The notes under the pieces: generated by a model | What the model was told of the DNA's origin: nothing | Seen by the model: only the letters and a program-made list of their open reading frames with translations | Database searches by the model: none | Shown here: one piece after another, positions 1 through 64,000 of the stretch | How the letters are laid out: every line of letters begins with the position of its first letter | Numbering within the stretch: the first letter of the stretch is position 1 | IMG/VR virus record: IMGVR_UViG_3300025751_000015 | Span: 20,139 to 84,138 of that record | DNA: 64,000 bases | DNA from: a virus | Lineage: Duplodnaviria > Caudoviricetes | Direction: 5' to 3' (one strand) | Made by a program: the position numbers and the translations under genes

Positions 1-432
1 GAATTTGAGCATATACACGCTATTTCAATTGACAGTGCTAACATTGAGATAAACGAAGTAGACGGTTTAGAATACAGCAGTAAGCACATTAATACTATTG
101 TTGAAAACACAGATGTAGGTGAATGGGCAAATGGTATTAGTGAAGAAACTAATTACGAAACAGAAATACTAGAAAGTGTAGAGGATACATATCCCGAAAA
201 AGGCACACACATTGTACAAATGCTTTCTCTAGAAAAAGGTACATTCTTTGATGGCATAGTAGAAACTGTGGGAGAGTTTGATCCTAAAAAACTTAAAATT
301 CAATACAGCGAAACTACCAATGGAGAAGACATAGTACGTGGTATTACTTACGACGGTAAAGATGTAGATAACAACGGTGGTGATACTAACGGAAAAGGGT
401 TTTCGGCGGATGTATGGACACAGGAGTATTAA
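1..432 (+). CDS. Hypothetical acidic phage protein, 5'-truncated by the window edge
   Basis: Frame 1 is open from base 1 to the TAA at 430-432; the ORF track only shows the part from ATG 220. Confidence 0.7.
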   Translation, partial: EFEHIHAISIDSANIEINEVDGLEYSSKHINTIVENTDVGEWANGISEETNYETEILESVEDTYPEKGTHIVQMLSLEKGTFFDGIVETVGEFDPKKLKIQYSETTNGEDIVRGITYDGKDVDNNGGDTNGKGFSADVWTQEY

Positions 433-635
433 TGACTGTTAAAGATAAAATTAATGAACGCATGAATAAACTACAGGCATGGATGGAATCAAACTATCAT
501 TTAGAACATCCTGAAGAAGTAGAAGAACATATTCAAAGTGTAAGCAAGTTTTGGAGTGCTTTGTCAGAAGAAGATAGAGATTATATACAAGGTGCTCGTT
601 TTGCTATTGAATCTAAAATGGAATGGAACGTATGA
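432..635 (+). CDS. Small hypothetical protein (67 aa)
   Basis: ATG 432 overlaps the upstream stop (TAATG) and has AGGAG 5 nt upstream; preferred over ATG 414. Confidence 0.65.
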   Translation: MTVKDKINERMNKLQAWMESNYHLEHPEEVEEHIQSVSKFWSALSEEDRDYIQGARFAIESKMEWNV

Positions 636-1054
636 CCGACACACTAGAAAAAGCACAAGCAGAAGGTAGAGCACCTTGGACTAATGTTACATTTGATACC
701 AAAGAGTTTGTTGTATACGAAGACATTTATCCTGTAACTCCCGGACATACGTTAGTTGTGCCAAAAGAGAACACAGTAGAAAATATACAAAAGTGTTTTA
801 AGTTTGCCCAGGAAATGGGTAACATGAACATTGAAGCAGAAACTAATCCAATTACAGGATACAACATTGGAATCAATATGGGTGCTAGTGCTGGACAAAC
901 AGTTATGTATCCACACGTACATTTGATTTTTAGACGTGACGGTGATATGGAAGATCCCCGAGGCGGTGTTCGTGGTGTAATTCCAGAAAAACAAAAGTAT
1001 TCCAAAAAGGACGAATTACAAACGGACTTATTTGAAGATAATGTTGGATGTTAA
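623..1054 (+). CDS. HIT-family nucleotide hydrolase
   Basis: DIYPVTPGHTLVVPK, NIGINMGASAGQTV and YPHVHLI motifs (first His of the triad replaced by Tyr). Start may be ATG 632 (ATGA overlap). Confidence 0.85.
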   Translation: MERMTDTLEKAQAEGRAPWTNVTFDTKEFVVYEDIYPVTPGHTLVVPKENTVENIQKCFKFAQEMGNMNIEAETNPITGYNIGINMGASAGQTVMYPHVHLIFRRDGDMEDPRGGVRGVIPEKQKYSKKDELQTDLFEDNVGC

Positions 1055-1057
1055 TGG

Positions 1058-1086
1058 TTGACAAAAACCTAAATAAACACTATAAT
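1058..1086 (+). promoter_or_regulatory. Sigma70-type promoter for queE
   Basis: TTGACA (1058-1063), 17-nt spacer, TATAAT (1081-1086); AGGAG before ATG 1105. Confidence 0.85.
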
Positions 1087-1104
1087 ATATAATAGGAGTT
1101 GTAA

Positions 1105-1998
1105 ATGAAACTTAGATATAGTGAAGCATTTTATAGTGTACAAGGCGAAGGACGCTTCGTAGGCGTGCCTAGTGTATTCTTGCGTACATTTGGTTGTAAC
1201 TTTCGTTGTATGAATTTTGGTTTGGACAAGCATCCAAACAGAGCAGAAAAATTAGAACAAGGCATCAAGTATAATCCTGAAGTAAAACAATTACTTGATG
1301 ATGGTATTTTAGACAAGGTAAATAGATTTGAGGACTTGCCTATTGTTCACACAGGCTGTGATACATATGCAAGTATCTATCCAGAATTTAAGAAGTATAT
1401 GAAAGACCATACAGTTGACGAAGTAGTTGATTATGTATTGAGTCTTACTCCACAACGAAAGTGGACAATGAATAATGGACAGGATGTTCATTTTATACTC
1501 ACAGGCGGAGAGCCCTTGCTAGGGTGGCAACGCCTTTACATGGATCTATTTGAACACCCTGGCATGGGAGACTTAAAAAATGTTACATTTGAAACAAATA
1601 CAACACAATCTCTTAGAGATGATTTCAGAGAGTGGCTCAACAACGAAAGAGCATTTCATATCACTTGGTCGTGCAGTCCGAAACTTTCCGTTAGTGGAGA
1701 GCCTTGGGATACTGCTATCAAGCCTGATATTGCTAGGCAGTATTATGATGTACCTAATAGTAGTATGTATTTCAAATTTGTTGTGGCTACCGAAGATGAT
1801 GTGGACGAAGTTACAAAAGCAGTTGAACAATACAGAGCAGAAGGAATCGATGTTCCAGTCTATGTTATGCCGCTTGGGGGTAGGTCAGAAGAATACAAAC
1901 TCAACACTAGAGGAGTCGCAACATTGGCAATGGAGCGAGGCTGGAGGTATACACCCAGACTACACGTCGACATCTTCGGCAATGCTTGGGGAACTTGA
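1105..1998 (+). CDS. queE: 7-carboxy-7-deazaguanine synthase (radical SAM, QueE-like)
   Basis: EAFYSVQGEG..VGVPSVFLRTFGCNFRC, GCDT, TGGEPLL, ETN, SPKL, YVMPLG and RLHVDIFG match the QueE pattern. Confidence 0.9.
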   Translation: MKLRYSEAFYSVQGEGRFVGVPSVFLRTFGCNFRCMNFGLDKHPNRAEKLEQGIKYNPEVKQLLDDGILDKVNRFEDLPIVHTGCDTYASIYPEFKKYMKDHTVDEVVDYVLSLTPQRKWTMNNGQDVHFILTGGEPLLGWQRLYMDLFEHPGMGDLKNVTFETNTTQSLRDDFREWLNNERAFHITWSCSPKLSVSGEPWDTAIKPDIARQYYDVPNSSMYFKFVVATEDDVDEVTKAVEQYRAEGIDVPVYVMPLGGRSEEYKLNTRGVATLAMERGWRYTPRLHVDIFGNAWGT

Positions 1999-2040
1999 TA
2001 AAGAACCATTAGATGAAAAAGCAAGAAAGGCAGGACTATA

Positions 2041-2412
2041 ATGATAGATATAATCAAAAAAATGTTTAATAAAAACCATGTTCCTGCTACAGTGTCTAAA
2101 GAAAAGACAACAGACGCTAAAGCAGAAGCAACAAAAAAGAAAGAACCTTATGTAGCGGTTCTTAATGTGGAAATGAAAGATAATAATCCACGCAACGGTT
2201 TCTTTGAATTAGATTGGAACCAATACTTTATACGTGAGTTAAAACTTAACGGATACCAAGGAGATAGCGAAGAAGCAATAGTAGATGCTTGGTTTAAAGA
2301 ATTATGTGGTAATGTTGCAAAAGATCAAGGCGTAGCGACAGCAGAAAATCCTATGGGTGCTGGCTATGTTAATGTAAAACCTTTAGGAGACAACAAATCG
2401 GAGGTTAGTTAA
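2041..2412 (+). CDS. Conserved hypothetical phage protein
   Basis: 123-aa ORF, tightly packed with start/stop overlap at its 3' end. Confidence 0.7.
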   Translation: MIDIIKKMFNKNHVPATVSKEKTTDAKAEATKKKEPYVAVLNVEMKDNNPRNGFFELDWNQYFIRELKLNGYQGDSEEAIVDAWFKELCGNVAKDQGVATAENPMGAGYVNVKPLGDNKSEVS

Positions 2413-2585
2413 TGACTCCAGTAACTAAAACAAGAAAAACTGAAAAGTATAAGAAAGAAGATTGGCAGGCATTAGCAGACTGTATTAGATCAGATCAATT
2501 AAGTGCTAAACAAGTACACGAAACAATGATCTTTAATCCAGAATTTGCTAAATGGTATAGAATGAAATATATAGGCAGAAGATAA
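2412..2585 (+). CDS. Small hypothetical protein (57 aa, not on ORF track): MTPVTKTRKTEKYKKEDWQALADCIRSDQ...YIGRR
   Basis: Fills the gap exactly, with TAATG overlaps at both ends. Confidence 0.7.
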   Translation: MTPVTKTRKTEKYKKEDWQALADCIRSDQLSAKQVHETMIFNPEFAKWYRMKYIGRR

Positions 2586-3574
2586 TGACATACATTCTCG
2601 TAGACACAGCAAATACATTTTTCCGTGCGAGACACGTTGTACGTGGTGATGCTGATATTAAAATCGGCATGGCGCTACATACAACGTTTCAAAGTATTCG
2701 CAAGGCTTGGAATGACTTTAATGGCAGTCATGTAGTGTTTTGTCTTGAGGGGCGTAGTTGGCGCAAGGACTTTTATGCACCGTATAAACGCAATCGTCAA
2801 GAAACTCGTGACGCACTTACCCCTTCACAACAGGAAGAAGATAAAATCTTCTGGGAAACATTTGATGAATTTACTGGATTTCTACGTGAAAAAACAAATT
2901 GCAGTGTGTTACAACACCCACAATTAGAAGCAGACGATTTAATTGCAGGCTGGATACAATCACATCCTAAAGACAATCATGTTATTATTAGCACCGATGG
3001 CGACTTTGCACAGTTAATTGCACCTAATGTAAAACAATACAATGGTGTATCAAAAACAACAATAACACACGAAGGATACTTTGATGAAAAAGGTAAACCT
3101 GTTATAGATAAAAAAACTAAGGCAGAAAAACCTGCACCTAATCCTGAGTGGTTGCTTTTTGAAAAGTGTATGCGTGGTGATACAAGCGATAATGTGTTTA
3201 GTGCATATCCAGGTGTTCGTGTAAAAGGTACAAAGAACAAGGTGGGATTGCAGGAAGCATTTGAAGACAGAGAAACAAAAGGTTTTAATTGGAATAACCT
3301 TATGTTACAACGTTGGACAGATCATGAAGGTAATGAACATAGAGTATTAGATGACTATTCAAGAAATGTTACACTTTGTGATTTAACTGCACAACCTGCA
3401 GAAATTAAAGAATTAATAGGACAAACTATTGCAGATGGTATTTCTGCAAGTAAAGACATTTCTCAGGTAGGTGTACGTTTAGTAAAATTTGCAAGCAGTT
3501 ACGATCTTAATAAGATTACTGAACAAGCAGAAACATATGCTAAACCTTTGAATGCAAGATACGGGAGAGTATAA
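2585..3574 (+). CDS. rnh: T4-type RNase H / 5'-3' flap exonuclease
   Basis: ILVDTANTFFR, SWRKDFYAPYKRNR, LEADDLIA, IISTDGDFAQL and MRGDTSDNV motifs of the FEN/5'-nuclease family. Confidence 0.9.
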   Translation: MTYILVDTANTFFRARHVVRGDADIKIGMALHTTFQSIRKAWNDFNGSHVVFCLEGRSWRKDFYAPYKRNRQETRDALTPSQQEEDKIFWETFDEFTGFLREKTNCSVLQHPQLEADDLIAGWIQSHPKDNHVIISTDGDFAQLIAPNVKQYNGVSKTTITHEGYFDEKGKPVIDKKTKAEKPAPNPEWLLFEKCMRGDTSDNVFSAYPGVRVKGTKNKVGLQEAFEDRETKGFNWNNLMLQRWTDHEGNEHRVLDDYSRNVTLCDLTAQPAEIKELIGQTIADGISASKDISQVGVRLVKFASSYDLNKITEQAETYAKPLNARYGRV

Positions 3575-4056
3575 TGGAATTTGAATTTAAAGCAAAACAG
3601 TTAGTTCCAAATAAATTTTGGATTGTACAAGATCATGGACGCAAGGTAGGAACACTAGCAAAAGAAAAAGAAGGATTTATTCTTGTTACTCCTAGGGATA
3701 AGATTAAATTTGAAAACGTAGAAAAAGTTTACGAAACTTTCGGACAGGATTTCTTCGAACAAACAGTAAAGAAAAAAACAAAAGATACAAAAGTTTTAGA
3801 AGTTCATGGGTATCCAACAAGTACACCTGCATATAATCCTTTACTAGATGTGCAGAACAATCTTCCTTTATACAGCAAAAGTAGAAAATCGAAAAGTTTA
3901 TACTGTGCAGGTTACTACACAATTAGATTTGCTAAAGGTTGGGTAAAAAGTTTTTGTCCTAAACTTATTACACTGCAAAGATATGAATACAAAGGTCCTT
4001 TTACAACAGAACTAGAAATGCGTCAGGTACTAGCAAATGTCTCGAAATCCAGTTAA
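3574..4056 (+). CDS. Conserved hypothetical phage protein
   Basis: 160-aa ORF translationally coupled to rnh (TAATG). Confidence 0.7.
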   Translation: MEFEFKAKQLVPNKFWIVQDHGRKVGTLAKEKEGFILVTPRDKIKFENVEKVYETFGQDFFEQTVKKKTKDTKVLEVHGYPTSTPAYNPLLDVQNNLPLYSKSRKSKSLYCAGYYTIRFAKGWVKSFCPKLITLQRYEYKGPFTTELEMRQVLANVSKSS

Positions 4057-4264
4057 TACACTTCCAATAGAAAACTTTTTACAGGCCGCAAAAGTTGCAG
4101 GTAAAACACAACAACGTGAACTTAAACTAGATGCTAAACAGTATAAAGACCTAGCAGATAGTTTAAGTATGGTGCTTGCAAGACTTGTAGAACTGCAAGA
4201 TACACGCCTACAACAACCACAAGAGGTTAGTGTAGATGTTAAAATGGACGGCGGAAACTTCTAA
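4037..4264 (+). CDS. Hypothetical protein
   Basis: 75-aa ORF in operon order. Confidence 0.6.
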   Translation: MSRNPVNTLPIENFLQAAKVAGKTQQRELKLDAKQYKDLADSLSMVLARLVELQDTRLQQPQEVSVDVKMDGGNF

Positions 4265-4310
4265 ATTTTCGATAAATAAGTACGTAGTTAACTTAAAGGA
4301 ATTACGTACA

Positions 4311-4592
4311 ATGAGTAGACCAAAACCAACTATCTTGTTGGAATATACCGACAAGAACACATATAGAAAAGAAGAAGTACTAGATGCTGAAGCAATCTGG
4401 GCGGTCTTTTATCAGGGTAAACCTTTCAACCTAAAAAGTTCAAATTCTATTTCGCCAACACCCGGTCCTAAATACAAGAAAACAAGTTTTAGCAATCCAG
4501 GCCACGCTTTGAACCTTGCTAAAAAATTAAATTTAACCTTTAAGACTGAAGGTTTTGAAGTTTATAAGTTAACAAAGGGCGATAAAATTTAA
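4311..4592 (+). CDS. Conserved hypothetical protein (93 aa)
   Basis: ATG 4311 follows TAAATA (4273-4278) and AAGGA; preferred over the ORF-track start 4236. Confidence 0.7.
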   Translation: MSRPKPTILLEYTDKNTYRKEEVLDAEAIWAVFYQGKPFNLKSSNSISPTPGPKYKKTSFSNPGHALNLAKKLNLTFKTEGFEVYKLTKGDKI

Positions 4593-4594
4593 TA

Positions 4595-4984
4595 ATGGAT
4601 ATTAAAGAAGCATACACCAAAACCTTCATGGTAGGTGCTGGTGAACAAGATACATCAGATCAAGAGATTAAGAAAAATTATATGCTTTGGTGGCAAAACA
4701 CAAGAGCAAAAGGCGATGCAGGTTTGCGTTTAACCAAAGATGGATTCGAATATGCTGTTGAACGTGCAGATCTACAAACCTACGAAATTAAATTTCCCAA
4801 TGAAATTAAGTTTACTCCTCAGGTATTCCTTTATCTAGACAACTTTATTGATTGTCCGTATTACGTTACAAAGAAAAGAATCTATGTTTTCAGCGAAAAA
4901 ATGGGTCTACAACTAATGATGTTCGCTGGAGATATCAAACAATACGGTCTTGCTCGTGCTATGGCACAAGAACTAGAAGACTAA
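4595..4984 (+). CDS. Hypothetical protein
   Basis: 129-aa ORF in operon order. Confidence 0.7.
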   Translation: MDIKEAYTKTFMVGAGEQDTSDQEIKKNYMLWWQNTRAKGDAGLRLTKDGFEYAVERADLQTYEIKFPNEIKFTPQVFLYLDNFIDCPYYVTKKRIYVFSEKMGLQLMMFAGDIKQYGLARAMAQELED

Positions 4985-5030
4985 TCAGTCATTTTGGATA
5001 GAATTTTATCCAAAATATAGGAAAAACCGC

Positions 5031-5058
5031 TTGACATTTTGCTTTGCGATGCTATACT
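5031..5058 (+). promoter_or_regulatory. Sigma70-type promoter (extended -10) for the AAA+ ATPase
   Basis: TTGACA 5031-5036, 16-nt spacer, TGc-TATACT 5053-5058; a 10-bp inverted repeat (ATTTTGGATA/TATCCAAAAT, 4991-5016) lies just upstream. Confidence 0.8.
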
Positions 5059-5091
5059 ATAGATATAGTTAGAAACAAAGGAGCATAGCAA

Positions 5092-6183
5092 ATGGCACAA
5101 ACAACTGAAGCACGTACAGTTACACCAAACGAAGCAAAGGCGGCTGTACAACACGCAATGAAACTGAAGCGACCTATCTTTATGTGGGGTCCTCCAGGTA
5201 TTGGTAAGTCTGACATTATGAGTCAGATTACAAAATCACTTAAAAACGCACATCTTATTGACGTTCGTTTGTCACTGTGGGAACCTACAGACATTAAAGG
5301 TATTCCTTATTATGCGGCAAATGATAACGTAATGGCTTGGGCACCTCCAAGCGAACTTCCTGATGAGGAAATTTCTAAGAAATACGAAACTATTGTATTG
5401 TTCTTAGACGAAATGAATTCGGCGGCGCCAGCAGTACAAGCGGCGGCCTATCAACTTATTCTAAATCGTAAGGTTGGTACATACAAACTACCAGACAATG
5501 TTGTAATTGTCGCGGCAGGTAACCGTGAAACTGATAAGGGTGTAACTTATCGTATGCCGGCACCACTTGCCAATCGTTTTGTACACCTTGAACTCCGTGT
5601 TGACTTTGAAGATTGGTTGACATGGGCGACAGAAAACAAAATCCACGCAGACGTTGTGGGTTACTTGACTTTCGCTAAACAAGATCTATATGATTTTGAT
5701 CCAAAGTCAAGTTCACGAGCATTCGCAACTCCACGTTCTTGGAGTTTCGTAAGCGAACTTCTCGACGATGAACTGCCTGAGTCTACACTTACAGACTTAG
5801 TTGCAGGTAGCGTCGGCGAAGGTTTGGCAGTTAAATTTGCGGCACACCGTAAGGTTGCGGCTAAACTGCCAAATCCAACAGACATACTTAAAGGCAAGGT
5901 TAAGAGTATGGAGACGAAAGAAATTTCGGCAATGTATTCACTAACTGTAAGTATGTGCTATGAACTTCAAGAGGCATTTAAACGCAAGGAGAAGGGTTGG
6001 AACACAATGGCAGACAATTTCTTTGGTTTTATGATGGATAATTTTGAAACCGAACTAGTTGTTATGGGTACGCGAGTTGCTATCGCTACTTACAAACTGC
6101 CATTTTCGCCAAAGGACCTGAAAAACTTCGATCGTTTCCACGATAAGTATGGCAAGTATGTTCAGGCCGCTATGGCATCCTAA
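5092..6183 (+). CDS. MoxR/CbbQ-like AAA+ ATPase
   Basis: Walker A WGPPGIGKS, Walker B LFLDE, AAGNR, MPAPLANRF (Arg finger) and FATPRSW. Confidence 0.9.
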   Translation: MAQTTEARTVTPNEAKAAVQHAMKLKRPIFMWGPPGIGKSDIMSQITKSLKNAHLIDVRLSLWEPTDIKGIPYYAANDNVMAWAPPSELPDEEISKKYETIVLFLDEMNSAAPAVQAAAYQLILNRKVGTYKLPDNVVIVAAGNRETDKGVTYRMPAPLANRFVHLELRVDFEDWLTWATENKIHADVVGYLTFAKQDLYDFDPKSSSRAFATPRSWSFVSELLDDELPESTLTDLVAGSVGEGLAVKFAAHRKVAAKLPNPTDILKGKVKSMETKEISAMYSLTVSMCYELQEAFKRKEKGWNTMADNFFGFMMDNFETELVVMGTRVAIATYKLPFSPKDLKNFDRFHDKYGKYVQAAMAS

Positions 6184-6192
6184 CTAACTATA

Positions 6193-6214
6193 GAGGGGGT
6201 CTTCGGATCCCCTC
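6193..6214 (+). terminator. Stable cUUCGg hairpin after the ATPase (terminator or processing/stability element)
   Basis: GAGGGGGTC-TTCG-GATCCCCTC forms a 9-bp stem with one G-U pair; no clean U-tract follows. Confidence 0.5.
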
Positions 6215-6232
6215 GCTCTATTAGAGGTTGCT

Positions 6233-6457
6233 ATGAACAAAAAATTTAAAACACATTATCTTAAGCCTACATTTTTTGAACCCAAAGACCATTGGCTGGT
6301 TGGAATTGAATGGCCTGTAAAAGGTTCTAAAGGAAATGAGTACAATGTTTTACTCACTGATAAAGGTTTTCAATGTGAATGTGTAGGATTTTCTTACTAT
6401 GGTAAATGTAAACATTCAAAAGCAGTATTAGATAAAGTACAACGAGCAATGGCATGA
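6233..6457 (+). CDS. SWIM zinc-finger protein
   Basis: GSKGNEYNV...CECVGFSYYGKCKH fits the CxCx(n)CxH SWIM pattern. Confidence 0.8.
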   Translation: MNKKFKTHYLKPTFFEPKDHWLVGIEWPVKGSKGNEYNVLLTDKGFQCECVGFSYYGKCKHSKAVLDKVQRAMA

Positions 6458-6966
6458 GTAGGCATTTTTTCGAAAGACACAAACAAGGTTATGCAGGTAT
6501 AAAAAATTCTGTAACCACAACTTGTACACTTCCTTATTGTAACAAACAATCTTCTAAGTACAAAGGAGCAGGCTCACGTCTTTGTGAACACCATCAAAGT
6601 TTACTAAGAGAGTACGGAGGTCCTGCTAGAATGGATCGTCCGTGGACATTTAATAAGAAAAGGTTTTGCGAAATTTGTGGACATAATCCATGGGAACATC
6701 CTAAAGTAAAACTAATAGAAGATGAACTAATTCGTGATCGTGTTGCATGGGGTATGTTATTTGTAGATCATATTGAAACGCAACGAGACGGTGGTAGCCA
6801 TTGCGACCAAAATACTCAAACACTTTGTTTGGATTGTAATATGATTAAAAGTACACTTGCAGGAGATCTAGTTCCTAAAAAACTGTACAAAGACGAAAAC
6901 GAATATCATAAAGTAATGGAACAATTAAAACCTCATTATAACAAAGTGTTTAACCAAACCAGTTGA
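6454..6966 (+). CDS. HNH-like endonuclease with Zn-binding motifs
   Basis: CEICG, VDHI...GG....N.QTLCLDCNMIK (beta-beta-alpha-metal pattern); N-terminal C..PYC and LCEHH. Confidence 0.65.
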   Translation: MSRHFFERHKQGYAGIKNSVTTTCTLPYCNKQSSKYKGAGSRLCEHHQSLLREYGGPARMDRPWTFNKKRFCEICGHNPWEHPKVKLIEDELIRDRVAWGMLFVDHIETQRDGGSHCDQNTQTLCLDCNMIKSTLAGDLVPKKLYKDENEYHKVMEQLKPHYNKVFNQTS

Positions 6967-6991
6967 CCTCTAGATAACTTTCTGTTATAAT
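6963..6991 (+). promoter_or_regulatory. Sigma70-type promoter
   Basis: TTGACC, 17-nt spacer, TATAAT; AAGGAG precedes the TTG start at 7023. Confidence 0.75.
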
Positions 6992-7022
6992 AATTACAGT
7001 AAATTGCAAATAAGGAGAAAAA

Positions 7023-7598
7023 TTGCAAACTGTAGACTTAGCAATATGGTTACGTAATAACGTAGATTGGAACAAGTATGTTACACTTGTACATACAATT
7101 GGTGACGAACTAAATGAACGTAAATTACGATTTGATAAAAGCGACTTGCTTGAACGCTCACTAGATCTTTTTAGCGATGGAAATCTAGTGTATGTCAATT
7201 TGGAAGGTGTAGATCATATTGGACCCAATGGTATGATGATCGAAATGAAATACACAGAAGGCTCACTGTTTACACGCAAAACCAAAAAACAAAAGAAATA
7301 TGTATCAGATCTACAGTTAATGAACAGCCGTGGATCAAGTGCAGGACGATCACTTCCTCCAGGTTATGCTGACTTTCTTCTTATCTGTGATACGGAAAGT
7401 GTGGCACTAATTGCTAAAAATGATCTTATTCCCTTTGTAATTGATGCAGGAGATGGTCTTAAAACTTCCAAATTGCCATCCAATATGGTACAATATGTAT
7501 TCGTCCCAGGTGAATATAAACCACTACATCTAGCAGAATCTGTGTCATATAAAGATGCCAAAATGAAGATGCAACGTGATTTTTTAGCACAATTTTAG
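7023..7598 (+). CDS. Putative PD-(D/E)XK restriction-like nuclease
   Basis: GVDHIGPNGMMIEMKY gives D-x9-E-x-K, and a later ADFLLICD strand fits the fold; TTG start with good SD. Confidence 0.4.
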   Translation: MQTVDLAIWLRNNVDWNKYVTLVHTIGDELNERKLRFDKSDLLERSLDLFSDGNLVYVNLEGVDHIGPNGMMIEMKYTEGSLFTRKTKKQKKYVSDLQLMNSRGSSAGRSLPPGYADFLLICDTESVALIAKNDLIPFVIDAGDGLKTSKLPSNMVQYVFVPGEYKPLHLAESVSYKDAKMKMQRDFLAQF

Positions 7599-7626
7599 TT
7601 GACAAATACCTGTTTGATGCTATAAT
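7599..7626 (+). promoter_or_regulatory. Sigma70-type promoter (extended -10) for the vWA/peptidase gene
   Basis: TTGACA 7599-7604, 16-nt spacer, TGc-TATAAT 7621-7626. Confidence 0.85.
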
Positions 7627-7657
7627 TATATTATAGTTAGAAAGTTAGGAGCAAACA

Positions 7658-8950
7658 ATGTCAAAAAATACAACCGCAGTAGAACAAAGCATGATAGAGG
7701 GTAAAATCTATGAACGTAACCCTAATATCAACGGTGCTAAAATTAAAGAAAAATTAACAACCGCACGTATTGCTCTGCTTATTCGTCAACCATTCTTTGG
7801 TAACTTGGCCACACGTCTTAAACTTGTAGATGCAACAGACTGGTGTTCAACCGCCGCAACCGACGGTCGTAACTTCTACTATAACGAAAACTTTATAAAC
7901 GAACTTAATCAAAAACAAACAGAATTCTTGTTTGGTCACGAAATTCTACACTGTGTATATGATCACTTTACACGTCGTGATGATCGAGATCCTAACATTT
8001 ATAATATTGCCGCTGACTATTGTGTGAACGGTGATTTAGTGCGTCATAACATTGGCGAAGTTATTACACAGGTTAAACCCTTCCATGATCCAAAATATTA
8101 TGGTTGGGCATCTGAGGCTGTGTATGATGACATCTACAAAAAGTATGACGAAGAACAACTTGAACAATTAGGAAAACTACTCGATGAGCATATTGACTGG
8201 GAAAAAGGAAAAGGACAAGGACCTGCAGGAGAAACTAAGAAAGACGGAAAAGGAAAAAAAGATTCCCGTCCTTCTTATTCCAAAGAAGAACTTAAAAAGA
8301 TCCGAGACGAAATGAAAGAGGCTATGGTATCTGCGGCACAGGCGGCTGGCGTGGGTAACGTTCCTAAGGGTGTAGCACGTATTATTAAAGATCTTACAGA
8401 TCCAAAAATGAACTGGCGTGAACTACTTAATCAGCAGATTCAAAGCACACTAAAAAGTAACTATAGTTTTATGCGTCCATCACGTAAGGGTTGGCATACA
8501 GGTGCTGTTCTTCCAGGTATGGAATTTGATCAAACAATTGATATTGCTATTGCACTTGATATGTCTGGCTCAATTGGTAGCAGAGAAGCACGTGACTTCT
8601 TAAGTGAAGTTAAAGGCATTTGCGATCAGTATGATGATTATAAAATTAAAATTTGGTGCTTTGATACTGAAGTTTATAATGAGAAAGACTTTACTCCAGA
8701 TAGTGGCGAATCTATCCAAGACTACGAACTTGCTGGCGGTGGTGGTACTGACTTTGATGCAAATTGGAAGTATATGAAGGACAATGACATTCAACCCAAA
8801 AAGTTTATTGTATTCACAGATGGCTATTCATGGAATTGGGGTGACGAAAACTACTGTGATACTATTTGGGTTATTCATTCTGATAAGTCAATTGAAGCAC
8901 CACACGGTATTACTTGCCATTATGATCTAGCAAAAGAAGAAGCGGCATGA
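7658..8950 (+). CDS. Metallopeptidase-like + vWA domain protein (DUF2201 type), likely partner of the MoxR ATPase
   Basis: TAATDGRNFYYN, HEILH (HExxH), NIAADYCVN, WRELL, MIDAS-like DMSGS, GGGGTDF and FTDG. Confidence 0.85.
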   Translation: MSKNTTAVEQSMIEGKIYERNPNINGAKIKEKLTTARIALLIRQPFFGNLATRLKLVDATDWCSTAATDGRNFYYNENFINELNQKQTEFLFGHEILHCVYDHFTRRDDRDPNIYNIAADYCVNGDLVRHNIGEVITQVKPFHDPKYYGWASEAVYDDIYKKYDEEQLEQLGKLLDEHIDWEKGKGQGPAGETKKDGKGKKDSRPSYSKEELKKIRDEMKEAMVSAAQAAGVGNVPKGVARIIKDLTDPKMNWRELLNQQIQSTLKSNYSFMRPSRKGWHTGAVLPGMEFDQTIDIAIALDMSGSIGSREARDFLSEVKGICDQYDDYKIKIWCFDTEVYNEKDFTPDSGESIQDYELAGGGGTDFDANWKYMKDNDIQPKKFIVFTDGYSWNWGDENYCDTIWVIHSDKSIEAPHGITCHYDLAKEEAA

Positions 8951-9255
8951 GACTACTTGTCGATGATCCAAATCCATTAAATGTTTTAAACATTAGAGAA
9001 TTAAACTTTTGTCCAAAAAATTGGACAAAAATAAAACTAGGAAGTTCTGGTTGGAATTTTAAAAATGAAGTAGAACTAATTAGAAAATGGATTTATAATA
9101 ACTTACACGGAAGGTTTTGTATTATACAAGATCTTGATATTATTAATAATAAAATGGAATCTGTTATCCAAATTGGTTTTGAAGAAGGTTCAGAATCAAC
9201 GATGTTTAGTTTAGCGTGTTCACATTTGCATGACCGTGATATCAACATCATATAA
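8947..9255 (+). CDS. Conserved hypothetical phage protein
   Basis: 102-aa ORF with ATGA overlap. Confidence 0.65.
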   Translation: MRLLVDDPNPLNVLNIRELNFCPKNWTKIKLGSSGWNFKNEVELIRKWIYNNLHGRFCIIQDLDIINNKMESVIQIGFEEGSESTMFSLACSHLHDRDINII

Positions 9256-9302
9256 TTACTAGTGTTATAACAAACAAACTTTAAATAAGGAGTTAACTCA
9301 AA

Positions 9303-9608
9303 ATGACAGAAGAAACAAAAACTCAGGCGCCAGCAACAGAGGCCCCTCAGTCAGAAGCACCAAAGCCGGGTGCTCCGGATCTTACAGTTCAAGATCTTCA
9401 GGCATTAAAAGCAATCATTGACGTTGCAAGTCAACGTGGTGCGTACAAGCCAAACGAAATGGAAGTAGTTGGCCGCACTTACAATAGATTGAACGCTTTC
9501 TTAGAAGCAATTACGCCTAAGAAACCAGCAGAAGGAGAAGCGACGGCTACTGATTCTGCTAAAACAACAGAAGCACCTGCACAACCTGCAGAGGCTCCAA
9601 AGGAGTAA
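9303..9608 (+). CDS. Hypothetical protein (helical core DLTVQDL...RGAYKPNEM, Pro/Ala-rich tails)
   Basis: AAGGAG SD and upstream TAAATA. Confidence 0.75.
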   Translation: MTEETKTQAPATEAPQSEAPKPGAPDLTVQDLQALKAIIDVASQRGAYKPNEMEVVGRTYNRLNAFLEAITPKKPAEGEATATDSAKTTEAPAQPAEAPKE

Positions 9609-9611
9609 ATT

Positions 9612-10205
9612 ATGGCAGTTAAACATGTAGCAGTGGTAGGAAATAATGCAACTAAGGTATTAGTCGCTTATAGAACTTTACCAGGTGATCCTAATAGTGC
9701 TTTGGTAATTCCTACAGCGTCTTTAAAACAAACATATCACGATGAACTTGATTCATTGGTTATGTCAGAACAATCACAGCAATCATATGAGTTTGCAAAC
9801 ATTTTAGCAGTACGTAAGTTTTCAGACGGAAGAACTATGTTATCGGCTCTTCATGCAGGAGGCAACCTACAAAAAGTTCCAACATCAGAAGTTACTATGC
9901 AACCTAGTACAAAGAAAGCAACTTGGATTAAGTTAAACGAACTTAACAAGATTATTGCTGAACAAAAAGGTGTAGGTATTGATGAACTTGCTCTTACAGC
10001 AAATGGTGAGCCGGGCAAAACAGAAGCAGTCGTAGAAACTATTGCAACTGTAAAAGACCAAGGGATTCTTAGCGATGAGGATCTTGCAAAAAAATATAGA
10101 GCAGATGCAGATGTGTTGTATAAAGAAGTACAAGAACTTCGCAGAAAAGCGGACGAACTATCTTCTAAAACAACTGCAAAAAAACCTGCAAAAACTAATG
10201 CATAA
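9612..10205 (+). CDS. Conserved hypothetical phage protein
   Basis: 197-aa ORF with SD. Confidence 0.75.
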   Translation: MAVKHVAVVGNNATKVLVAYRTLPGDPNSALVIPTASLKQTYHDELDSLVMSEQSQQSYEFANILAVRKFSDGRTMLSALHAGGNLQKVPTSEVTMQPSTKKATWIKLNELNKIIAEQKGVGIDELALTANGEPGKTEAVVETIATVKDQGILSDEDLAKKYRADADVLYKEVQELRRKADELSSKTTAKKPAKTNA

Positions 10206-10585
10206 TGTCCAAGTCGCAGGGCAGAATCATCTTACAAGGTGATCCAACACTTAATCCTGAATGGGAAGGCGTAATCGAAGACATCAAGATCGAAAGTCTT
10301 CCCATTCACTACGTTTCCGAATTAAAACTTAATTTAAAAAATAAACAAAAAGTAATCATTGATGTTAAATCAATTGTTGCACAAAGTCCCACTTCAGATC
10401 AGGCCGCACAAAGGGTTAACAACATAATTCGAGAGCATTCTAACATACTTGACAATATCGATTTTAAAGTTAACATGAGTGGTTTACAAAATCAAGTTAC
10501 ACAAGCAAGAAATGCATTTACAAAAAAAGTAAACAGAAACTTTAAAAAATCAAATGCAGAAAGGAAGAAAAAAGATAGTGACTGA
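10205..10585 (+). CDS. Hypothetical protein
   Basis: 126-aa ORF with TAATG coupling. Confidence 0.7.
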   Translation: MSKSQGRIILQGDPTLNPEWEGVIEDIKIESLPIHYVSELKLNLKNKQKVIIDVKSIVAQSPTSDQAAQRVNNIIREHSNILDNIDFKVNMSGLQNQVTQARNAFTKKVNRNFKKSNAERKKKDSD

Positions 10586-11210
10586 AATTAATTTTAATGT
10601 CATCGAGCAAACTGCCATTCTGCATGTAAAACAAGCATTCACTACAGAAGAATGTAAAGCAGTTTCTGATGCTGTAATGACTTACAAGAATAAATCACCA
10701 AGTTTTGACCCTAATGCAAACCTAGGTTGTTGGAGAGGTTGGCCACACGTTAAAGGCGGTTTCACAGAAGAAATAAACAGCATGATTATTGATCGATGCA
10801 GTGAAGCAATTAACGAATATATGTCAAACCTTGCAAAGCCTACTAACACATTCGGTGAATCAACAGAATACCTAGATAAATCCAGATATGTTTTTGATGC
10901 TTGGTTTAATGTAAACAGAAAAGGTGCAGAAAATAGAGAACATTCACATAGCGGTTTTTTAGCAAGCGGTGTTGCATATTTTCAAGCAACGGATACAGGT
11001 CCTATTGAGTTTTTACCTTTGAATGCACTCTATAAAATGACCAATCCTGCATGGCCATATCATGGTATGGCAAACTACGAACCCAGTGACGGAGATATCT
11101 TAATTTTCCCAAGTTATCTATTACACAAGGTACACCCTAATCCAAACGAAAAAGAAAGAATTAATATGGCATTTAATGTCAACTATCGAAGGAAAGATAT
11201 ACAACAATGA
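10554..11210 (+). CDS. 2OG-Fe(II) oxygenase
   Basis: WFNVN..GAENREHSH (HxH), SGVAYF, GDILIFPSYLLHKV and RINMAFN. Confidence 0.85.
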   Translation: MQKGRKKIVTEINFNVIEQTAILHVKQAFTTEECKAVSDAVMTYKNKSPSFDPNANLGCWRGWPHVKGGFTEEINSMIIDRCSEAINEYMSNLAKPTNTFGESTEYLDKSRYVFDAWFNVNRKGAENREHSHSGFLASGVAYFQATDTGPIEFLPLNALYKMTNPAWPYHGMANYEPSDGDILIFPSYLLHKVHPNPNEKERINMAFNVNYRRKDIQQ

Positions 11211-11893
11211 CACAAGTAAAACTAATTTCATATTCACAAGCGACAGAAGATCTTACTGCACAACATCTTACAAATGTACAAGATTTGATTGCATTTTGTG
11301 CAAGGGTTAGTAATCCAAGCAATCAGATGAATAAAGAAACTAGTGAAAAATTAATCAAGTATTTGATTAAACATGCACACTGGTCACCACTTGAAATGGT
11401 TAGTGCCTGCTTGGAAATTAATACCACACGTGATATTGCACATCAGATAGTTCGTCATCGTTCATTCTCTTTCCAGGAATTTAGTCAACGCTATGCTGAT
11501 CCAAAGGAGTTTGGAGAACAGTTTACATATCGCGAAACACGCCTGCAGGACGAAAAGAATAGACAGAACTCAATCGAAATTAATGCACTGGAACACGGTG
11601 ACATTGATATTAAATGGCACGACTATCAGCGTGAAGTAATTGCAAAAGCCAAGGAAGCATATGAATGGGCAATTGAAAATGGTATTGCCAAAGAACAGGC
11701 TCGTGCTGTACTACCGGAAGGATTAACAAAGACTCGTTTGTACATGAACGGTACACTGCGTAGTTGGATTCATTATATTGAACTGCGTGGTGCTAATGGT
11801 ACACAAAAAGAACACATGGAAATTGCACATGCCTGTGCAAAAGTAATTGCAAGAATTTTTCCTTTAGCAGAGGATCTTGTACGTGAAAACTAA
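11207..11893 (+). CDS. thyX: Flavin-dependent thymidylate synthase
   Basis: HWSPLE, RHRSFSFQEFSQRY (ThyX motif), EQARAVLP, GTLRSWIHY and TQKEH. Confidence 0.95.
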   Translation: MTQVKLISYSQATEDLTAQHLTNVQDLIAFCARVSNPSNQMNKETSEKLIKYLIKHAHWSPLEMVSACLEINTTRDIAHQIVRHRSFSFQEFSQRYADPKEFGEQFTYRETRLQDEKNRQNSIEINALEHGDIDIKWHDYQREVIAKAKEAYEWAIENGIAKEQARAVLPEGLTKTRLYMNGTLRSWIHYIELRGANGTQKEHMEIAHACAKVIARIFPLAEDLVREN

Positions 11894-12305
11894 ATTTATC
11901 GAAGCATACATGGACGTTGCGAAACGTTTCTCACAATTATCGTATGCCCAAAGACTTAAGGTGGGTGCGATTATTGTTAAAGATGATCGCATAGTTGCCT
12001 ATGGTTATAATGGTATGCCTAGCGGATGGGATAATAATTGTGAAGAAGAAAATAAAACAAGACCAGAAGTATTACACGCTGAATCAAATGCTATTGCTAA
12101 ATTGGCCCGTAGCAACGATAGCGGTTTGGATGCTGATATTTTTATTACTCATAGTCCTTGTATAGAGTGTGCCAAACTGATTTACCAAAGTGGAATTAAA
12201 CGTGTCTATTTTGGAGAAAACTATCGTAACACAGACGGATTAGACTTCTTAACAGCGTCTAAAATTAACGTTATACAAGTTGATACATCAAGTACTAGCG
12301 AATAG
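11877..12305 (+). CDS. cd: dCMP deaminase
   Basis: RLKVGAIIV, GYNGMPSG, HAESNAI and SPCIECAK. True start may be GTG 11883. Confidence 0.92.
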   Translation: MYVKTKFIEAYMDVAKRFSQLSYAQRLKVGAIIVKDDRIVAYGYNGMPSGWDNNCEEENKTRPEVLHAESNAIAKLARSNDSGLDADIFITHSPCIECAKLIYQSGIKRVYFGENYRNTDGLDFLTASKINVIQVDTSSTSE

Positions 12306-12362
12306 CACAAACACCGCTGTATGACGCTTAAAATGCGTTTAAGACGCCTTTATATGCGTAGT

Positions 12363-14111
12363 TTACACTACTACTTCTACTAGTTTTACACCCGGATTAG
12401 GATCGTTTTGGATTGCTTTTCCAATTACACAAATTGAATTTGGCATAGCACTATCTTTGGCTATTGCTGTGGCTACACCTGCTTTAGGACTTGTTACAAT
12501 TAAATCACCTTTTTGGACAGGACCTTCTACCTTGCAAGGAACTCTACCTCTTAGTGCTACCGCAACACCTTCTGCCGTACTGTTCATTAAGTGTGCCGGA
12601 TCTGTTGATACAACTCCTGCTACTCTATGATCACAGAACATAGTTGTTGTGGTTACTTCTGCTTCTCCACCAAATATTAAAACTGTACCAGGTTCATAAT
12701 CCTGATCGCTGGCATACATCTCTGCCAAGTCAGCAAATTGAGCCGCTGTTGCTGTACCTAAAAACTTACGTGCTGTAAGATCTTTGTTTGAATCTCTTTG
12801 TGCAATACTTCCTGAAACTGCACCAGTTGATGCTGTTGCTCCATTTAATGCTTGAGAATTTGTAGCAGTACCGTTTACAATGTTAACGTTAATGTTACCG
12901 CTTCCGTCTCTTGCAACAATAGAATTGTTAACCAATAAAGTATTTGCTTCTCTTGCTGTACCAGCATCAACAACAAGTTTGTTTGCGATATCCGATGTAC
13001 CTTGTACTGTTGCGTTTAGTGTACCATTTACTGTAACGTTATTAAATGTGCTTGTTCCAGAAGATGCTGTAACATTACCTGTTAAGTTTCCTGTGACATT
13101 ACCTGTTAAGTTTCCTGTGACATTACCTACAACGTCACCTGATAAAAATCCTGTACTATCAACAGCAACACTGTAAGCATTAATAGATTGCCATTTTTGT
13201 GAAACTGTACCAATCTGACCAACGCCATCTGTTGTTGGAATAAATGTATTATTTTCAAATTTCGCAACCGGAACCGCACCTGTACCAGTGTTAACTTGGA
13301 AGTTAATTTTGTTACCTACCTGGTTTGTAATGTTTGCTTGATCACCACCTGTGATGTGTAACTTTAAATCTTGTCCGTTTCCTACTGTAAGTCCTTCGTC
13401 ATTTAAGAACTTAACTAGATCAGCAAAACTTTGTAATCCACTATTAAGAACATATTGTGCCGCAGGAATTCCACCAAGGTTATCTGTGTTTACCGCAGTA
13501 CCGTGATATCGAATACCAGGAACAGTAACTTCGTCTGCTAAATTAAATCCTTTTTTGATTTGACTAAATCCTGCAATAGGATTTTTAGTGCTATCTAAAA
13601 TAAATTCATCCTTAGCAGTAATACCCATTACTGAGTCATTTACTGTGTATGTAAGGATAGTTCTATCGTTAGCAGTAATATCTTTTACAACCCTCGAAGT
13701 AACCTGCGAAACACCTTCACCGCCTGTACTAACAGGCCCAATTAGAATAAAATCTTCACCATTGTAAACGTATAACTGTTCACCGTCTGTTTCCCACCAT
13801 AAGTCACCTCTCGCTAAACCCACTGGTTGGTTAGGACCAATTTCTGCACCGCCTGCAATTCTAAATCTGTTACCATCATAAAACTTAATAACACGGTTAG
13901 CACTATCATACCAAACTTGACCTGCTAATGGGTTAGGTGGTTGGTTTGCACCAGCAAAACTTTCTAGAAGATGTACAAAATTTTCATTGATGATTTCACC
14001 AAAACCTGCATAGTTTTTACCTACAAGTTTAATGTCCGTGGTGTTATCAACAGTACCATCTTGCACTACTGCTATTTGTGTTCCGTTGTATGTATTAATA
14101 ATATATGGCAT
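12363..14111 (-). CDS. Tail fibre/spike protein with C-terminal intramolecular-chaperone (peptidase G2-like) domain
   Basis: Shared N-terminal module with the three neighbours; GN(V/L)T repeats; C-terminal ADLAEMY...GVVS...ALRGRVPCKV...KGDLIVTS. Confidence 0.75.
   Translation of the reverse strand: MPYIINTYNGTQIAVVQDGTVDNTTDIKLVGKNYAGFGEIINENFVHLLESFAGANQPPNPLAGQVWYDSANRVIKFYDGNRFRIAGGAEIGPNQPVGLARGDLWWETDGEQLYVYNGEDFILIGPVSTGGEGVSQVTSRVVKDITANDRTILTYTVNDSVMGITAKDEFILDSTKNPIAGFSQIKKGFNLADEVTVPGIRYHGTAVNTDNLGGIPAAQYVLNSGLQSFADLVKFLNDEGLTVGNGQDLKLHITGGDQANITNQVGNKINFQVNTGTGAVPVAKFENNTFIPTTDGVGQIGTVSQKWQSINAYSVAVDSTGFLSGDVVGNVTGNLTGNVTGNLTGNVTASSGTSTFNNVTVNGTLNATVQGTSDIANKLVVDAGTAREANTLLVNNSIVARDGSGNINVNIVNGTATNSQALNGATASTGAVSGSIAQRDSNKDLTARKFLGTATAAQFADLAEMYASDQDYEPGTVLIFGGEAEVTTTTMFCDHRVAGVVSTDPAHLMNSTAEGVAVALRGRVPCKVEGPVQKGDLIVTSPKAGVATAIAKDSAMPNSICVIGKAIQNDPNPGVKLVEVVV
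13072..13128. repeat. Coding tandem repeat, 24-nt unit x2.4
   Basis: ACATTACCTGTTAAGTTTCCTGTG at 13072-13095 and 13096-13119 plus 9 nt; encodes TGNLTGNV repeats. Confidence 0.9.
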
Positions 14112-14138
14112 TTTCTTCCTCTACTAGCAGTATTTACC

Positions 14139-14618
14139 TTATGCTTGGCCCATACGTTTCTTGCGATCAATTTCGCTTGTTGCTTTGTCTGCAAAGAAAT
14201 ACGCATCGGTATTGTTTTTGTATTCTGTTTTACGTGCTTTGTTTCTTTCACGAAGATCTTTAATATATGACATCATTTCCTGAAACTCAGGTGTGTTAGG
14301 AATATCACTTTTTTCTAACATATCAATTATAATATTAAGTTGTCTATGAACAGGATAAGCATTTTGAATTTTATCAGAAACACCAGCATTTAGCATTTCT
14401 TCATCAATGAACGCTTTACCGGAATCAACTTCCGTAATTTTTTTAACAGAACCTTCTGCATACGTTCCAATATATATTTCTTTATCAGGATCATATGATA
14501 CTGTTTTAATTTTTACTTCATCTGGGTCTAAGCCAAAAGTGTTCATGCCTTTAGGTAAATGTCCTAATAGCGTACCATTCTTAGCATTAAACATTAGTTT
14601 AAATTTTTCTGTTGCCAT
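14139..14618 (-). CDS. Hypothetical protein, possibly tail-fibre associated
   Basis: 159-aa ORF inside the fibre cluster; YPVHRQLNII motif. Confidence 0.6.
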   Translation of the reverse strand: MATEKFKLMFNAKNGTLLGHLPKGMNTFGLDPDEVKIKTVSYDPDKEIYIGTYAEGSVKKITEVDSGKAFIDEEMLNAGVSDKIQNAYPVHRQLNIIIDMLEKSDIPNTPEFQEMMSYIKDLRERNKARKTEYKNNTDAYFFADKATSEIDRKKRMGQA

Positions 14619-14622
14619 ATTC

Positions 14623-15111
14623 CTATTCCCATATTAGGCAAAGACTATATTTTGTCTCTTCGCCATCTTCTATTTTCGTTACTTCATGCCAAGTATCAAT
14701 CGGCATTTCAAACATTGCACCTTTCTTCTCTTGGACCAAATGCTCAACATCATCTTTGTCCCAATATTTAAAGTGTGGCTTGCCTTCTGTTAGGTAAACC
14801 AACTTAAATTTCCAATACCCGCCAGCACTATCTTGGTGCCTTACTAACCAGTCTCCTGGCTTGTATTTGTTTACAACAATCTGTGAACACCATTTACGTT
14901 CCTCAGGTATTGTCTTCCAAACAGTTTCAACAAGTTCACTGTCCATATCTTTTTCATACAAACTGCTAAAATGGCTTTCACCATAAGCAGTAGAATGTTT
15001 ATCAGTTCCGCCTATGCCTCTGTTTGTGAACTTTCCTTGTATTTCGTGTTCCTTTACCAGTTGCATAATTTCATCTACATTTGTAATAAAGTTTTCTTTA
15101 ACTTCATACAT
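14623..15111 (-). CDS. 2OG-Fe(II) oxygenase (prolyl-hydroxylase/AlkB-like fold)
   Basis: VNKYKPGDWLVRHQD (HxD), distal WHEVTK His and terminal YSLCL strand. Confidence 0.7.
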   Translation of the reverse strand: MYEVKENFITNVDEIMQLVKEHEIQGKFTNRGIGGTDKHSTAYGESHFSSLYEKDMDSELVETVWKTIPEERKWCSQIVVNKYKPGDWLVRHQDSAGGYWKFKLVYLTEGKPHFKYWDKDDVEHLVQEKKGAMFEMPIDTWHEVTKIEDGEETKYSLCLIWE

Positions 15112-17501
15112 TAAATATTACCTTTATAAACCCATGCCGCAGAACTTGTTCTAGCAATTCTATCAAAATTATAAACAGTTACAGTTGACACAAATCCTGC
15201 TATATTTACAGCACCACTAAATGCACTTGCTCCATTACGTTCATACGTAACATTACCAACAACTGTTTGTAATAATGTACTATCACTTGAGTATGCTTCA
15301 ACTAAACCGTTTCTAACAATTACAACTTTTGCTCCTTGAACAGCATCTGTTGAAAACTCATCTGCTTGATCAGCATTAAGTCCTGTATTGAATACACAGA
15401 ATCCTGTAAGCGTACCATTGGTTAACAATGTTGTAAATGTTCCTAATGCCGCATTTGTTGGAATTAATTGTGAGTCAACACTAATATTTCCTGAAGCACT
15501 TAATTGAAATTCATATCCTAGTGTCGCTGACTTTTTATTAATTAAATCTGTTACGTTACCGTATGACGTTTCAACTGTTCTACCACCAATATAACCAATA
15601 CCGTATCTTGTTGTTGATCCGTATTTTTTAATATACAAAGGATTACCTGAACTATCAGTACCTAGGTTACCATAATAATAACTTCCAAGTATTCTTGCTG
15701 TTGTTCCTTCTTTAAAGTTATTAGGTGGAGCAAGTCTAGTTAATTGTGCTTTAACATCATCTTGTGTCATGTCTTTAGTATCAAGATAAAACTGAATATC
15801 TTGTCCAGTTGATTGGAATACTGTATCAACATATTCTTTGATAGCACGTTCAGTAACTAAATTGCTTGCACTGTTTTGTAAAAATTGTCCATCATCACTA
15901 ATACGTGTAACTGTTCTACCTACAGCATCAACAAATTTTTGTGCTTTAACCTGTATTGCAGGAGCATTCTTACCAATGTCAGCACCGTCAATTACTGTTC
16001 CGTTTGTTATTGTTCCTGCTCTTAAATCTGGATTGTTAATTCTTGAGTCTTGTATAGTAACCCTATCAATTAACATATCTCCAATATTTTGATTGGCATC
16101 GCTAGGAGTAGTTATTGCACCTCTACCAATTCTACCAACACTAATGTAACCATTAATTGTTTGTGAAGATGTAACATTAACACTACCATTAAATTGTGAT
16201 GTTCCGTTAAATGTATTGTTTCCTGTAAGCGTATTATTTTGATTTGTATAAACACCGTAATCAACAAAAGCCGCAACACCTTCGAAGCGTCCAATTCTTG
16301 TTCCTGCACTTGCTGGAATGATAGGTGCTTGTGTTGTAGCATCTACATCAACAACTGTTAATCCGTTTGTTGCTTGAGAATTACCTACGTTAATTGTATA
16401 TGATTTTCCTGTATCAGGATCAACAATAGTTTGTCCTGTACTATCTTGCAAAGGTCCTCTGTTAGCACCTGTTGTTGTACCAACCATTGATCCTGCAAGT
16501 GTACCGATAAAGTTTGCATAGATATCCTGTGCATAAATGTTTCTAAAGTTTTTGCTAGGTGAACCAATGCTTACTTGATTGTTAGCAAAAGGTAAAATAT
16601 TTTTATCAATAATTTGTATTACTTCTTTGTCAGCACCACTACCGGCATAGTTAACACCAAGTTTTAAAACAGTACCAACTTCATTGTAAATTTGTGCAAT
16701 GCTAGAACCAGGATCAATTTTAATTTCTAATTCGCTGTCAACACCTATTTTGATACCACCGTCATTTTTAAAACTGTATACACCTGTAATATCTTCGTTG
16801 TCATTTCTGTTTGCCCAAGTGCTTGCTAAACGTCCGCCTAGTCTATCAGCATCGCCTGCTGTACCAAAAAATCTTGTAGCACTAGATGTTACGCCATCTA
16901 CATTTGTGCCTTTTGCAGTAATACCTTGACCAATTCTAGTAAATCCTGTTAACGGTGTTGCAGTTTGATCAATTTCAAACGCCGCATCTGCCATTACCAT
17001 ATATGGTGCACCGTCTACATATCCAATTGATACAGGATGATCTGTTCCTCCGGTGTCAGTTAATTTTTCTGAACTCCAACGAGTTTGACCAAAACCTAAT
17101 ACACTTTCAGGTCCAACAAGTACATGCTGGTCACCATCTGCAACAAATACATATAATTTATTGTTAACAGTATCCCACCATAAATCACCTTCTTTTTGAC
17201 CTTGAGGTTCTGTAGCACTAACTTGATTGATTGTTAAATTACGCCAATGCACTCCGTCAAACACACTAGGACGAAGTTTGTCTGCATTTTTATCAAACCA
17301 TATCTGTCCAACCAACGGCTTGCTTGGAGGTGTATCTGCTCTAGCAAAATTTTCTAATAATTTTACAAAGTTTTCATTTTGTTGCTCACCGTAGCCTGCA
17401 ACATTTCTACCCACAAGTTGTAGATCGGTTGAGTTATCAACAACACCATCTGCTAGTGTTATTAATACTGTACCGTCCGTTTTATCTAATTGATATGGCA
17501 T
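15111..17501 (-). CDS. Tail fibre-like virion protein (paralog 2)
   Basis: N-terminal MPYQLDKTDG...LVGRN.AGYGE..NENFVKLLENFA...GQIWFD module; Gly/Thr/Asn-rich beta repeats. Confidence 0.7.
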   Translation of the reverse strand: MPYQLDKTDGTVLITLADGVVDNSTDLQLVGRNVAGYGEQQNENFVKLLENFARADTPPSKPLVGQIWFDKNADKLRPSVFDGVHWRNLTINQVSATEPQGQKEGDLWWDTVNNKLYVFVADGDQHVLVGPESVLGFGQTRWSSEKLTDTGGTDHPVSIGYVDGAPYMVMADAAFEIDQTATPLTGFTRIGQGITAKGTNVDGVTSSATRFFGTAGDADRLGGRLASTWANRNDNEDITGVYSFKNDGGIKIGVDSELEIKIDPGSSIAQIYNEVGTVLKLGVNYAGSGADKEVIQIIDKNILPFANNQVSIGSPSKNFRNIYAQDIYANFIGTLAGSMVGTTTGANRGPLQDSTGQTIVDPDTGKSYTINVGNSQATNGLTVVDVDATTQAPIIPASAGTRIGRFEGVAAFVDYGVYTNQNNTLTGNNTFNGTSQFNGSVNVTSSQTINGYISVGRIGRGAITTPSDANQNIGDMLIDRVTIQDSRINNPDLRAGTITNGTVIDGADIGKNAPAIQVKAQKFVDAVGRTVTRISDDGQFLQNSASNLVTERAIKEYVDTVFQSTGQDIQFYLDTKDMTQDDVKAQLTRLAPPNNFKEGTTARILGSYYYGNLGTDSSGNPLYIKKYGSTTRYGIGYIGGRTVETSYGNVTDLINKKSATLGYEFQLSASGNISVDSQLIPTNAALGTFTTLLTNGTLTGFCVFNTGLNADQADEFSTDAVQGAKVVIVRNGLVEAYSSDSTLLQTVVGNVTYERNGASAFSGAVNIAGFVSTVTVYNFDRIARTSSAAWVYKGNI

Positions 17502-17514
17502 CGCTCTCTATTCC

Positions 17515-19353
17515 TTATACATCACTTACATAAACCCATTGTGGGCCTGCTTGGATTTCAAATATTTTTGTTACTCTTGCTACAGCAATTGAGTTACCAC
17601 TTGGCGTAAGACCATTTGGAAAACTTAAACTCTGTATAACACTTGCACTACTTAAATTACCGTCTTTGTCAACTGCTACTTGGTTAGCAAGCAATTCGTT
17701 TGTTAATCCCGAACTCACACCACTTGTGTTAACAGTAATAGTTGTTGCTGTACCTGCAAGCGAAAGTGTTTCACACAAAATTCTAGCCTGTGTTCCAAGT
17801 TCATAATTTACTGGTGGTGCAAGTTTTGCAAGTTCGTTTGGAATGTCTGAAGTGTTTTGGTTTGTCATTCCAGTTACATTCATTGTTAACACAATAGTTT
17901 GATTAGCAATTTCTCTATCAACATATGCTTTTGTAGCAACGTCTTGTGCCGCAGTAGGATCCTTAACACCTTTAATTTGTGTTACCGGACTAACTGCTTC
18001 GTTATCAAAAACAACATTACCTGTGCCATGCACATCAATGTTTAAATCTGCATTTGTTGTTACAGTTGAAATTGTATTGCCATTAATGTCAATGTCATCA
18101 ACTTGTAATTGTGTTAGAATTCCTAAATTTGTTAAACTTGAATTAACAACTCCTGCACCAAGTGTATCTGCACTTAGTACTAAGTTATTATTAATATGAA
18201 AATGCTTTGTCGAAGCAATACCAAATGTATCACTTGATGTCCATGCCTTTGTACTGTTCGCCCAATTAATTGTATGATCAGTATCGCCTTTAAGCGTAAT
18301 ACCTCCACCATCAGCAAGAACGTCAGTTGGTGTATCACCATAGGCTAATTCGATATTTTTATCATTTACTCTTAATGTATTTGTATCTAAATAACTTGTG
18401 CTACCGCTTACAGTCAAGTCGCCGCTTACAATTAAGTCGCCGCCAGTAGTAACTGTACTTGTTGTTTGTCCGTCAAATAGTTTTATTGCAAGTGTGGAAC
18501 TGTCAATTAAAATTGCATCTGTTAATGTTCCTGTTACACTTGAGTTAACCTGTAACTTCCAATCTCTATCTTGCAAGTTGTTTTTAAATATTGTTACTGT
18601 TCCGTCAACAAACCCTGTGAAGTCACTGTCAGCACCTATTGTAACACCACCATCATTAAGAACACCAAGTGTTCCTGTTGTAATATCACTTTCGTCTGAA
18701 CGTAAAAATTGTCCAGGAGCAATACCTGCAACAGCATCTGCTGATGTTGCTGTACCGTGCAGTTTTAATCCTGCCACTGATGTGTTAAAATTAAGTCCAA
18801 CATTAATTTGTGAAAAACCATTGATTGCTGTTCGAGGTGTAAATTGATATCTACTTAAAATACCAACACGCTCACCGTTCACCCAAAGTGCTGTAACCGA
18901 ACGTCCATTGTTTCCTTGGTCAACAACATTTTCAACAATCCATCCGTGTTTTCCTTCTGCTTGAGAATAAATTGGACCTGCTAAACTTAAATCAACACCA
19001 TCATAAAAATATAGTTGATTTGTTTCGTTGTTAATCCAAAGGTCACCAATAACCAATCCGGGAGGTTGTGTATCTTGTACTAACGGTCCACCTGTTGGTT
19101 TAAATTCACTACCAGTATAAACTTTTAAACGACCTTCTAATGTATCAAACCAAACTTGTCCTTCTAAAGGATTGTTGGGTGCTGTTCTATTTGCAAAACT
19201 TTCTAATAGTTTTACTAAATTTTCATTTAATACTTCACCATACCCACTATATTTTCTACCTACAAGGGTAATATCTGTTGATGTGTTATCAACTGTACCA
19301 TCGCCAACAATGGTTAAAACTGTTCCATCTGTTTTATTAACTGTATAACTCAT
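17515..19353 (-). CDS. Tail fibre-like virion protein (paralog 3)
   Basis: Same N-terminal module; DPTAAQDVATKAYVD fibre motif. Confidence 0.7.
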   Translation of the reverse strand: MSYTVNKTDGTVLTIVGDGTVDNTSTDITLVGRKYSGYGEVLNENLVKLLESFANRTAPNNPLEGQVWFDTLEGRLKVYTGSEFKPTGGPLVQDTQPPGLVIGDLWINNETNQLYFYDGVDLSLAGPIYSQAEGKHGWIVENVVDQGNNGRSVTALWVNGERVGILSRYQFTPRTAINGFSQINVGLNFNTSVAGLKLHGTATSADAVAGIAPGQFLRSDESDITTGTLGVLNDGGVTIGADSDFTGFVDGTVTIFKNNLQDRDWKLQVNSSVTGTLTDAILIDSSTLAIKLFDGQTTSTVTTGGDLIVSGDLTVSGSTSYLDTNTLRVNDKNIELAYGDTPTDVLADGGGITLKGDTDHTINWANSTKAWTSSDTFGIASTKHFHINNNLVLSADTLGAGVVNSSLTNLGILTQLQVDDIDINGNTISTVTTNADLNIDVHGTGNVVFDNEAVSPVTQIKGVKDPTAAQDVATKAYVDREIANQTIVLTMNVTGMTNQNTSDIPNELAKLAPPVNYELGTQARILCETLSLAGTATTITVNTSGVSSGLTNELLANQVAVDKDGNLSSASVIQSLSFPNGLTPSGNSIAVARVTKIFEIQAGPQWVYVSDV

Positions 19354-21374
19354 TATGCCGCTGGCTCCCCTGATCTAATAATGTAATGCACTGCTAAGTA
19401 TGGGTTCATAACATTTAATGTATTGTAAGGTCCGCTACCTGTGGTTGATGAATATTGTGTTCCGCTACCAAAAGCAACGTTGCTTGTATCAATAGTTTCA
19501 CTACCTTGTGTACCACCTAAACTTCTAGCCGCGGTATTTGTTACTCTGTTTGCAACACCACCACCTGCATCAACTGCAATACCACTAACATCATTAACTG
19601 TTGTTCCATTGTCCATATTATCAAGACCTAATGGAAATCTACCACGCAAGTCTGGTAACTTAAATGTGTTTGGATTAACACCAGTTCCGTATGTTGTACC
19701 TATTGCATTGAATAATTGAGGATATAATCCTTGTGCAACTTCTGAACCATCGCATAACAAATACCCGCTTGGAATATCTGCGAAACTTGCAATTGGTCCA
19801 GCATATGACATAATAGCACCGATTGGGACCAATGATGCTCCTGCAAAAAAGTTTGTTCTTTGTACTTTTCTTAAACCTTGTCCGGATCTAACAATTAACA
19901 ATTCATCATCATTTTCGTTTTCTGTAACTTCTGTTTGTTCAGAAATAGCATCCTGTGTTAATGTTACGTTAAATGTTTTTTCTGTTCCGCCGGTTTGTCC
20001 ATCAAAACTAAAACCTGTTGAATCAGCAACGTGTCCTGACACTTTAAAAACTGTTGAAGCAACCAATCTATCTGATGTACCATTAACATTACCAAATACA
20101 TCACCAACAACTGTTCCTGTTAATCTTCCTGTAAATGTTTCTGAATAAACATTTCTAAATCTATTATTTGTTGTACCAATGTCTAACTGTGCATCAAATG
20201 CTTGTGTTCCATCATCTGTTGGTTGAATAGCAACTGTACCACTTCCTGTTTCACCTACTTGTATATGACCTTGGAATAATGCATTACCACCAACGTATAA
20301 ATTTTCAGCAATACCTGCACCACCTGCTACAATCAATGCACCTGTTGTTGTTGATGTGGCACTTGTTGTTGATGCAAGTTGAAGTGTTTCTGTAAAATGT
20401 CCACTTCCTGTAACATCTAATGCTACCGTTGGAGAAACTTGATTAATACCAACACGTTTGTTTCTGCCATCAACTCGCATAACTGTAACAACATCTCTAT
20501 CACTTTCTGGAAACACTTTAAAATCAATGTTGCCATCGAGTGAGTTGTTTTTAATTACAGCATTGTTGCTTGCAATTTCTAAGTTGAATATCTGATTAGC
20601 ACCAACAGTGACACCACCATCGTTTCTAACAAACAACTGACCATTCATTGTGTCAGTAATATCTGTTCTTAAAAAGTTGTTTGCATTAACAGTTTCAATA
20701 GCCGGTTGTGTTACGTTAAGTGCATCTGCCTTTGTGGCTGTTGCATGTAATTTGTTTAATACAATACCGTTATTATTAAAATCTGTATTTGAAATATTGA
20801 TTCCTGGAAACAGTTCAATGAATCCTTCAATTTTTTGTCTTGGAATAAATTGATCTTTTGAAATAATTGTTACAACTTTATCTGCAACATAGTTTTTAAT
20901 AACAGTGTGTGTTACGTTTTGTGTATCAACTACTTCTTCTGCTTGAGCGCCTGCTTTAAGGCCTCCCGCAAAATTAGGTCCTACCAACTGGAATTGAGCA
21001 CCTGTATAAAGATAAAGTTGATTGTTTGTTGTATCTACCCAAACATCTCCTCTTAAAGGATTATTAGGTTCAACCGCTTCAACATGAACACCGCCTGCTG
21101 GTCTCCAATTACTTGCTCCTGCTGTTGAATCGTTTATTTTTAATCTGTTTGTTCCACTATCATACCAAAGTTGTCCTTCAATTGGATTGTTTGGCGGATT
21201 GGTATTTGCAAAATTTTCTAATACATGCAAGAAATTTTCTGCAATCGCTTGACCGTAACTGGCTTCATTACGTCCTATAAACGTTAACGAAGTGTCAACA
21301 GTGTTACGACTATTGTCATCGATAACAATAGGATTTTTGTTAATACTATCTGTAAAGTTTACACTATATGCCAT
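19353..21374 (-). CDS. Tail fibre with C-terminal tail-collar domain (paralog 4)
   Basis: PIGAIMSYAG...GYLLCDG...YPQLFNAIG..YG...FKLPDLRGRFPLG and NPYLAVHYII. Confidence 0.85.
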   Translation of the reverse strand: MAYSVNFTDSINKNPIVIDDNSRNTVDTSLTFIGRNEASYGQAIAENFLHVLENFANTNPPNNPIEGQLWYDSGTNRLKINDSTAGASNWRPAGGVHVEAVEPNNPLRGDVWVDTTNNQLYLYTGAQFQLVGPNFAGGLKAGAQAEEVVDTQNVTHTVIKNYVADKVVTIISKDQFIPRQKIEGFIELFPGINISNTDFNNNGIVLNKLHATATKADALNVTQPAIETVNANNFLRTDITDTMNGQLFVRNDGGVTVGANQIFNLEIASNNAVIKNNSLDGNIDFKVFPESDRDVVTVMRVDGRNKRVGINQVSPTVALDVTGSGHFTETLQLASTTSATSTTTGALIVAGGAGIAENLYVGGNALFQGHIQVGETGSGTVAIQPTDDGTQAFDAQLDIGTTNNRFRNVYSETFTGRLTGTVVGDVFGNVNGTSDRLVASTVFKVSGHVADSTGFSFDGQTGGTEKTFNVTLTQDAISEQTEVTENENDDELLIVRSGQGLRKVQRTNFFAGASLVPIGAIMSYAGPIASFADIPSGYLLCDGSEVAQGLYPQLFNAIGTTYGTGVNPNTFKLPDLRGRFPLGLDNMDNGTTVNDVSGIAVDAGGGVANRVTNTAARSLGGTQGSETIDTSNVAFGSGTQYSSTTGSGPYNTLNVMNPYLAVHYIIRSGEPAA

Positions 21375-21377
21375 TCG

Positions 21378-22028
21378 TTAAATCTCGCTTATGTTTGTCA
21401 AACTTTGAATTCTAATTGTATAATCAATCTGTATTAGCCTGTTTAATGACTTTTGCACAGGATGGAATACCACGTGTGTTAAAAGTCTTCCTAGATTTGC
21501 ACCATTAGGAGTATATGCTTTTAATCCTAATTCGTCAAATACATAATTTCCGTCCATGTCAGTGGAATTATCAAATGCTTCTTGTCCGCTTGGTTCACCG
21601 TAATCAAGCAAACAACTAATCAAAATATCTGTATAAGTTGTACCAAGTGTGTGTCTTGTTTCAATAAAGTTTCTGCTTGGATCTGTATTGTTTACATTGT
21701 TGTCATCTACAGTTTTATAATATGTTTGATTGTATAAACTTGCATTAACACCCACATTATTTGGTGTTAGATATGTAACAATGCCTGTAGGATCAACTGT
21801 AGTACCACCGTTACCAAAAGCCATTTCAACAATGTTACCACGTCCTTCGTTACCTAGCGATTCTGCTAGTGATATACTCATATTTTCATAATGGATTGCA
21901 TTTCTCTTATCCACGAACACTTTTTTAGTTTCAGGATCGTGAATTTTGATGTGTCCTTCCATAAGCACACCTTGATTTTCTGTTGGCTTTTGATACGTTT
22001 GTTTCACTTTTTTATCCTTGTCTGACAT
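21378..22028 (-). CDS. Virion structural protein, probable fibre attachment/baseplate peripheral subunit
   Basis: Lies between baseplate and fibre genes; YVFDELGL...LLTHVVFHPVQKS..R.IQIDYTIRI; TAAATA box upstream. Confidence 0.55.
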   Translation of the reverse strand: MSDKDKKVKQTYQKPTENQGVLMEGHIKIHDPETKKVFVDKRNAIHYENMSISLAESLGNEGRGNIVEMAFGNGGTTVDPTGIVTYLTPNNVGVNASLYNQTYYKTVDDNNVNNTDPSRNFIETRHTLGTTYTDILISCLLDYGEPSGQEAFDNSTDMDGNYVFDELGLKAYTPNGANLGRLLTHVVFHPVQKSLNRLIQIDYTIRIQSLTNISEI

Positions 22029-22031
22029 TGG

Positions 22032-25000
22032 TTATTCCCTAATATTTATTACAGGCAAGCCACTGGGTCTCTCCAGCAAGAACTTAGCCTGTGCAGTTTC
22101 CGCACGTTGTAGTGTAGTACCTGTAGACGCTGAATTAACGCCTTGCTCGTGCCATACTCTGCCTTGTTTTTGTACTACTTTTAGTTCTAAACCTAGTTGA
22201 GGTTCATCTCTAAGCACTAATTTATAGTAATTTTTACCAGTTGAATCACCTACTGCTTCGATTGTAAACTCCGGTGTTTGTAATACATCACTTGATGTAC
22301 CTTGACTATTAGTTTCATCACTATCATATGCAATTTCAACATTATGCACCTTGATAGGATTAGTTGAAACTGTTGGTTTTTGAAGTTTTCTACCACCTAG
22401 ATATACTTCTACTTGATCGTGTGCGTTTGCCTCTGAACTAATATTGATTGTTTCAAGCACATGTTCTTTTGTACCATTAGGTAATCCTTGTCTAATTACA
22501 CCTTGATACACATTTACAGTTTCAATGTAAGGAACTGTTTGGCTTGGTCCGGCATCTATTACTTTTGTTCCTGCTGAATACGAAGTTTTTACTCCTGTTC
22601 CAAGTGTTCCTCTAACAATCTGCTCTAGATCATTTCCATTAATCTTGTAAAATTCAATTCTTTCTCTATCAATCCAAATAACTCCAGGAACTTTATTTTC
22701 TGGACTTGGAGTTTGTAAGAAACTTGCATCAGTTAAAGATATTTTTTTGTCGGTATTATCAAGTTTAACAGCAAGAGTTGTTGAATCTTGATCACTAATA
22801 CGTTTATAATGTGATCTGTGCAACATATCATTGAATATTCTGTAACCGATAGAATCGTAACTGATTTCTTCACTAAATGTTGTTATAACAATTCTCGATG
22901 TTGGAGTTACTGTGAACTTATCATCAATTTCAACCGTTGTATTATTGTCTAATACTTTATAATCTCTTTCTGCAACAATCGGAGTACCATCAATCTCTAC
23001 CCAAATATAATTAGAATCAATAGCAGGACGACTTAGTTTATAAGTGCCTCCTAATTTACCTGTGTAAACTTCTTTTCTAATTAGATTAGCATCATGATTT
23101 GTAAATGTTGTTACCTGATATTCGGCATTAGTTGGTAAACTTGCTCTATTTTTTATAATAACTAGATTTGCTTCTGTATCACCAGCACTATCACCAGTAA
23201 CATTTAATTCATATTCATGATTTCTAAGTATTGTGATAGCAATCGCATCACCTGAATTCAAAACGTTTTGATTAAATGTAACCAAATTAGTTTGTGTGTC
23301 AAAGTTAAAGTCTCTAATCGGCACCAACTTAATTCCATTTAGGTGAACTTCAATCTCTCCCAATGCTAGGAAGAAAGTAGGATACTCAGGATCTTGACTG
23401 ACCGTGTACTGTTGTGTAATTCCATTACTTACATAATAAACAGTATCTGGTGGTAGCAGTCTAGTAATTGTTCCTGTGTCTAAATCTTTTACTTCTGCAA
23501 TTACCATGTTATGATATGGAGCAATATTTCCAGGAATATTTGTAAGTCTATAAGACATACTACTACCATCGTCTGTAATAGTTTCTTTTATAATTTCACT
23601 ATAGGTCTTTTCACTTATACTAAGTGCAGTAATCTCAATAATAGAACCTGAAGAAATTGTGTCAGGTGGATTAGTTAAAAGTATTTCAGCACTTCCTGTA
23701 TCAGTATCTTTTAAAATTTGATAACTTTGTGATACACCATTAACAGTAACAAACGCACTTTTTACATCGTTGTAATTTGCTGTTAATCTAAATAATGTGC
23801 TCGAGTCGTCATTTACAAATCTCTTTCTCTCAAGTATGTTTGCACCGCCGACATTAAGTGTCTGTATTGTTACAAGTTCACCAATTTCTGGTGCATCAAC
23901 AAAATCAATTTCTTTATTTTGATAATCAATTGTGTAACCAATACCGTTTTCTAAATATACACCAGCAACTGAAACAAATATACTATCCTGTGTTCCTGGA
24001 TATAAATCAAATCCATAATTTCGTTTGATACTATTACCATAATATCTGTTTGTTACAATTAATGGTGAACCATCAGCAGGTGAATTATAAACACTCATGC
24101 TCAAACTATCAAATACCTGTCCTGGAACAACTTCTTCTGGTGCATGACTTGTGTCTGGTGTAACAAATCCGTCACCGTCTAATGAAATATCTTCTGGACG
24201 AGTACCTGTTGCTGTGCTGTAACTAAAGTTACCACCTTGAATAATAGCATCAAGGTTGTTTACGTCTGTTGGAACAAGACTTCCGTCTGATTCTTTCTGT
24301 CTAAACACAACAAGTGTACCGTCTAGGGCCGCAACACCAAGTGTAAATGTTGTTGTATTACCATCGCCAACGATAGTTGGTGTGTTTGTTGGATCTTGTC
24401 TAACATTATCAAAGTAAACATTTATTTCCTGACCGCTTTCTGGTGTATATGGCAATGTAAATGTTGTGGTTGTACCGTCTGCACGGAAAGCATAATCTGT
24501 ATTTGTACCCGAGAATGTGTCCCAACCATGACTAAACCATGGAAGACCATCCCAGCCTACACTAATATCAAACTCTAATCCCTGTACCTGTACACCATCA
24601 TATTCAACTCCAGTCATTAATTGTGCTGGATCTTTACCAAGCATACCTGCTGTAGGTTGATAGTAATAGTTAATTCTATCAGTGGCCTGCATTAAGTCAA
24701 TTGATTTTTTGTATTCAATCTTAACTGTTGCGTTTGCACCAGGAGGTGTATTAAAGATTATGTAACCTTCTTTTTTCTTATAGGTTCTATTTTTTGCTGT
24801 TACAATGCTAACTTGATAGTTTTCGATGTAAACTGTTTCATTATTGATATTAATATCAATTTCACGCTTATCTAGAGTTGGCAAATAAGTTAACTTAAAT
24901 CTAACTTGACCGGTAGTTGCTCTAAACGTATCTGTTTGCGTTTGTGTTTGTATAATTTTGTTACTGCTTAATCTGTCAAAGGTCATATTAACAGTATTAA

Positions 25001-28000
25001 TTCTAACCTTTTTATTTTCAAGTATAGCATAGCCTAGTGCAGGTTTTGTAACAGCGTTATCTCCGCCACCACCTGCAAGTGTTACCGTAGGAGCACTTGC
25101 ATAACCGCTACCAGGATTAGTAACTACAATCTCCCTAACAATTCCTCTTGAAGTATATGCTACCGCGGCCGCATCAACAACTGCATCACCTGGTAATGTT
25201 TTGTTACCATTCGGTAATATAGGAGCACCGTAATATGTAGGTCCAATAATATAAGGATAAACTGCTTTATTGACATCAGCCGGATCAACAGTAACAAAGT
25301 ATGCATATGTACCATCTGGATATTCTGGAGTATTACAAGTTCTACCATTGTGCTGATCTAAGTCACCTAATCCTGTAACATATTCAAAATCTTCAATGTA
25401 TCTTCCGTCTGAATCACTACCATCTGCTCTTGGTGTTTGTTTTAATCTATAACTAGATGTCATTACCCTTGGATTTGATCTGCCAGTTGGAGAATCCCAA
25501 CCGTATGGTCCATATATTGGATATCCATCAAGTGCATAACCTAACAGAGGTGAATGGTTGTTTTTATCTTTTGTGTACATCAGGCGTGGATCTGAATGAT
25601 AATGATACACTCCGTTTTCTTGTGGATGTCCACTACCGTCATCAATGCCTAATTCTTCATGGCTTTCTACTGCATTAAGTTCATACTCAATACCGTTTCT
25701 TACTTCTGTTAGTGCCGCTTTTGGATTGTAGAAAACAACACCATTAACAGCAACACCAATTTCGCCCAAAGGTGTAGCAACTTTATCTAGTGCTTCAACA
25801 GGTGTTCGTGTTATTTCAAATGTAAAGTTCTGTGCTGTAACAGTATTCACACCAGGATTTCTAAGGAAACCATGATCAGGTATGCTTGTTGTTTTAACAA
25901 AGAACCTTGTATCAGTGTAATCTGTTGTAACCAACGGTCTAAATTGAGAAGTTTGTGTGATTGTAGGCTTATTAGTACGTCCACCGCTAATAACAACCAA
26001 AGGAGGTTCTGTATATCCTGCACCTTCTTCGGTTACATCTATTCTACCAACACTAAATTTATAGTTGTCGAACCAATTTGCATAAGGCTGTTCACTTATC
26101 TTATCATCTGTAATCTTAACAGCAACAAATCGTTTATTTTCTTCGTCCCAGTAACTAGGAAGATCAAAATCTGTTGTTCCTGCATTTACATTTTCTAAAC
26201 TTTCATAGTTATTAATGAAATTTCTAATTACTGTTTTATAAGGTTTAACTTCTTTAATATAACTTTCGATATAACCAGGATCACTTACTTTATAATTTAA
26301 TTTTCTACTTAGTGTTCCTAGATTATTTGTAACATTTATAAAACTAGATTTAAATGCCCAGTCAACAAAACTCTGTTCACTAAACACATATCTTATTGCA
26401 ATAAAGAATAATTCATTCCAATTGGCTTTTAGGTCATCTACAAAAATATTATTTTTAAGAGTTTCAAGAATTTTTCTTGTTTCAGTAATTGGTTCACTGT
26501 CAAACAAGTTAACATCATAGTTTTCTAGACCAGCAAAACCAAAATTTAATTCTTGATAATTGTAGATGCTTGAATTAATTTGTATAGTTGATTTAGCCTT
26601 GTACATTAAATCATAATCGTTACTGAATGTACCGTTGGCATTTACCTTACGTAAAATCATTTTATTACCGTCGCCGGCATTATCTATCTGTACTAGTTCA
26701 CCTGATGCAGGAGTAATAGTGTTTAATTCATAAGGTGCTGTAATTTTATAGTTTATAATTTCATCTACATTGAATCCATTAACAATATAATCTTTGTAAC
26801 TCCAAAATCTATTTAGATCGTATGTTTGAGTGTTAGTTCTTGTCCAATTGTTTACAGAACTTACCCATTCGTATAATGACCAATTGTTATTTGCTGTTTC
26901 GTCAACCGACACTAATACCTTAAATGGTCTAATCTCGAGATTTAAATAACTGTAATTTTCTCCTTTTTTAAGAATATCAATCGAAGTTATTCTTCCTCTG
27001 CTGTCAATATTTGCTTTTAGTTTAGCACCAGTACCGTCACCTATTAAGGTAATTTCAGGAGCATTAACATAACCATACCCTTGATTGTTTACTACTACTT
27101 TGCTAACTTTACCATTTGTAAGTGTCGCTGTTGCTGTTGCTGTAACAAGATCCTGTGTACCGATTTGACTTATTTCTTCAAAGTCATCAATTTTCAAATC
27201 CCATTTACCTGATCCTGAACCTGGTTCAGCATCTTTTTCAAATAAAGGTTGAATATTTTTTGTATCAACAACTCTAGTTTTAGACATCACATCATTACAG
27301 AATGTAACAATAGTTTTTAATGCTTTGAGCCTATCCACAAAAATACTCTGTCTTGGTCTGATTTGCAAGCCATATTTTCTTGTTACTGGTAATGCTGGAT
27401 CTGGTACAGGATTACCTTGACTGTCATAACCAACTAAACTGTCAATAAGTTTTTTAACTAATAATTCGTTCTCAATCTTCTGATCTTGTTTCTCACCAAC
27501 GAGTTGCCACTCATTGTGTTCAGGAATATCTGTTTCAACATTTCTATATTGAATGTTTAAGTTAACGTTCTGATCATCAAGTGTCGTTTTAACATTGCTT
27601 ATGCTAATAGCATTCTTGCTTAATAGTTGAATGCTCTTGATTCCGTATGCTTGAGGATCTTCAATAATATTTGCAACTTCAACAGCAGGCAATTTTCTAT
27701 TTGCGTTGTCAGGTGTTGTAATTTTATTTTTAACCCAATAATAGTATCTTGTTTCAAACCCACTTGTGTTTCTGTTGTAGATATTTTTGGTCACATAAAT
27801 GTCATCGCCATACTTAGGTGTACCACTAAACCCTAAACTAGTTCCTTCAACAGAACCAGTAATTTCTGCCCATTCGCTTGGTAATAGATCTGTTTCAACC
27901 CATTCATAAACATCAACACTAGATCCAGGGAACAATGTACCCCAGTTTGTTTTTCTATATTCTGTATCGCCCTGTTCATACCAAACATAAGCAACTGTGC

Positions 28001-31000
28001 TTAAATCCCACCAAAGTTCTCCTACGTGTTCTTCTGTCCATGCAGTGGTAGGTCTTACAGTTACACTACTATCACCTTGTGTATACGATGCCGGATCTAC
28101 ATCTGACTTATAAGTAATTTCTGCTTCAGCAAGATAAGGAATTTTACCTTTGACTGGGTCAACAGTTTCAAGAAAATCTTTAACTCTATTTGTTACTGTA
28201 TTATATGTAAACGTTTTCTTAACGCTGTAAGGATCAACAGGATTGTCCTGTGTTCTTAGTTTATTCCAGCCACCTGTTTTAACTTTTTGGAAAGACCATA
28301 AAGCACCTAGTGCACCTGTTCCATATTGATCATGATTAGGAGCACCAATTAATAATGAATTATTTGTGTAGTTCATTCCCTTGCCAAAAGCATCAAAACT
28401 CTTTAATGTTTCTGAGTTAACCTTTTGACCAAAGACAAATTTAGTATTCAATAACGAATATGTAAACACCGTACCACTTGCATAATTTTCATCAACAAGT
28501 TTTAAACTGTTAGCATCAAATGTTGTTTCTAGTGTTGTTTCTTCTAGACTGCTATCTTCTAATCTTGTGTATTTGTCAAATGATGTTGTTAAAACATTTC
28601 TTCCGTGTTCACTCCATACTGCAAATCCGTCGCCTGCAGGATTAACAGAAATATTTGAACCAAATTTTTCTTCTAGTTCTTTTAATGGACTGAAGATTGT
28701 TTGTTGATATGTGTATAAATCTTGACTGCTATCGTCTCCTGTTTTCTTAAAGTAGAAAACTGCACCAGCATTGATATTACCAGCATCTTCAAAAGGAGCA
28801 CTTATTATTAATGTGTTTCCATTTTCACTCATTGATACTGCATATCCAAACTGATCACCTGCATCAATTTGATTAAACGTTGTAGAACTAATAGTTTGTA
28901 GCAATTGGTATTCGTTGTTGTGTAATCTGTAAACAAACACCGCCCCTTTGCTTGCAGAACTATCATCACTTTGTAATTCGTATCCTGGAGCACTTACAGC
29001 AATTAACGATAGATCTTTGGTTCCTGTCATTGAAGTACCAAATCTGTCTCCATCTCTGCTGTTAGGTATGCTTAAAATATGATGGTCACTTATGTTCCAA
29101 TCTACCGTGCTACCATCTGCTAGTGTTGCTTTGTCATAGATATATACTTTACCTTGATGTGCTGTTTTTCCAGGTGCGCCAACTAACAGTTTTGTATTAG
29201 AAACTAATAAACTTGTTCCAAAGAACGCATCTGTTTCAGGTTCACTACAACCGATGACATAATTTCTTTTGAAAAGATTATCTTCGGTATCATAGGTATG
29301 TAAAGTAACAACACCTTCACGTGAAAAATCACTTGGTATTGCTGTAAAATCACCAACACTTACTCTAAAATTATCTTTGTAAGAACTGTCATCTACCGCT
29401 TTGAAGTTACTTGCTGTTGGAGCGCCGGCCGCTAGTACCGAACCGTCATTGCTTAATGCAAGACTAGTACCAAGTGCAGGTCTTCCCGCATCACTTACAA
29501 TGTTATCACTGGAGTTATCACTAATTGCAAAACCTTGTGTAGTTTGTAGCGTTGCAATGCCTGTGTTAAATTCTCTAGCAAGTACATAAATCTGTCCTTC
29601 GTCACCATAACCTGGTGCGGCAACAACAATTAATCTACCATTATCTGCAGATGCAATATTGTAACCAAATTGTTGTCCTACTAATTGATTAGGTCCTGAC
29701 CATTTTTGTTCGTTAAATGCATTAATTTTTTGATACACTGCCCACTTGCCGGTTCCGTCATCATCTGCAAATACCAATGTTCCTGCTGTTATTTTAGAAA
29801 CATTTTTTAGATCATTAATATCGTCCGGATTAGTAACTCTTAGGCTTAAAAACTCTAGGATTGTACCACCGGCACTATCTTCAAGTGTTGAACTTGTGTC
29901 ATTACCAATTACCTTAAATCTAGTATTTGATAATACTTCGTCAACCAAGTAAACATTATCAACATCGTCGTTGAAGTTTTTGATACTAATAATTTGGCCT
30001 TTTACTAGATTATGATCAATATCGGTGTTAAGTGTTATTTTACCATCAAGAAAATCTGTGTTTAAATCGTCTGTTTCTACAACTCTTGCTGGAATGGCTT
30101 TTAATTGATAAACATTCCAGTCTTTGTTTTTATCTTTTGCAACCCAGATAATATCGCCGTCATCTAATTGATTGATAATGCTACTACCAACTAAATCATT
30201 GTAACTAAATGCTGTTGTAGGAATATCATCAAGTCTAGGATAACCTGCAACAGGCAATTTGTTAATGTATTCACTTGTAATACCATCTATTGCACTAATT
30301 GTTGTTACAGGCCATGGATTATTATCATAGTCTGCAGGTTTTACAGCAATTTTATTTGCTAATAATTGAATATTATTTCCTGGAGTTGTATTTGTTGTTA
30401 CCGAGGAAACAAAATCATATGCTTGAGGGTTATCAACGTTTAATGTTTCGTCTAATGTAAAATCAATTTCTTTTACAGTTGATGTACTTCCTAAACTACC
30501 AACCTTGAATGCCCATTCTTCATCATACGCAACATTGGTTTGAACGTCATCAACTTTTAAACGACTTATTTTATCAATAGCGTTTGCTGTTCCTTTTTCT
30601 TTGATAAATCCTTGATAAAACTTATACTGCGAAATGTTGTCTTGGATTAGATTATCCAAGTAAAAACGTTTTTGATATCCTATCAAGTGTTGAGAAAGTT
30701 CTGTTGTGTTTACATCAAATGTTTCAGAATCAAGATTATAAAAATCTTCGAAGTTACTAATTTTAAAATCTAAGTTTGGTAATAATTCTGCATTAGGCTC
30801 ATTTTCTAAGTAAATCCAATCACTGTAATTAAAAGTTTCTACGCCGGCCAAAAACGATTTTGCTGAATAGAATTTAGTTTTATATTTTACAACATCACCT
30901 AGATTATAATCTTTAAACTGTTGCCAAGGACTAATTTTTGCTTCGTCATAAACAAATCCCGGACTATAAAGATCTCCGTCCCATTCTGTAGTTTTAAATC

Positions 31001-34000
31001 CGATTAACTTAATTCTTTCCTGTCTATAACCTGCTTCTTGATCATATATAATATCACCAAAAATTGTTTTATCATCTAATACAACAATATGTTCTTTTTG
31101 AATTAAATTCAACTGAACGTTATAAATTCCTTCTGGTGTATCTTTCGATGATAGAACAAACATTCCTTCGCCACGCACTGTTGAAATATTTGCACGAGGT
31201 AATGGATTGCCACCTGCGGAAAATATAGTATATTCATAAAACGTGTCTAGCACATTATCAACTTGTCCTGTTGAATACTTAAATTTAACTTTTTGTGCAA
31301 AAGGAGATAGTGTAATAATACTACCTGTACTCCATGCTTGTGTAGTCCAGTATAAAAATTCCTTGCCACTAAATGACCAGTTAGACAATTCACCTAACTC
31401 GTTGATTTGTTCATCAAATAGAAAACCTAGAGTTTCGAGGTATTTTTCATAACCTATAATTACATTGTAAACTTCTTGTACATTAGGAAGAACAATGTTA
31501 TAAGGAATTTCTGTTATAGTTTCTTCAAATCTTCTTGGCTTCTGAACACTTGTACCACCACTTAATGGTAATTCTGCTAATCTAGAATATTTTGTTTGAT
31601 CAAATGTAGTTCCGCTAGTATGATCTTCTTTTGTTCTATAATAAGATTCCTCATACTGTACTATCTGTCCAATACCATAAAATTTTCTTTCTTGCCAAAG
31701 AACAAATTTTGCAGTTGTTCCGCCGATAACTTCTGCAGAATCCCTTTCAGAAAGTATAGGCTTGAAAATTTTAAATACAGGCTGATACTTGTCGTATCCT
31801 TTTATAAGGTAACCGGTATCAACTTTTTCAACAATAATACCTGACATTTTTGCAGTAAACACAGGATTTGATTTTCTAAATGCTATTTCATAATTTTCCT
31901 GTGGTAAGAAAATACTCTTATCAGGACTGTTAGGATTACTGCTTTCTAATAGTATGCGTAATCTTTCCTTGTTTACAAAAGCACCTGTTTTGTAAGTTAA
32001 GTTCATACTTGTATTAGACAGTCTATCATAGTATCCTGTTTTAACGTCTTGTCCCTTGTCTTTTAAATAATCAACCACAAAGACGTGATATCCAGATCCA
32101 AAGTATCTTACATTATTATAATAAAGATTATGAACTTTAACATCTGTAAAATCTATTATTTTTCCTGTTGACTTGTAAATGATGTTACCGCTAGGTGAAA
32201 CAATATTTTGACTTGTATCAAATTGTGTTGTAAGATAGTTTGCAGGCTTTAATAATGCTAATGCGACCTGTTCAGCAAAAGGATACCAACTGCTTGATCT
32301 CCATGCATATTCTGCTGGTCCACCATCACCAAATACCCAATCGTTATCTAAGTTAGTGCTAATAAAACCCGAAACTAAATTTGCTTCGATCGGTGATAAT
32401 AACTCTCCGTATTCGTTTACAGGAATAATTTTGCTTAGTCCTGGTCTAGCATAAATTTTGTTTTCTTTTCCAGTACCAAAATCAAATCCGTTTTCTAGAT
32501 CATTCCATAAAATATCATTACCTTTTGTATAAGGTGCAGAGCCGTATCGTCCTTCCCACCAATTAGGTTTTTCACTATATCCTAACATTTCCCATGGATC
32601 AGTATGAGGCCTATCAGTGTCAAAAAACTTTTTATAAACTTGTCTCCAATACCCAGGTAAATCTTCATTGTTAATTGTGTCTTTTGTATTTGTTAGATTA
32701 TACGAAAAAACATCTCCTTCAACTGATGTATTATTTTTCAAATAATCAATTTCGTATAGATTTGCCCAATAACCAAAATCGTCTCTAAAAACATCTACAT
32801 ATTCATTATAATTAAATTCTGTTTTTCTAAAACAACCGGGTCTAAATTCATTGTTATCGAAAACATTTCTTTTATATTCTATCTTAATATTATTGTAAAT
32901 TCTTTTTTCTAGTTCTAAAATAATATCATCACGATAATCATCATATGCTTTTGTCTTACTTCCGTCATGACCTTGTATTACTTTTGTTGGTGTTACGTAG
33001 GTATTATCAACATAAATTTTAGGAGTGTATTTTGGATATAATCCTAATTTTGTTGGCGTATTAGGAATAACGTTTCCTACTGTTTCATATTCATAAACAA
33101 CAACCGTATCACCTATCGATGTTGGTCTTTTTAAAATAACCGTGTTATCTGTTAAATCGAATTCGTAGTCGATACTATTGATTAGATGCTCTCCGTTGTA
33201 ATAAACGTAGATACTTCTATTGCTTATTTCTTTTAAATTAAAATTACTTTGAATTCCAAATACTTGTTGTTCAAATGTTGTAACTTCATATTCTAATTTT
33301 GTAAGTGTTCTACCATATCCTGCCATGTCGCTATAATAATATGGACTTTGAACATTATTGTTCAGAGATATCTTATATAGAATATCATCAACATCGTCTC
33401 TAGGCAACCCGCTAATTTCTATTTGCTCAAACGTTTCGATAAATTTCTGTTTAAAAATATTATAATCTACAGCATTTTTTCTAACAGATTTAATAACATT
33501 TGTTTCAGAATCTATTAAACCAAATATCGTCGGAAGCAAACTTCCTTGGTGTTTAACATATCTAGTTCCGTTTTTATATAAGTCTTTAATGTCTCTAGCA
33601 TTTGATGTTGAATTAAATTTACCGTGTATTCTTCTATCATTTACAAAAATTGTATTAACATGATCTGTTACACTTCCTAGTGTAAAAATTTTGAGATCAT
33701 TATTTTCACTATTATTAGTTAAGTTAATAGGGGTATCATAAAAACCAAATGTCGTTGGTAATTTATCTGTTAAAATTTTTGTAATTATTCTAGTATCAGA
33801 AGGTACCGAATTAACAAAGTCAACAAATAACTGTTTACCGTTTTCGCTTTTTCTAGTTGTAAAACCTGTTGTCGGTTTAAGAATATTTCCATCTACTTGT
33901 ATAGAGATACTGTCAGCATTAATATATAATCCAGGATCTTGAATTGCTATAATCTCTATAAACGGAGTTTCAATAGTAGTATCATTTAACTGTACAATCT

Positions 34001-35978
34001 TCTGTCTTGTTTTATTCTCAACAAGACTCCAGCCTGATTCAAACACATTCTCTGTAAGAGATGAATTTATTTTGATACTACCACTTGCTGTGTCTTGTAA
34101 AATATTTTGATTATTTTTTGCATAAACAAAACTAGAATCGTCCCAGTCAAACTCAAATACAATATCACCAATATTGTTTACGTTTTGATATTCAATCGGA
34201 AATCCTAGTACAGGATCATTAGCACCGGTACCAACTTTATAACTTACAAGTTCATTTCCTTTAAAGTTTTCAACACCATAACTTAAATCTGAAAAACTTA
34301 CTCCTTGCTGATCAAATAAATCAAATAACGGTGATTGATTGATTTTTGTTTTTTGTTGTGCCTTAACCCATTCGGTTCCGTTAAAATACCAACTGGTTCC
34401 TTTATTACTAATACCTTTGGTTACAACAACACCCTGTCCTTGTACAGGAGTGTCAACTTCTTCTAGATGTAGTCTACTTTTTCCACCATGTTCAATAAAT
34501 TGAACTTCATAAATTTTACCTTTAACAGTAATGTCAGGGTCAGCATTAAAAGTTACTCTCATGCCTGCTGTTAAATCTATTTGATCAATATAATAACCGA
34601 TGTGACCTTCAATGTCGCTGAAAACGTCTTTAGTAACAGTGTCAATTAAATCTATATTACCTAACCCTTGAACAGCAAAGTTGTGTAACTGAATGTTAGG
34701 TAAAAATTCTATAATAGGTCGTTTAGCACGTAGATTTTCATCTAGTACAGTTGTTGTATTGTTATACTTGGCTGTTTTTTCAATAACTTCCTTATGGAAC
34801 CATCTATTATATCTACTCCAAGGATTTTTATCAATGCTTGCACGATTAATTGTAACATACTCTGGTGTTTCAGGAGAACTTTCTGCATCATCATAAGGTG
34901 TTTGATCAAATGACTCAATGTCAAATTCATAATCAAAGTTTTGTCCATATCCTTCCGGAGTGTCAAATTCGCTTACAGGTAATAATTTAATTTTATCACC
35001 AACTCCTTCAACATAAAAGTTCTTATTTTTATATGTGCTAGGAGTAACATTTCCGTCAAAATTTACCTTTAGTCCGTTTGTAAATTCAACACCATTCGAA
35101 CTTGTGTATTCTGATTTGCCTAAAATTTCTGTAGGGATATTAATGTTTAATTCATCTTCAGCATTTTTGATTTCAAAAATTCCCTGCATCTCTTGATGAT
35201 TACCGCAGGTGTAGTAAAGGATATCTGGAGCACCTTTTGATACCGTAAAGATTACTGCACCATTTTCTGTACCATTGTTTGTAATACCACTGTCATACTG
35301 ATCATCACTTCCTGTAGTTTTAGCAAGTTTGATATAAAAAGGATGACCTGGAGCATTAATTTCAAACTTGTATGTTGCTCCTCTAAATAACTTAATAACA
35401 GGATTAGAACTGCTACCGTCTGGTGTAAACACCCATGCTTTTGAATTTTGATTAGTTACCGTAAAAGCACTAATGGTTCCTTCTGCTAATCCTGTAATTG
35501 TAACAGGACTAGGACCTTGGGGTAACCAATAGTACTGTCTATAATTTGCAATTTTATCAAAATCAATGTGTGGATTCCACGCATAGTATTTGCTTGAAAA
35601 TAGTTTATCGTGGTTGTCTGTGTTTGAATTAAAATAATTTAATTGATTAAGTAAGTCGTCATATGTACCTAACCAATTTGTTCGATCATCAAACTCGTCT
35701 CTGATTACAACACTAGGTAATAGATTATATCTTCTTCTATTTGATGTTGGTTCTGGAATATATCTATCATTCGGAGAAACAGTTTTGGAATATCTACTTC
35801 CAACAAAACCATTAATTCTCTCTAGTTGTCCTTTTGAAATTAAAGGATCAACTGTAGACCCAAGAAACTTCTTGTTTGCTTCTGTTCTAAAGAACATCGG
35901 CAGTAATGCGGAACTGTTTCTATATTTGTCCTTGTTCGTTGAATTGACAGGAACGTTGCTATTGTCACTATAAGCCAT
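22032..35978 (-). CDS. Giant (4648 aa) multidomain baseplate wedge protein, gp7-positional equivalent
   Basis: Uninterrupted ORF directly downstream of the gp6-like gene. Contains a cupredoxin-like module (aa ~185-270), FG-GAP-like propeller repeats (aa ~2100-2560), a YHYH domain (YHYH at aa 3458-3461) and GxGYxxAP linker repeats. Confidence 0.75.
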   Translation of the reverse strand: MAYSDNSNVPVNSTNKDKYRNSSALLPMFFRTEANKKFLGSTVDPLISKGQLERINGFVGSRYSKTVSPNDRYIPEPTSNRRRYNLLPSVVIRDEFDDRTNWLGTYDDLLNQLNYFNSNTDNHDKLFSSKYYAWNPHIDFDKIANYRQYYWLPQGPSPVTITGLAEGTISAFTVTNQNSKAWVFTPDGSSSNPVIKLFRGATYKFEINAPGHPFYIKLAKTTGSDDQYDSGITNNGTENGAVIFTVSKGAPDILYYTCGNHQEMQGIFEIKNAEDELNINIPTEILGKSEYTSSNGVEFTNGLKVNFDGNVTPSTYKNKNFYVEGVGDKIKLLPVSEFDTPEGYGQNFDYEFDIESFDQTPYDDAESSPETPEYVTINRASIDKNPWSRYNRWFHKEVIEKTAKYNNTTTVLDENLRAKRPIIEFLPNIQLHNFAVQGLGNIDLIDTVTKDVFSDIEGHIGYYIDQIDLTAGMRVTFNADPDITVKGKIYEVQFIEHGGKSRLHLEEVDTPVQGQGVVVTKGISNKGTSWYFNGTEWVKAQQKTKINQSPLFDLFDQQGVSFSDLSYGVENFKGNELVSYKVGTGANDPVLGFPIEYQNVNNIGDIVFEFDWDDSSFVYAKNNQNILQDTASGSIKINSSLTENVFESGWSLVENKTRQKIVQLNDTTIETPFIEIIAIQDPGLYINADSISIQVDGNILKPTTGFTTRKSENGKQLFVDFVNSVPSDTRIITKILTDKLPTTFGFYDTPINLTNNSENNDLKIFTLGSVTDHVNTIFVNDRRIHGKFNSTSNARDIKDLYKNGTRYVKHQGSLLPTIFGLIDSETNVIKSVRKNAVDYNIFKQKFIETFEQIEISGLPRDDVDDILYKISLNNNVQSPYYYSDMAGYGRTLTKLEYEVTTFEQQVFGIQSNFNLKEISNRSIYVYYNGEHLINSIDYEFDLTDNTVILKRPTSIGDTVVVYEYETVGNVIPNTPTKLGLYPKYTPKIYVDNTYVTPTKVIQGHDGSKTKAYDDYRDDIILELEKRIYNNIKIEYKRNVFDNNEFRPGCFRKTEFNYNEYVDVFRDDFGYWANLYEIDYLKNNTSVEGDVFSYNLTNTKDTINNEDLPGYWRQVYKKFFDTDRPHTDPWEMLGYSEKPNWWEGRYGSAPYTKGNDILWNDLENGFDFGTGKENKIYARPGLSKIIPVNEYGELLSPIEANLVSGFISTNLDNDWVFGDGGPAEYAWRSSSWYPFAEQVALALLKPANYLTTQFDTSQNIVSPSGNIIYKSTGKIIDFTDVKVHNLYYNNVRYFGSGYHVFVVDYLKDKGQDVKTGYYDRLSNTSMNLTYKTGAFVNKERLRILLESSNPNSPDKSIFLPQENYEIAFRKSNPVFTAKMSGIIVEKVDTGYLIKGYDKYQPVFKIFKPILSERDSAEVIGGTTAKFVLWQERKFYGIGQIVQYEESYYRTKEDHTSGTTFDQTKYSRLAELPLSGGTSVQKPRRFEETITEIPYNIVLPNVQEVYNVIIGYEKYLETLGFLFDEQINELGELSNWSFSGKEFLYWTTQAWSTGSIITLSPFAQKVKFKYSTGQVDNVLDTFYEYTIFSAGGNPLPRANISTVRGEGMFVLSSKDTPEGIYNVQLNLIQKEHIVVLDDKTIFGDIIYDQEAGYRQERIKLIGFKTTEWDGDLYSPGFVYDEAKISPWQQFKDYNLGDVVKYKTKFYSAKSFLAGVETFNYSDWIYLENEPNAELLPNLDFKISNFEDFYNLDSETFDVNTTELSQHLIGYQKRFYLDNLIQDNISQYKFYQGFIKEKGTANAIDKISRLKVDDVQTNVAYDEEWAFKVGSLGSTSTVKEIDFTLDETLNVDNPQAYDFVSSVTTNTTPGNNIQLLANKIAVKPADYDNNPWPVTTISAIDGITSEYINKLPVAGYPRLDDIPTTAFSYNDLVGSSIINQLDDGDIIWVAKDKNKDWNVYQLKAIPARVVETDDLNTDFLDGKITLNTDIDHNLVKGQIISIKNFNDDVDNVYLVDEVLSNTRFKVIGNDTSSTLEDSAGGTILEFLSLRVTNPDDINDLKNVSKITAGTLVFADDDGTGKWAVYQKINAFNEQKWSGPNQLVGQQFGYNIASADNGRLIVVAAPGYGDEGQIYVLAREFNTGIATLQTTQGFAISDNSSDNIVSDAGRPALGTSLALSNDGSVLAAGAPTASNFKAVDDSSYKDNFRVSVGDFTAIPSDFSREGVVTLHTYDTEDNLFKRNYVIGCSEPETDAFFGTSLLVSNTKLLVGAPGKTAHQGKVYIYDKATLADGSTVDWNISDHHILSIPNSRDGDRFGTSMTGTKDLSLIAVSAPGYELQSDDSSASKGAVFVYRLHNNEYQLLQTISSTTFNQIDAGDQFGYAVSMSENGNTLIISAPFEDAGNINAGAVFYFKKTGDDSSQDLYTYQQTIFSPLKELEEKFGSNISVNPAGDGFAVWSEHGRNVLTTSFDKYTRLEDSSLEETTLETTFDANSLKLVDENYASGTVFTYSLLNTKFVFGQKVNSETLKSFDAFGKGMNYTNNSLLIGAPNHDQYGTGALGALWSFQKVKTGGWNKLRTQDNPVDPYSVKKTFTYNTVTNRVKDFLETVDPVKGKIPYLAEAEITYKSDVDPASYTQGDSSVTVRPTTAWTEEHVGELWWDLSTVAYVWYEQGDTEYRKTNWGTLFPGSSVDVYEWVETDLLPSEWAEITGSVEGTSLGFSGTPKYGDDIYVTKNIYNRNTSGFETRYYYWVKNKITTPDNANRKLPAVEVANIIEDPQAYGIKSIQLLSKNAISISNVKTTLDDQNVNLNIQYRNVETDIPEHNEWQLVGEKQDQKIENELLVKKLIDSLVGYDSQGNPVPDPALPVTRKYGLQIRPRQSIFVDRLKALKTIVTFCNDVMSKTRVVDTKNIQPLFEKDAEPGSGSGKWDLKIDDFEEISQIGTQDLVTATATATLTNGKVSKVVVNNQGYGYVNAPEITLIGDGTGAKLKANIDSRGRITSIDILKKGENYSYLNLEIRPFKVLVSVDETANNNWSLYEWVSSVNNWTRTNTQTYDLNRFWSYKDYIVNGFNVDEIINYKITAPYELNTITPASGELVQIDNAGDGNKMILRKVNANGTFSNDYDLMYKAKSTIQINSSIYNYQELNFGFAGLENYDVNLFDSEPITETRKILETLKNNIFVDDLKANWNELFFIAIRYVFSEQSFVDWAFKSSFINVTNNLGTLSRKLNYKVSDPGYIESYIKEVKPYKTVIRNFINNYESLENVNAGTTDFDLPSYWDEENKRFVAVKITDDKISEQPYANWFDNYKFSVGRIDVTEEGAGYTEPPLVVISGGRTNKPTITQTSQFRPLVTTDYTDTRFFVKTTSIPDHGFLRNPGVNTVTAQNFTFEITRTPVEALDKVATPLGEIGVAVNGVVFYNPKAALTEVRNGIEYELNAVESHEELGIDDGSGHPQENGVYHYHSDPRLMYTKDKNNHSPLLGYALDGYPIYGPYGWDSPTGRSNPRVMTSSYRLKQTPRADGSDSDGRYIEDFEYVTGLGDLDQHNGRTCNTPEYPDGTYAYFVTVDPADVNKAVYPYIIGPTYYGAPILPNGNKTLPGDAVVDAAAVAYTSRGIVREIVVTNPGSGYASAPTVTLAGGGGDNAVTKPALGYAILENKKVRINTVNMTFDRLSSNKIIQTQTQTDTFRATTGQVRFKLTYLPTLDKREIDININNETVYIENYQVSIVTAKNRTYKKKEGYIIFNTPPGANATVKIEYKKSIDLMQATDRINYYYQPTAGMLGKDPAQLMTGVEYDGVQVQGLEFDISVGWDGLPWFSHGWDTFSGTNTDYAFRADGTTTTFTLPYTPESGQEINVYFDNVRQDPTNTPTIVGDGNTTTFTLGVAALDGTLVVFRQKESDGSLVPTDVNNLDAIIQGGNFSYSTATGTRPEDISLDGDGFVTPDTSHAPEEVVPGQVFDSLSMSVYNSPADGSPLIVTNRYYGNSIKRNYGFDLYPGTQDSIFVSVAGVYLENGIGYTIDYQNKEIDFVDAPEIGELVTIQTLNVGGANILERKRFVNDDSSTLFRLTANYNDVKSAFVTVNGVSQSYQILKDTDTGSAEILLTNPPDTISSGSIIEITALSISEKTYSEIIKETITDDGSSMSYRLTNIPGNIAPYHNMVIAEVKDLDTGTITRLLPPDTVYYVSNGITQQYTVSQDPEYPTFFLALGEIEVHLNGIKLVPIRDFNFDTQTNLVTFNQNVLNSGDAIAITILRNHEYELNVTGDSAGDTEANLVIIKNRASLPTNAEYQVTTFTNHDANLIRKEVYTGKLGGTYKLSRPAIDSNYIWVEIDGTPIVAERDYKVLDNNTTVEIDDKFTVTPTSRIVITTFSEEISYDSIGYRIFNDMLHRSHYKRISDQDSTTLAVKLDNTDKKISLTDASFLQTPSPENKVPGVIWIDRERIEFYKINGNDLEQIVRGTLGTGVKTSYSAGTKVIDAGPSQTVPYIETVNVYQGVIRQGLPNGTKEHVLETINISSEANAHDQVEVYLGGRKLQKPTVSTNPIKVHNVEIAYDSDETNSQGTSSDVLQTPEFTIEAVGDSTGKNYYKLVLRDEPQLGLELKVVQKQGRVWHEQGVNSASTGTTLQRAETAQAKFLLERPSGLPVINIRE

Positions 35979-38900
35979 TAGTAAGTACTACCTCCGCTAC
36001 TTGAAGTGCTAGTTGAAGTAACGGAAACTGTACCTACTTGGTCGACGCTACTTACAACATTTCCTGATGACTGTAAGTTTGCGGCTGTTAGACTATCTAT
36101 AATTTCAACGTTATCTACTGTAGCACTGCTAATAAAAATTTCATCTGACTTGCTTGTTATTTGGAACAAAGATCCAAATGCTTGACTATTGCTACGAGGA
36201 ACAATAACAATATTTGCTAAATCCGGCGCCAATTTATTGTGAACATACGTTGCTAATTCTGTAAAAAAGAAGGTGTCACCAAAATCCCAGTTCTGTATAT
36301 CAAAGAATTCATTAATCGCAGATATTACACCCGACTTTAATTGATTATCACTAATTGCACTTTGTTGTGATCTTACAATTTTAAATTGTGCTTGAAGATC
36401 CGTATCAGCGTTTGATCCAAAAAGTTCTCTATATTTTACTGTATGAAAAATTAATGTATCACTAATCGATTTAACCTTTTCTAATGCAGGTTCAAATTGA
36501 CTTCTAAGTTGTTCTGAACTTGGTTCTTCTGGTTTTGTTCCGCCATTGTTGATATAATATCTATAAGAATCATCATATGCTTCAGTTAACATATATAAAT
36601 CAATTATATTTGTTTTACTTGGATCTAATCTACGATCATTTTCAGCATTGTGAATATATTGAAACTTAACACCATCTCTGCCTGGTTTTGCAAAATAAGA
36701 ATTTTGTAAATCTAAAGAACCTGTTGTTGAATTGTAACTCTTTACAACATTTTCTGTTGACCCGTAGAAATAAAATAATTGTCCATTTGTATAATCACTT
36801 AGTGCAGGAATACTGCTTTCTTTATCAAAAATTATAAAGTTGGTTGCAGAAACTTTTTTTGCAACAGTAACATTATCAACTACAGTATTTTGAAAGAAAA
36901 CAAATTTATCTTTATATCCTCTAACGTCAACAGAATCGGGTGCAACAACATTTATAAAACTGTCTGGATCATCAATCATTCCGTCGTCATCAGAATCATA
37001 CAAATTGACTTCTACTCTGTTAGTATCTTCAAATCCATCTGGATTTCTAATAGTACCTGTGATTTCCCATGGATAATCTTTTGTTAATATAGTATCCAAT
37101 ATTGGATCTTCATTAACTTTTAAAATTTTAACTTGATCTTTGATTACTAATCCTGTTTTAGGATCGTATGTCTTTCCTCTTGCATCAACATAAAATTGTA
37201 CTAGATTTTCACTTTCAAATCTATAATCTAATCCACGATATGTAACTGTGTAAGTTTCACCGTCTGTTTCAAATAATACAAACCAACTTTTATCTGCTTT
37301 TGTTCCAGATATATCACCTTCTCTATCTAAACTAAAAGGATCAATAGTGTTAACATTGGCGTTTGTTACAATTTTCCAAGTAAGTGTTGATTGATCGTAT
37401 CTGATTCCAAAGTTTTTATAGTTAAACACTAGGTCAACTATTTCTGTTTCAATATCGCTTGGTAAATCAGTAACAATATTAGGAATAATTTCACTTGGTA
37501 TTGACAGTGCTGGAATAACTTCACTTAATATAATAGGACCAGTACCGTCATCCAACGCTCCTAATCCGCCATTTGAACCATCACCAACAACATTTAAAAC
37601 TTTAACCCAGATGTAATCTCTAGTAGTTTTTGTTTTTGTTGTTGTTAACTCGCCATTAGGTAAAAAGTATCGCCCACTTGGAGGAACAAATTTAATCATT
37701 GAATCAGTTGCAATAAATTTGAAGTTGTTTCCAGTAAATGATCCGACAGTGATTGGTGCACCATTAACTGTATTTCTAAAATAACCAGTAACTCCACCTG
37801 TCGTATTTGTTGACTTTACCCAATCAATGTTAAGTCCTGTGGTGTTAACCCTTGGAAACTTATCATAGTAAAAACTTTTTGTTGCAATTCCGGCAATAAT
37901 TGGCTCGACTCTATTTCTAAGAACACCTAATACATCGTTTCTAGATGAAAACGTAAATGCAAAATCAACTTCAAAATCATTTTTATAAATTATGCCGTCG
38001 TCTGCAATTATGTTGGTGCTTGAATATTTTCCTGTTGGATCTTTAATTTCAAACTGTCTACTAATTCCACTGCTTGCTCTGTTAACTGCTTTTGCCTTAA
38101 CAATTTGTGGACTTGAAGTTAAAGGAAAAGTATTATAATCTTCTCCTGTAATCATTCTATTTTGTGTGTAGTAGGCCTGTGGTGCATTACGTTTGATGTT
38201 ATCAACACTTTCTGTTGCACTTGCATTTGTCACTGTTGACTGTAAAGCACATTGCAATATTAATGTATTTTGTTGTCCTGACTTACTTGTGTAACCAATC
38301 TCTAAAACAATGTTTTGCATATCTGCAGGTCTAATTGTGTAAGTTGCACCTTTTGAAATTCTGTAATATGTTTTAAAAGTTCCGTTAGGTAGATCACCAA
38401 AATTTCCATCAGCAAAGTTCAAACTAATTTGATCTAAATCTCTAGAAACAACAGTATAAATTTTTCTATTATTATTTGAAATAGAATTATATATTGCATT
38501 ACTGCCAATAGTGCTGTCTAACTTAGTCCATTCGGTTTTGTAATTTCCAAACTGATCTAATTCCCATAACCAAACATCTGAATTGTTTATGTCTGGAGTA
38601 TTTAGATTAATGATTTCATTGTTTGAAGGATCGTTAATTGTAAAATCTGAAGTAACTAATTCTCCTTGTTTAAAATGTACAAAGAATCCTGTGTTCTCAG
38701 AACTATTTCCTTTTTTGTCATTTCTATATAACAATCCAAATGTATTCCCTGGTAAAGGAGTTTCTTCACTAATGTTTGTTGAATCAATTTTAGCACTAAC
38801 CACATCAAATGGAGTTTGTGTACCGTTAATTGATTTACTAAAAGTAAAAACAGGAATATCTGTGTTGTTACTGTTTACTTTATATAAATCAGTTTGTATT

Positions 38901-39442
38901 CCGCCAATAATTTCAGACGAATTAGGTTTACCGTAAATTGTTGATCCAGAAAATGCACTATTCATAATAGTAATTGTCTGTTCTAACCAATTTGGATTTG
39001 AATCATCGTTCCAAGTTATAAATCTACTTCTTAAAGGAGTTCCTGAACTATCTGTTAAATTTTCTGTGGTTTGAATTCCTGTAACTTTTAAAATTCCGCT
39101 TGCACATTCATTTCTTTTGTTGTTATAACCAACAAGTCTAGCAAGTCGTAACACACTTTCTTTTTTCTCAGCAGTTTCAATAAAGTTTTCTCTAGCATTT
39201 AAGTCAACACGATAACTTAAACTTTGTCCTAAAAATGCAATAACGTCAATAAGTGCAAGATATTCACTTGATTCAATATAGTCATTGTAATCTTCTGGAT
39301 AATTCTTACGTAGGTAGTTGATCATTGTCCTACGAATAGTAGGAAAATCATATGCTGTAAAGTCTGCGTCTGTGAATGATCGATAGATCTTAGACCAGTC
39401 TTCTGTAACTAAAAGTGAGTTTTGTCTGTCATAACTTGCCAT
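35978..39442 (-). CDS. gp6: Baseplate wedge subunit, T4 gp6-like
   Basis: DF..IR..MINYLR..YPEDYNDY.ESSE..ALIDVIAFLG..LSYR.DLNARENF..TA...ESV..LA...GY, and ES.DNIK.NAP..Y..QNRMITGEDY. Confidence 0.85.
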   Translation of the reverse strand: MASYDRQNSLLVTEDWSKIYRSFTDADFTAYDFPTIRRTMINYLRKNYPEDYNDYIESSEYLALIDVIAFLGQSLSYRVDLNARENFIETAEKKESVLRLARLVGYNNKRNECASGILKVTGIQTTENLTDSSGTPLRSRFITWNDDSNPNWLEQTITIMNSAFSGSTIYGKPNSSEIIGGIQTDLYKVNSNNTDIPVFTFSKSINGTQTPFDVVSAKIDSTNISEETPLPGNTFGLLYRNDKKGNSSENTGFFVHFKQGELVTSDFTINDPSNNEIINLNTPDINNSDVWLWELDQFGNYKTEWTKLDSTIGSNAIYNSISNNNRKIYTVVSRDLDQISLNFADGNFGDLPNGTFKTYYRISKGATYTIRPADMQNIVLEIGYTSKSGQQNTLILQCALQSTVTNASATESVDNIKRNAPQAYYTQNRMITGEDYNTFPLTSSPQIVKAKAVNRASSGISRQFEIKDPTGKYSSTNIIADDGIIYKNDFEVDFAFTFSSRNDVLGVLRNRVEPIIAGIATKSFYYDKFPRVNTTGLNIDWVKSTNTTGGVTGYFRNTVNGAPITVGSFTGNNFKFIATDSMIKFVPPSGRYFLPNGELTTTKTKTTRDYIWVKVLNVVGDGSNGGLGALDDGTGPIILSEVIPALSIPSEIIPNIVTDLPSDIETEIVDLVFNYKNFGIRYDQSTLTWKIVTNANVNTIDPFSLDREGDISGTKADKSWFVLFETDGETYTVTYRGLDYRFESENLVQFYVDARGKTYDPKTGLVIKDQVKILKVNEDPILDTILTKDYPWEITGTIRNPDGFEDTNRVEVNLYDSDDDGMIDDPDSFINVVAPDSVDVRGYKDKFVFFQNTVVDNVTVAKKVSATNFIIFDKESSIPALSDYTNGQLFYFYGSTENVVKSYNSTTGSLDLQNSYFAKPGRDGVKFQYIHNAENDRRLDPSKTNIIDLYMLTEAYDDSYRYYINNGGTKPEEPSSEQLRSQFEPALEKVKSISDTLIFHTVKYRELFGSNADTDLQAQFKIVRSQQSAISDNQLKSGVISAINEFFDIQNWDFGDTFFFTELATYVHNKLAPDLANIVIVPRSNSQAFGSLFQITSKSDEIFISSATVDNVEIIDSLTAANLQSSGNVVSSVDQVGTVSVTSTSTSSSGGSTY

Positions 39443-39479
39443 GCAAATATTTACCTTAAATTATAAACTGCGTATATTA

Positions 39480-39920
39480 TTACCGACTGCTTAAACCACT
39501 GTCTCGATCAAACTTTAGGACCATTGTTTCAATGTGGTTATAAGCACTAAATTCAAGTTCTAACAACACTTGTATTCCATACCCTTTTTCTTCAATGATT
39601 ATGTTACGTGCATCGACCCTAGGATCTTCCGCAATAATTCTTGAAACATCTTCCATTAGTTTTTCTCTAACTGATTCAGTAAGTGGTTCGTACAGTATAC
39701 CCCAAATCATAGTACCAAACTCCGGATTATATATTTTTTCTCCTTTGCGTATGTTAAAATGATTAAGAATATCTTGTTTTATTAGTTCTGTGTCATATAA
39801 AGAAAATGACTTTGAATTTTCGTTAATCGTAGATATTCCTTTGTAAAACTGCGATACTTTCGTAGCATTGTTTACATTAGAAGTTTTTGTTTGTATGTTT
39901 ATTTCTTTATACTGTCCCAT
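39480..39920 (-). CDS. gp25: Baseplate wedge subunit, T4 gp25-like
   Basis: LYDTELIKQDILNHFNIRKGEK...PEFGTMIW..LYEP and DPRV. Confidence 0.88.
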   Translation of the reverse strand: MGQYKEINIQTKTSNVNNATKVSQFYKGISTINENSKSFSLYDTELIKQDILNHFNIRKGEKIYNPEFGTMIWGILYEPLTESVREKLMEDVSRIIAEDPRVDARNIIIEEKGYGIQVLLELEFSAYNHIETMVLKFDRDSGLSSR

Positions 39921-39924
39921 AACT

Positions 39925-41889
39925 CTATTTACCGCTTATTTCTATGTCAGTGTAGGCACTAGATGAAAGACTCTTATCTCTACTTTCATGTCCAGACCAT
40001 GGTTCATGCATTGGTATACGTTTCATTATGCTAATCAATGGTGTGTCCGATGCATAGTAACCTTTTTTCCATTCCAGAGTATTATCAGTCTTTTCATTAG
40101 GAAATACTCCAAGTGCAGGAACGTTATACGGCATTTCAGCACCTGTGTCGAATGGAATTTTAGAATCAGGTGTAGGTATGCCTAATGCTGATATTGCAAT
40201 AGGATCAGAAGGTAATGCTCCTGGGCCTGGCAAGTTAAGATGTACCTGAAGTCCATCAATATGTACATTTTTCGTTGATGTTATATCAATTGTATCTGTA
40301 ACTGCGACAACTTGTACTTTACCCTTTAAAGTTGTCAACCTAATATCGTGCTTACTATTAACTTGAAACTTTGCTTCCAATGGTCCTACAATATTCGTAT
40401 CAATCCTAAAGTCAGCATGAGTGGTCTTTGGTACAACCGGAGGAACTATTTCCCAATACTCGCCTGCTTGCGGCGGTACCGGTGCGTTATTGCTAGAAGG
40501 GTATGTGGTTTGTGTTAATGCTTTAAAGAATTGTGTTGCAAAAACAACAGTGTTGCCTTTGTAGTATGTTCTCTGAGGATTATACGTTACCTTATTCCAA
40601 ATTTGATTTTCAGGCAAGTTGGTCTTAAATTCAATACCTGTACCTGCACTGTAACGTTGACCAAACTGTGAAACCAAATCAATTTCGCCCGTTCTAATTC
40701 TTGTGTTTAGTTTATTACTAATATCTAGGTTATCGGTGCTTAAAGAAAAGTCTGAAGCAGAAATTCTTGCATCGTCTGACTGTATGTCTAAAGGTCCTCT
40801 TGTTTCTATTCTACCATCAATTTTTCCAAGCAATCTTAATTCACTTGCTTCTAAATAAGTTCTTTCTGTTCCTTTTAGATTTAGATTACGGCCTGCTTCA
40901 AAATTAATATCTCTGTCTGCACGAAAATTAAAATCTGCTTCTGTATGAATGCTTACACTGTCTTTGGCATAAACATCAATCTTGCCGTCTGCTGTCATTT
41001 CTATCCAAGCACTGCCGGATTGATTTGCTATGTAAACTATTTCCTCAGTATCATGTAAAAGTATTTGAGCACCTTTGCTAGATCTAATTCTAACTAAATT
41101 ATTATTTCCAAGAAAATCACCGTCATCCATTGTAAATGTATGACCGCCTAAATTAGTAAGACGTGCTTCTCTTTTTTCTTTTTTGTAATTTATAGATACA
41201 TCAATTAAATCTTTCTTTTCAGCAAACTTTCCAGGAGTATTAAATCCAACAATTCCTGTTCTTTTGTCTCTTAACAGATTTGATGTTGTTTGTCCTCTAA
41301 CTGTATCAACCAACAGACCTTGTTTTTTTAATACTTCTGCAAAAGGATGAATTGCTCTTTTTAATTTAGTAGGTTCTGTTGAACCATCATTAGATGAATA
41401 ATGAATTTCTGATGCTGGTAAACCTACACCACTTGCGTACTCATCTAATTTACTTTTTTCGGCCGCTATATTAGAAGTTGTTGAAAAGTCTGGAATAGTG
41501 TGTCCTATTCCTGGAGGCATAATACCTCCTAGCCAAAACCCTTCTGTTGAGTTTTTGTTTGCAAGTGCTATTAATCCTTGTGTTCCTATTTCTGGTGTTG
41601 GTAGAATAAATCCCGATGATGTTTGTGAATCATCAAATTTTTTAGCATCAGAACCTACGTAGTTTCTATCCTTACTACTAATGTATGGATATAACTGCCT
41701 TACAGTAATAGGATCTGAATCAGTATATTGTTTTCCTAATAATTTTACTTTAAAAGAATCAATACCACCAATTTCTTTTACCTGGCCCATTACTAATACA
41801 TCAAATAATGTGTCATGCAACTCGTTGAAATGCTTAGGTGCAGTGACCTTTAATGTTTTAGAATGTTTTGCGAATATACCTTTTCCCAT
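39925..41889 (-). CDS. gp5: Baseplate central spike, gp5/VgrG-like (no lysozyme domain evident)
   Basis: N-terminal OB-like region (PTPEIGTQGLI...GFWLG), GGHTFTMDDG...VRIRSSKGAQILLHD...GSAWIEMTADGKIDVY beta-helix repeats. Confidence 0.7.
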   Translation of the reverse strand: MGKGIFAKHSKTLKVTAPKHFNELHDTLFDVLVMGQVKEIGGIDSFKVKLLGKQYTDSDPITVRQLYPYISSKDRNYVGSDAKKFDDSQTSSGFILPTPEIGTQGLIALANKNSTEGFWLGGIMPPGIGHTIPDFSTTSNIAAEKSKLDEYASGVGLPASEIHYSSNDGSTEPTKLKRAIHPFAEVLKKQGLLVDTVRGQTTSNLLRDKRTGIVGFNTPGKFAEKKDLIDVSINYKKEKREARLTNLGGHTFTMDDGDFLGNNNLVRIRSSKGAQILLHDTEEIVYIANQSGSAWIEMTADGKIDVYAKDSVSIHTEADFNFRADRDINFEAGRNLNLKGTERTYLEASELRLLGKIDGRIETRGPLDIQSDDARISASDFSLSTDNLDISNKLNTRIRTGEIDLVSQFGQRYSAGTGIEFKTNLPENQIWNKVTYNPQRTYYKGNTVVFATQFFKALTQTTYPSSNNAPVPPQAGEYWEIVPPVVPKTTHADFRIDTNIVGPLEAKFQVNSKHDIRLTTLKGKVQVVAVTDTIDITSTKNVHIDGLQVHLNLPGPGALPSDPIAISALGIPTPDSKIPFDTGAEMPYNVPALGVFPNEKTDNTLEWKKGYYASDTPLISIMKRIPMHEPWSGHESRDKSLSSSAYTDIEISGK

Positions 41890-42584
41890 TATGTTATAAT
41901 TCCTTGTGTACTATCTGTAACATTTTTTACTTTTTGTAAACTAGATTGTACAGGTTGTGTAACTTTGTTGACAGCAGTGCTAACAACATTATCAACAGGT
42001 ACTCCGCCCAATGATGCTATTTCAGTAACACTACTTACTGCTTCTGTTACTCCCTCGGGCACAAATTGACTTGCCGCAGATGTTACTTTAGATAATGCAT
42101 CTGCTGGATTTAAACTTGCAACATCACCTAACTTACTTAATACGCTAGATCCTTCTTTTTTCTCTTTTGATATATCAGTTGTTCCGTCACCTCTTGGATC
42201 TGGTTTTTCTGCAAATTTTCCTAATAAAGATGCTATTCCTTCTGGACTGCTTGGAATGCTAAATCCAGTTGCCGCTTGTACTGCACTTAAAGCAAAACCA
42301 ACAGGATCGCTTGCCGCTTGTTGTGCTGTAGCGATTGCACTTTTTACTTTCTGTACATTTGCTTTTGCTGTTGCAACCGCATCGGCTCCTTTGGCCGCGG
42401 CCTGACTTCCTGAAATAACTCCCGAGCCAACAGCAGTTGTTCCTGTTCCTTGTGCCGCACTAATTAAACTAGTTTTGGAAGAAGCATTGGATGGCACAGT
42501 TACTATGGTAGGTTTCTTGTGTATATTTGTTTGTGCTTGATCTGCTGGTTCTGTTTTTTTATTTTCTGCACTTGTTGGAAACAT
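41889..42584 (-). CDS. Hypothetical low-complexity (Ala/Ser/Thr) virion protein
   Basis: 231-aa ORF with AGGAG SD in the baseplate operon. Confidence 0.6.
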   Translation of the reverse strand: MFPTSAENKKTEPADQAQTNIHKKPTIVTVPSNASSKTSLISAAQGTGTTAVGSGVISGSQAAAKGADAVATAKANVQKVKSAIATAQQAASDPVGFALSAVQAATGFSIPSSPEGIASLLGKFAEKPDPRGDGTTDISKEKKEGSSVLSKLGDVASLNPADALSKVTSAASQFVPEGVTEAVSSVTEIASLGGVPVDNVVSTAVNKVTQPVQSSLQKVKNVTDSTQGIIT

Positions 42585-42597
42585 TTTGCTTCTCCTA

Positions 42598-45273
42598 TTA
42601 TCTTCCTCTGTTTGACCACTCGTTATTTGCTTTATAATCCTTATTGTCTGAACCGTCTGTTTTTAAGAAGGTCCTACGACCCGGATTCTCATAATCTTTT
42701 TCTTGATTTGGTCTTCTTAAACCATGTATTGTTTGTGTAAATGTTCCTTCTTCAAACATATTTTCAATTTTTACAACTTGATAAAGACCGCTTAGGCCTC
42801 CTTCTTTAATTCGTTGTTGTACGTCAACCCCCTGTTCAAGTTCTGAAGCAGTAGGAATATCGTCAGGGTACCTTAGACTAAAAACTATATCAGGCTCTCT
42901 GGTAAATGTATTCATTTCTCCCGTATCTTCAACTATAGGATCGGTTGAATTTAATTTTGGTCTTTCAGTTATTCCGCTTCCTATTATGTAAACAGGGTCG
43001 CCTATTATAGTAATCTCTGCTCTAATTAATGCTTGCTCTGCTGGTGGATTATAAAGAAAATCCTGCAGGGTTTGAGCAATTTGTGCCCTGTTAGTAACCT
43101 GTGTTCTTCTATATTGACTTTTTTCAATCATCTGTGACGGCAAGCCACCCGAAGCGCCTAAATAATTTGAAACACCATTCTGTAGGTTGTTGATTGCATC
43201 TTGGTACATAGTTTTAGGCATAAAAGCATTATTTGTTTTTACTGCATTTTCCGTTGATGAACTTGCTTCTTCTTCCGGCGGAACTAGTAACATCGGTGTA
43301 AAGAACAAATTGTTGTATCTAACATCAAATCTTAAAACATCTAAATTTTTTCCTGTGTAGGTATAGTTGTATTCTCTTACTGCTCTTTCTCTTAATTTTC
43401 TTGTTGAAAAAATAATTTGAAGTCCAGGAAATTTACTATAATGTATATCATAAGGGGAAACAATAAAATGATATTCATAAGCAAAATCCATTTTTACAAC
43501 ATCAAATGCTATTATTCTCGGTACGATATCAATTTTATACCAAGGTATATATTCGCTCTGTGCTATTTCATTTACTTTGCCTGCATCTGTAAACAATTTC
43601 ATATAGGATGAATTTGCTATTAGAAGATGGATTGCGTTTGATAAGTTAAATCCTTTTTTGAAACTCCATGGACTTGCCTTTTCACCAAACAGTGTATATG
43701 GTGTGGCTTTAAGTGTTCCAACCGTTTTGCTACTAGCCTCAATGGCTTCTTGTGCTTTTTTAATCTCTCCTGCTTGTTTTTTAATTTCTCCATCTAATTC
43801 TGTAATTTTAGCCATCAATGTTGCAACAGTTGGGGTATCCTTTGTGGTCGGAGTAGTATTTGCAGGTGGTTGATCATCCTTAACGTATTGCACCGTTGGC
43901 GGAGTTAAAGCAACAGATGTTGCAATTTTTTCTAGTTCTTGTGTTTGCTTGGTCGTTTCTTCTATTAGAAATTTTGGTGCCGACGTTGCTTTAATATCAG
44001 GAGAACTTGATTTCTTTTCTTCTGGAATTGTAATATATAATTTTGCTGTTGCTACTAACGATTTTTTTGTAGCCTTGTACGCATTTATTGTACCAGTAAG
44101 AACACCTTGTGCGGTTTTAATTTTGTCTTGCTCCGCTTTTATTTTGTCTGTTTCGTCATCAACTGATTTATCAAAATCTTTAATTTTTAGACCTGGTGTT
44201 GGTATAAAACCCGAGTCTGTGTCAAAGTTTGCTTCTGCAAATTTGTTAGTAAAAGGAGCACTGCTACTTCCGGGAGTAGATTTTTCTGTGTCAATTATAA
44301 ATTCTGCTTTTGTCTTCCAATCTTTGTAAGTCATCTTGGTGCCCGGACCCACCGTTGGAGGGAACGATGAATAATCTTGTGCAAACCAAATACACCATTT
44401 TTCAGGAACAAAAGCATCAATTGGTACTTCTGACCCCTTGCCTGATTGCCCTCTTATTTCTCTTGCTTTATCAATTCTCTCTGCCACAAAGGCTGACGCA
44501 TTTTTACCTTTGGCTTGTTCAGATTCCTGAGTTTTTGTTATCATCTTTTCATATTTTTCATTTTGTTGATAAAACAAATGAGTCAAAACACTTTCTACTG
44601 TTTCAGTCTCTCTCGTTCTTCCTTCGACATCATCCCATAGTGTTTGATTTATATTTGATCCTCCCATCGCATTGTATGCTACAAATTCTGCATTATATTC
44701 TGCACCTGCTTCCGTAACAGTCATGTCACTTTTTGTAAACATTATAGGAATATGTCTAGTTGTCTTTTCAGGAATAACAGCATCTCCGTCAACAGTTCTA
44801 CCTACAAATGTTACCACTAATAAAAACGGTGCTCTAATATAATTCTCGTGTTTTGCAAATTTTGCGGCGGCAAATAATTCTTCATACAGTCCAGCAACAC
44901 CAAACGGTTCAACAAAAGTCATTGTTCCTCTGGTTAGGTTACTGTTACCCATGCTGTTTATTCCACACACTGTTTCAAAACGAACAGTTTGTATGAAAAT
45001 ATCTTTATCTCGAGACCCACCTGATTGTTTGTATCCTCCGGTACTGTTATCTCTACCATATCCGCCGGATCTAGCAACAACATAAAATCCTGGATTTTCT
45101 TTTCCATTGGTAAAAATTTGATTTTTATAACTGTCGGGATTTTCGAGTTGATTCGCAGATAATGCTACTAGTGCAAAATTATAGTTGTAAAGATTATAAT
45201 CGTGAAGTACGTTATGGCGACCTTTTACACCAGGATAAAATCTGGTCCAATCCCATGATTCAGTGTTTGCCAT
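42598..45273 (-). CDS. Baseplate hub protein, gp27-like, with a coiled-coil insertion
   Basis: Sits between gp53-like and gp5-like genes; NVLHDY..YNY.F.L, FVEPFG and EITIIGDP...GLYQVVKIENMF..G.FTQ. Confidence 0.55.
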   Translation of the reverse strand: MANTESWDWTRFYPGVKGRHNVLHDYNLYNYNFALVALSANQLENPDSYKNQIFTNGKENPGFYVVARSGGYGRDNSTGGYKQSGGSRDKDIFIQTVRFETVCGINSMGNSNLTRGTMTFVEPFGVAGLYEELFAAAKFAKHENYIRAPFLLVVTFVGRTVDGDAVIPEKTTRHIPIMFTKSDMTVTEAGAEYNAEFVAYNAMGGSNINQTLWDDVEGRTRETETVESVLTHLFYQQNEKYEKMITKTQESEQAKGKNASAFVAERIDKAREIRGQSGKGSEVPIDAFVPEKWCIWFAQDYSSFPPTVGPGTKMTYKDWKTKAEFIIDTEKSTPGSSSAPFTNKFAEANFDTDSGFIPTPGLKIKDFDKSVDDETDKIKAEQDKIKTAQGVLTGTINAYKATKKSLVATAKLYITIPEEKKSSSPDIKATSAPKFLIEETTKQTQELEKIATSVALTPPTVQYVKDDQPPANTTPTTKDTPTVATLMAKITELDGEIKKQAGEIKKAQEAIEASSKTVGTLKATPYTLFGEKASPWSFKKGFNLSNAIHLLIANSSYMKLFTDAGKVNEIAQSEYIPWYKIDIVPRIIAFDVVKMDFAYEYHFIVSPYDIHYSKFPGLQIIFSTRKLRERAVREYNYTYTGKNLDVLRFDVRYNNLFFTPMLLVPPEEEASSSTENAVKTNNAFMPKTMYQDAINNLQNGVSNYLGASGGLPSQMIEKSQYRRTQVTNRAQIAQTLQDFLYNPPAEQALIRAEITIIGDPVYIIGSGITERPKLNSTDPIVEDTGEMNTFTREPDIVFSLRYPDDIPTASELEQGVDVQQRIKEGGLSGLYQVVKIENMFEEGTFTQTIHGLRRPNQEKDYENPGRRTFLKTDGSDNKDYKANNEWSNRGR

Positions 45274-45274
45274 A

Positions 45275-45577
45275 TTATGCTCCTCCGATGACGGCTCTTA
45301 TTGTATCTTCTGTGGGGATATAAATGTTAACTCCTGAAACAAAATCAAAAATAGGATCTTCTAGCACACTTGGATTTCTTGATTTAAAAACCCACCATAA
45401 ATTAGGATCATCATATAAATCACTTGCTAGTAAATCAGGTCTATAATTATATTGTGGTCTTATTTCATATAATACGTCATCAGTAAGTTCAGGAATCTTT
45501 CTGTAATTTAAAATATCTAATTGTTGATTCTCCTGCAATGTTGACCCATATAAACTTGTTTTTGAATATATTGACAT
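45275..45577 (-). CDS. gp53: Baseplate wedge subunit, gp53/LysM-like
   Basis: YNYRPDLLASDLYDDPNLWWVF...N...DPIFDF..G..IYIP. Confidence 0.8.
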   Translation of the reverse strand: MSIYSKTSLYGSTLQENQQLDILNYRKIPELTDDVLYEIRPQYNYRPDLLASDLYDDPNLWWVFKSRNPSVLEDPIFDFVSGVNIYIPTEDTIRAVIGGA

Positions 45578-46422
45578 TAGATCATTCCTTTAGATTCTGT
45601 TTCAGAACCTGTTATAAATTTTTCAATAGTAAACTGAGCCTGATCTCTTCTTGAAAATGCTGGTAAGCATTCAATAGTAAATTCTGCTCTTGTTGGTACA
45701 TTTGTTGCTTTTCCGCTTGCTTCGTCTGTAATTTGTATGTAATCAACGTCTTCATTTAGAGTGTAAAAGAAACTACTGATTACCACAGGCATGTTATTAA
45801 ATTGGTATGCACCATAACCGTCTAGTCTACACACAGGGGGTGGTGCACCTGAATTACCACTTGACCCAAAACTCATTTTAGTAACAGATCTCAATGCATG
45901 AATTGCACCAAGCATATATCTACCATCGGCTAAACTTTGTGCTGAAAATGTTCCAACAATTGATATTGCCTCCAGTTGTGAGTTCTGATATGAATAAAAT
46001 GTATAATTACTATGCACAGGGTTTAATCCATTATAATTTGCCCTTGTTTGTACAACTATTTGTGGAGTAAAGGGGAAAACAACTGCATTATCTTCTACAT
46101 CTGCTAGATGCCTTGCAGGACCCTGTAAATAATTTCTGGGAATTCTTATTTTGATACGAGGATCACGTTCATATGCTTTTCCACCTTCTTGCCAAAACTG
46201 TTTCAATGGTTCTTCTTTAGCAGGTTCTTTTCCACCTTTGCCTAGTTTTTCGCCAAGCCTTTCAAATGCTCCGCCTAACCCGGTTGCATTTTTTAAATTT
46301 TTTACAAGATTGGTACCAAAACCATTAAGACCCGAAGACGTGCTGGTATCCTTGGCTCCTTGCTTTGCGGCATCTTTTGAACGGTTGGAATTTGTTTTCC
46401 ACCAATCATCTTTATCTGGCAT
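45577..46422 (-). CDS. Tail tube initiator, gp48/gp54-like
   Basis: VVFPFTPQI...ANY...PVHSNY..Y.YQNS and PPPVCRLDGYG..QFNNMPVVI.SF.Y. Confidence 0.6.
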   Translation of the reverse strand: MPDKDDWWKTNSNRSKDAAKQGAKDTSTSSGLNGFGTNLVKNLKNATGLGGAFERLGEKLGKGGKEPAKEEPLKQFWQEGGKAYERDPRIKIRIPRNYLQGPARHLADVEDNAVVFPFTPQIVVQTRANYNGLNPVHSNYTFYSYQNSQLEAISIVGTFSAQSLADGRYMLGAIHALRSVTKMSFGSSGNSGAPPPVCRLDGYGAYQFNNMPVVISSFFYTLNEDVDYIQITDEASGKATNVPTRAEFTIECLPAFSRRDQAQFTIEKFITGSETESKGMI

Positions 46423-46454
46423 ATTATTTTGGCTCCTTTTGGTAACAATATTTA

Positions 46455-46483
46455 TTGCAATTTTTAACTACGTAGTTTATAAT
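46455..46483 (+). promoter_or_regulatory. Sigma70-type promoter for the late sigma gene, back-to-back with a minus-strand TAAATA box (46449-46454)
   Basis: TTGCAA, 17-nt spacer, TATAAT; the spacer holds the palindrome AACTACGTAGTT. Confidence 0.7.
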
Positions 46484-46494
46484 ACTACTTATAC

Positions 46495-47361
46495 ATGGAG
46501 ACTCTCATGAGAAAAGTAAAATATTTGAATAACAGAGATCTGCTTAAACAGATCCATAAAAGTAAGAACAGTTTTAGTTCGTATGCTGACGACGAGTATG
46601 CGACATATGATATCATTTTAGCAAATTTAGACAAAGTTAACAGACTAACAGTAGCAGAAGCAAAGCGTAATCGTGCAGAACGTATCGGTAAACAAGCATA
46701 CGAGCAAGCACGTGAATCAGGCGATAAAAAGACAAAACTAGCGGATGTTACACCGGATTGGCGTAAAATTGACAAAACTGATTTGATTTTTAGAATCATG
46801 ACGTTTGATCATATTCCACTAGCACCTGGGCGTAAACGCAAAACCAAAACAGTAGCAGATGAACATGAACGTTGCAACTTTCCTCCTTTTCAACATTGGA
46901 AGTATGATGCAAAGGACAACTTAATTTGTGTTGGTAAGAGCCACTGGAAAGGTGGAGTACACAACGGCTATTTTAGCAAGGATCACGGTCGTATTTCGGA
47001 AGAACTAGGACGCATGTTCTTAAAACTTGCTGATCGTTATGGAACAAGAAGCAACTGGCGTGGATACACATACAACGACGAAATGCGAGCACAGGCTGTG
47101 CTACAACTGTCGCAAATTGGTTTACAGTTTGACGAAAGCAAAAGTGAAAACCCGTTTGCGTATTACACGGCGGCTGTTACAAACTCGTTTACACGGGTAC
47201 TAAACATAGAAAAGAAAAATCAAAATATTAGAGACGACATTCTACAAGAAAATGGTCTTAATCCTTCTTTCACAAGACAGAATCAAGAAGTGTTTAGAGA
47301 GGATAAAGAAAAATTGGCAGAATTTTACAAGAGTATTAGACGTCCAAAAGCAGATTATTAG
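46495..47361 (+). CDS. gp55: Late-transcription sigma factor, T4 gp55-like
   Basis: YLNNRDLL.QI, NWRGYTYNDEM...A.LQ....GLQFDESKSENPFAYYT..V.NSF.RVLN.EK; immediately upstream of gp47/gp46 as in T4. Confidence 0.8.
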   Translation: METLMRKVKYLNNRDLLKQIHKSKNSFSSYADDEYATYDIILANLDKVNRLTVAEAKRNRAERIGKQAYEQARESGDKKTKLADVTPDWRKIDKTDLIFRIMTFDHIPLAPGRKRKTKTVADEHERCNFPPFQHWKYDAKDNLICVGKSHWKGGVHNGYFSKDHGRISEELGRMFLKLADRYGTRSNWRGYTYNDEMRAQAVLQLSQIGLQFDESKSENPFAYYTAAVTNSFTRVLNIEKKNQNIRDDILQENGLNPSFTRQNQEVFREDKEKLAEFYKSIRRPKADY

Positions 47362-47362
47362 G

Positions 47363-47392
47363 TTGACAAACTAAACTAAAATCTCGTATAAT
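47363..47392 (+). promoter_or_regulatory. Sigma70-type promoter for gp47/gp46
   Basis: TTGACA, 18-nt spacer, TATAAT. Confidence 0.75.
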
Positions 47393-47416
47393 ATAGAGAT
47401 TAGTATAAGGAAAGGC

Positions 47417-48439
47417 ATGGCACAATTATTTAAAAAGGCCGCGGTATTCACGGATATACACTTCGGTCTCAAAAGTAACTCAAAAATTCACAACGATGAT
47501 TGCGAAAGATTCATCGATTGGTATATTGAACAAGCAAAAGCAAACGGCTGTGATGTAGGTATATTCACAGGCGACTGGCATCATAACAGAAGTGCGTTAA
47601 ATTTAACCACCATGGATGCTAGTTTGCGTTCACTGGAAAAACTAGGTAAGGCATTTGATAAGTTTTACTTTTTTCCAGGCAACCACGATTTGTATTACAA
47701 AGACAAACGAGAGATTCACAGTGTAGTATTTGGTAAACACGTACCAGGTATTACTGTGGTAAACGAGCCAATGATCATTGATGATGTTGCATTGGTTCCA
47801 TGGTTAGTGCAAGAAGAATGGAAAGAAGTTGCAAAGATGAAGTGCAAATATATGTTTGGACACTTTGAACTTCCTAACTTCAAAATGAATGCTATGGTTG
47901 AAATGCCTGATACAGGAGAAATCAAAGCAGACGACTTTGCTAACCAAGAAATGGTGTTCACGGGCCACTTCCACAAACGTCAGCAACGCAAAAACATCTA
48001 TTATATCGGCAATGCCTTTCCACACAATTACGCCGATGCCTGGGATGATGAGCGTGGTATGATGATATTAGAATGGGGAGGTGAGCCCGAGTTCATCGAC
48101 TGGCCGGATTGTCCAAAATATAGAACTATACCACTTAGCAGATTACTAGATAAAACGGAAGAAATACTTTCTCCTAAAAATCTGTATTTGCGAGTAACAC
48201 TCGATATTGATATCAGTTACGAAGAAGCAAATTTTATTAAAGAAAACTTTTCAAGTCAATATGATATTAGAGAAATTAGTTTATTGCCTGACACCAATGC
48301 TGATGACGAAATAAACAAACTAGAATCAGGCGAAATTGATTTTGAATCAGTGGATCAAATTGTAACAGATCAAATAACAAAAATAGATAGCACAACATAT
48401 AAACCTAATCTGTTGTTGGATATCTATAGAGGATTATAA
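47417..48439 (+). CDS. gp47: Recombination nuclease subunit, gp47/Mre11/SbcD-like
   Basis: DIHFG, GDWHH, GNHD, GHFE and GHFH metallophosphoesterase motifs. Confidence 0.92.
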   Translation: MAQLFKKAAVFTDIHFGLKSNSKIHNDDCERFIDWYIEQAKANGCDVGIFTGDWHHNRSALNLTTMDASLRSLEKLGKAFDKFYFFPGNHDLYYKDKREIHSVVFGKHVPGITVVNEPMIIDDVALVPWLVQEEWKEVAKMKCKYMFGHFELPNFKMNAMVEMPDTGEIKADDFANQEMVFTGHFHKRQQRKNIYYIGNAFPHNYADAWDDERGMMILEWGGEPEFIDWPDCPKYRTIPLSRLLDKTEEILSPKNLYLRVTLDIDISYEEANFIKENFSSQYDIREISLLPDTNADDEINKLESGEIDFESVDQIVTDQITKIDSTTYKPNLLLDIYRGL

Positions 48440-50220
48440 TGTTTAAAATCAAAACAATAACAGTTAAAAACTTTATGAGTGTGGGTAACCAAACTCAAGC
48501 AGTAGATTTTGATAAGAACTTATTAACACTTGTACTAGGAGAAAACCTAGATTTAGGTGGAGACGATGCAGGTTCTCGTAACGGTACGGGTAAAACTACC
48601 ATTGTAAATGCTTTAAGTTATGCATTGTATGGCGAAGCACTTACAAAAATTCGTAGAGAAAACTTAATTAATAAAACCAACGGCAAAGGTATGTTGGTTA
48701 CCGTTGAGTTTGAAAAAGACGGTCAAAATTATCGTATTGAACGTGGACGTAAGCCAAATATTCTTAAATTTTTTAGAGAAGATATCGATGTTACTGCTGA
48801 CGACATTGACGAGTCACAGGGCGACAGTCGTAAAACACAAGAAGATATTATACAATTACTGAACATGACACACACCATGTTCAAGCATTTGGTGGCGCTC
48901 AACACATACACTGAGCCTTTCCTTTCACTCAAAGCCAATGATCAAAGAGAAATTATTGAGCAGTTGTTGGGCATCACCATCCTATCCGAAAAAGCAGAAC
49001 GTCTAAAAGATGAACAAAAGCGTGTGCGTGATGCTATTAGTGAAGAAGAAGCAACAATAAAAGGTATTGAAACAGCAAACAAAAAAGTACAAGAATCAAT
49101 CGACAATTTAGAAATTAAATCAAAAGCATGGGACGCAAATCAAGCAGAAGAACTTGCAAGAACAACCAAAGCAATTAGTCAATTAATTACGGTTGATATT
49201 GATGCAGAAATTCAAGCACATAAAAACAAAGAAGAATGGGATAACAAAAACAACGAACTTACCAATCTTAATAAAGAAAAGGCAAGTTTAGAAAGTAGTT
49301 TGTTACGTGCCGAACGCACACATTCAAAATATGAACAAGAATTAAAAGACATTGCAAGCAAAAAATGTTTTACTTGTGGACAGGATTTACATGACGAAGC
49401 ACATGGAAAAATTCTTGCTGAAAAACAAAATGATGTAACAGAAAGTCAAACTTATATTGACGGCATCGTGTTGCAGTTAAAAGATGTACAAAAGAAAATA
49501 GATGACATTGGAAATATTAACGGATGTCCGAAAACATTTTATGATAGCAGTGAAGAAGCATATAATCATAGAAACAATCTTGCAAGTCTAGAAGATCGAA
49601 AACGTGAAAAAGAAGAAGAATTAAATCCGTATACAGAACAAATGAAAGAATTGCGTGAACAAGCACTACAAGAAGTAAGTTGGGACAATATTAATGCTCT
49701 AACTGAAATGAAGGAACATATGGACTTCTTGTACAAACTGTTAACAAGCAAGGACTCTTTTATTCGTAAGCGTATTATTGATCAAAACTTGGCATTCCTT
49801 AACAAGCGTTTACAATACTATCTAGAACGCACAGGATTACCGCATCAGGTATTATTTTTGAACGATTTAACGGTACAAATTACAGAACTAGGACGTGACT
49901 TAGACTTTGATAACCTCAGTAGAGGAGAACGAAATAGACTTATTTTATCAATGAGTTGGGCGTTCCGTGACGTTTGGGAAAGTCTATATCAGAACATTAA
50001 TTTGTTGTTTATTGACGAACTTATTGATAACGGATTGGATGCCGCTGGTGTAGAAAGTTCAATCGGTATTCTTAAAAAGATGGCTAGAGATCGTGGTAAA
50101 AACATATATCTCATTTCGCACAAAGATGAACTATCTTCACGTGTGAATAACATCTTGAAGGTAATTAAGGATAACGGATTCACTTCATATTCCAACGACA
50201 CGGAGGTTGTGAATGCCTAA
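48439..50220 (+). CDS. gp46: Recombination ATPase subunit, gp46/Rad50/SbcC-like
   Basis: KNFMS, NGTGKT (Walker A), coiled coil with CFTC zinc hook, LSRGE signature, LFIDE (Walker B) and ISH. Confidence 0.93.
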   Translation: MFKIKTITVKNFMSVGNQTQAVDFDKNLLTLVLGENLDLGGDDAGSRNGTGKTTIVNALSYALYGEALTKIRRENLINKTNGKGMLVTVEFEKDGQNYRIERGRKPNILKFFREDIDVTADDIDESQGDSRKTQEDIIQLLNMTHTMFKHLVALNTYTEPFLSLKANDQREIIEQLLGITILSEKAERLKDEQKRVRDAISEEEATIKGIETANKKVQESIDNLEIKSKAWDANQAEELARTTKAISQLITVDIDAEIQAHKNKEEWDNKNNELTNLNKEKASLESSLLRAERTHSKYEQELKDIASKKCFTCGQDLHDEAHGKILAEKQNDVTESQTYIDGIVLQLKDVQKKIDDIGNINGCPKTFYDSSEEAYNHRNNLASLEDRKREKEEELNPYTEQMKELREQALQEVSWDNINALTEMKEHMDFLYKLLTSKDSFIRKRIIDQNLAFLNKRLQYYLERTGLPHQVLFLNDLTVQITELGRDLDFDNLSRGERNRLILSMSWAFRDVWESLYQNINLLFIDELIDNGLDAAGVESSIGILKKMARDRGKNIYLISHKDELSSRVNNILKVIKDNGFTSYSNDTEVVNA

Positions 50221-50443
50221 ATCTACCCATGAGTTGCTTGTTCAAGCAATGATGGATTACTATAACGCACAGGAACGCTTTGAAGCAAAAGGTTTTGATG
50301 AAACTGGACGCAAAGCACGAGTTATTCTTAGTGATATTAGAAGGTTAGCCACGACCAGACGCAACGAAATACAGGCAAAACGCAAGGCATTAAAAACGGA
50401 AAAAAAGCAAAATAAGACTCAAAACCAGAATCAAGACACCTAA
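50213..50443 (+). CDS. Small basic helical protein, possibly Hc1/histone-H1-like DNA-binding protein
   Basis: KG....GRKARVILSDIRRLATTRRNEIQ resembles the Hc1-like KG.KAAG.RARK pattern (recalled, unverified). Confidence 0.45.
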   Translation: MPKSTHELLVQAMMDYYNAQERFEAKGFDETGRKARVILSDIRRLATTRRNEIQAKRKALKTEKKQNKTQNQNQDT

Positions 50444-50467
50444 ATTTAAGGCACGGTAAGTATCACT

Positions 50468-50899
50468 ATGGAGTGGACTTATCAGGGCAAAATAGTACAA
50501 GAACTTCCGCAAGATTGCGAAGGTTTTGTTTACCTGATAACAAACACTACCAACAATCGTAAGTACGTAGGCAAAAAATTAGCAAAATTCAAGAAAACAC
50601 GCCCACCACTCAAAGGCAAGAAAAACAAACGAAGAAGCAAAGTTGAAAGTGATTGGAGAGACTATTGGGGATCTTCAGATCATTTACAGGCAGACGTTGA
50701 GGCACTAGGCCCAGAAAAGTTCACACGCGAAATTCTCCATTTTTGTAATAGCAGAGGCTTAATGAGTTATCTTGAGGCTAGAGAACAATTTGAACGCAGA
50801 GTATTAGAGACAGACGAGTATTATAACGGAATTATTAATGTAAGAGTAGGCAGTTCAAAGATTCTCAAAGAAGCACTCGAAAAATTAGGCAAAACATAA
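50468..50899 (+). CDS. Stand-alone GIY-YIG endonuclease (catalytic domain only; EndoII/Seg-like)
   Basis: GFVYLITN...RKYVGKK, YWGSS, catalytic-type LEAREQ and YYN; a basic insertion KKTRPPLKGKKNKRRSK. Confidence 0.85.
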   Translation: MEWTYQGKIVQELPQDCEGFVYLITNTTNNRKYVGKKLAKFKKTRPPLKGKKNKRRSKVESDWRDYWGSSDHLQADVEALGPEKFTREILHFCNSRGLMSYLEAREQFERRVLETDEYYNGIINVRVGSSKILKEALEKLGKT

Positions 50900-51420
50900 C
50901 AGCACATAAGGTTGGCGGGCCAGTTTGCAAATACCGCTGAGTAAAAGGTCCCCTGAGAAGGACACTCGTACACGTTGATCGACCACCACTGTGAGGTAAG
51001 CCATCAAACAAATTGGGCCAACTGGTTAACGGAGATTGAATGCTGTCAGTCGAAAACACTGTGTTTGAAAAAACTCTCCGCAACGGAACGAGGCGGGAGG
51101 TAGCGTAAGATGCCGCGAAGCGGCTTGCGATAGCAAAGCGATTTGTTAGCAGATTTTTACGTGATGTCGACGTAGGTAGGGGAAAGGTCAGAGCCCCACA
51201 AACAGGTGTATAAACAAAAACCTACTTCCAAGTCTTGGCTGTGACGAACTCACATGATGTTCAAGATTAGATGGAACCGTAAACAGGTTCCGTCTGACTG
51301 AAACAATCTACATGATGCTAAATTGCTTCGCAATTATTGTTCTTATATATTAAGAAAAAGAAAGTGGTGTTTGAGCGATAGCGAAAAACACAAGTGAACG
51401 CAGTTCACTTTACTTGTATT
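50900..51420 (+). ncRNA. Candidate large structured non-coding element (RNA, or ssDNA hairpin origin)
   Basis: No credible ORF; about 48% GC by hand count over 50941-51300 versus about 35% in sampled flanks; at least 10 helices. Strand and molecule type are not proven. Confidence 0.55.
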
Positions 51421-51422
51421 AG

Positions 51423-51605
51423 TTAATGTAAATCAGGATCTCTTCCGAAACCAGGTTTAACTGAACTAATCTGAATTTCCTTTAACTCGTATTCTTTATG
51501 TGGATTCTGTGTACGCATACACTCTATGCAAGTGTGTGCTTCTTCCTGTGAATTAGCAACGGTTATTTCTACACCATTTTCGTACACTATATATTTTGTA
51601 ATCAT
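51423..51605 (-). CDS. Small hypothetical protein (60 aa)
   Basis: TAAATA box upstream (51614-51619, minus); converges on the structured element. Confidence 0.6.
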   Translation of the reverse strand: MITKYIVYENGVEITVANSQEEAHTCIECMRTQNPHKEYELKEIQISSVKPGFGRDPDLH

Positions 51606-51680
51606 CGTGTAAATATTTAGGTAAGTACTTATTACAATTAAACTACGCTATTTGGTTTTATATGTTTCAAACTGTGATTA

Positions 51681-51688
51681 TATAAATA
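51681..51688 (+). promoter_or_regulatory. T4-type late promoter TATAAATA
   Basis: Exact T4 late consensus, then AGGAG and ATG 51707. Confidence 0.75.
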
Positions 51689-51706
51689 CGATTAGGAGAT
51701 TTTGGT

Positions 51707-52372
51707 ATGAAAATTAATGAAGTTGCTGTTTTAAACGAAGCAAAAAAGATCGATGAAGCACCGTACGGTATGCTAAAAGGTCTAGGCGATAAAGTTGCCG
51801 CAAAAATGGGCTCTCAGCGAGCCGCCGACGCTGGCGCGATTGGCAAAGAGGCTAATGCACTTAAAAAGCAGTTTACCAGTTTTTGGAAAAACGCTAATGC
51901 ACAGCAACCCACAAAAGAAATTATGGTACAGTACCTACAAGCAAAAGGCTTTCCAATTGCTAACACACAGGAATTAGATTCTATTGCAAAAAGTGTAGGT
52001 AAACCAAACCCAGGCATAGCACAAAAAATTGCCAAGGGTTGGAAGAACTTTAAAAAAGGTTTACCAAAAATGACCGGTGCAAAACCAACCGCACTAAAAC
52101 CAAATCTCAACGTGCAGGATGGTGGCAAGGAACAAGAAAAAGTAGCCGCAAGCATGTATGAAGCGGTACCAAAATCCCAAATACTAAGCGACAAAGCAAT
52201 TGATCAAATTCTCATGTACATTGTTAGAGCAGGATTCCAACAACGTGCTGACCTAGGAGGCGCAAGTTCTTTTGCTCCTAATACCGGGGGTACAGATACT
52301 AAACCCACAAGCACAGGTCAATCCGCGGGTGGCATGACACAGGGCAAAGATGGTGTTTGGAGATTTAACTAA
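51707..52372 (+). CDS. Late protein, candidate internal head protein
   Basis: Late promoter; N-terminal INE/LNE/IDE motifs resemble T4 gp21 cleavage sites. Confidence 0.55.
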   Translation: MKINEVAVLNEAKKIDEAPYGMLKGLGDKVAAKMGSQRAADAGAIGKEANALKKQFTSFWKNANAQQPTKEIMVQYLQAKGFPIANTQELDSIAKSVGKPNPGIAQKIAKGWKNFKKGLPKMTGAKPTALKPNLNVQDGGKEQEKVAASMYEAVPKSQILSDKAIDQILMYIVRAGFQQRADLGGASSFAPNTGGTDTKPTSTGQSAGGMTQGKDGVWRFN

Positions 52373-52881
52373 TGCCAGTTATTAAAGTCGAAACACCCAA
52401 TGGTGTTCAACAGGTCAACATTGCGGGCAACACTCCCACAGAAGAAGAAATTGCGGCAATGAAAAAACAGTTTGGTATTGGCAAATCAACACAAACCGTA
52501 AAAACAAAAGATCCAACTAATGCACTTGGTGCGTTTGCATCAGGCTTTGATGATCCTACGGGACTAAAAGGACTTAAAGACAAAATAGTCAAAAAAATCG
52601 ACAAGGCTAAAAACGCATACGATGACGGTGATGAAATAGCCAAGGATAAAAAAGGTAACACCGACAGCAAAACCAGAAGTGGTTTGAACATGCTCAAGCA
52701 GGAATTGGGATTTGAAAATCCACAACTTATTATTACAGGGTTGAACAAAATACAGCAGGGCAGAGTGCCTAGCAAAAATGAACTATCTGAACTTGCTCCG
52801 GTTCTTCAAGCGGTAAGAACAGCATTGGATGATCCACAAGGCAGAAATAAACTGCGAGCCTTGCTTAAATCAATTAGATAA
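52372..52881 (+). CDS. Late hypothetical protein
   Basis: TAATG-coupled 169-aa ORF. Confidence 0.6.
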   Translation: MPVIKVETPNGVQQVNIAGNTPTEEEIAAMKKQFGIGKSTQTVKTKDPTNALGAFASGFDDPTGLKGLKDKIVKKIDKAKNAYDDGDEIAKDKKGNTDSKTRSGLNMLKQELGFENPQLIITGLNKIQQGRVPSKNELSELAPVLQAVRTALDDPQGRNKLRALLKSIR

Positions 52882-53104
52882 AACTAATTCCAGTATCTTT
52901 GGTATTTTTAAAATTTTCCTGAACAAGTTCACCTATTGCTTGTCTTTCTTCAAAGGTGGTTTGATAAGCATCTTTTATTTGAAGTCCACCACGCATATAC
53001 CAGGATAATCTAATTAGATCGGCAACAATACTCTTTGCTTGATTTTCTAGATCTTTAACGTATTCTATAATTTCAGAAATCGAGAGTGTTGCTACCTTGA
53101 TACG
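52874..53104 (-). CDS. gp51-like reading frame (76 aa, RIKVATLSISEII...WYMRGG...TGISFI), reachable by -1 frameshift from the gp26-like gene
   Basis: 77 open codons after slippery T TTT TTC (53110-53104). First ATG is at codon 37; the same frame has TGA three codons before the slip site. Absent from the ORF track. Confidence 0.65.
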   Translation of the reverse strand, partial: RIKVATLSISEIIEYVKDLENQAKSIVADLIRLSWYMRGGLQIKDAYQTTFEERQAIGELVQENFKNTKDTGISFI

Positions 53105-53952
53105 AAAAAACTTGATTGATCAAACATCAGTGGAACGTTTACTTCTTCCGGTGCTCCTTTATCAACAAGTTCTTGGCTTACCTTGATTCGTCTAGGTTTG
53201 ATCGTCCAGTTATTTTTTACTTCTTCCAAATGAGTTTCAACCGCTACAAAGGTATCCTTATCTGTGTTGTTAAAGAAATCTCTAATAGCACTTGGATTCG
53301 ATTCTGTTCCGTCTGGAGTTTCAATAGCAATAACTTGGCTTAGAATCATGTCTAATGTTACAGCACTGAGTTTTTTAAAGCCTTCTTTAAAAGCCTTAAG
53401 TTTGTCTTCATCTGGTACATCTTCTCTCTGTAACAACCCTGTAAGTCTTTGCTGTTCGTATGTGGATTGATAAAATCCTGTGCTTTGTTTGTAGGTTAAA
53501 GGTTTCATGTGAAACGTTAAATCCTGATACTTGAATGTGTTAGGCCATTCTTTTCCCTGCATTGAGTCAAGCACTTCTCGAAGATCAACCGATGTTTTTT
53601 CGGTAGTTGGCTCTTCCAGTCCCATAATCGGAACTTCTACGTCCATGGATTCACCGTATGTGGCAATTCTGATTGCAATTAGGATAGCATCTAAATCAAT
53701 CATTGGAATATCCCACGGATCGGTGATTAAAGGACAGCAACTTTTTATAACTTCTGCTGTGGCGTCACCGTTCATTAGTGCATCCGGTGTCCTCATTAAT
53801 AGTTCATCTTTGGCTGTCATTGAATAAATTGGTAATTCTCCAGACCCTGATTTTTCCATTGGGTTGGATTTGTAAAACTTGCCTCCGCTGGGCAAATTCA
53901 AGTAAATTTTTGGTTGACGTTTATACTTGCTTAAAACGCTTTGATTTTCCAT
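53092..53952 (-). CDS. gp26: Baseplate hub assembly chaperone, T4 gp26-like
   Basis: LSKYKRQPKIYLNLPSGGKFY, ELPIYSMTAKDELL..TPDAL.NG, P.IDLDAILIAIRIATYGE and FHMKPLTY. Confidence 0.7.
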   Translation of the reverse strand: MENQSVLSKYKRQPKIYLNLPSGGKFYKSNPMEKSGSGELPIYSMTAKDELLMRTPDALMNGDATAEVIKSCCPLITDPWDIPMIDLDAILIAIRIATYGESMDVEVPIMGLEEPTTEKTSVDLREVLDSMQGKEWPNTFKYQDLTFHMKPLTYKQSTGFYQSTYEQQRLTGLLQREDVPDEDKLKAFKEGFKKLSAVTLDMILSQVIAIETPDGTESNPSAIRDFFNNTDKDTFVAVETHLEEVKNNWTIKPRRIKVSQELVDKGAPEEVNVPLMFDQSSFFVSR

Positions 53953-53965
53953 GGTTGCTATCCTC

Positions 53966-54006
53966 TATAAATAACGTTATACTAATAATTAGTAAATGTA
54001 TTTATA
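53966..54006. promoter_or_regulatory. Two face-to-face TATAAATA late promoters
   Basis: TATAAATA on plus at 53966-53973 (towards 54032) and on minus at 53999-54006 (towards 53952). Confidence 0.7.
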
Positions 54007-54031
54007 TACGCACTTAATGGGGATTTAAATA

Positions 54032-56347
54032 ATGGCAAACATATTTGCTGAAATCAACGGCGAACGCATAGAACTAGTCGGAGCGGCTGAAGAAGCCACT
54101 ATGAAGAAGATTTTGGAGGCAATCCAAAGTGGTAAAGGAACCGGCGGTGTTGGTGGTGCAGTTGGTGGTGGAGCCGGCGGAACAACCGCTGGTTTGGTAA
54201 AACTAGGCAAAAGTCTCAATGTTGTTAACGTTGGGTTTAATCTCCTTGGTAAGGTTGTGGGTGGTGTTGTTAAAGGGTTTACCGCCCTTGCACACGCAGG
54301 AAGTGCGGCGGTACAGTTTAGCACATCCTTAATTGATGCACAACCAACGGTTGTTGATCTTGCAAAAGGTATCAAAAGTGCAACCGGAGACTTTTTGGGC
54401 CTAGGCAGTGCCCTTGAAGCGGTTGTTAGTTTGCTTCAAAAAAACTATAACACATTCCAGCAATTATCATCCAGTGGTATCATGTTTGGTAATAGAATGA
54501 CCACACTGACCAGATTGGGCACAAAACTGGGCGTATCGCTTGCACAAGCGGCCGGGGAACTTACAAAAAATTCCCAAAGATTGGCGTACATGGGAACCGC
54601 AACACAGGGTGCCGCTAAAGCAGTAGAATTAACTGCCGAAATGAGTGATAAGTTTGGCAGAACACTATTACGATACGGAGTAAGTTTTGAAGAACAAAGC
54701 GAAAGATACAACGAATTGGTTGCCGCTAATGCTCTAGCAATTCAAAAAGGTACAATGAGCATGAGTTATCTGGTTGAAAATTCAGATGACTATGTCAAGA
54801 ACTTAAGAAGACTATCAGAAATTTCAGGTAAAACTGCTGACGAGCAAGAAGAAGAATTAAACAGAATGAAACAAAACAAGATGTTTGAAAACTTCCTTGC
54901 TACTCTACCAGAGGGTGCAAAACTAGCATCAGAAGAATTAATCAAAGCGGCCAGCACCGGCGGTCCAGCAATGGCTGAAGCAATGCAGGCGGCATTGATG
55001 GGAGTTGCACCACTAACCGAAGGCGCACAAAATCTTTCATCACTGATGCCAGGCTTAAATCGAACATTCACAAGCCTAGCCGGACAGGCAAAGGCCCATT
55101 CCGGTTCTTTGGAAATGTTTACAAACTCGATGCACAGCCAGTTGATGGGATTAGCACAAACCAACAAAACCTTTGTTGACAAAAATTCAAAATATTTTAC
55201 CATATTAGGAATGATGGGAGATCAATACGGTGAAGCGGGAAGTTCAATGGCACTATTTACAAACGCTTACCTAAATTCTCAAGCAAGTGCCGCAGGTGAA
55301 ACAGACACACTAACAGACACATTTATTGAATTAGAACTGGCAATGAAAAAAATTAGAGATGTCTTTAATGAAACCTTCTTACAAATACTAGGTTCCGAGA
55401 CTGTACAGAGTGCCTTGAAAAAACTGGCAGAAGTTCTTCCAATAATGGCTGACGATTTTAGCAAATTCATGCTGGGAATAACAGAAGACATTAAACAAAA
55501 AGGATTCTTTGGTTGGTTAAAGAGTGTTTGGACAGATTTAATGTTGGATCTAAGGCTAGCAATTAATGACAAACTAGGCATTGCTGTTAGTGACAAAGGA
55601 CTTAAAAGAGATCTAGAAGCAAAATATAGCGGTGCTACCATGGAGGAGTTGGAAAAAGCCAGAAATGAACAAACTACCGACAGTGGCAGAAAATTCCTCA
55701 AAGAGATGATCGATGAGAGAGTAAAGGCTAACATTCAACAGACTAAAGATATATTGAGTGGTAGAAGAGACGCTATACTAAAGAAATTTGAGGATTATGA
55801 AGTAGGGTGGATGGGAATTGATGATTTAATCGAAAGTTATACAAACAAGCAAGGTCAAACAATGTATAAACTCGATGAGGACTATGAGGGAAAAAGAACT
55901 TCCGAGATGTTGCCAATAGATCAAATGCTAAAAGTAATTGATAGATTAAATACATATCAAAAGTTTCTCGAAGACGAAAGTCGTTCGTATTATGACGAAA
56001 TGACAGGAACTTCCTATCATTATAGGTATAATCCTTTAAGAGATTCGGAAACTTTAAAAAATGCACAACAGTTTGGCGGTATCACTCCAACATACAGAAG
56101 TTTTGGCACACAGGGAATGACCGGTTTGACGAAAGAACCTGCGGATACTTTGGCATACATTCACAAAGACGAACGTGTTTTAGATAAGGGTGAAACCGCG
56201 AGATATAACAGAATGGCAAATAATGGGGTTGACGGAGGCCAGCATTTGAGTGTAAACTTAAAAGAATCGTTAAATATGATTGCAAATGCAATGAGAGAAC
56301 AGAACAATTTGACACGCCAGGTTATAAGTGCTGTTGAAAATGCTTAG
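54032..56347 (+). CDS. Tape-measure-like / hub protein (gp29 positional equivalent)
   Basis: 771 aa, largely helical and Ala/Gly/Leu-rich; divergent from the gp26-like chaperone. Confidence 0.6.
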   Translation: MANIFAEINGERIELVGAAEEATMKKILEAIQSGKGTGGVGGAVGGGAGGTTAGLVKLGKSLNVVNVGFNLLGKVVGGVVKGFTALAHAGSAAVQFSTSLIDAQPTVVDLAKGIKSATGDFLGLGSALEAVVSLLQKNYNTFQQLSSSGIMFGNRMTTLTRLGTKLGVSLAQAAGELTKNSQRLAYMGTATQGAAKAVELTAEMSDKFGRTLLRYGVSFEEQSERYNELVAANALAIQKGTMSMSYLVENSDDYVKNLRRLSEISGKTADEQEEELNRMKQNKMFENFLATLPEGAKLASEELIKAASTGGPAMAEAMQAALMGVAPLTEGAQNLSSLMPGLNRTFTSLAGQAKAHSGSLEMFTNSMHSQLMGLAQTNKTFVDKNSKYFTILGMMGDQYGEAGSSMALFTNAYLNSQASAAGETDTLTDTFIELELAMKKIRDVFNETFLQILGSETVQSALKKLAEVLPIMADDFSKFMLGITEDIKQKGFFGWLKSVWTDLMLDLRLAINDKLGIAVSDKGLKRDLEAKYSGATMEELEKARNEQTTDSGRKFLKEMIDERVKANIQQTKDILSGRRDAILKKFEDYEVGWMGIDDLIESYTNKQGQTMYKLDEDYEGKRTSEMLPIDQMLKVIDRLNTYQKFLEDESRSYYDEMTGTSYHYRYNPLRDSETLKNAQQFGGITPTYRSFGTQGMTGLTKEPADTLAYIHKDERVLDKGETARYNRMANNGVDGGQHLSVNLKESLNMIANAMREQNNLTRQVISAVENA

Positions 56348-56356
56348 GAAAATTAG

Positions 56357-58051
56357 ATGAGTTGGAAAAAATACTTTCAGGAATACAAACCAGAAGATAC
56401 TTCGGGAAAAAATAGTCCTGTATCAGGAGTAGGACAAACAGGTCCTGCTAGAACAAACTATTCATCATATCTACCTGATGTGTATTCTGGACATCCAAAC
56501 AGAATTGAAAGATACGGTCAGTATGAAACGATGGACGCTGACAGTGAAGTTAATGCCGCTTTGGATATTCTTGCAGAGTTTTGTACGCAGGAAAACACAG
56601 AAAACAAAACACCATTCCAACTTTTCTTTAAACAACAGGCAACAGGTTCTGAAACAAAAATATTAAAAAGTTATTTGCAACAATGGGTTGATTTAAATCA
56701 ATTCGACAGAAGAATTTTTAGGGTAATGCGTAACGTATTCAAATACGGAGATGCATTTTTTGTAAGAGATCCTGAAACATTTAAACTGTTCCACATAGAT
56801 CCCGCAAAAGTAGACAAGATTATTGTTAACGAAAGCGAAGGAAAACAACCAGAGCAGTATGTTATTAGAGATATCAACATCAATTTCCAACATCTAAGCG
56901 TTACACAGAAAAATCCAAATGCTCCAACAGGTCAGGTTGACTATACAACTACCAGCGGTGCATATGGAAGAGGATTTGCTGGATCAAATCCACAGCAGTA
57001 TGGTTCAAGATTTGAAAAAACAATGAATCAAACAGCAATCGAAGCGGAACACGTTGTACACCTTTCACTAAGTGAAGGACTGGACAGAAACTTTCCGTTC
57101 GGAAACAGTTTATTAGAAAGTGTTTTCAAGGTTTATAAGCAGAAAGAATTACTTGAAGATGCAATTATTATCTACCGTGTGCAAAGAGCACCGGAAAGAA
57201 GAGTATTTTACATCGATGTAGGTAACATGCCTACTCACCTTGCTATGGGATTTGTTGAAAGAATTAAAAATGAAATTCATCAACGTAGAATTCCAAGTTC
57301 AACAGGCGGTGGTACTAATGTTATTGACGCTAGTTTTAATCCACTATCAATTAATGAGGACTATTTCTTTCCAACAACAGCGGAAGGACGTGGTTCCAAA
57401 GTAGAAACACTACCTGGCGGTACTAATTTGGGCGAAATTGACGACTTAAAATATTTCACCAACAAGTTATTCCGTGGTTTACGTATTCCAAGTTCTTACT
57501 TACCTACCGGCGCAGATGATTCTGCCGCACAGTATAACGATGGTAGGGTAGGCACTGCTTATATTCAAGAATTAAGATTTAACAAATACTGCACAAGACT
57601 ACAAAATCTTGTTGCATACATCTTTGATAGAGAATTCAAGATGTATATGAATGCCAAAGGCGTTAATATTGACAACAATCTGTTTGATTTAAAAATGAAT
57701 CCACCACAAAACTTTGCAAGTTACAGACAAAGTGAAATGGATAATGCTCGTGTTAATACTTTTGCTTCACTACAAGAAGTTCCTTACATGAGCAAACGTT
57801 TTGCACTAAAACGTTTCTTAGGATTATCACAAGAAGAACTTGCAGAAAACGAAACAATGTGGCGCGAAGAGAATTCAGGAGAATCATTTAACAATGTAGG
57901 TGCAGGAGCAGAGATGCGTAGCGCCGGAGTAACTCCAAGCGGTATTCAATCTGATCTAGATACACTCGGATCAACTGAGCCTGATGCAGAATCACCAGAA
58001 CCACCAGTAGACACAACAGGTGATACACCTGGTGCGGGTGAAACAATTTAA
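56357..58051 (+). CDS. gp20: Portal protein, T4 gp20-like
   Basis: YETMDADSEVNAALD, LLEDAIIIYRVQRAPERRVFYIDVGNMP, EDYFFP...GRGSKVETLPGG.NLGEIDD..YF..KL.RGLRIP.S and ELRF.KY..RLQ. Confidence 0.95.
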   Translation: MSWKKYFQEYKPEDTSGKNSPVSGVGQTGPARTNYSSYLPDVYSGHPNRIERYGQYETMDADSEVNAALDILAEFCTQENTENKTPFQLFFKQQATGSETKILKSYLQQWVDLNQFDRRIFRVMRNVFKYGDAFFVRDPETFKLFHIDPAKVDKIIVNESEGKQPEQYVIRDININFQHLSVTQKNPNAPTGQVDYTTTSGAYGRGFAGSNPQQYGSRFEKTMNQTAIEAEHVVHLSLSEGLDRNFPFGNSLLESVFKVYKQKELLEDAIIIYRVQRAPERRVFYIDVGNMPTHLAMGFVERIKNEIHQRRIPSSTGGGTNVIDASFNPLSINEDYFFPTTAEGRGSKVETLPGGTNLGEIDDLKYFTNKLFRGLRIPSSYLPTGADDSAAQYNDGRVGTAYIQELRFNKYCTRLQNLVAYIFDREFKMYMNAKGVNIDNNLFDLKMNPPQNFASYRQSEMDNARVNTFASLQEVPYMSKRFALKRFLGLSQEELAENETMWREENSGESFNNVGAGAEMRSAGVTPSGIQSDLDTLGSTEPDAESPEPPVDTTGDTPGAGETI

Positions 58052-58064
58052 GGTAAATAAAATT

Positions 58065-58310
58065 ATGTTGTTAAAAGAATTTTTCTACTTTGATAAAAAC
58101 GGTCAAGACTTTGAAGATGACAAGCGTTATGATTCAGAGCGTGATATTTCTGTGATTAAACCCAGCGATACTAGAAAAACAAGACTAACACTTAAACAAC
58201 TTAACGACATTAGACGTACATCAGAAGCAAGAGAAGTTGAACAAGCCAAAGAAATTGAATTTATACAGTTGATGTACGGTCAACCTGCTCAAGAAGAACA
58301 AGCCATTTAA
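58065..58310 (+). CDS. Small head-module protein (81 aa)
   Basis: ATG 58065 lies 5 nt after TAAATA; RKTRLTLKQLN.IR motif. Confidence 0.65.
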   Translation: MLLKEFFYFDKNGQDFEDDKRYDSERDISVIKPSDTRKTRLTLKQLNDIRRTSEAREVEQAKEIEFIQLMYGQPAQEEQAI

Positions 58311-58331
58311 TAAAACCATTTAAATACACGC

Positions 58332-58910
58332 ATGAACACAGCGTTTGTATTAGGTAATGGTACCTCTCGACAACATTTAGACTTAGAAACACTGCGTGGC
58401 AAGGGAAATATCTATGCCTGTAACGCTGTGTATAGAAATTTTGAGCCTGATGTTTTAATTGCCGTTGATCCTAAGATGGTGCATGAGATAGTAGCAGACG
58501 GATATCATCATAATCATGTGGTATGGACCAACTATAATAACGGATACAAAAACTACACCAACCTAAATTACTTCCAACCCAGCCTAGGATGGAGCAGTGG
58601 ACCTACTGCACTTTTTAAAGCCAGCGAAGATAATCACAACAAAATATACATTCTTGGCTTTGATTACATGGGATTAAACGGCGGAAAACGCTTTAATAAC
58701 ATATATGCGGACACGCAAAACTATAAAAAATCCGCTGAGCCTGCCACATATTACGGAAATTGGCTACGTCAAACAGAGAAAACAATCACTTCTAACCCTA
58801 AAATAACCTATGTTAGGGTAATTAATAGTGGGGATTTTTGCCCCGCACAGTTAAATAATTATGATAATTTTAAAACAATTACATATGATCAGTTCCAAAA
58901 AGAACTGTAA
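58332..58910 (+). CDS. Glycosyltransferase-like protein (GT29/GT42/Maf-like Rossmann fold)
   Basis: FVLGNGTSR, IYACNAVYR..PDVLIAVD, SSGPTAL and KIYILGFD...NNIY. Confidence 0.6.
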   Translation: MNTAFVLGNGTSRQHLDLETLRGKGNIYACNAVYRNFEPDVLIAVDPKMVHEIVADGYHHNHVVWTNYNNGYKNYTNLNYFQPSLGWSSGPTALFKASEDNHNKIYILGFDYMGLNGGKRFNNIYADTQNYKKSAEPATYYGNWLRQTEKTITSNPKITYVRVINSGDFCPAQLNNYDNFKTITYDQFQKEL

Positions 58911-59027
58911 TTTGGTACGTTTTGTCAAAAACGTCAAAAAATCACCTATTTCAGGTGGTAAAAGTGGTTTTTTCGTAAATACACTTGACAGCCTTGCCTA
59001 TTAACATGAATAAAGGAGAAAAATACA

Positions 59028-59912
59028 ATGTCAGATACAAGCAAATTTGAACAACTGCTTGATCTTCTAGTCAACGAAGACAAAGAAAAAGCAGAAGAAC
59101 TTTTCCACGATATCGTGGTAGAGAAATCAAAAGAAATTTACCAAGGACTTATCGAGTCTGAGGAAAAGTCAGACGAAGAAGTCGATGAAACTGCGGAAAA
59201 AGATGAAGAAGCAGTTGAAGAAGCAACTGATGAGTCTAATGAAGACGAAGTTGAAGAAGCAAAAGACGAGTCCGACGAAGACAAAGTTGAAGAAAACTTT
59301 GAAGAAGAGTCAATCGAAGAAATCGGTGGTGACGCAACAGACAGCATGATTGATGCAGTTACTGGCGATAAAGACAGCGATATGGATTTTGACGACGACG
59401 GTAAAATGGATGACCATGAAGAAGAACATGGTGACATCGAAGACCGTGTTGTAGACCTTGAAGACGCACTAGACGACCTTAAAGCAGAATTTGAAGCCAT
59501 GATGGGCGACAAAGAAGAAGGCGATGAGGACGAAGGTGAAGAAGAAGGTGATGAAGAATCAGAAGAAGCCGAAGAGGAAGCAATGGAACCTGCTATTGAG
59601 TCAACAGACGAAGAAGCAGACGTTGTAGATGAAGCAAAGGAACCTAAATCCGCTAGCGAAACTATGAGAGAATATGTCGAAAAAGTTTCTGCTCCATCTA
59701 ATTCCGAAGGCGCTGATGCAACCAAATCTCCAGTAGCAGGTAACGCTAAAGCACCTAACGATGCTAAAGCACACGCTATTGGCGGTGGAAGTGAAGAAAA
59801 GGGCGGTAGTGGAGCAAAGCCAAAGGACATGGGAAAATCTTTCGAGAATGAACCAGGTGCTAAAGCAGGCGACACTTTTAGTAAAGCATCTGCACCAAAG
59901 AGTGCTGAGTAA
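59028..59912 (+). CDS. Highly acidic prohead core/scaffold protein
   Basis: Glu/Asp-rich 294 aa between portal and protease; many (V/I)xE sites. Confidence 0.7.
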   Translation: MSDTSKFEQLLDLLVNEDKEKAEELFHDIVVEKSKEIYQGLIESEEKSDEEVDETAEKDEEAVEEATDESNEDEVEEAKDESDEDKVEENFEEESIEEIGGDATDSMIDAVTGDKDSDMDFDDDGKMDDHEEEHGDIEDRVVDLEDALDDLKAEFEAMMGDKEEGDEDEGEEEGDEESEEAEEEAMEPAIESTDEEADVVDEAKEPKSASETMREYVEKVSAPSNSEGADATKSPVAGNAKAPNDAKAHAIGGGSEEKGGSGAKPKDMGKSFENEPGAKAGDTFSKASAPKSAE

Positions 59913-59928
59913 TTAGGAGTTAGCCAAT

Positions 59929-60555
59929 ATGGCATACTTAAGAGAACATCTTACGTTCGATCAGGCGAAAGTCACCCTTGAGTCCCAAGGTGAAGGGGAA
60001 AACAAAAACCTTTATTTAAAAGGCATTTGTATTCAGGGTGGTGTTAAAAACGCAAACCAGCGTATCTACCCTGTCTCCGAGATAGGCAACGCTGTAAAGA
60101 CACTCAAGGATCAGATCGACGGCGGTTACTCTGTACTAGGTGAAGTTGATCACCCAGATGATTTAAAGGTCAATTTAGATCGTGTATCGCATATGATTAC
60201 AGATATGTGGATGGATGGACCCAACGGGTTTGGCAAGATGAAAATTTTGCCAACCCCAATGGGCAATCTTGTAAAAACCATGTTAGAATCAGGTGTGAAA
60301 CTGGGAGTCAGTTCACGTGGAGCAGGTGAAGTTAATGAATCCACTGGAGAAGTTAACGGGTTTGAGATCATTACAGTTGATGTGGTGGCCCAACCAAGTG
60401 CGCCAGGTGCTTACCCAACACCAATCTATGAACACTTTATGAATACAAGAGGTGGTTATAGTGCGATGATGGCGGCGCATGAAGTATCGAAAGATGCTAA
60501 AGCACAGAAGTATCTCAAAGAACAGATGCTACGAGTCATAAAAGGCTTGCAGTAA
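59929..60555 (+). CDS. gp21: Prohead protease, T4 gp21-like
   Basis: LYLKGICIQG..KNANQRIYP, GEVDHP, VSH, G.MKILPTPMG, LGVSSRGAG and DVVAQPSAPGA. Confidence 0.93.
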   Translation: MAYLREHLTFDQAKVTLESQGEGENKNLYLKGICIQGGVKNANQRIYPVSEIGNAVKTLKDQIDGGYSVLGEVDHPDDLKVNLDRVSHMITDMWMDGPNGFGKMKILPTPMGNLVKTMLESGVKLGVSSRGAGEVNESTGEVNGFEIITVDVVAQPSAPGAYPTPIYEHFMNTRGGYSAMMAAHEVSKDAKAQKYLKEQMLRVIKGLQ

Positions 60556-60570
60556 CATAAGGAGAAGCCA

Positions 60571-61662
60571 ATGAGTGATATGTTTAATAAACTTTTTGAA
60601 ACAGGCTTGCTAGGTGAGGAAGTTCGTTCTGACTTACAAGAAGCATGGGACCAAAAAGTGAAGGAAAACAAAGACACTGTTACTGCTGAACTCCGTGAGG
60701 AATTTGCGAAACGCTACGAGCATGATAAGCAGAACATGGTCGAAGCAATCGACAATATGGTTTCCGAACGTTTAGAATCAGAAATTGCTGAAATTGCTGA
60801 AGATAAGAAAGCACTTGCGGAAGCAAGAGTTGAATATAAGAAGAATATCGGTGAACATTCTGAGAAACTGCAAGAGTTTATGCTCAAGCAGTTGACTAAA
60901 GAAATTGGAGAGTTACACGAAGACCGTGCTAAGGTCAGCGAAAACTTTTCAAAATTGGAAGACTTTGTTGTTAAGCAACTCGCAAAAGAAATCAATGAGT
61001 TTGCAGAAGACAAAAAAGATTTGGCAGAAACCAAGGTAAAACTTGTAAAAGAAGCCAAAGAAAAATTTGCAGAAGTAAAAGCAAAGTTTGTTACTAAGTC
61101 AGCAGACATTGTTAAGGAAACTGTAAGTAAAAAACTTGCTGAAGAGATTAAACAGTTGAAAGAAGATATTCAATCGGCTCGCGAAAATCACTTTGGTAGA
61201 AAACTATTCGAAGCGTTTGCTAATGAATATTCTAACTCATACTTAAACGAAAAATCAGAAACTGCGAAGTTAATGAAAATCGTTGCTGAGAAAGAAGAAG
61301 CGTTGGCTGAGGCTAAGAAAACCATCACAGAGAAGGATACTCTAGTTGAATCTAAGCAAGCAGAAATTGCTAAAGCGAAAGACGACGCGAAACGTGTTGC
61401 AGTGATGAATGAGTTGTTGACTCCACTTGGTAAAGACAAAAGAGAAATTATGTCAGAACTATTAGAGTCAGTGCAAACTGAAAAATTGCACACAGCATTT
61501 GACAAGTACCTACCAGCAGTAATGGAAGATAAAAAACCAACCATTGCGAAAAAACAGGCATTAAATGAAGGCACAGAAGTAACAGGCAATAAAGAATTCA
61601 AACAACCGGTAGAAGAAAAGTCAAACTTAATTGAACTCCGCAAATTAGCGGGATTAAACTAA
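60571..61662 (+). CDS. gp22: Prohead scaffolding protein, T4 gp22-like
   Basis: Long coiled coil between protease and major capsid gene. Confidence 0.8.
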   Translation: MSDMFNKLFETGLLGEEVRSDLQEAWDQKVKENKDTVTAELREEFAKRYEHDKQNMVEAIDNMVSERLESEIAEIAEDKKALAEARVEYKKNIGEHSEKLQEFMLKQLTKEIGELHEDRAKVSENFSKLEDFVVKQLAKEINEFAEDKKDLAETKVKLVKEAKEKFAEVKAKFVTKSADIVKETVSKKLAEEIKQLKEDIQSARENHFGRKLFEAFANEYSNSYLNEKSETAKLMKIVAEKEEALAEAKKTITEKDTLVESKQAEIAKAKDDAKRVAVMNELLTPLGKDKREIMSELLESVQTEKLHTAFDKYLPAVMEDKKPTIAKKQALNEGTEVTGNKEFKQPVEEKSNLIELRKLAGLN

Positions 61663-61678
61663 AAAGGAGAAGGACAAA

Positions 61679-62845
61679 ATGTCAGAAATGATCAATGAAA
61701 ATTGGCAGGCAACCAAAGGCGCATTGCTTGAAGGCCTAAAAGGTCACAAGAAAAGCGTTATGGACGTCACTCTCGAGAACACTAGACGTTATCTCGCTGA
61801 GTCGGCAACTGCTGGTGCAACTTCCGCAGGAAATGTTGCAACACTAAACAGAGTGATCCTTCCAGTAATTAGACGTGTAATGCCTACAGTTATCGCAAAC
61901 GAAATTGTTGGTGTACAGCCTATGACTGGACCAGTTTCACAAATTCACACATTAAGAGTACGTTACTCAGATGCAGTGAACTCAACTTCAGGAACAGACA
62001 CAACTGCTGGCGACGAAGCATTATCACCATTTAAAATTGCAACTGCTTATTCAGGTGCATTGGATGATAAAGCGGCGGCTACAGCGGCTTTAGAAGGTCT
62101 ACCTGGTAACAAGTTGTCAATTCAAATCTTAAAACAAGCAGTAGAAGCGAAATCACGTAAACTATCTGCTCGTTGGACATTTGAAGCGGCACAAGATGCT
62201 CAAGCACAACAAGGTATTGACATCGAAGCAGAAATTATGGCGGCACTTGCTCAAGAAATTACTGCTGAGATCGATCAAGAGATCCTTGCTTCATTAAGAG
62301 CACTTGCTTCTGATGAAGAAGCATTTGACCAAGCGGCTGTAAGTGGTACTGCTACATTCGTTGGTGACGAACATGCGGCACTTGCTGTTTTAATTAACAG
62401 AGTTGCTAACAAGATCGCACAACGTACACGTAGAGGTGCTGGTAACTGGGCAGTTGTTTCGCCACAAGCGTTAACAATTCTTCAGTCTGCTACAACTTCA
62501 GCGTTTGCAAGATCAACTGAAGGTACATTTGAAGCACCAACAAACACTAAGTTTGTAGGTACTTTGAACAATGCTATGAGAGTATATGTTGATGCATATG
62601 CTTCTGATAACACTTCAGTGCTTGTAGGTTACAAAGGTTCATCTGAGGCTGATGCGGCGGCATTCTACTGCCCATACATTCCTCTAATGTCTTCAGGCGT
62701 TGTATTAGACCCTGATACATTTGAACCAGTAGTAGGTTTCATGACAAGATATGGTTATGTAGAGTTAACAAACACTGCATCATCTCTTGGTAATGCGGCT
62801 GACTACTTAGGTGAAGTTACAATCAGTAACGTATCATTCTCTTAA
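61679..62845 (+). CDS. gp23: Major capsid protein, T4 gp23-like
   Basis: P.IRRVMP..IANEIVGVQPMTGP..QI..LR, AKSRKL.ARWT.EAAQD, E.EI...LA.EI..EID.E, YCPYIPL and F.P..GF.TRYG. Confidence 0.96.
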   Translation: MSEMINENWQATKGALLEGLKGHKKSVMDVTLENTRRYLAESATAGATSAGNVATLNRVILPVIRRVMPTVIANEIVGVQPMTGPVSQIHTLRVRYSDAVNSTSGTDTTAGDEALSPFKIATAYSGALDDKAAATAALEGLPGNKLSIQILKQAVEAKSRKLSARWTFEAAQDAQAQQGIDIEAEIMAALAQEITAEIDQEILASLRALASDEEAFDQAAVSGTATFVGDEHAALAVLINRVANKIAQRTRRGAGNWAVVSPQALTILQSATTSAFARSTEGTFEAPTNTKFVGTLNNAMRVYVDAYASDNTSVLVGYKGSSEADAAAFYCPYIPLMSSGVVLDPDTFEPVVGFMTRYGYVELTNTASSLGNAADYLGEVTISNVSFS

Positions 62846-62867
62846 TAGAGAGTAGTACAAAAGTAAG

Positions 62868-62897
62868 AAAAGGGCGGCTTTATGTCGCCCTTTTTTT
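62868..62897 (+). terminator. Intrinsic terminator after the major capsid gene
   Basis: AAAAGGGCGG-CTTTATG-TCGCCCTTTT stem followed by a T7 run. Confidence 0.85.
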
Positions 62898-62917
62898 ATG
62901 ACTTCTTAAATATTAGT

Positions 62918-63202
62918 ATGAGTAATATAAGAGAAGTTACAAATAGTCTGGATTGGCCTAACGTTGAAAGTGATATTAGAGAACTTACAAAAACTGCTCC
63001 AGAATTTAAATTTGACGTGGCTAGATTCTGTGCAGGCATGCGTTCTGAAATTAATAAACTAAGTCAAATAGAATTACAATACCGTCAACAAAAAAGAGAT
63101 AGCACAATACAAAAGCATAAAGATCAATGCAATAAAATTAATCGTGCTATAAAAGACTTTAGTTCTGTACATCTTATGCATCTCTTTACTAGAGTTGACT
63201 AA
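62918..63202 (+). CDS. Hypothetical late protein (94 aa)
   Basis: ATG 62918 lies 5 nt after TAAATA; the ORF-track start 62882 is inside the terminator loop. Confidence 0.65.
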   Translation: MSNIREVTNSLDWPNVESDIRELTKTAPEFKFDVARFCAGMRSEINKLSQIELQYRQQKRDSTIQKHKDQCNKINRAIKDFSSVHLMHLFTRVD

Positions 63203-63293
63203 ATACATTACACGTTAGAAAGGGCCGACACAATGTTGGACTTATGCTGTTTAACCCACAGCGTAGACCTAGAACGTCAACAAGGAGAAAAAA

Positions 63294-63692
63294 ATGGGAA
63301 GACCAATTAATAAAAGAAAAATCGGACAAGGTACTGGCAAAATTTTATGTTCTGCATACTACTTTGCAACTGCGTCTGAAGTAAACGGTGCTACAACTCC
63401 GGCATGGATTGTATCACAAAGATCTACTAACAAGTTCATTGTTACTGATGGAACTACTACACAGACTCTTAAATTAGTTAATAAATCAGCAGGCGGCTTA
63501 GGCTCAGGCGAGTTTATTATTAATGCTGTCTTAGATGATTCATCTGTAGTACAAGTTACAAAATTACGTAACAGAACTATTCAGTATGAAGGCGGAACTG
63601 CAAACGTTGCAAATGTTAAATTTAACATTGGAAAAGGCTTAACTGTAGGCTCTACAACTGACGCAACAGCAGAAGTTGAAGGTCAACAATAA
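63294..63692 (+). CDS. Late virion-associated hypothetical protein
   Basis: AAGGAG SD, TAAATA at 63200 and a terminator downstream. Confidence 0.7.
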   Translation: MGRPINKRKIGQGTGKILCSAYYFATASEVNGATTPAWIVSQRSTNKFIVTDGTTTQTLKLVNKSAGGLGSGEFIINAVLDDSSVVQVTKLRNRTIQYEGGTANVANVKFNIGKGLTVGSTTDATAEVEGQQ

Positions 63693-63701
63693 TAACTAAT
63701 A

Positions 63702-63734
63702 GAAAGGGCAGAGTTCGCTTTGCCCTTTTCTTTT
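63702..63734 (+). terminator. Intrinsic terminator
   Basis: AAAGGGCAGAG-TTCG-CTTTGCCCTTT followed by TCTTTT. Confidence 0.85.
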
Positions 63735-63769
63735 GACTAAATAATGCTATAGACAAAGGATCCTAACAT

Positions 63770-64000
63770 ATGGCTGTAGATGTACTAAAAGTAACCGGTG
63801 ATTACAAGATTATAACAAGTTCTTCATCAGGAACTCAACTCACCTTGGACACGCCAGAAGTAAGAATTACGGGTGATCTTACAGTATTAGGTAACACAAC
63901 TACTATCGATACAGCAAACATGACTGTTGAAGATAATATAATTGAACTTAATACAGGCGAAACATCACCAACTGGTATTAGTTTAGGTACAGCAGGTCTA
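63770..64000 (+). CDS. Virion fibre-like protein, 3'-truncated by the window edge
   Basis: MAVDVLKVTGDY...GDLTVLGNTTTIDTANMTVEDNIIELN resembles GDLTVSGSTSYLDTNTLRVNDKNIELA in 17515-19353; TAAATA and AAGGA upstream. Confidence 0.7.
   Translation, partial: MAVDVLKVTGDYKIITSSSSGTQLTLDTPEVRITGDLTVLGNTTTIDTANMTVEDNIIELNTGETSPTGISLGTAGL

Follow-up and report, generated by a model that had tools for sequence, protein, structure and literature searches.

This phage locus raises two questions: whether the stretch downstream of a small GIY-YIG nuclease gene, which lacks any credible ORF, is the gene of a structured RNA, and whether such an RNA works with the nuclease. The initial annotation proposed both. 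The window analyzed here is a 64,000-nt stretch of an 84-kb record, and the features around the nuclease gene are as follows.

48439–50220, + strand: gp46-like SbcC/Rad50-type recombination ATPase, 593 aa, the gene 5′ of the nuclease in the same rightward cluster
50213–50443, + strand: 76-aa ORF separating the gp46-like gene from the nuclease gene
50468–50899, + strand: stand-alone GIY-YIG nuclease gene, 143 aa
50900–51412, + strand: whole structured RNA, ~490–510 nt, from the leader (C)AGCACAUAAGG to the terminal hairpin
51423–51605, − strand: 60-aa ORF in convergent orientation, with homology to relatives; the leftward cluster starts with this gene
53092–53952: baseplate-type gene of the window, within the leftward cluster

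The stand-alone nuclease and its transcription unit

The gp46-like ATPase matched PF13476 (AAA_23) in Pfam with an E value of 4e-10 and SMC_N more weakly (E 1.4e-06; 28.4 bits, under the Pfam cut-off of 40 bits), and its synteny is kept across nearly all related loci. The 76-aa ORF gave no match in Pfam or PHROG. For the baseplate-type gene, Pfam confirmation (PF12322) comes only from the relatives' gene at the equivalent position in L161, L219, and L254. A 221-aa downstream protein had no relatives among the viral contigs searched.

The description of the enzyme as a minimal GIY-YIG nuclease with a catalytic domain and a basic arm was confirmed. The 143-aa protein covers the full profile of PF19835 (SegE_GIY-YIG; positions 1–123 of 123, E 5.6e-36, 123.9 bits against a cut-off of 25), and only 20 residues are found past the catalytic domain. 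The basic arm is a β-hairpin at residues ~39–60, and a separate DNA-binding domain is absent. F20-V21-Y22, Y33-x-G35, R87, E103, and N120 are invariant in 11–12 homologues with identities down to 37%, and their catalytic roles can be assigned by analogy with I-TevI. The best fold match of the AlphaFold model (mean pLDDT 84.7) was the I-TevI catalytic domain (1LN0; probability 0.99, rmsd 2.7 Å), with a Foldseek E value of just 0.08; the top PDB matches, 1LN0 and 1MK0, had probabilities of 0.97–0.99 and TM scores by target of 0.58–0.59. Neither the single sequence nor a profile matched the sequence of any solved structure, endonuclease II included. In PHROG, the protein matched phrog_447 (E 8e-39), a family that carries the wrong name "NAD synthetase."

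The GIY-YIG fold and motif residues are common to I-TevI and the T4 Seg enzymes, and the stand-alone catalytic domain is shared with T4 endonuclease II. I-TevI and the Seg enzymes have a linker or a DNA-binding domain, whereas the window nuclease has neither. Its distribution is also not sporadic as for the Seg-type enzymes but conserved and syntenic; the gene occurs in every syntenic locus with 72–96% identity. A debranching or resolvase role of the nuclease appears plausible. Endonuclease VII (PF02945) was not found in the record itself, a 306-kb sister record, a metagenome-assembled genome (MAG) with a 335-kb contig, or Melnitz, in a search run without a positive control, and this result weakly suggests that the small nuclease takes the debranching role.

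The late-type box described 5 nt before the ATG was not recovered: nothing like TATAAATA precedes 50468, and the only sites of this type are at 51681 (+), 53966 (+), and 53999 (−). Because the box is missing and the nuclease gene follows closely on the 76-aa ORF and the gp46-like gene, late expression is unsupported. The statement that no terminator follows the nuclease stop codon holds for the + strand as far as 51392, but a terminator-like hairpin is present at 51392–51410. This hairpin is terminator-like in either direction, with the higher score on the − strand, on which it is followed by a U-run; it is the first of the + strand terminator-like sites, others lying farther on. Neither a sigma-70-like nor a TATAAATA site was found between 50899 and the RNA. 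Since the leader is preceded by no room or promoter-like site and the next terminator-like hairpin is at 51392–51410, the RNA is likely to be co-transcribed with the nuclease operon. Judged from the sequence, it is most likely a 3′ extension of the operon ending in the nuclease gene, and its 5′ end and any processing are likewise inferred. Alternatively, the last part of the nuclease ORF could contain a promoter.

A large structured RNA on the + strand

The gap encodes a large structured RNA with several domains, read from the + strand. In agreement with the initial annotation, the + strand between 50900 and 51420 contains no ORF longer than 42 aa, and none is conserved in relatives; the raised GC content also stands (0.42–0.50 over 50800–51300 versus ~0.32–0.37 in the flanks, a difference of ~12–15 points for the element); over the ORF-free ~510 nt (50900–51412), GC amounts to 46–50%, compared with ~35% in the surroundings. 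Fold z-scores of -2.85 and -2.48 were obtained for the + and − strands, respectively. The element has one copy in the 84-kb record and 72–93% identity among ~25 relatives, in which it is a discrete, conserved, and covarying non-coding RNA. The + strand is the folding strand because many G-U pairs are fixed on it. As reported from the letters alone, there is no match to tmRNA, RNase P, group I/II introns, or CRISPR; searches with Rfam and ARAGORN were negative, and the element matches no Rfam family. ARAGORN detected neither tRNAs nor tmRNAs, either in the window or across 21 related loci. Melnitz, the nearest cultured phage, was reported to have a two-piece tmRNA (PMC9004378). It lies elsewhere in the Melnitz genome, and a tmRNA identity of the element was rejected.

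Covariation was analyzed with a 21-helix model on 17 relatives (alignment A3). Paired cells amounted to 90.4%, compared with 80.5% in shuffled alignments and ~36% with the partners slid, and compensatory pairs to 41 of 100 (26 shuffled; 10–16 slid). The covariation score of 0.302 (0.148 shuffled) was equalled by none of 500 shuffles, so the structure covaries above every shuffle. The elements of the RNA are as follows.

50914–51051, + strand: 5′ domain, P1–P4, with compensatory changes in every helix
50914–38, + strand: P1 hairpin
50939–67, + strand: P2 (GAGU..GGUCC/GGAC..ACUC)
50973–81 with 51023–31, + strand: P3, long-range, CGUUGAUCG with UGGUUAACG; covaries and encloses P3a and P3b
50984–93, + strand: P3a
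51000–18, + strand: P3b
51034–51, + strand: P4 hairpin; covaries
51074–81 with 51093–99, + strand: P5 stem, closing the conserved loop AACGGAACGAG
51103–62, + strand: P6, variable expansion segment of GNRA-like mini-hairpins
within 51172–51238, + strand: P7 (GUAGGU/ACCUAC) enclosing P7a (GGGG/CCCC), whose loop AAAGGUCAGAG is conserved
51228–38, + strand: P8, a small and weak hairpin
51249–51259, + strand: twin motif copy 1, single-stranded, CUCACAUGAUG
51269–51295, + strand: P10 hairpin, 10 bp, AGAUGGAACC/GGUUCCGUCU, the paired core of model R1
51307–51317, + strand: twin motif copy 2, UCUACAUGAUG
51322–51334, + strand: P11 hairpin, AUUGC-UUC-GCAAU
51336–51366, + strand: AU-rich linker, hypervariable and indel-rich
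51367 to the terminal hairpin, + strand: P12 (GUGUU..AACAC around the conserved UGAGCGAUAGCGAAA); covaries
51392–51410, + strand: terminal hairpin; covaries

Among the helices drawn previously from the single sequence, GAGT/ACTC around GTCC/GGAC (50939–67), GTAGGT/ACCTAC (51172–77 with 51220–25) around GGGG/CCCC, and the 10-bp stem AGATGGAACC/GGTTCCGTCT (51269–95) are backed by covariation or invariance. GTGA/TCAC (51241–54) is weak and is broken in the relatives with a PD-(D/E)XK nuclease. The long-range CCAGTT/AACTGG helix and CGGAGA/TCTCCG enclosing CAGT/ACTG had to be abandoned, with paired cells (62.4%) equal to the shuffle mean (62.0%); their segments take part in the covarying P3, P4, and P5 instead. 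P5 reads CUCUCCGC/GCGGGAG in the window, CUAUUUC/GAAAUAG in L209, and CUGUAAC/GUUACAG in L202. P7 is 100% paired with two compensatory pairs, and the low score of P7a is partly due to a one-column alignment slip. Both-side changes were found in P10 in 8–10 sequences at five pairs, across RNA types, and in P11 in 12 sequences at one pair and four at another. Two further pairings gained no support. The first, GUAGAUUG (51031–38) with CAAUCUAC (51304–11) plus UCAGUC/GACUGA, is unsupported in type A (defined below) and broken in 5 of the 17 sequences, which keep the local P4 hairpin through compensatory changes. The second, GUCAGA of the P7a loop with UCUGAC after P10, is lost in L209 and L202 and absent in type B, as judged by eye only.

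The mini-hairpins of P6 (51103–51162) are of the GC-GNA-GC type and look like stable single-stranded DNA hairpins, and the replication gene cluster adjoins the region. That the element works as single-stranded DNA and not as an RNA, for example as an origin or a priming site composed of mini-hairpins (51101–51411), is nevertheless extremely unlikely. Conservation within the element is lowest in the mini-hairpin segment, which is missing from many relatives (absent from L006, L055, L080, and L202–L212, and replaced by one tetraloop hairpin in several), whereas covarying helices with many + strand G-U pairs extend over the full 500 nt, which fits an RNA.

The two copies of a 9-nt single-stranded motif on either side of P10 (twin motifs) change in lock-step. 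In a covariance-model alignment of 84 distinct RNAs, position x1 is identical between the copies in 80 (50 expected if independent), x2 in 83 (42 expected), and the later positions in 83 and 76, with kinship among the sequences inflating these counts. No internal complement to the motifs was found within the RNA, and the motifs evolve together by identity, not by base-pair complementarity. The words on which a C/D-box or kink-turn likeness had been suggested, AC(A/G)TGATG at 51159, 51252, and 51310 and CTGA at 50937, 50953, and 51294, are all present. A box C/D K-turn consists of the C box RUGAUGA and the D box CUGA, which form tandem sheared G-A pairs beside a stem. A K-loop could arise from CUGA (51294) together with the later AUGAUG (51311), but the variants AUAAUG and AUAAAG lose the required G. 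The sole C/D-box row in the Rfam results is on the − strand outside the RNA (51561–51642; 26.5 bits against a gathering threshold of 50, E 0.045). A terminal hypervariable guide-like segment was not found; the sole unpaired hypervariable stretch is the internal AU-rich linker.

A modular RNA family including Polynucleobacter-1

The RNA belongs to a modular family of ~450–500 nt RNAs of uncultured aquatic giant (~300–350 kb) T4-like phages, among which it is common. All members have a 3′ core in common, consisting of P7, twin motif 1, P10, twin motif 2, P11, and P12. The 5′ domains vary; some are Polynucleobacter-1 (RF01718), and that of the window is a different one, type A. A covariance model of the 3′ core (R1) gave one match in the window (88.6 bits) and matched 86 other loci, including L029, L074, L219, L221, L226, L243, L264, and L266, each of which scores 59–120 bits on RF01718; the loci matched include RNAs with 5′ domains at 96–120 bits on that model. 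These RF01718 carriers thus share the rest of the transcript with the window RNA. The RF01718 model itself had no match in 50700–51800 or in the whole 84-kb record at E values up to 10 (gathering threshold 37 bits). A model of the window-type 5′ domain (R2) matched none of nine RF01718-type loci at E values up to 1; it finds type-A RNA alone (L286), and types B and C are not found. Homology of the window 5′ domain to RF01718 was therefore rejected, the searches being negative both ways. By eye, P1, P2, and P3 may correspond to the first, second, and fourth helices of RF01718.

The genomic place of Polynucleobacter-1 is the same as that of the window RNA. Most copies were described downstream of GOS11034, possibly homologous to PSSM2_218 (Weinberg 2010, PMC2864571, supplement). 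PSSM2_218 is the tblastn match in P-SSM2 of the GIY-YIG protein of the window, so the window RNA lies downstream of the GOS11034/PSSM2_218 gene family, as most Polynucleobacter-1 copies do. The association of gene and RNA was thus noted for the Polynucleobacter-1 motif in 2010, and the new elements are the length of ~450–500 nt, the modularity, and the lock-step motifs. RF01718 covers 141 nt of this unit, and the published motif does not include the 3′ core, the alternative 5′ domains, the twin motifs, or the PD-(D/E)XK partner. Within the larger RNA, the orphan motif described in 2010 is a 5′ module that only some members carry. A literature search for the window-type RNA returned nothing beyond the 2010 paper.

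Two unrelated nucleases and the proposed role of the RNA

The linkage of the RNA to the nuclease gene is tight among relatives: in each of the 80 GIY-YIG loci whose downstream sequence was long enough, a version of the RNA is present. In a DNA-pattern search for the RNA, in which the nuclease was not used as the query, the upstream gene was GIY-YIG in 61 and PDDEXK_15 in 5 of the 66 informative hits (9 more were at contig ends), and no site without an upstream nuclease was found among the 66. The address of the RNA is thus fixed behind a small nuclease gene of either of two unrelated folds. In sister phages without the GIY-YIG gene, including one 306-kb record (87% complete), the type-A RNA is found behind an unrelated 169-aa PD-(D/E)XK nuclease (PF24608), with the leader and the ACAUGA twin motifs unchanged, and AGCACAUAAGG starts no more than ~10–20 nt past the stop codon behind either nuclease. 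Approximately 55 of 80 PDDEXK_15 loci have the RNA, and ~25 have a similar-sized gap that the RNA models do not recognize. RF01718-type RNAs are also found directly 3′ of PDDEXK_15. In ~12 PDDEXK loci, an extra ORF sits between the nuclease and the RNA, which weakens strict adjacency; the two are still in one operon. PDDEXK_15 homologues are annotated as resolvases, and no relatives were found among bacterial genomes.

The initial annotation suggested that the RNA supplies specificity or a scaffold to the nuclease, and this is not supported, as the same RNA is found behind an unrelated nuclease and homologues of the nuclease occur without the RNA. No such RNA adjoins the GIY-YIG homologues of Melnitz (75% identity), P-SSM2, and S-RIM14, PDDEXK homologues in PA5oct and SCTP-2 leave no space for it, and a covariance model of the RNA core gave no match throughout these five genomes of cultured phages, in which homologues of both nucleases thus work without the RNA. 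In its broader form, in which the RNA is a cofactor, guide, scaffold, decoy, or inhibitor of the upstream nuclease, the proposal draws on the 66 of 66 copies behind a small nuclease gene, a link spanning two unrelated folds and several RNA subtypes (including the RF01718 type after PDDEXK_15), a nuclease with a basic β-hairpin arm but without a DNA-binding domain, and the absence of a promoter or terminator between the ORF and the RNA. The lock-step motifs also hint at a two-fold partner, and in such a system they could address both arms, or both strands, of a symmetric target or contact each protomer of a nuclease dimer. We regard it as unlikely. Specific recognition of one RNA by two unrelated folds of 143–169 aa is improbable, and the twin-motif variants are independent of the nuclease family, AC and AG each being seen with both. 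A shorter version of the basic arm occurs in the cyanophage homologues that lack the RNA, and no terminal variable guide was found. Moreover, the convergent baseplate gene 3′ of the RNA is as constant as the upstream neighbor, so the adjacency is explicable by conserved gene order alone. As the RNA is also found behind the unrelated nuclease of the sister phages, an RNA-guided nuclease is a possible but unsupported reading. A functional tie may nevertheless exist, in which the RNA would have a regulatory, decoy, or cofactor role, since the occurrence of every informative copy behind a nuclease gene, over two unrelated nuclease families and four RNA subtypes, goes beyond what gene-order inertia alone would lead us to expect.

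The arrangement of a compact nuclease ORF followed by a same-strand structured RNA resembles those of TnpB/IscB with omega-RNA and of HEARO. In contrast to these systems, the nucleases here are GIY-YIG or PD-(D/E)XK proteins of 143–169 aa without a large RNA-binding domain, transposon ends and a terminal guide are absent, and the RNA is common to two unrelated nucleases.

The occupation of one slot by two unrelated nucleases might also reflect homing. Conserved RNA genes are classic homing targets, as for the T4 Seg and Mob enzymes; here, the free-standing GIY-YIG and PD-(D/E)XK proteins would be homing endonucleases, each settled by its conserved cleavage target in the RNA gene. The Pfam family is named from T4 SegE, and the weaker PHROG matches are homing endonucleases. 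However, no empty site was found among the 66 informative copies, the nuclease is not sporadic, the C-terminal DNA-binding domain typical of Seg enzymes is absent, and the PDDEXK_15 homologues are annotated as resolvases, making this explanation very unlikely.

The constant start of the RNA just past the stop codon in both nuclease contexts, together with the convergent-transcription junction and an end hairpin that is terminator-like on both strands, could also indicate a cis-acting 3′ untranslated region that stabilizes, terminates, or tunes the mRNA of a potentially toxic nuclease encoded last in its operon, with no role in trans. We consider this improbable, because a multi-junction structure of ~450 nt with conserved loops and lock-step motifs exceeds the needs of a stabilizer or terminator, and the RNA position is kept despite the extra ORF between the nuclease and the RNA.

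Here, we propose, as the reading toward which the evidence leans on balance, that the ~490–510-nt family RNA acts in trans and that its partner is not the nuclease. The RNA would be made as a 3′ extension of the nuclease operon. It always lies where the rightward replication/recombination cluster meets the convergent baseplate cluster, with either GIY-YIG or the resolvase-like PD-(D/E)XK as the upstream gene. It would function as an RNA or ribonucleoprotein (RNP) in its own right, and the two single-stranded motifs would most plausibly be presented to a dimeric or duplicated partner other than the nuclease, an idea that comes from their lock-step change only. The nuclease would be a co-transcribed neighbor and not an RNA-guided enzyme. 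Decidedly unlikely, but of wider consequence, is that one large RNA is the functional partner of structure-specific phage nucleases, GIY-YIG and PD-(D/E)XK alike. If true, it would be an RNA–nuclease module of a new kind, in which the twin motifs may address the arms or strands of a symmetric DNA target; alternatively, the RNA may be a branched decoy restraining a toxic debranching enzyme until packaging. Experimenters now have two candidate protein neighbors and a precise mutational target, along with a defined transcript and its helix map, and the question of whether this is a new RNA cofactor in phage DNA processing or another ornate RNA has become approachable.

Few large RNAs of bacteria and phages have many conserved helices, and those with a solved function are usually ribozymes, RNP scaffolds, or self-assembling particles. 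The window RNA is like GOLLD, ROOL, OLE, and raiA in size class, in its many helices and junctions, in its conserved unpaired motifs, and in phage carriage and orphan function. It differs from them in having no sequence or structure match in Rfam, in its occurrence in aquatic giant T4-like phages, and in its fixed position behind a nuclease gene.

Phage lineage and the GIY-YIG nuclease

The gene content of the window is T4-like. The source record from IMG/VR (84 kb) has a CheckV completeness of 24%, implying a genome of ~350 kb, and the sister record G003 is 306 kb long and 87% complete by CheckV. The same nuclease–RNA locus is present in a 335-kb contig (L284) of a "Neomarinimicrobiota" MAG. 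These sizes and completeness values indicate a giant T4-like lineage of about 300–350 kb. Among cultured phages, the OM43 myophage Melnitz is the closest relative (75% identity for the nuclease protein). Several "bacterial MAG" contigs, including L288 labelled Polynucleobacter sp., are probably misbinned phage DNA. The locus is arranged as follows.

48439–50220: gp46-like SbcC ATPase, upstream of the nuclease gene; a 76-aa ORF comes next
50468–50899: GIY-YIG nuclease, 143 aa, matching the whole PF19835 (SegE_GIY-YIG) profile (E 5.6e-36)
Directly after the nuclease stop codon: gap of about 520 nt without a credible ORF
51423–51605 (−): convergent 60-aa ORF beyond the gap
Beyond the 60-aa ORF: + strand genes, after a TATAAATA box at 51681

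The initial annotation described the nuclease as a catalytic domain with a basic arm only, and this description holds: the protein has no DNA-binding domain, and the arm forms a β-hairpin in the AlphaFold model (pLDDT 84.7), which most resembles the catalytic domain of I-TevI. Every homologue compared, down to 37% identity, keeps the GIY and YIG motif residues as well as one Arg, one Glu, and one Asn. In cyanophage homologues without the RNA, the arm is shorter and still basic. This family carries the label "NAD synthetase" in hundreds of phage records from cyanophages and others (PSSM2_218, LIS021110_187, and phrog_447), a propagated misannotation, because Pfam match, motif residues, and fold agree in pointing to a GIY-YIG nuclease. 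In cyanophage S-RIM14 (L084), a different RNA gene follows the GIY-YIG homologue, a tRNA-Arg gene (2112–2184) located about 190 nt downstream.

A late-type box had been claimed before the nuclease ATG, but no TATAAATA-like word precedes it. The exact T4 late-promoter word TATAAATA occurs at 51681–51688 (+), before a 221-aa ORF at 51707, and at 53999–54006 (−), before a baseplate-type gene starting at 53952 (−); its count in the 64 kb is three, below the chance expectation of 7.4.

A structured RNA family behind the nuclease gene

The proposal of a structured noncoding RNA behind the nuclease gene was for the most part borne out; a real RNA is encoded here. The ~520 nt downstream indeed lack a credible ORF, the GC content of 50900–51300 (0.46–0.50, against about 0.32–0.37 in the flanks) agrees with the ~48% claimed, and every recurrent word listed was found. 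The entire gap is more stably folded than shuffled sequence (z = −2.85 for the + strand and −2.48 for the − strand) and is a single copy in the 84-kb record. Neither the suggested Rfam scan, run at gathering and permissive thresholds, nor ARAGORN gave a match within the gap, and no sigma-70-like site was found between the nuclease ORF and the gap. The stated absence of a terminator after the stop codon is correct up to 51392; the sole + strand candidate behind the nuclease ORF is a terminator-like hairpin at 51392–51410, which reads as a terminator in either direction.

Searched against viral contigs, the GIY-YIG protein gave at least 588 confirmed relatives, the best 80 of which (77–96% identity) are nearly all syntenic with the gp46-like gene. 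The gap was matched by blastn in about 25 of these 80 loci (72–93% identity) and its 3′ part in about 20 additional loci. Behind the orthologous nuclease genes, all loci that extend far enough downstream contain an ORF-poor gap of 380–520 nt, and reading of these sequences indicates a single RNA family divided into several subtypes. The window RNA is of type A, types B and C have differing, shorter 5′ parts, and a fourth subtype starts with a perfect match to the Rfam Polynucleobacter-1 motif, RF01718 (107.8 bits in L074 and 59.4 bits in L029). The 3′ core is common to all subtypes, most of which have the P12 hairpin with a conserved UGAGCGAUAGCGAAA.

Among 12 close relatives, RNAalifold detected five 5′-half helices with compensatory changes; among 25 diverse 3′ domains, it detected such changes in P10 (the 10-bp hairpin at 51269–95) and P11. 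A 21-helix model was scored on A3, an alignment of 17 type-A sequences that includes copies from both nuclease contexts (GIY-YIG and PD-(D/E)XK), with shuffled 3′ letters and partners slid by 1–3 columns as controls. The model exceeded both controls: 90.4% of cells were paired (shuffled, 80.5%; slid, about 36%), 41 of 100 pairs showed both-side changes (shuffled, 26; slid, 10–16), and the covariation score was 0.302 (shuffled, 0.148; slid, 0.05–0.08), a value attained by 0 of 500 shuffles. The + strand is the folding strand, because many pairs are G-U on it. Among the helices drawn initially, GAGT/ACTC with GTCC/GGAC, GTAGGT/ACCTAC with GGGG/CCCC, and the 10-bp stem are all in the model, but CCAGTT/AACTGG, CGGAGA/TCTCCG, and CAGT/ACTG were 62.4% paired, equal to the shuffle mean; their bases pair instead in P3, P4, and P5, all covarying. 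A long-range pairing of 51031–38 with 51304–11 is likewise not supported for type A, being broken in 5 of 17 sequences, in which compensatory changes preserve the local P4 hairpin. The GNRA-like mini-hairpins at 51103–51162 are an expansion, replaced by a single tetraloop hairpin in many relatives.

P10 is flanked by two single-stranded twin motifs.

51249–59: twin motif 1, CUCACAUGAUG, on one side of P10
51307–17: twin motif 2, UCUACAUGAUG, on the other side

In 84 distinct RNAs aligned to R1, the covariance model of the shared 3′ core, the variable positions agree between the two copies far above independence: x1 is the same in 80 (50 expected), x2 in 83 (42 expected), and 0-based columns 7 and 9 in 83 (67 expected) and 76 (45 expected), respectively. 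The two x2 columns share as much mutual information as the Watson–Crick pairs of P10. No segment complementary to the motifs was found within the RNA. Candidate explanations of this lock-step variation would be a common two-fold partner or a copy–copy contact.

Relation to the Polynucleobacter-1 motif

Most Polynucleobacter-1 RNAs are located downstream of GOS11034, a gene family that may be homologous to PSSM2_218, and none had been observed in a sequenced phage (Weinberg et al. 2010, supplement, PMC2864571). The window's nuclease has its P-SSM2 homologue in PSSM2_218, which is annotated as "NAD synthetase"; the gene–RNA link was thus already recorded in 2010, when the gene was unrecognised as a nuclease. 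RF01718 has no match in the 84-kb record at E up to 10. R2, a covariance model built on the 5′ domain of the window type, matches type-A RNAs only, whereas R1 has a single match in the window and also matches 86 other loci, including eight RNAs whose 5′ end scores 59–120 bits on RF01718. The window RNA is therefore not an RF01718 match, and shares its 3′ core with RF01718-type RNAs. This shared core makes the published 141-nt motif one optional 5′ module, which belongs to a much larger RNA.

Association with two unrelated nucleases

Viral contigs were also searched with a 16-nt word of the RNA core, hence independently of the nuclease query. Among 75 matches in RNA context, a GIY-YIG gene ends 320–430 nt upstream in 61, nine are at contig ends and uninformative, and five have no GIY-YIG gene. 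In these five, the preceding gene encodes a 169-aa PF24608 protein (PDDEXK_15, E 1e-23) unrelated to the GIY-YIG protein. The records of the five loci, one of them 306 kb and 87% complete, have no GIY-YIG homologue, and the window's record has no PF24608.

Eighty further loci were collected from the PF24608 protein, and sequence profiles located the RNA in about 55, usually starting no more than 40 nt after the stop codon. An additional ORF of 261–344 aa without a Pfam match separates nuclease and RNA in about 12 loci (L225, L228, L253, etc., about 3004–4047); in six loci, RF01718 scores 96–120 bits directly behind the PD-(D/E)XK gene. About 25 others (L239–L247, L252, L256–L258, L263–L281, from about 3010) have a gene-free gap of 550–730 nt before a convergent baseplate gene, unmatched by the sequence profiles, R1, or RF01718; these gaps possibly represent an additional RNA subtype that has diverged more strongly. 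Cultured PDDEXK_15 homologues are annotated as Holliday-junction resolvases, and a search without a positive control found no endonuclease VII in these records.

The initial annotation had proposed that the RNA may be a guide or partner of the adjoining nuclease, a possible role that the results do not support. The same type-A RNA, with identical leader and twin-motif sequence, lies behind either nuclease, and the twin-motif variants (AC, AG, GC, and GG) do not track nuclease family. Conversely, the GIY-YIG homologues of Melnitz, P-SSM2, and S-RIM14 have no large RNA alongside, the PD-(D/E)XK homologues of PA5oct and SCTP-2 leave no space for an adjoining one, and R1 has zero matches across all five genomes. 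On the far side of the RNA, a convergent small ORF and a T4_baseplate gene form a neighbour as constant as the nuclease, whereas genes further upstream of the nuclease vary. Conservation of gene order would by itself be enough to explain the adjacency, and this pattern of neighbours places the RNA at the convergent junction where the rightward operon ends.

Elsewhere in the window, the Rfam freshwater-2 RNA (RF02980) was detected at 63224–63296 (+), barely over its gathering score (51.1 versus 49.9 bits); it ends in AAGGAGAAAAA-AAUG and therefore resembles the 5′ leader of the next gene.
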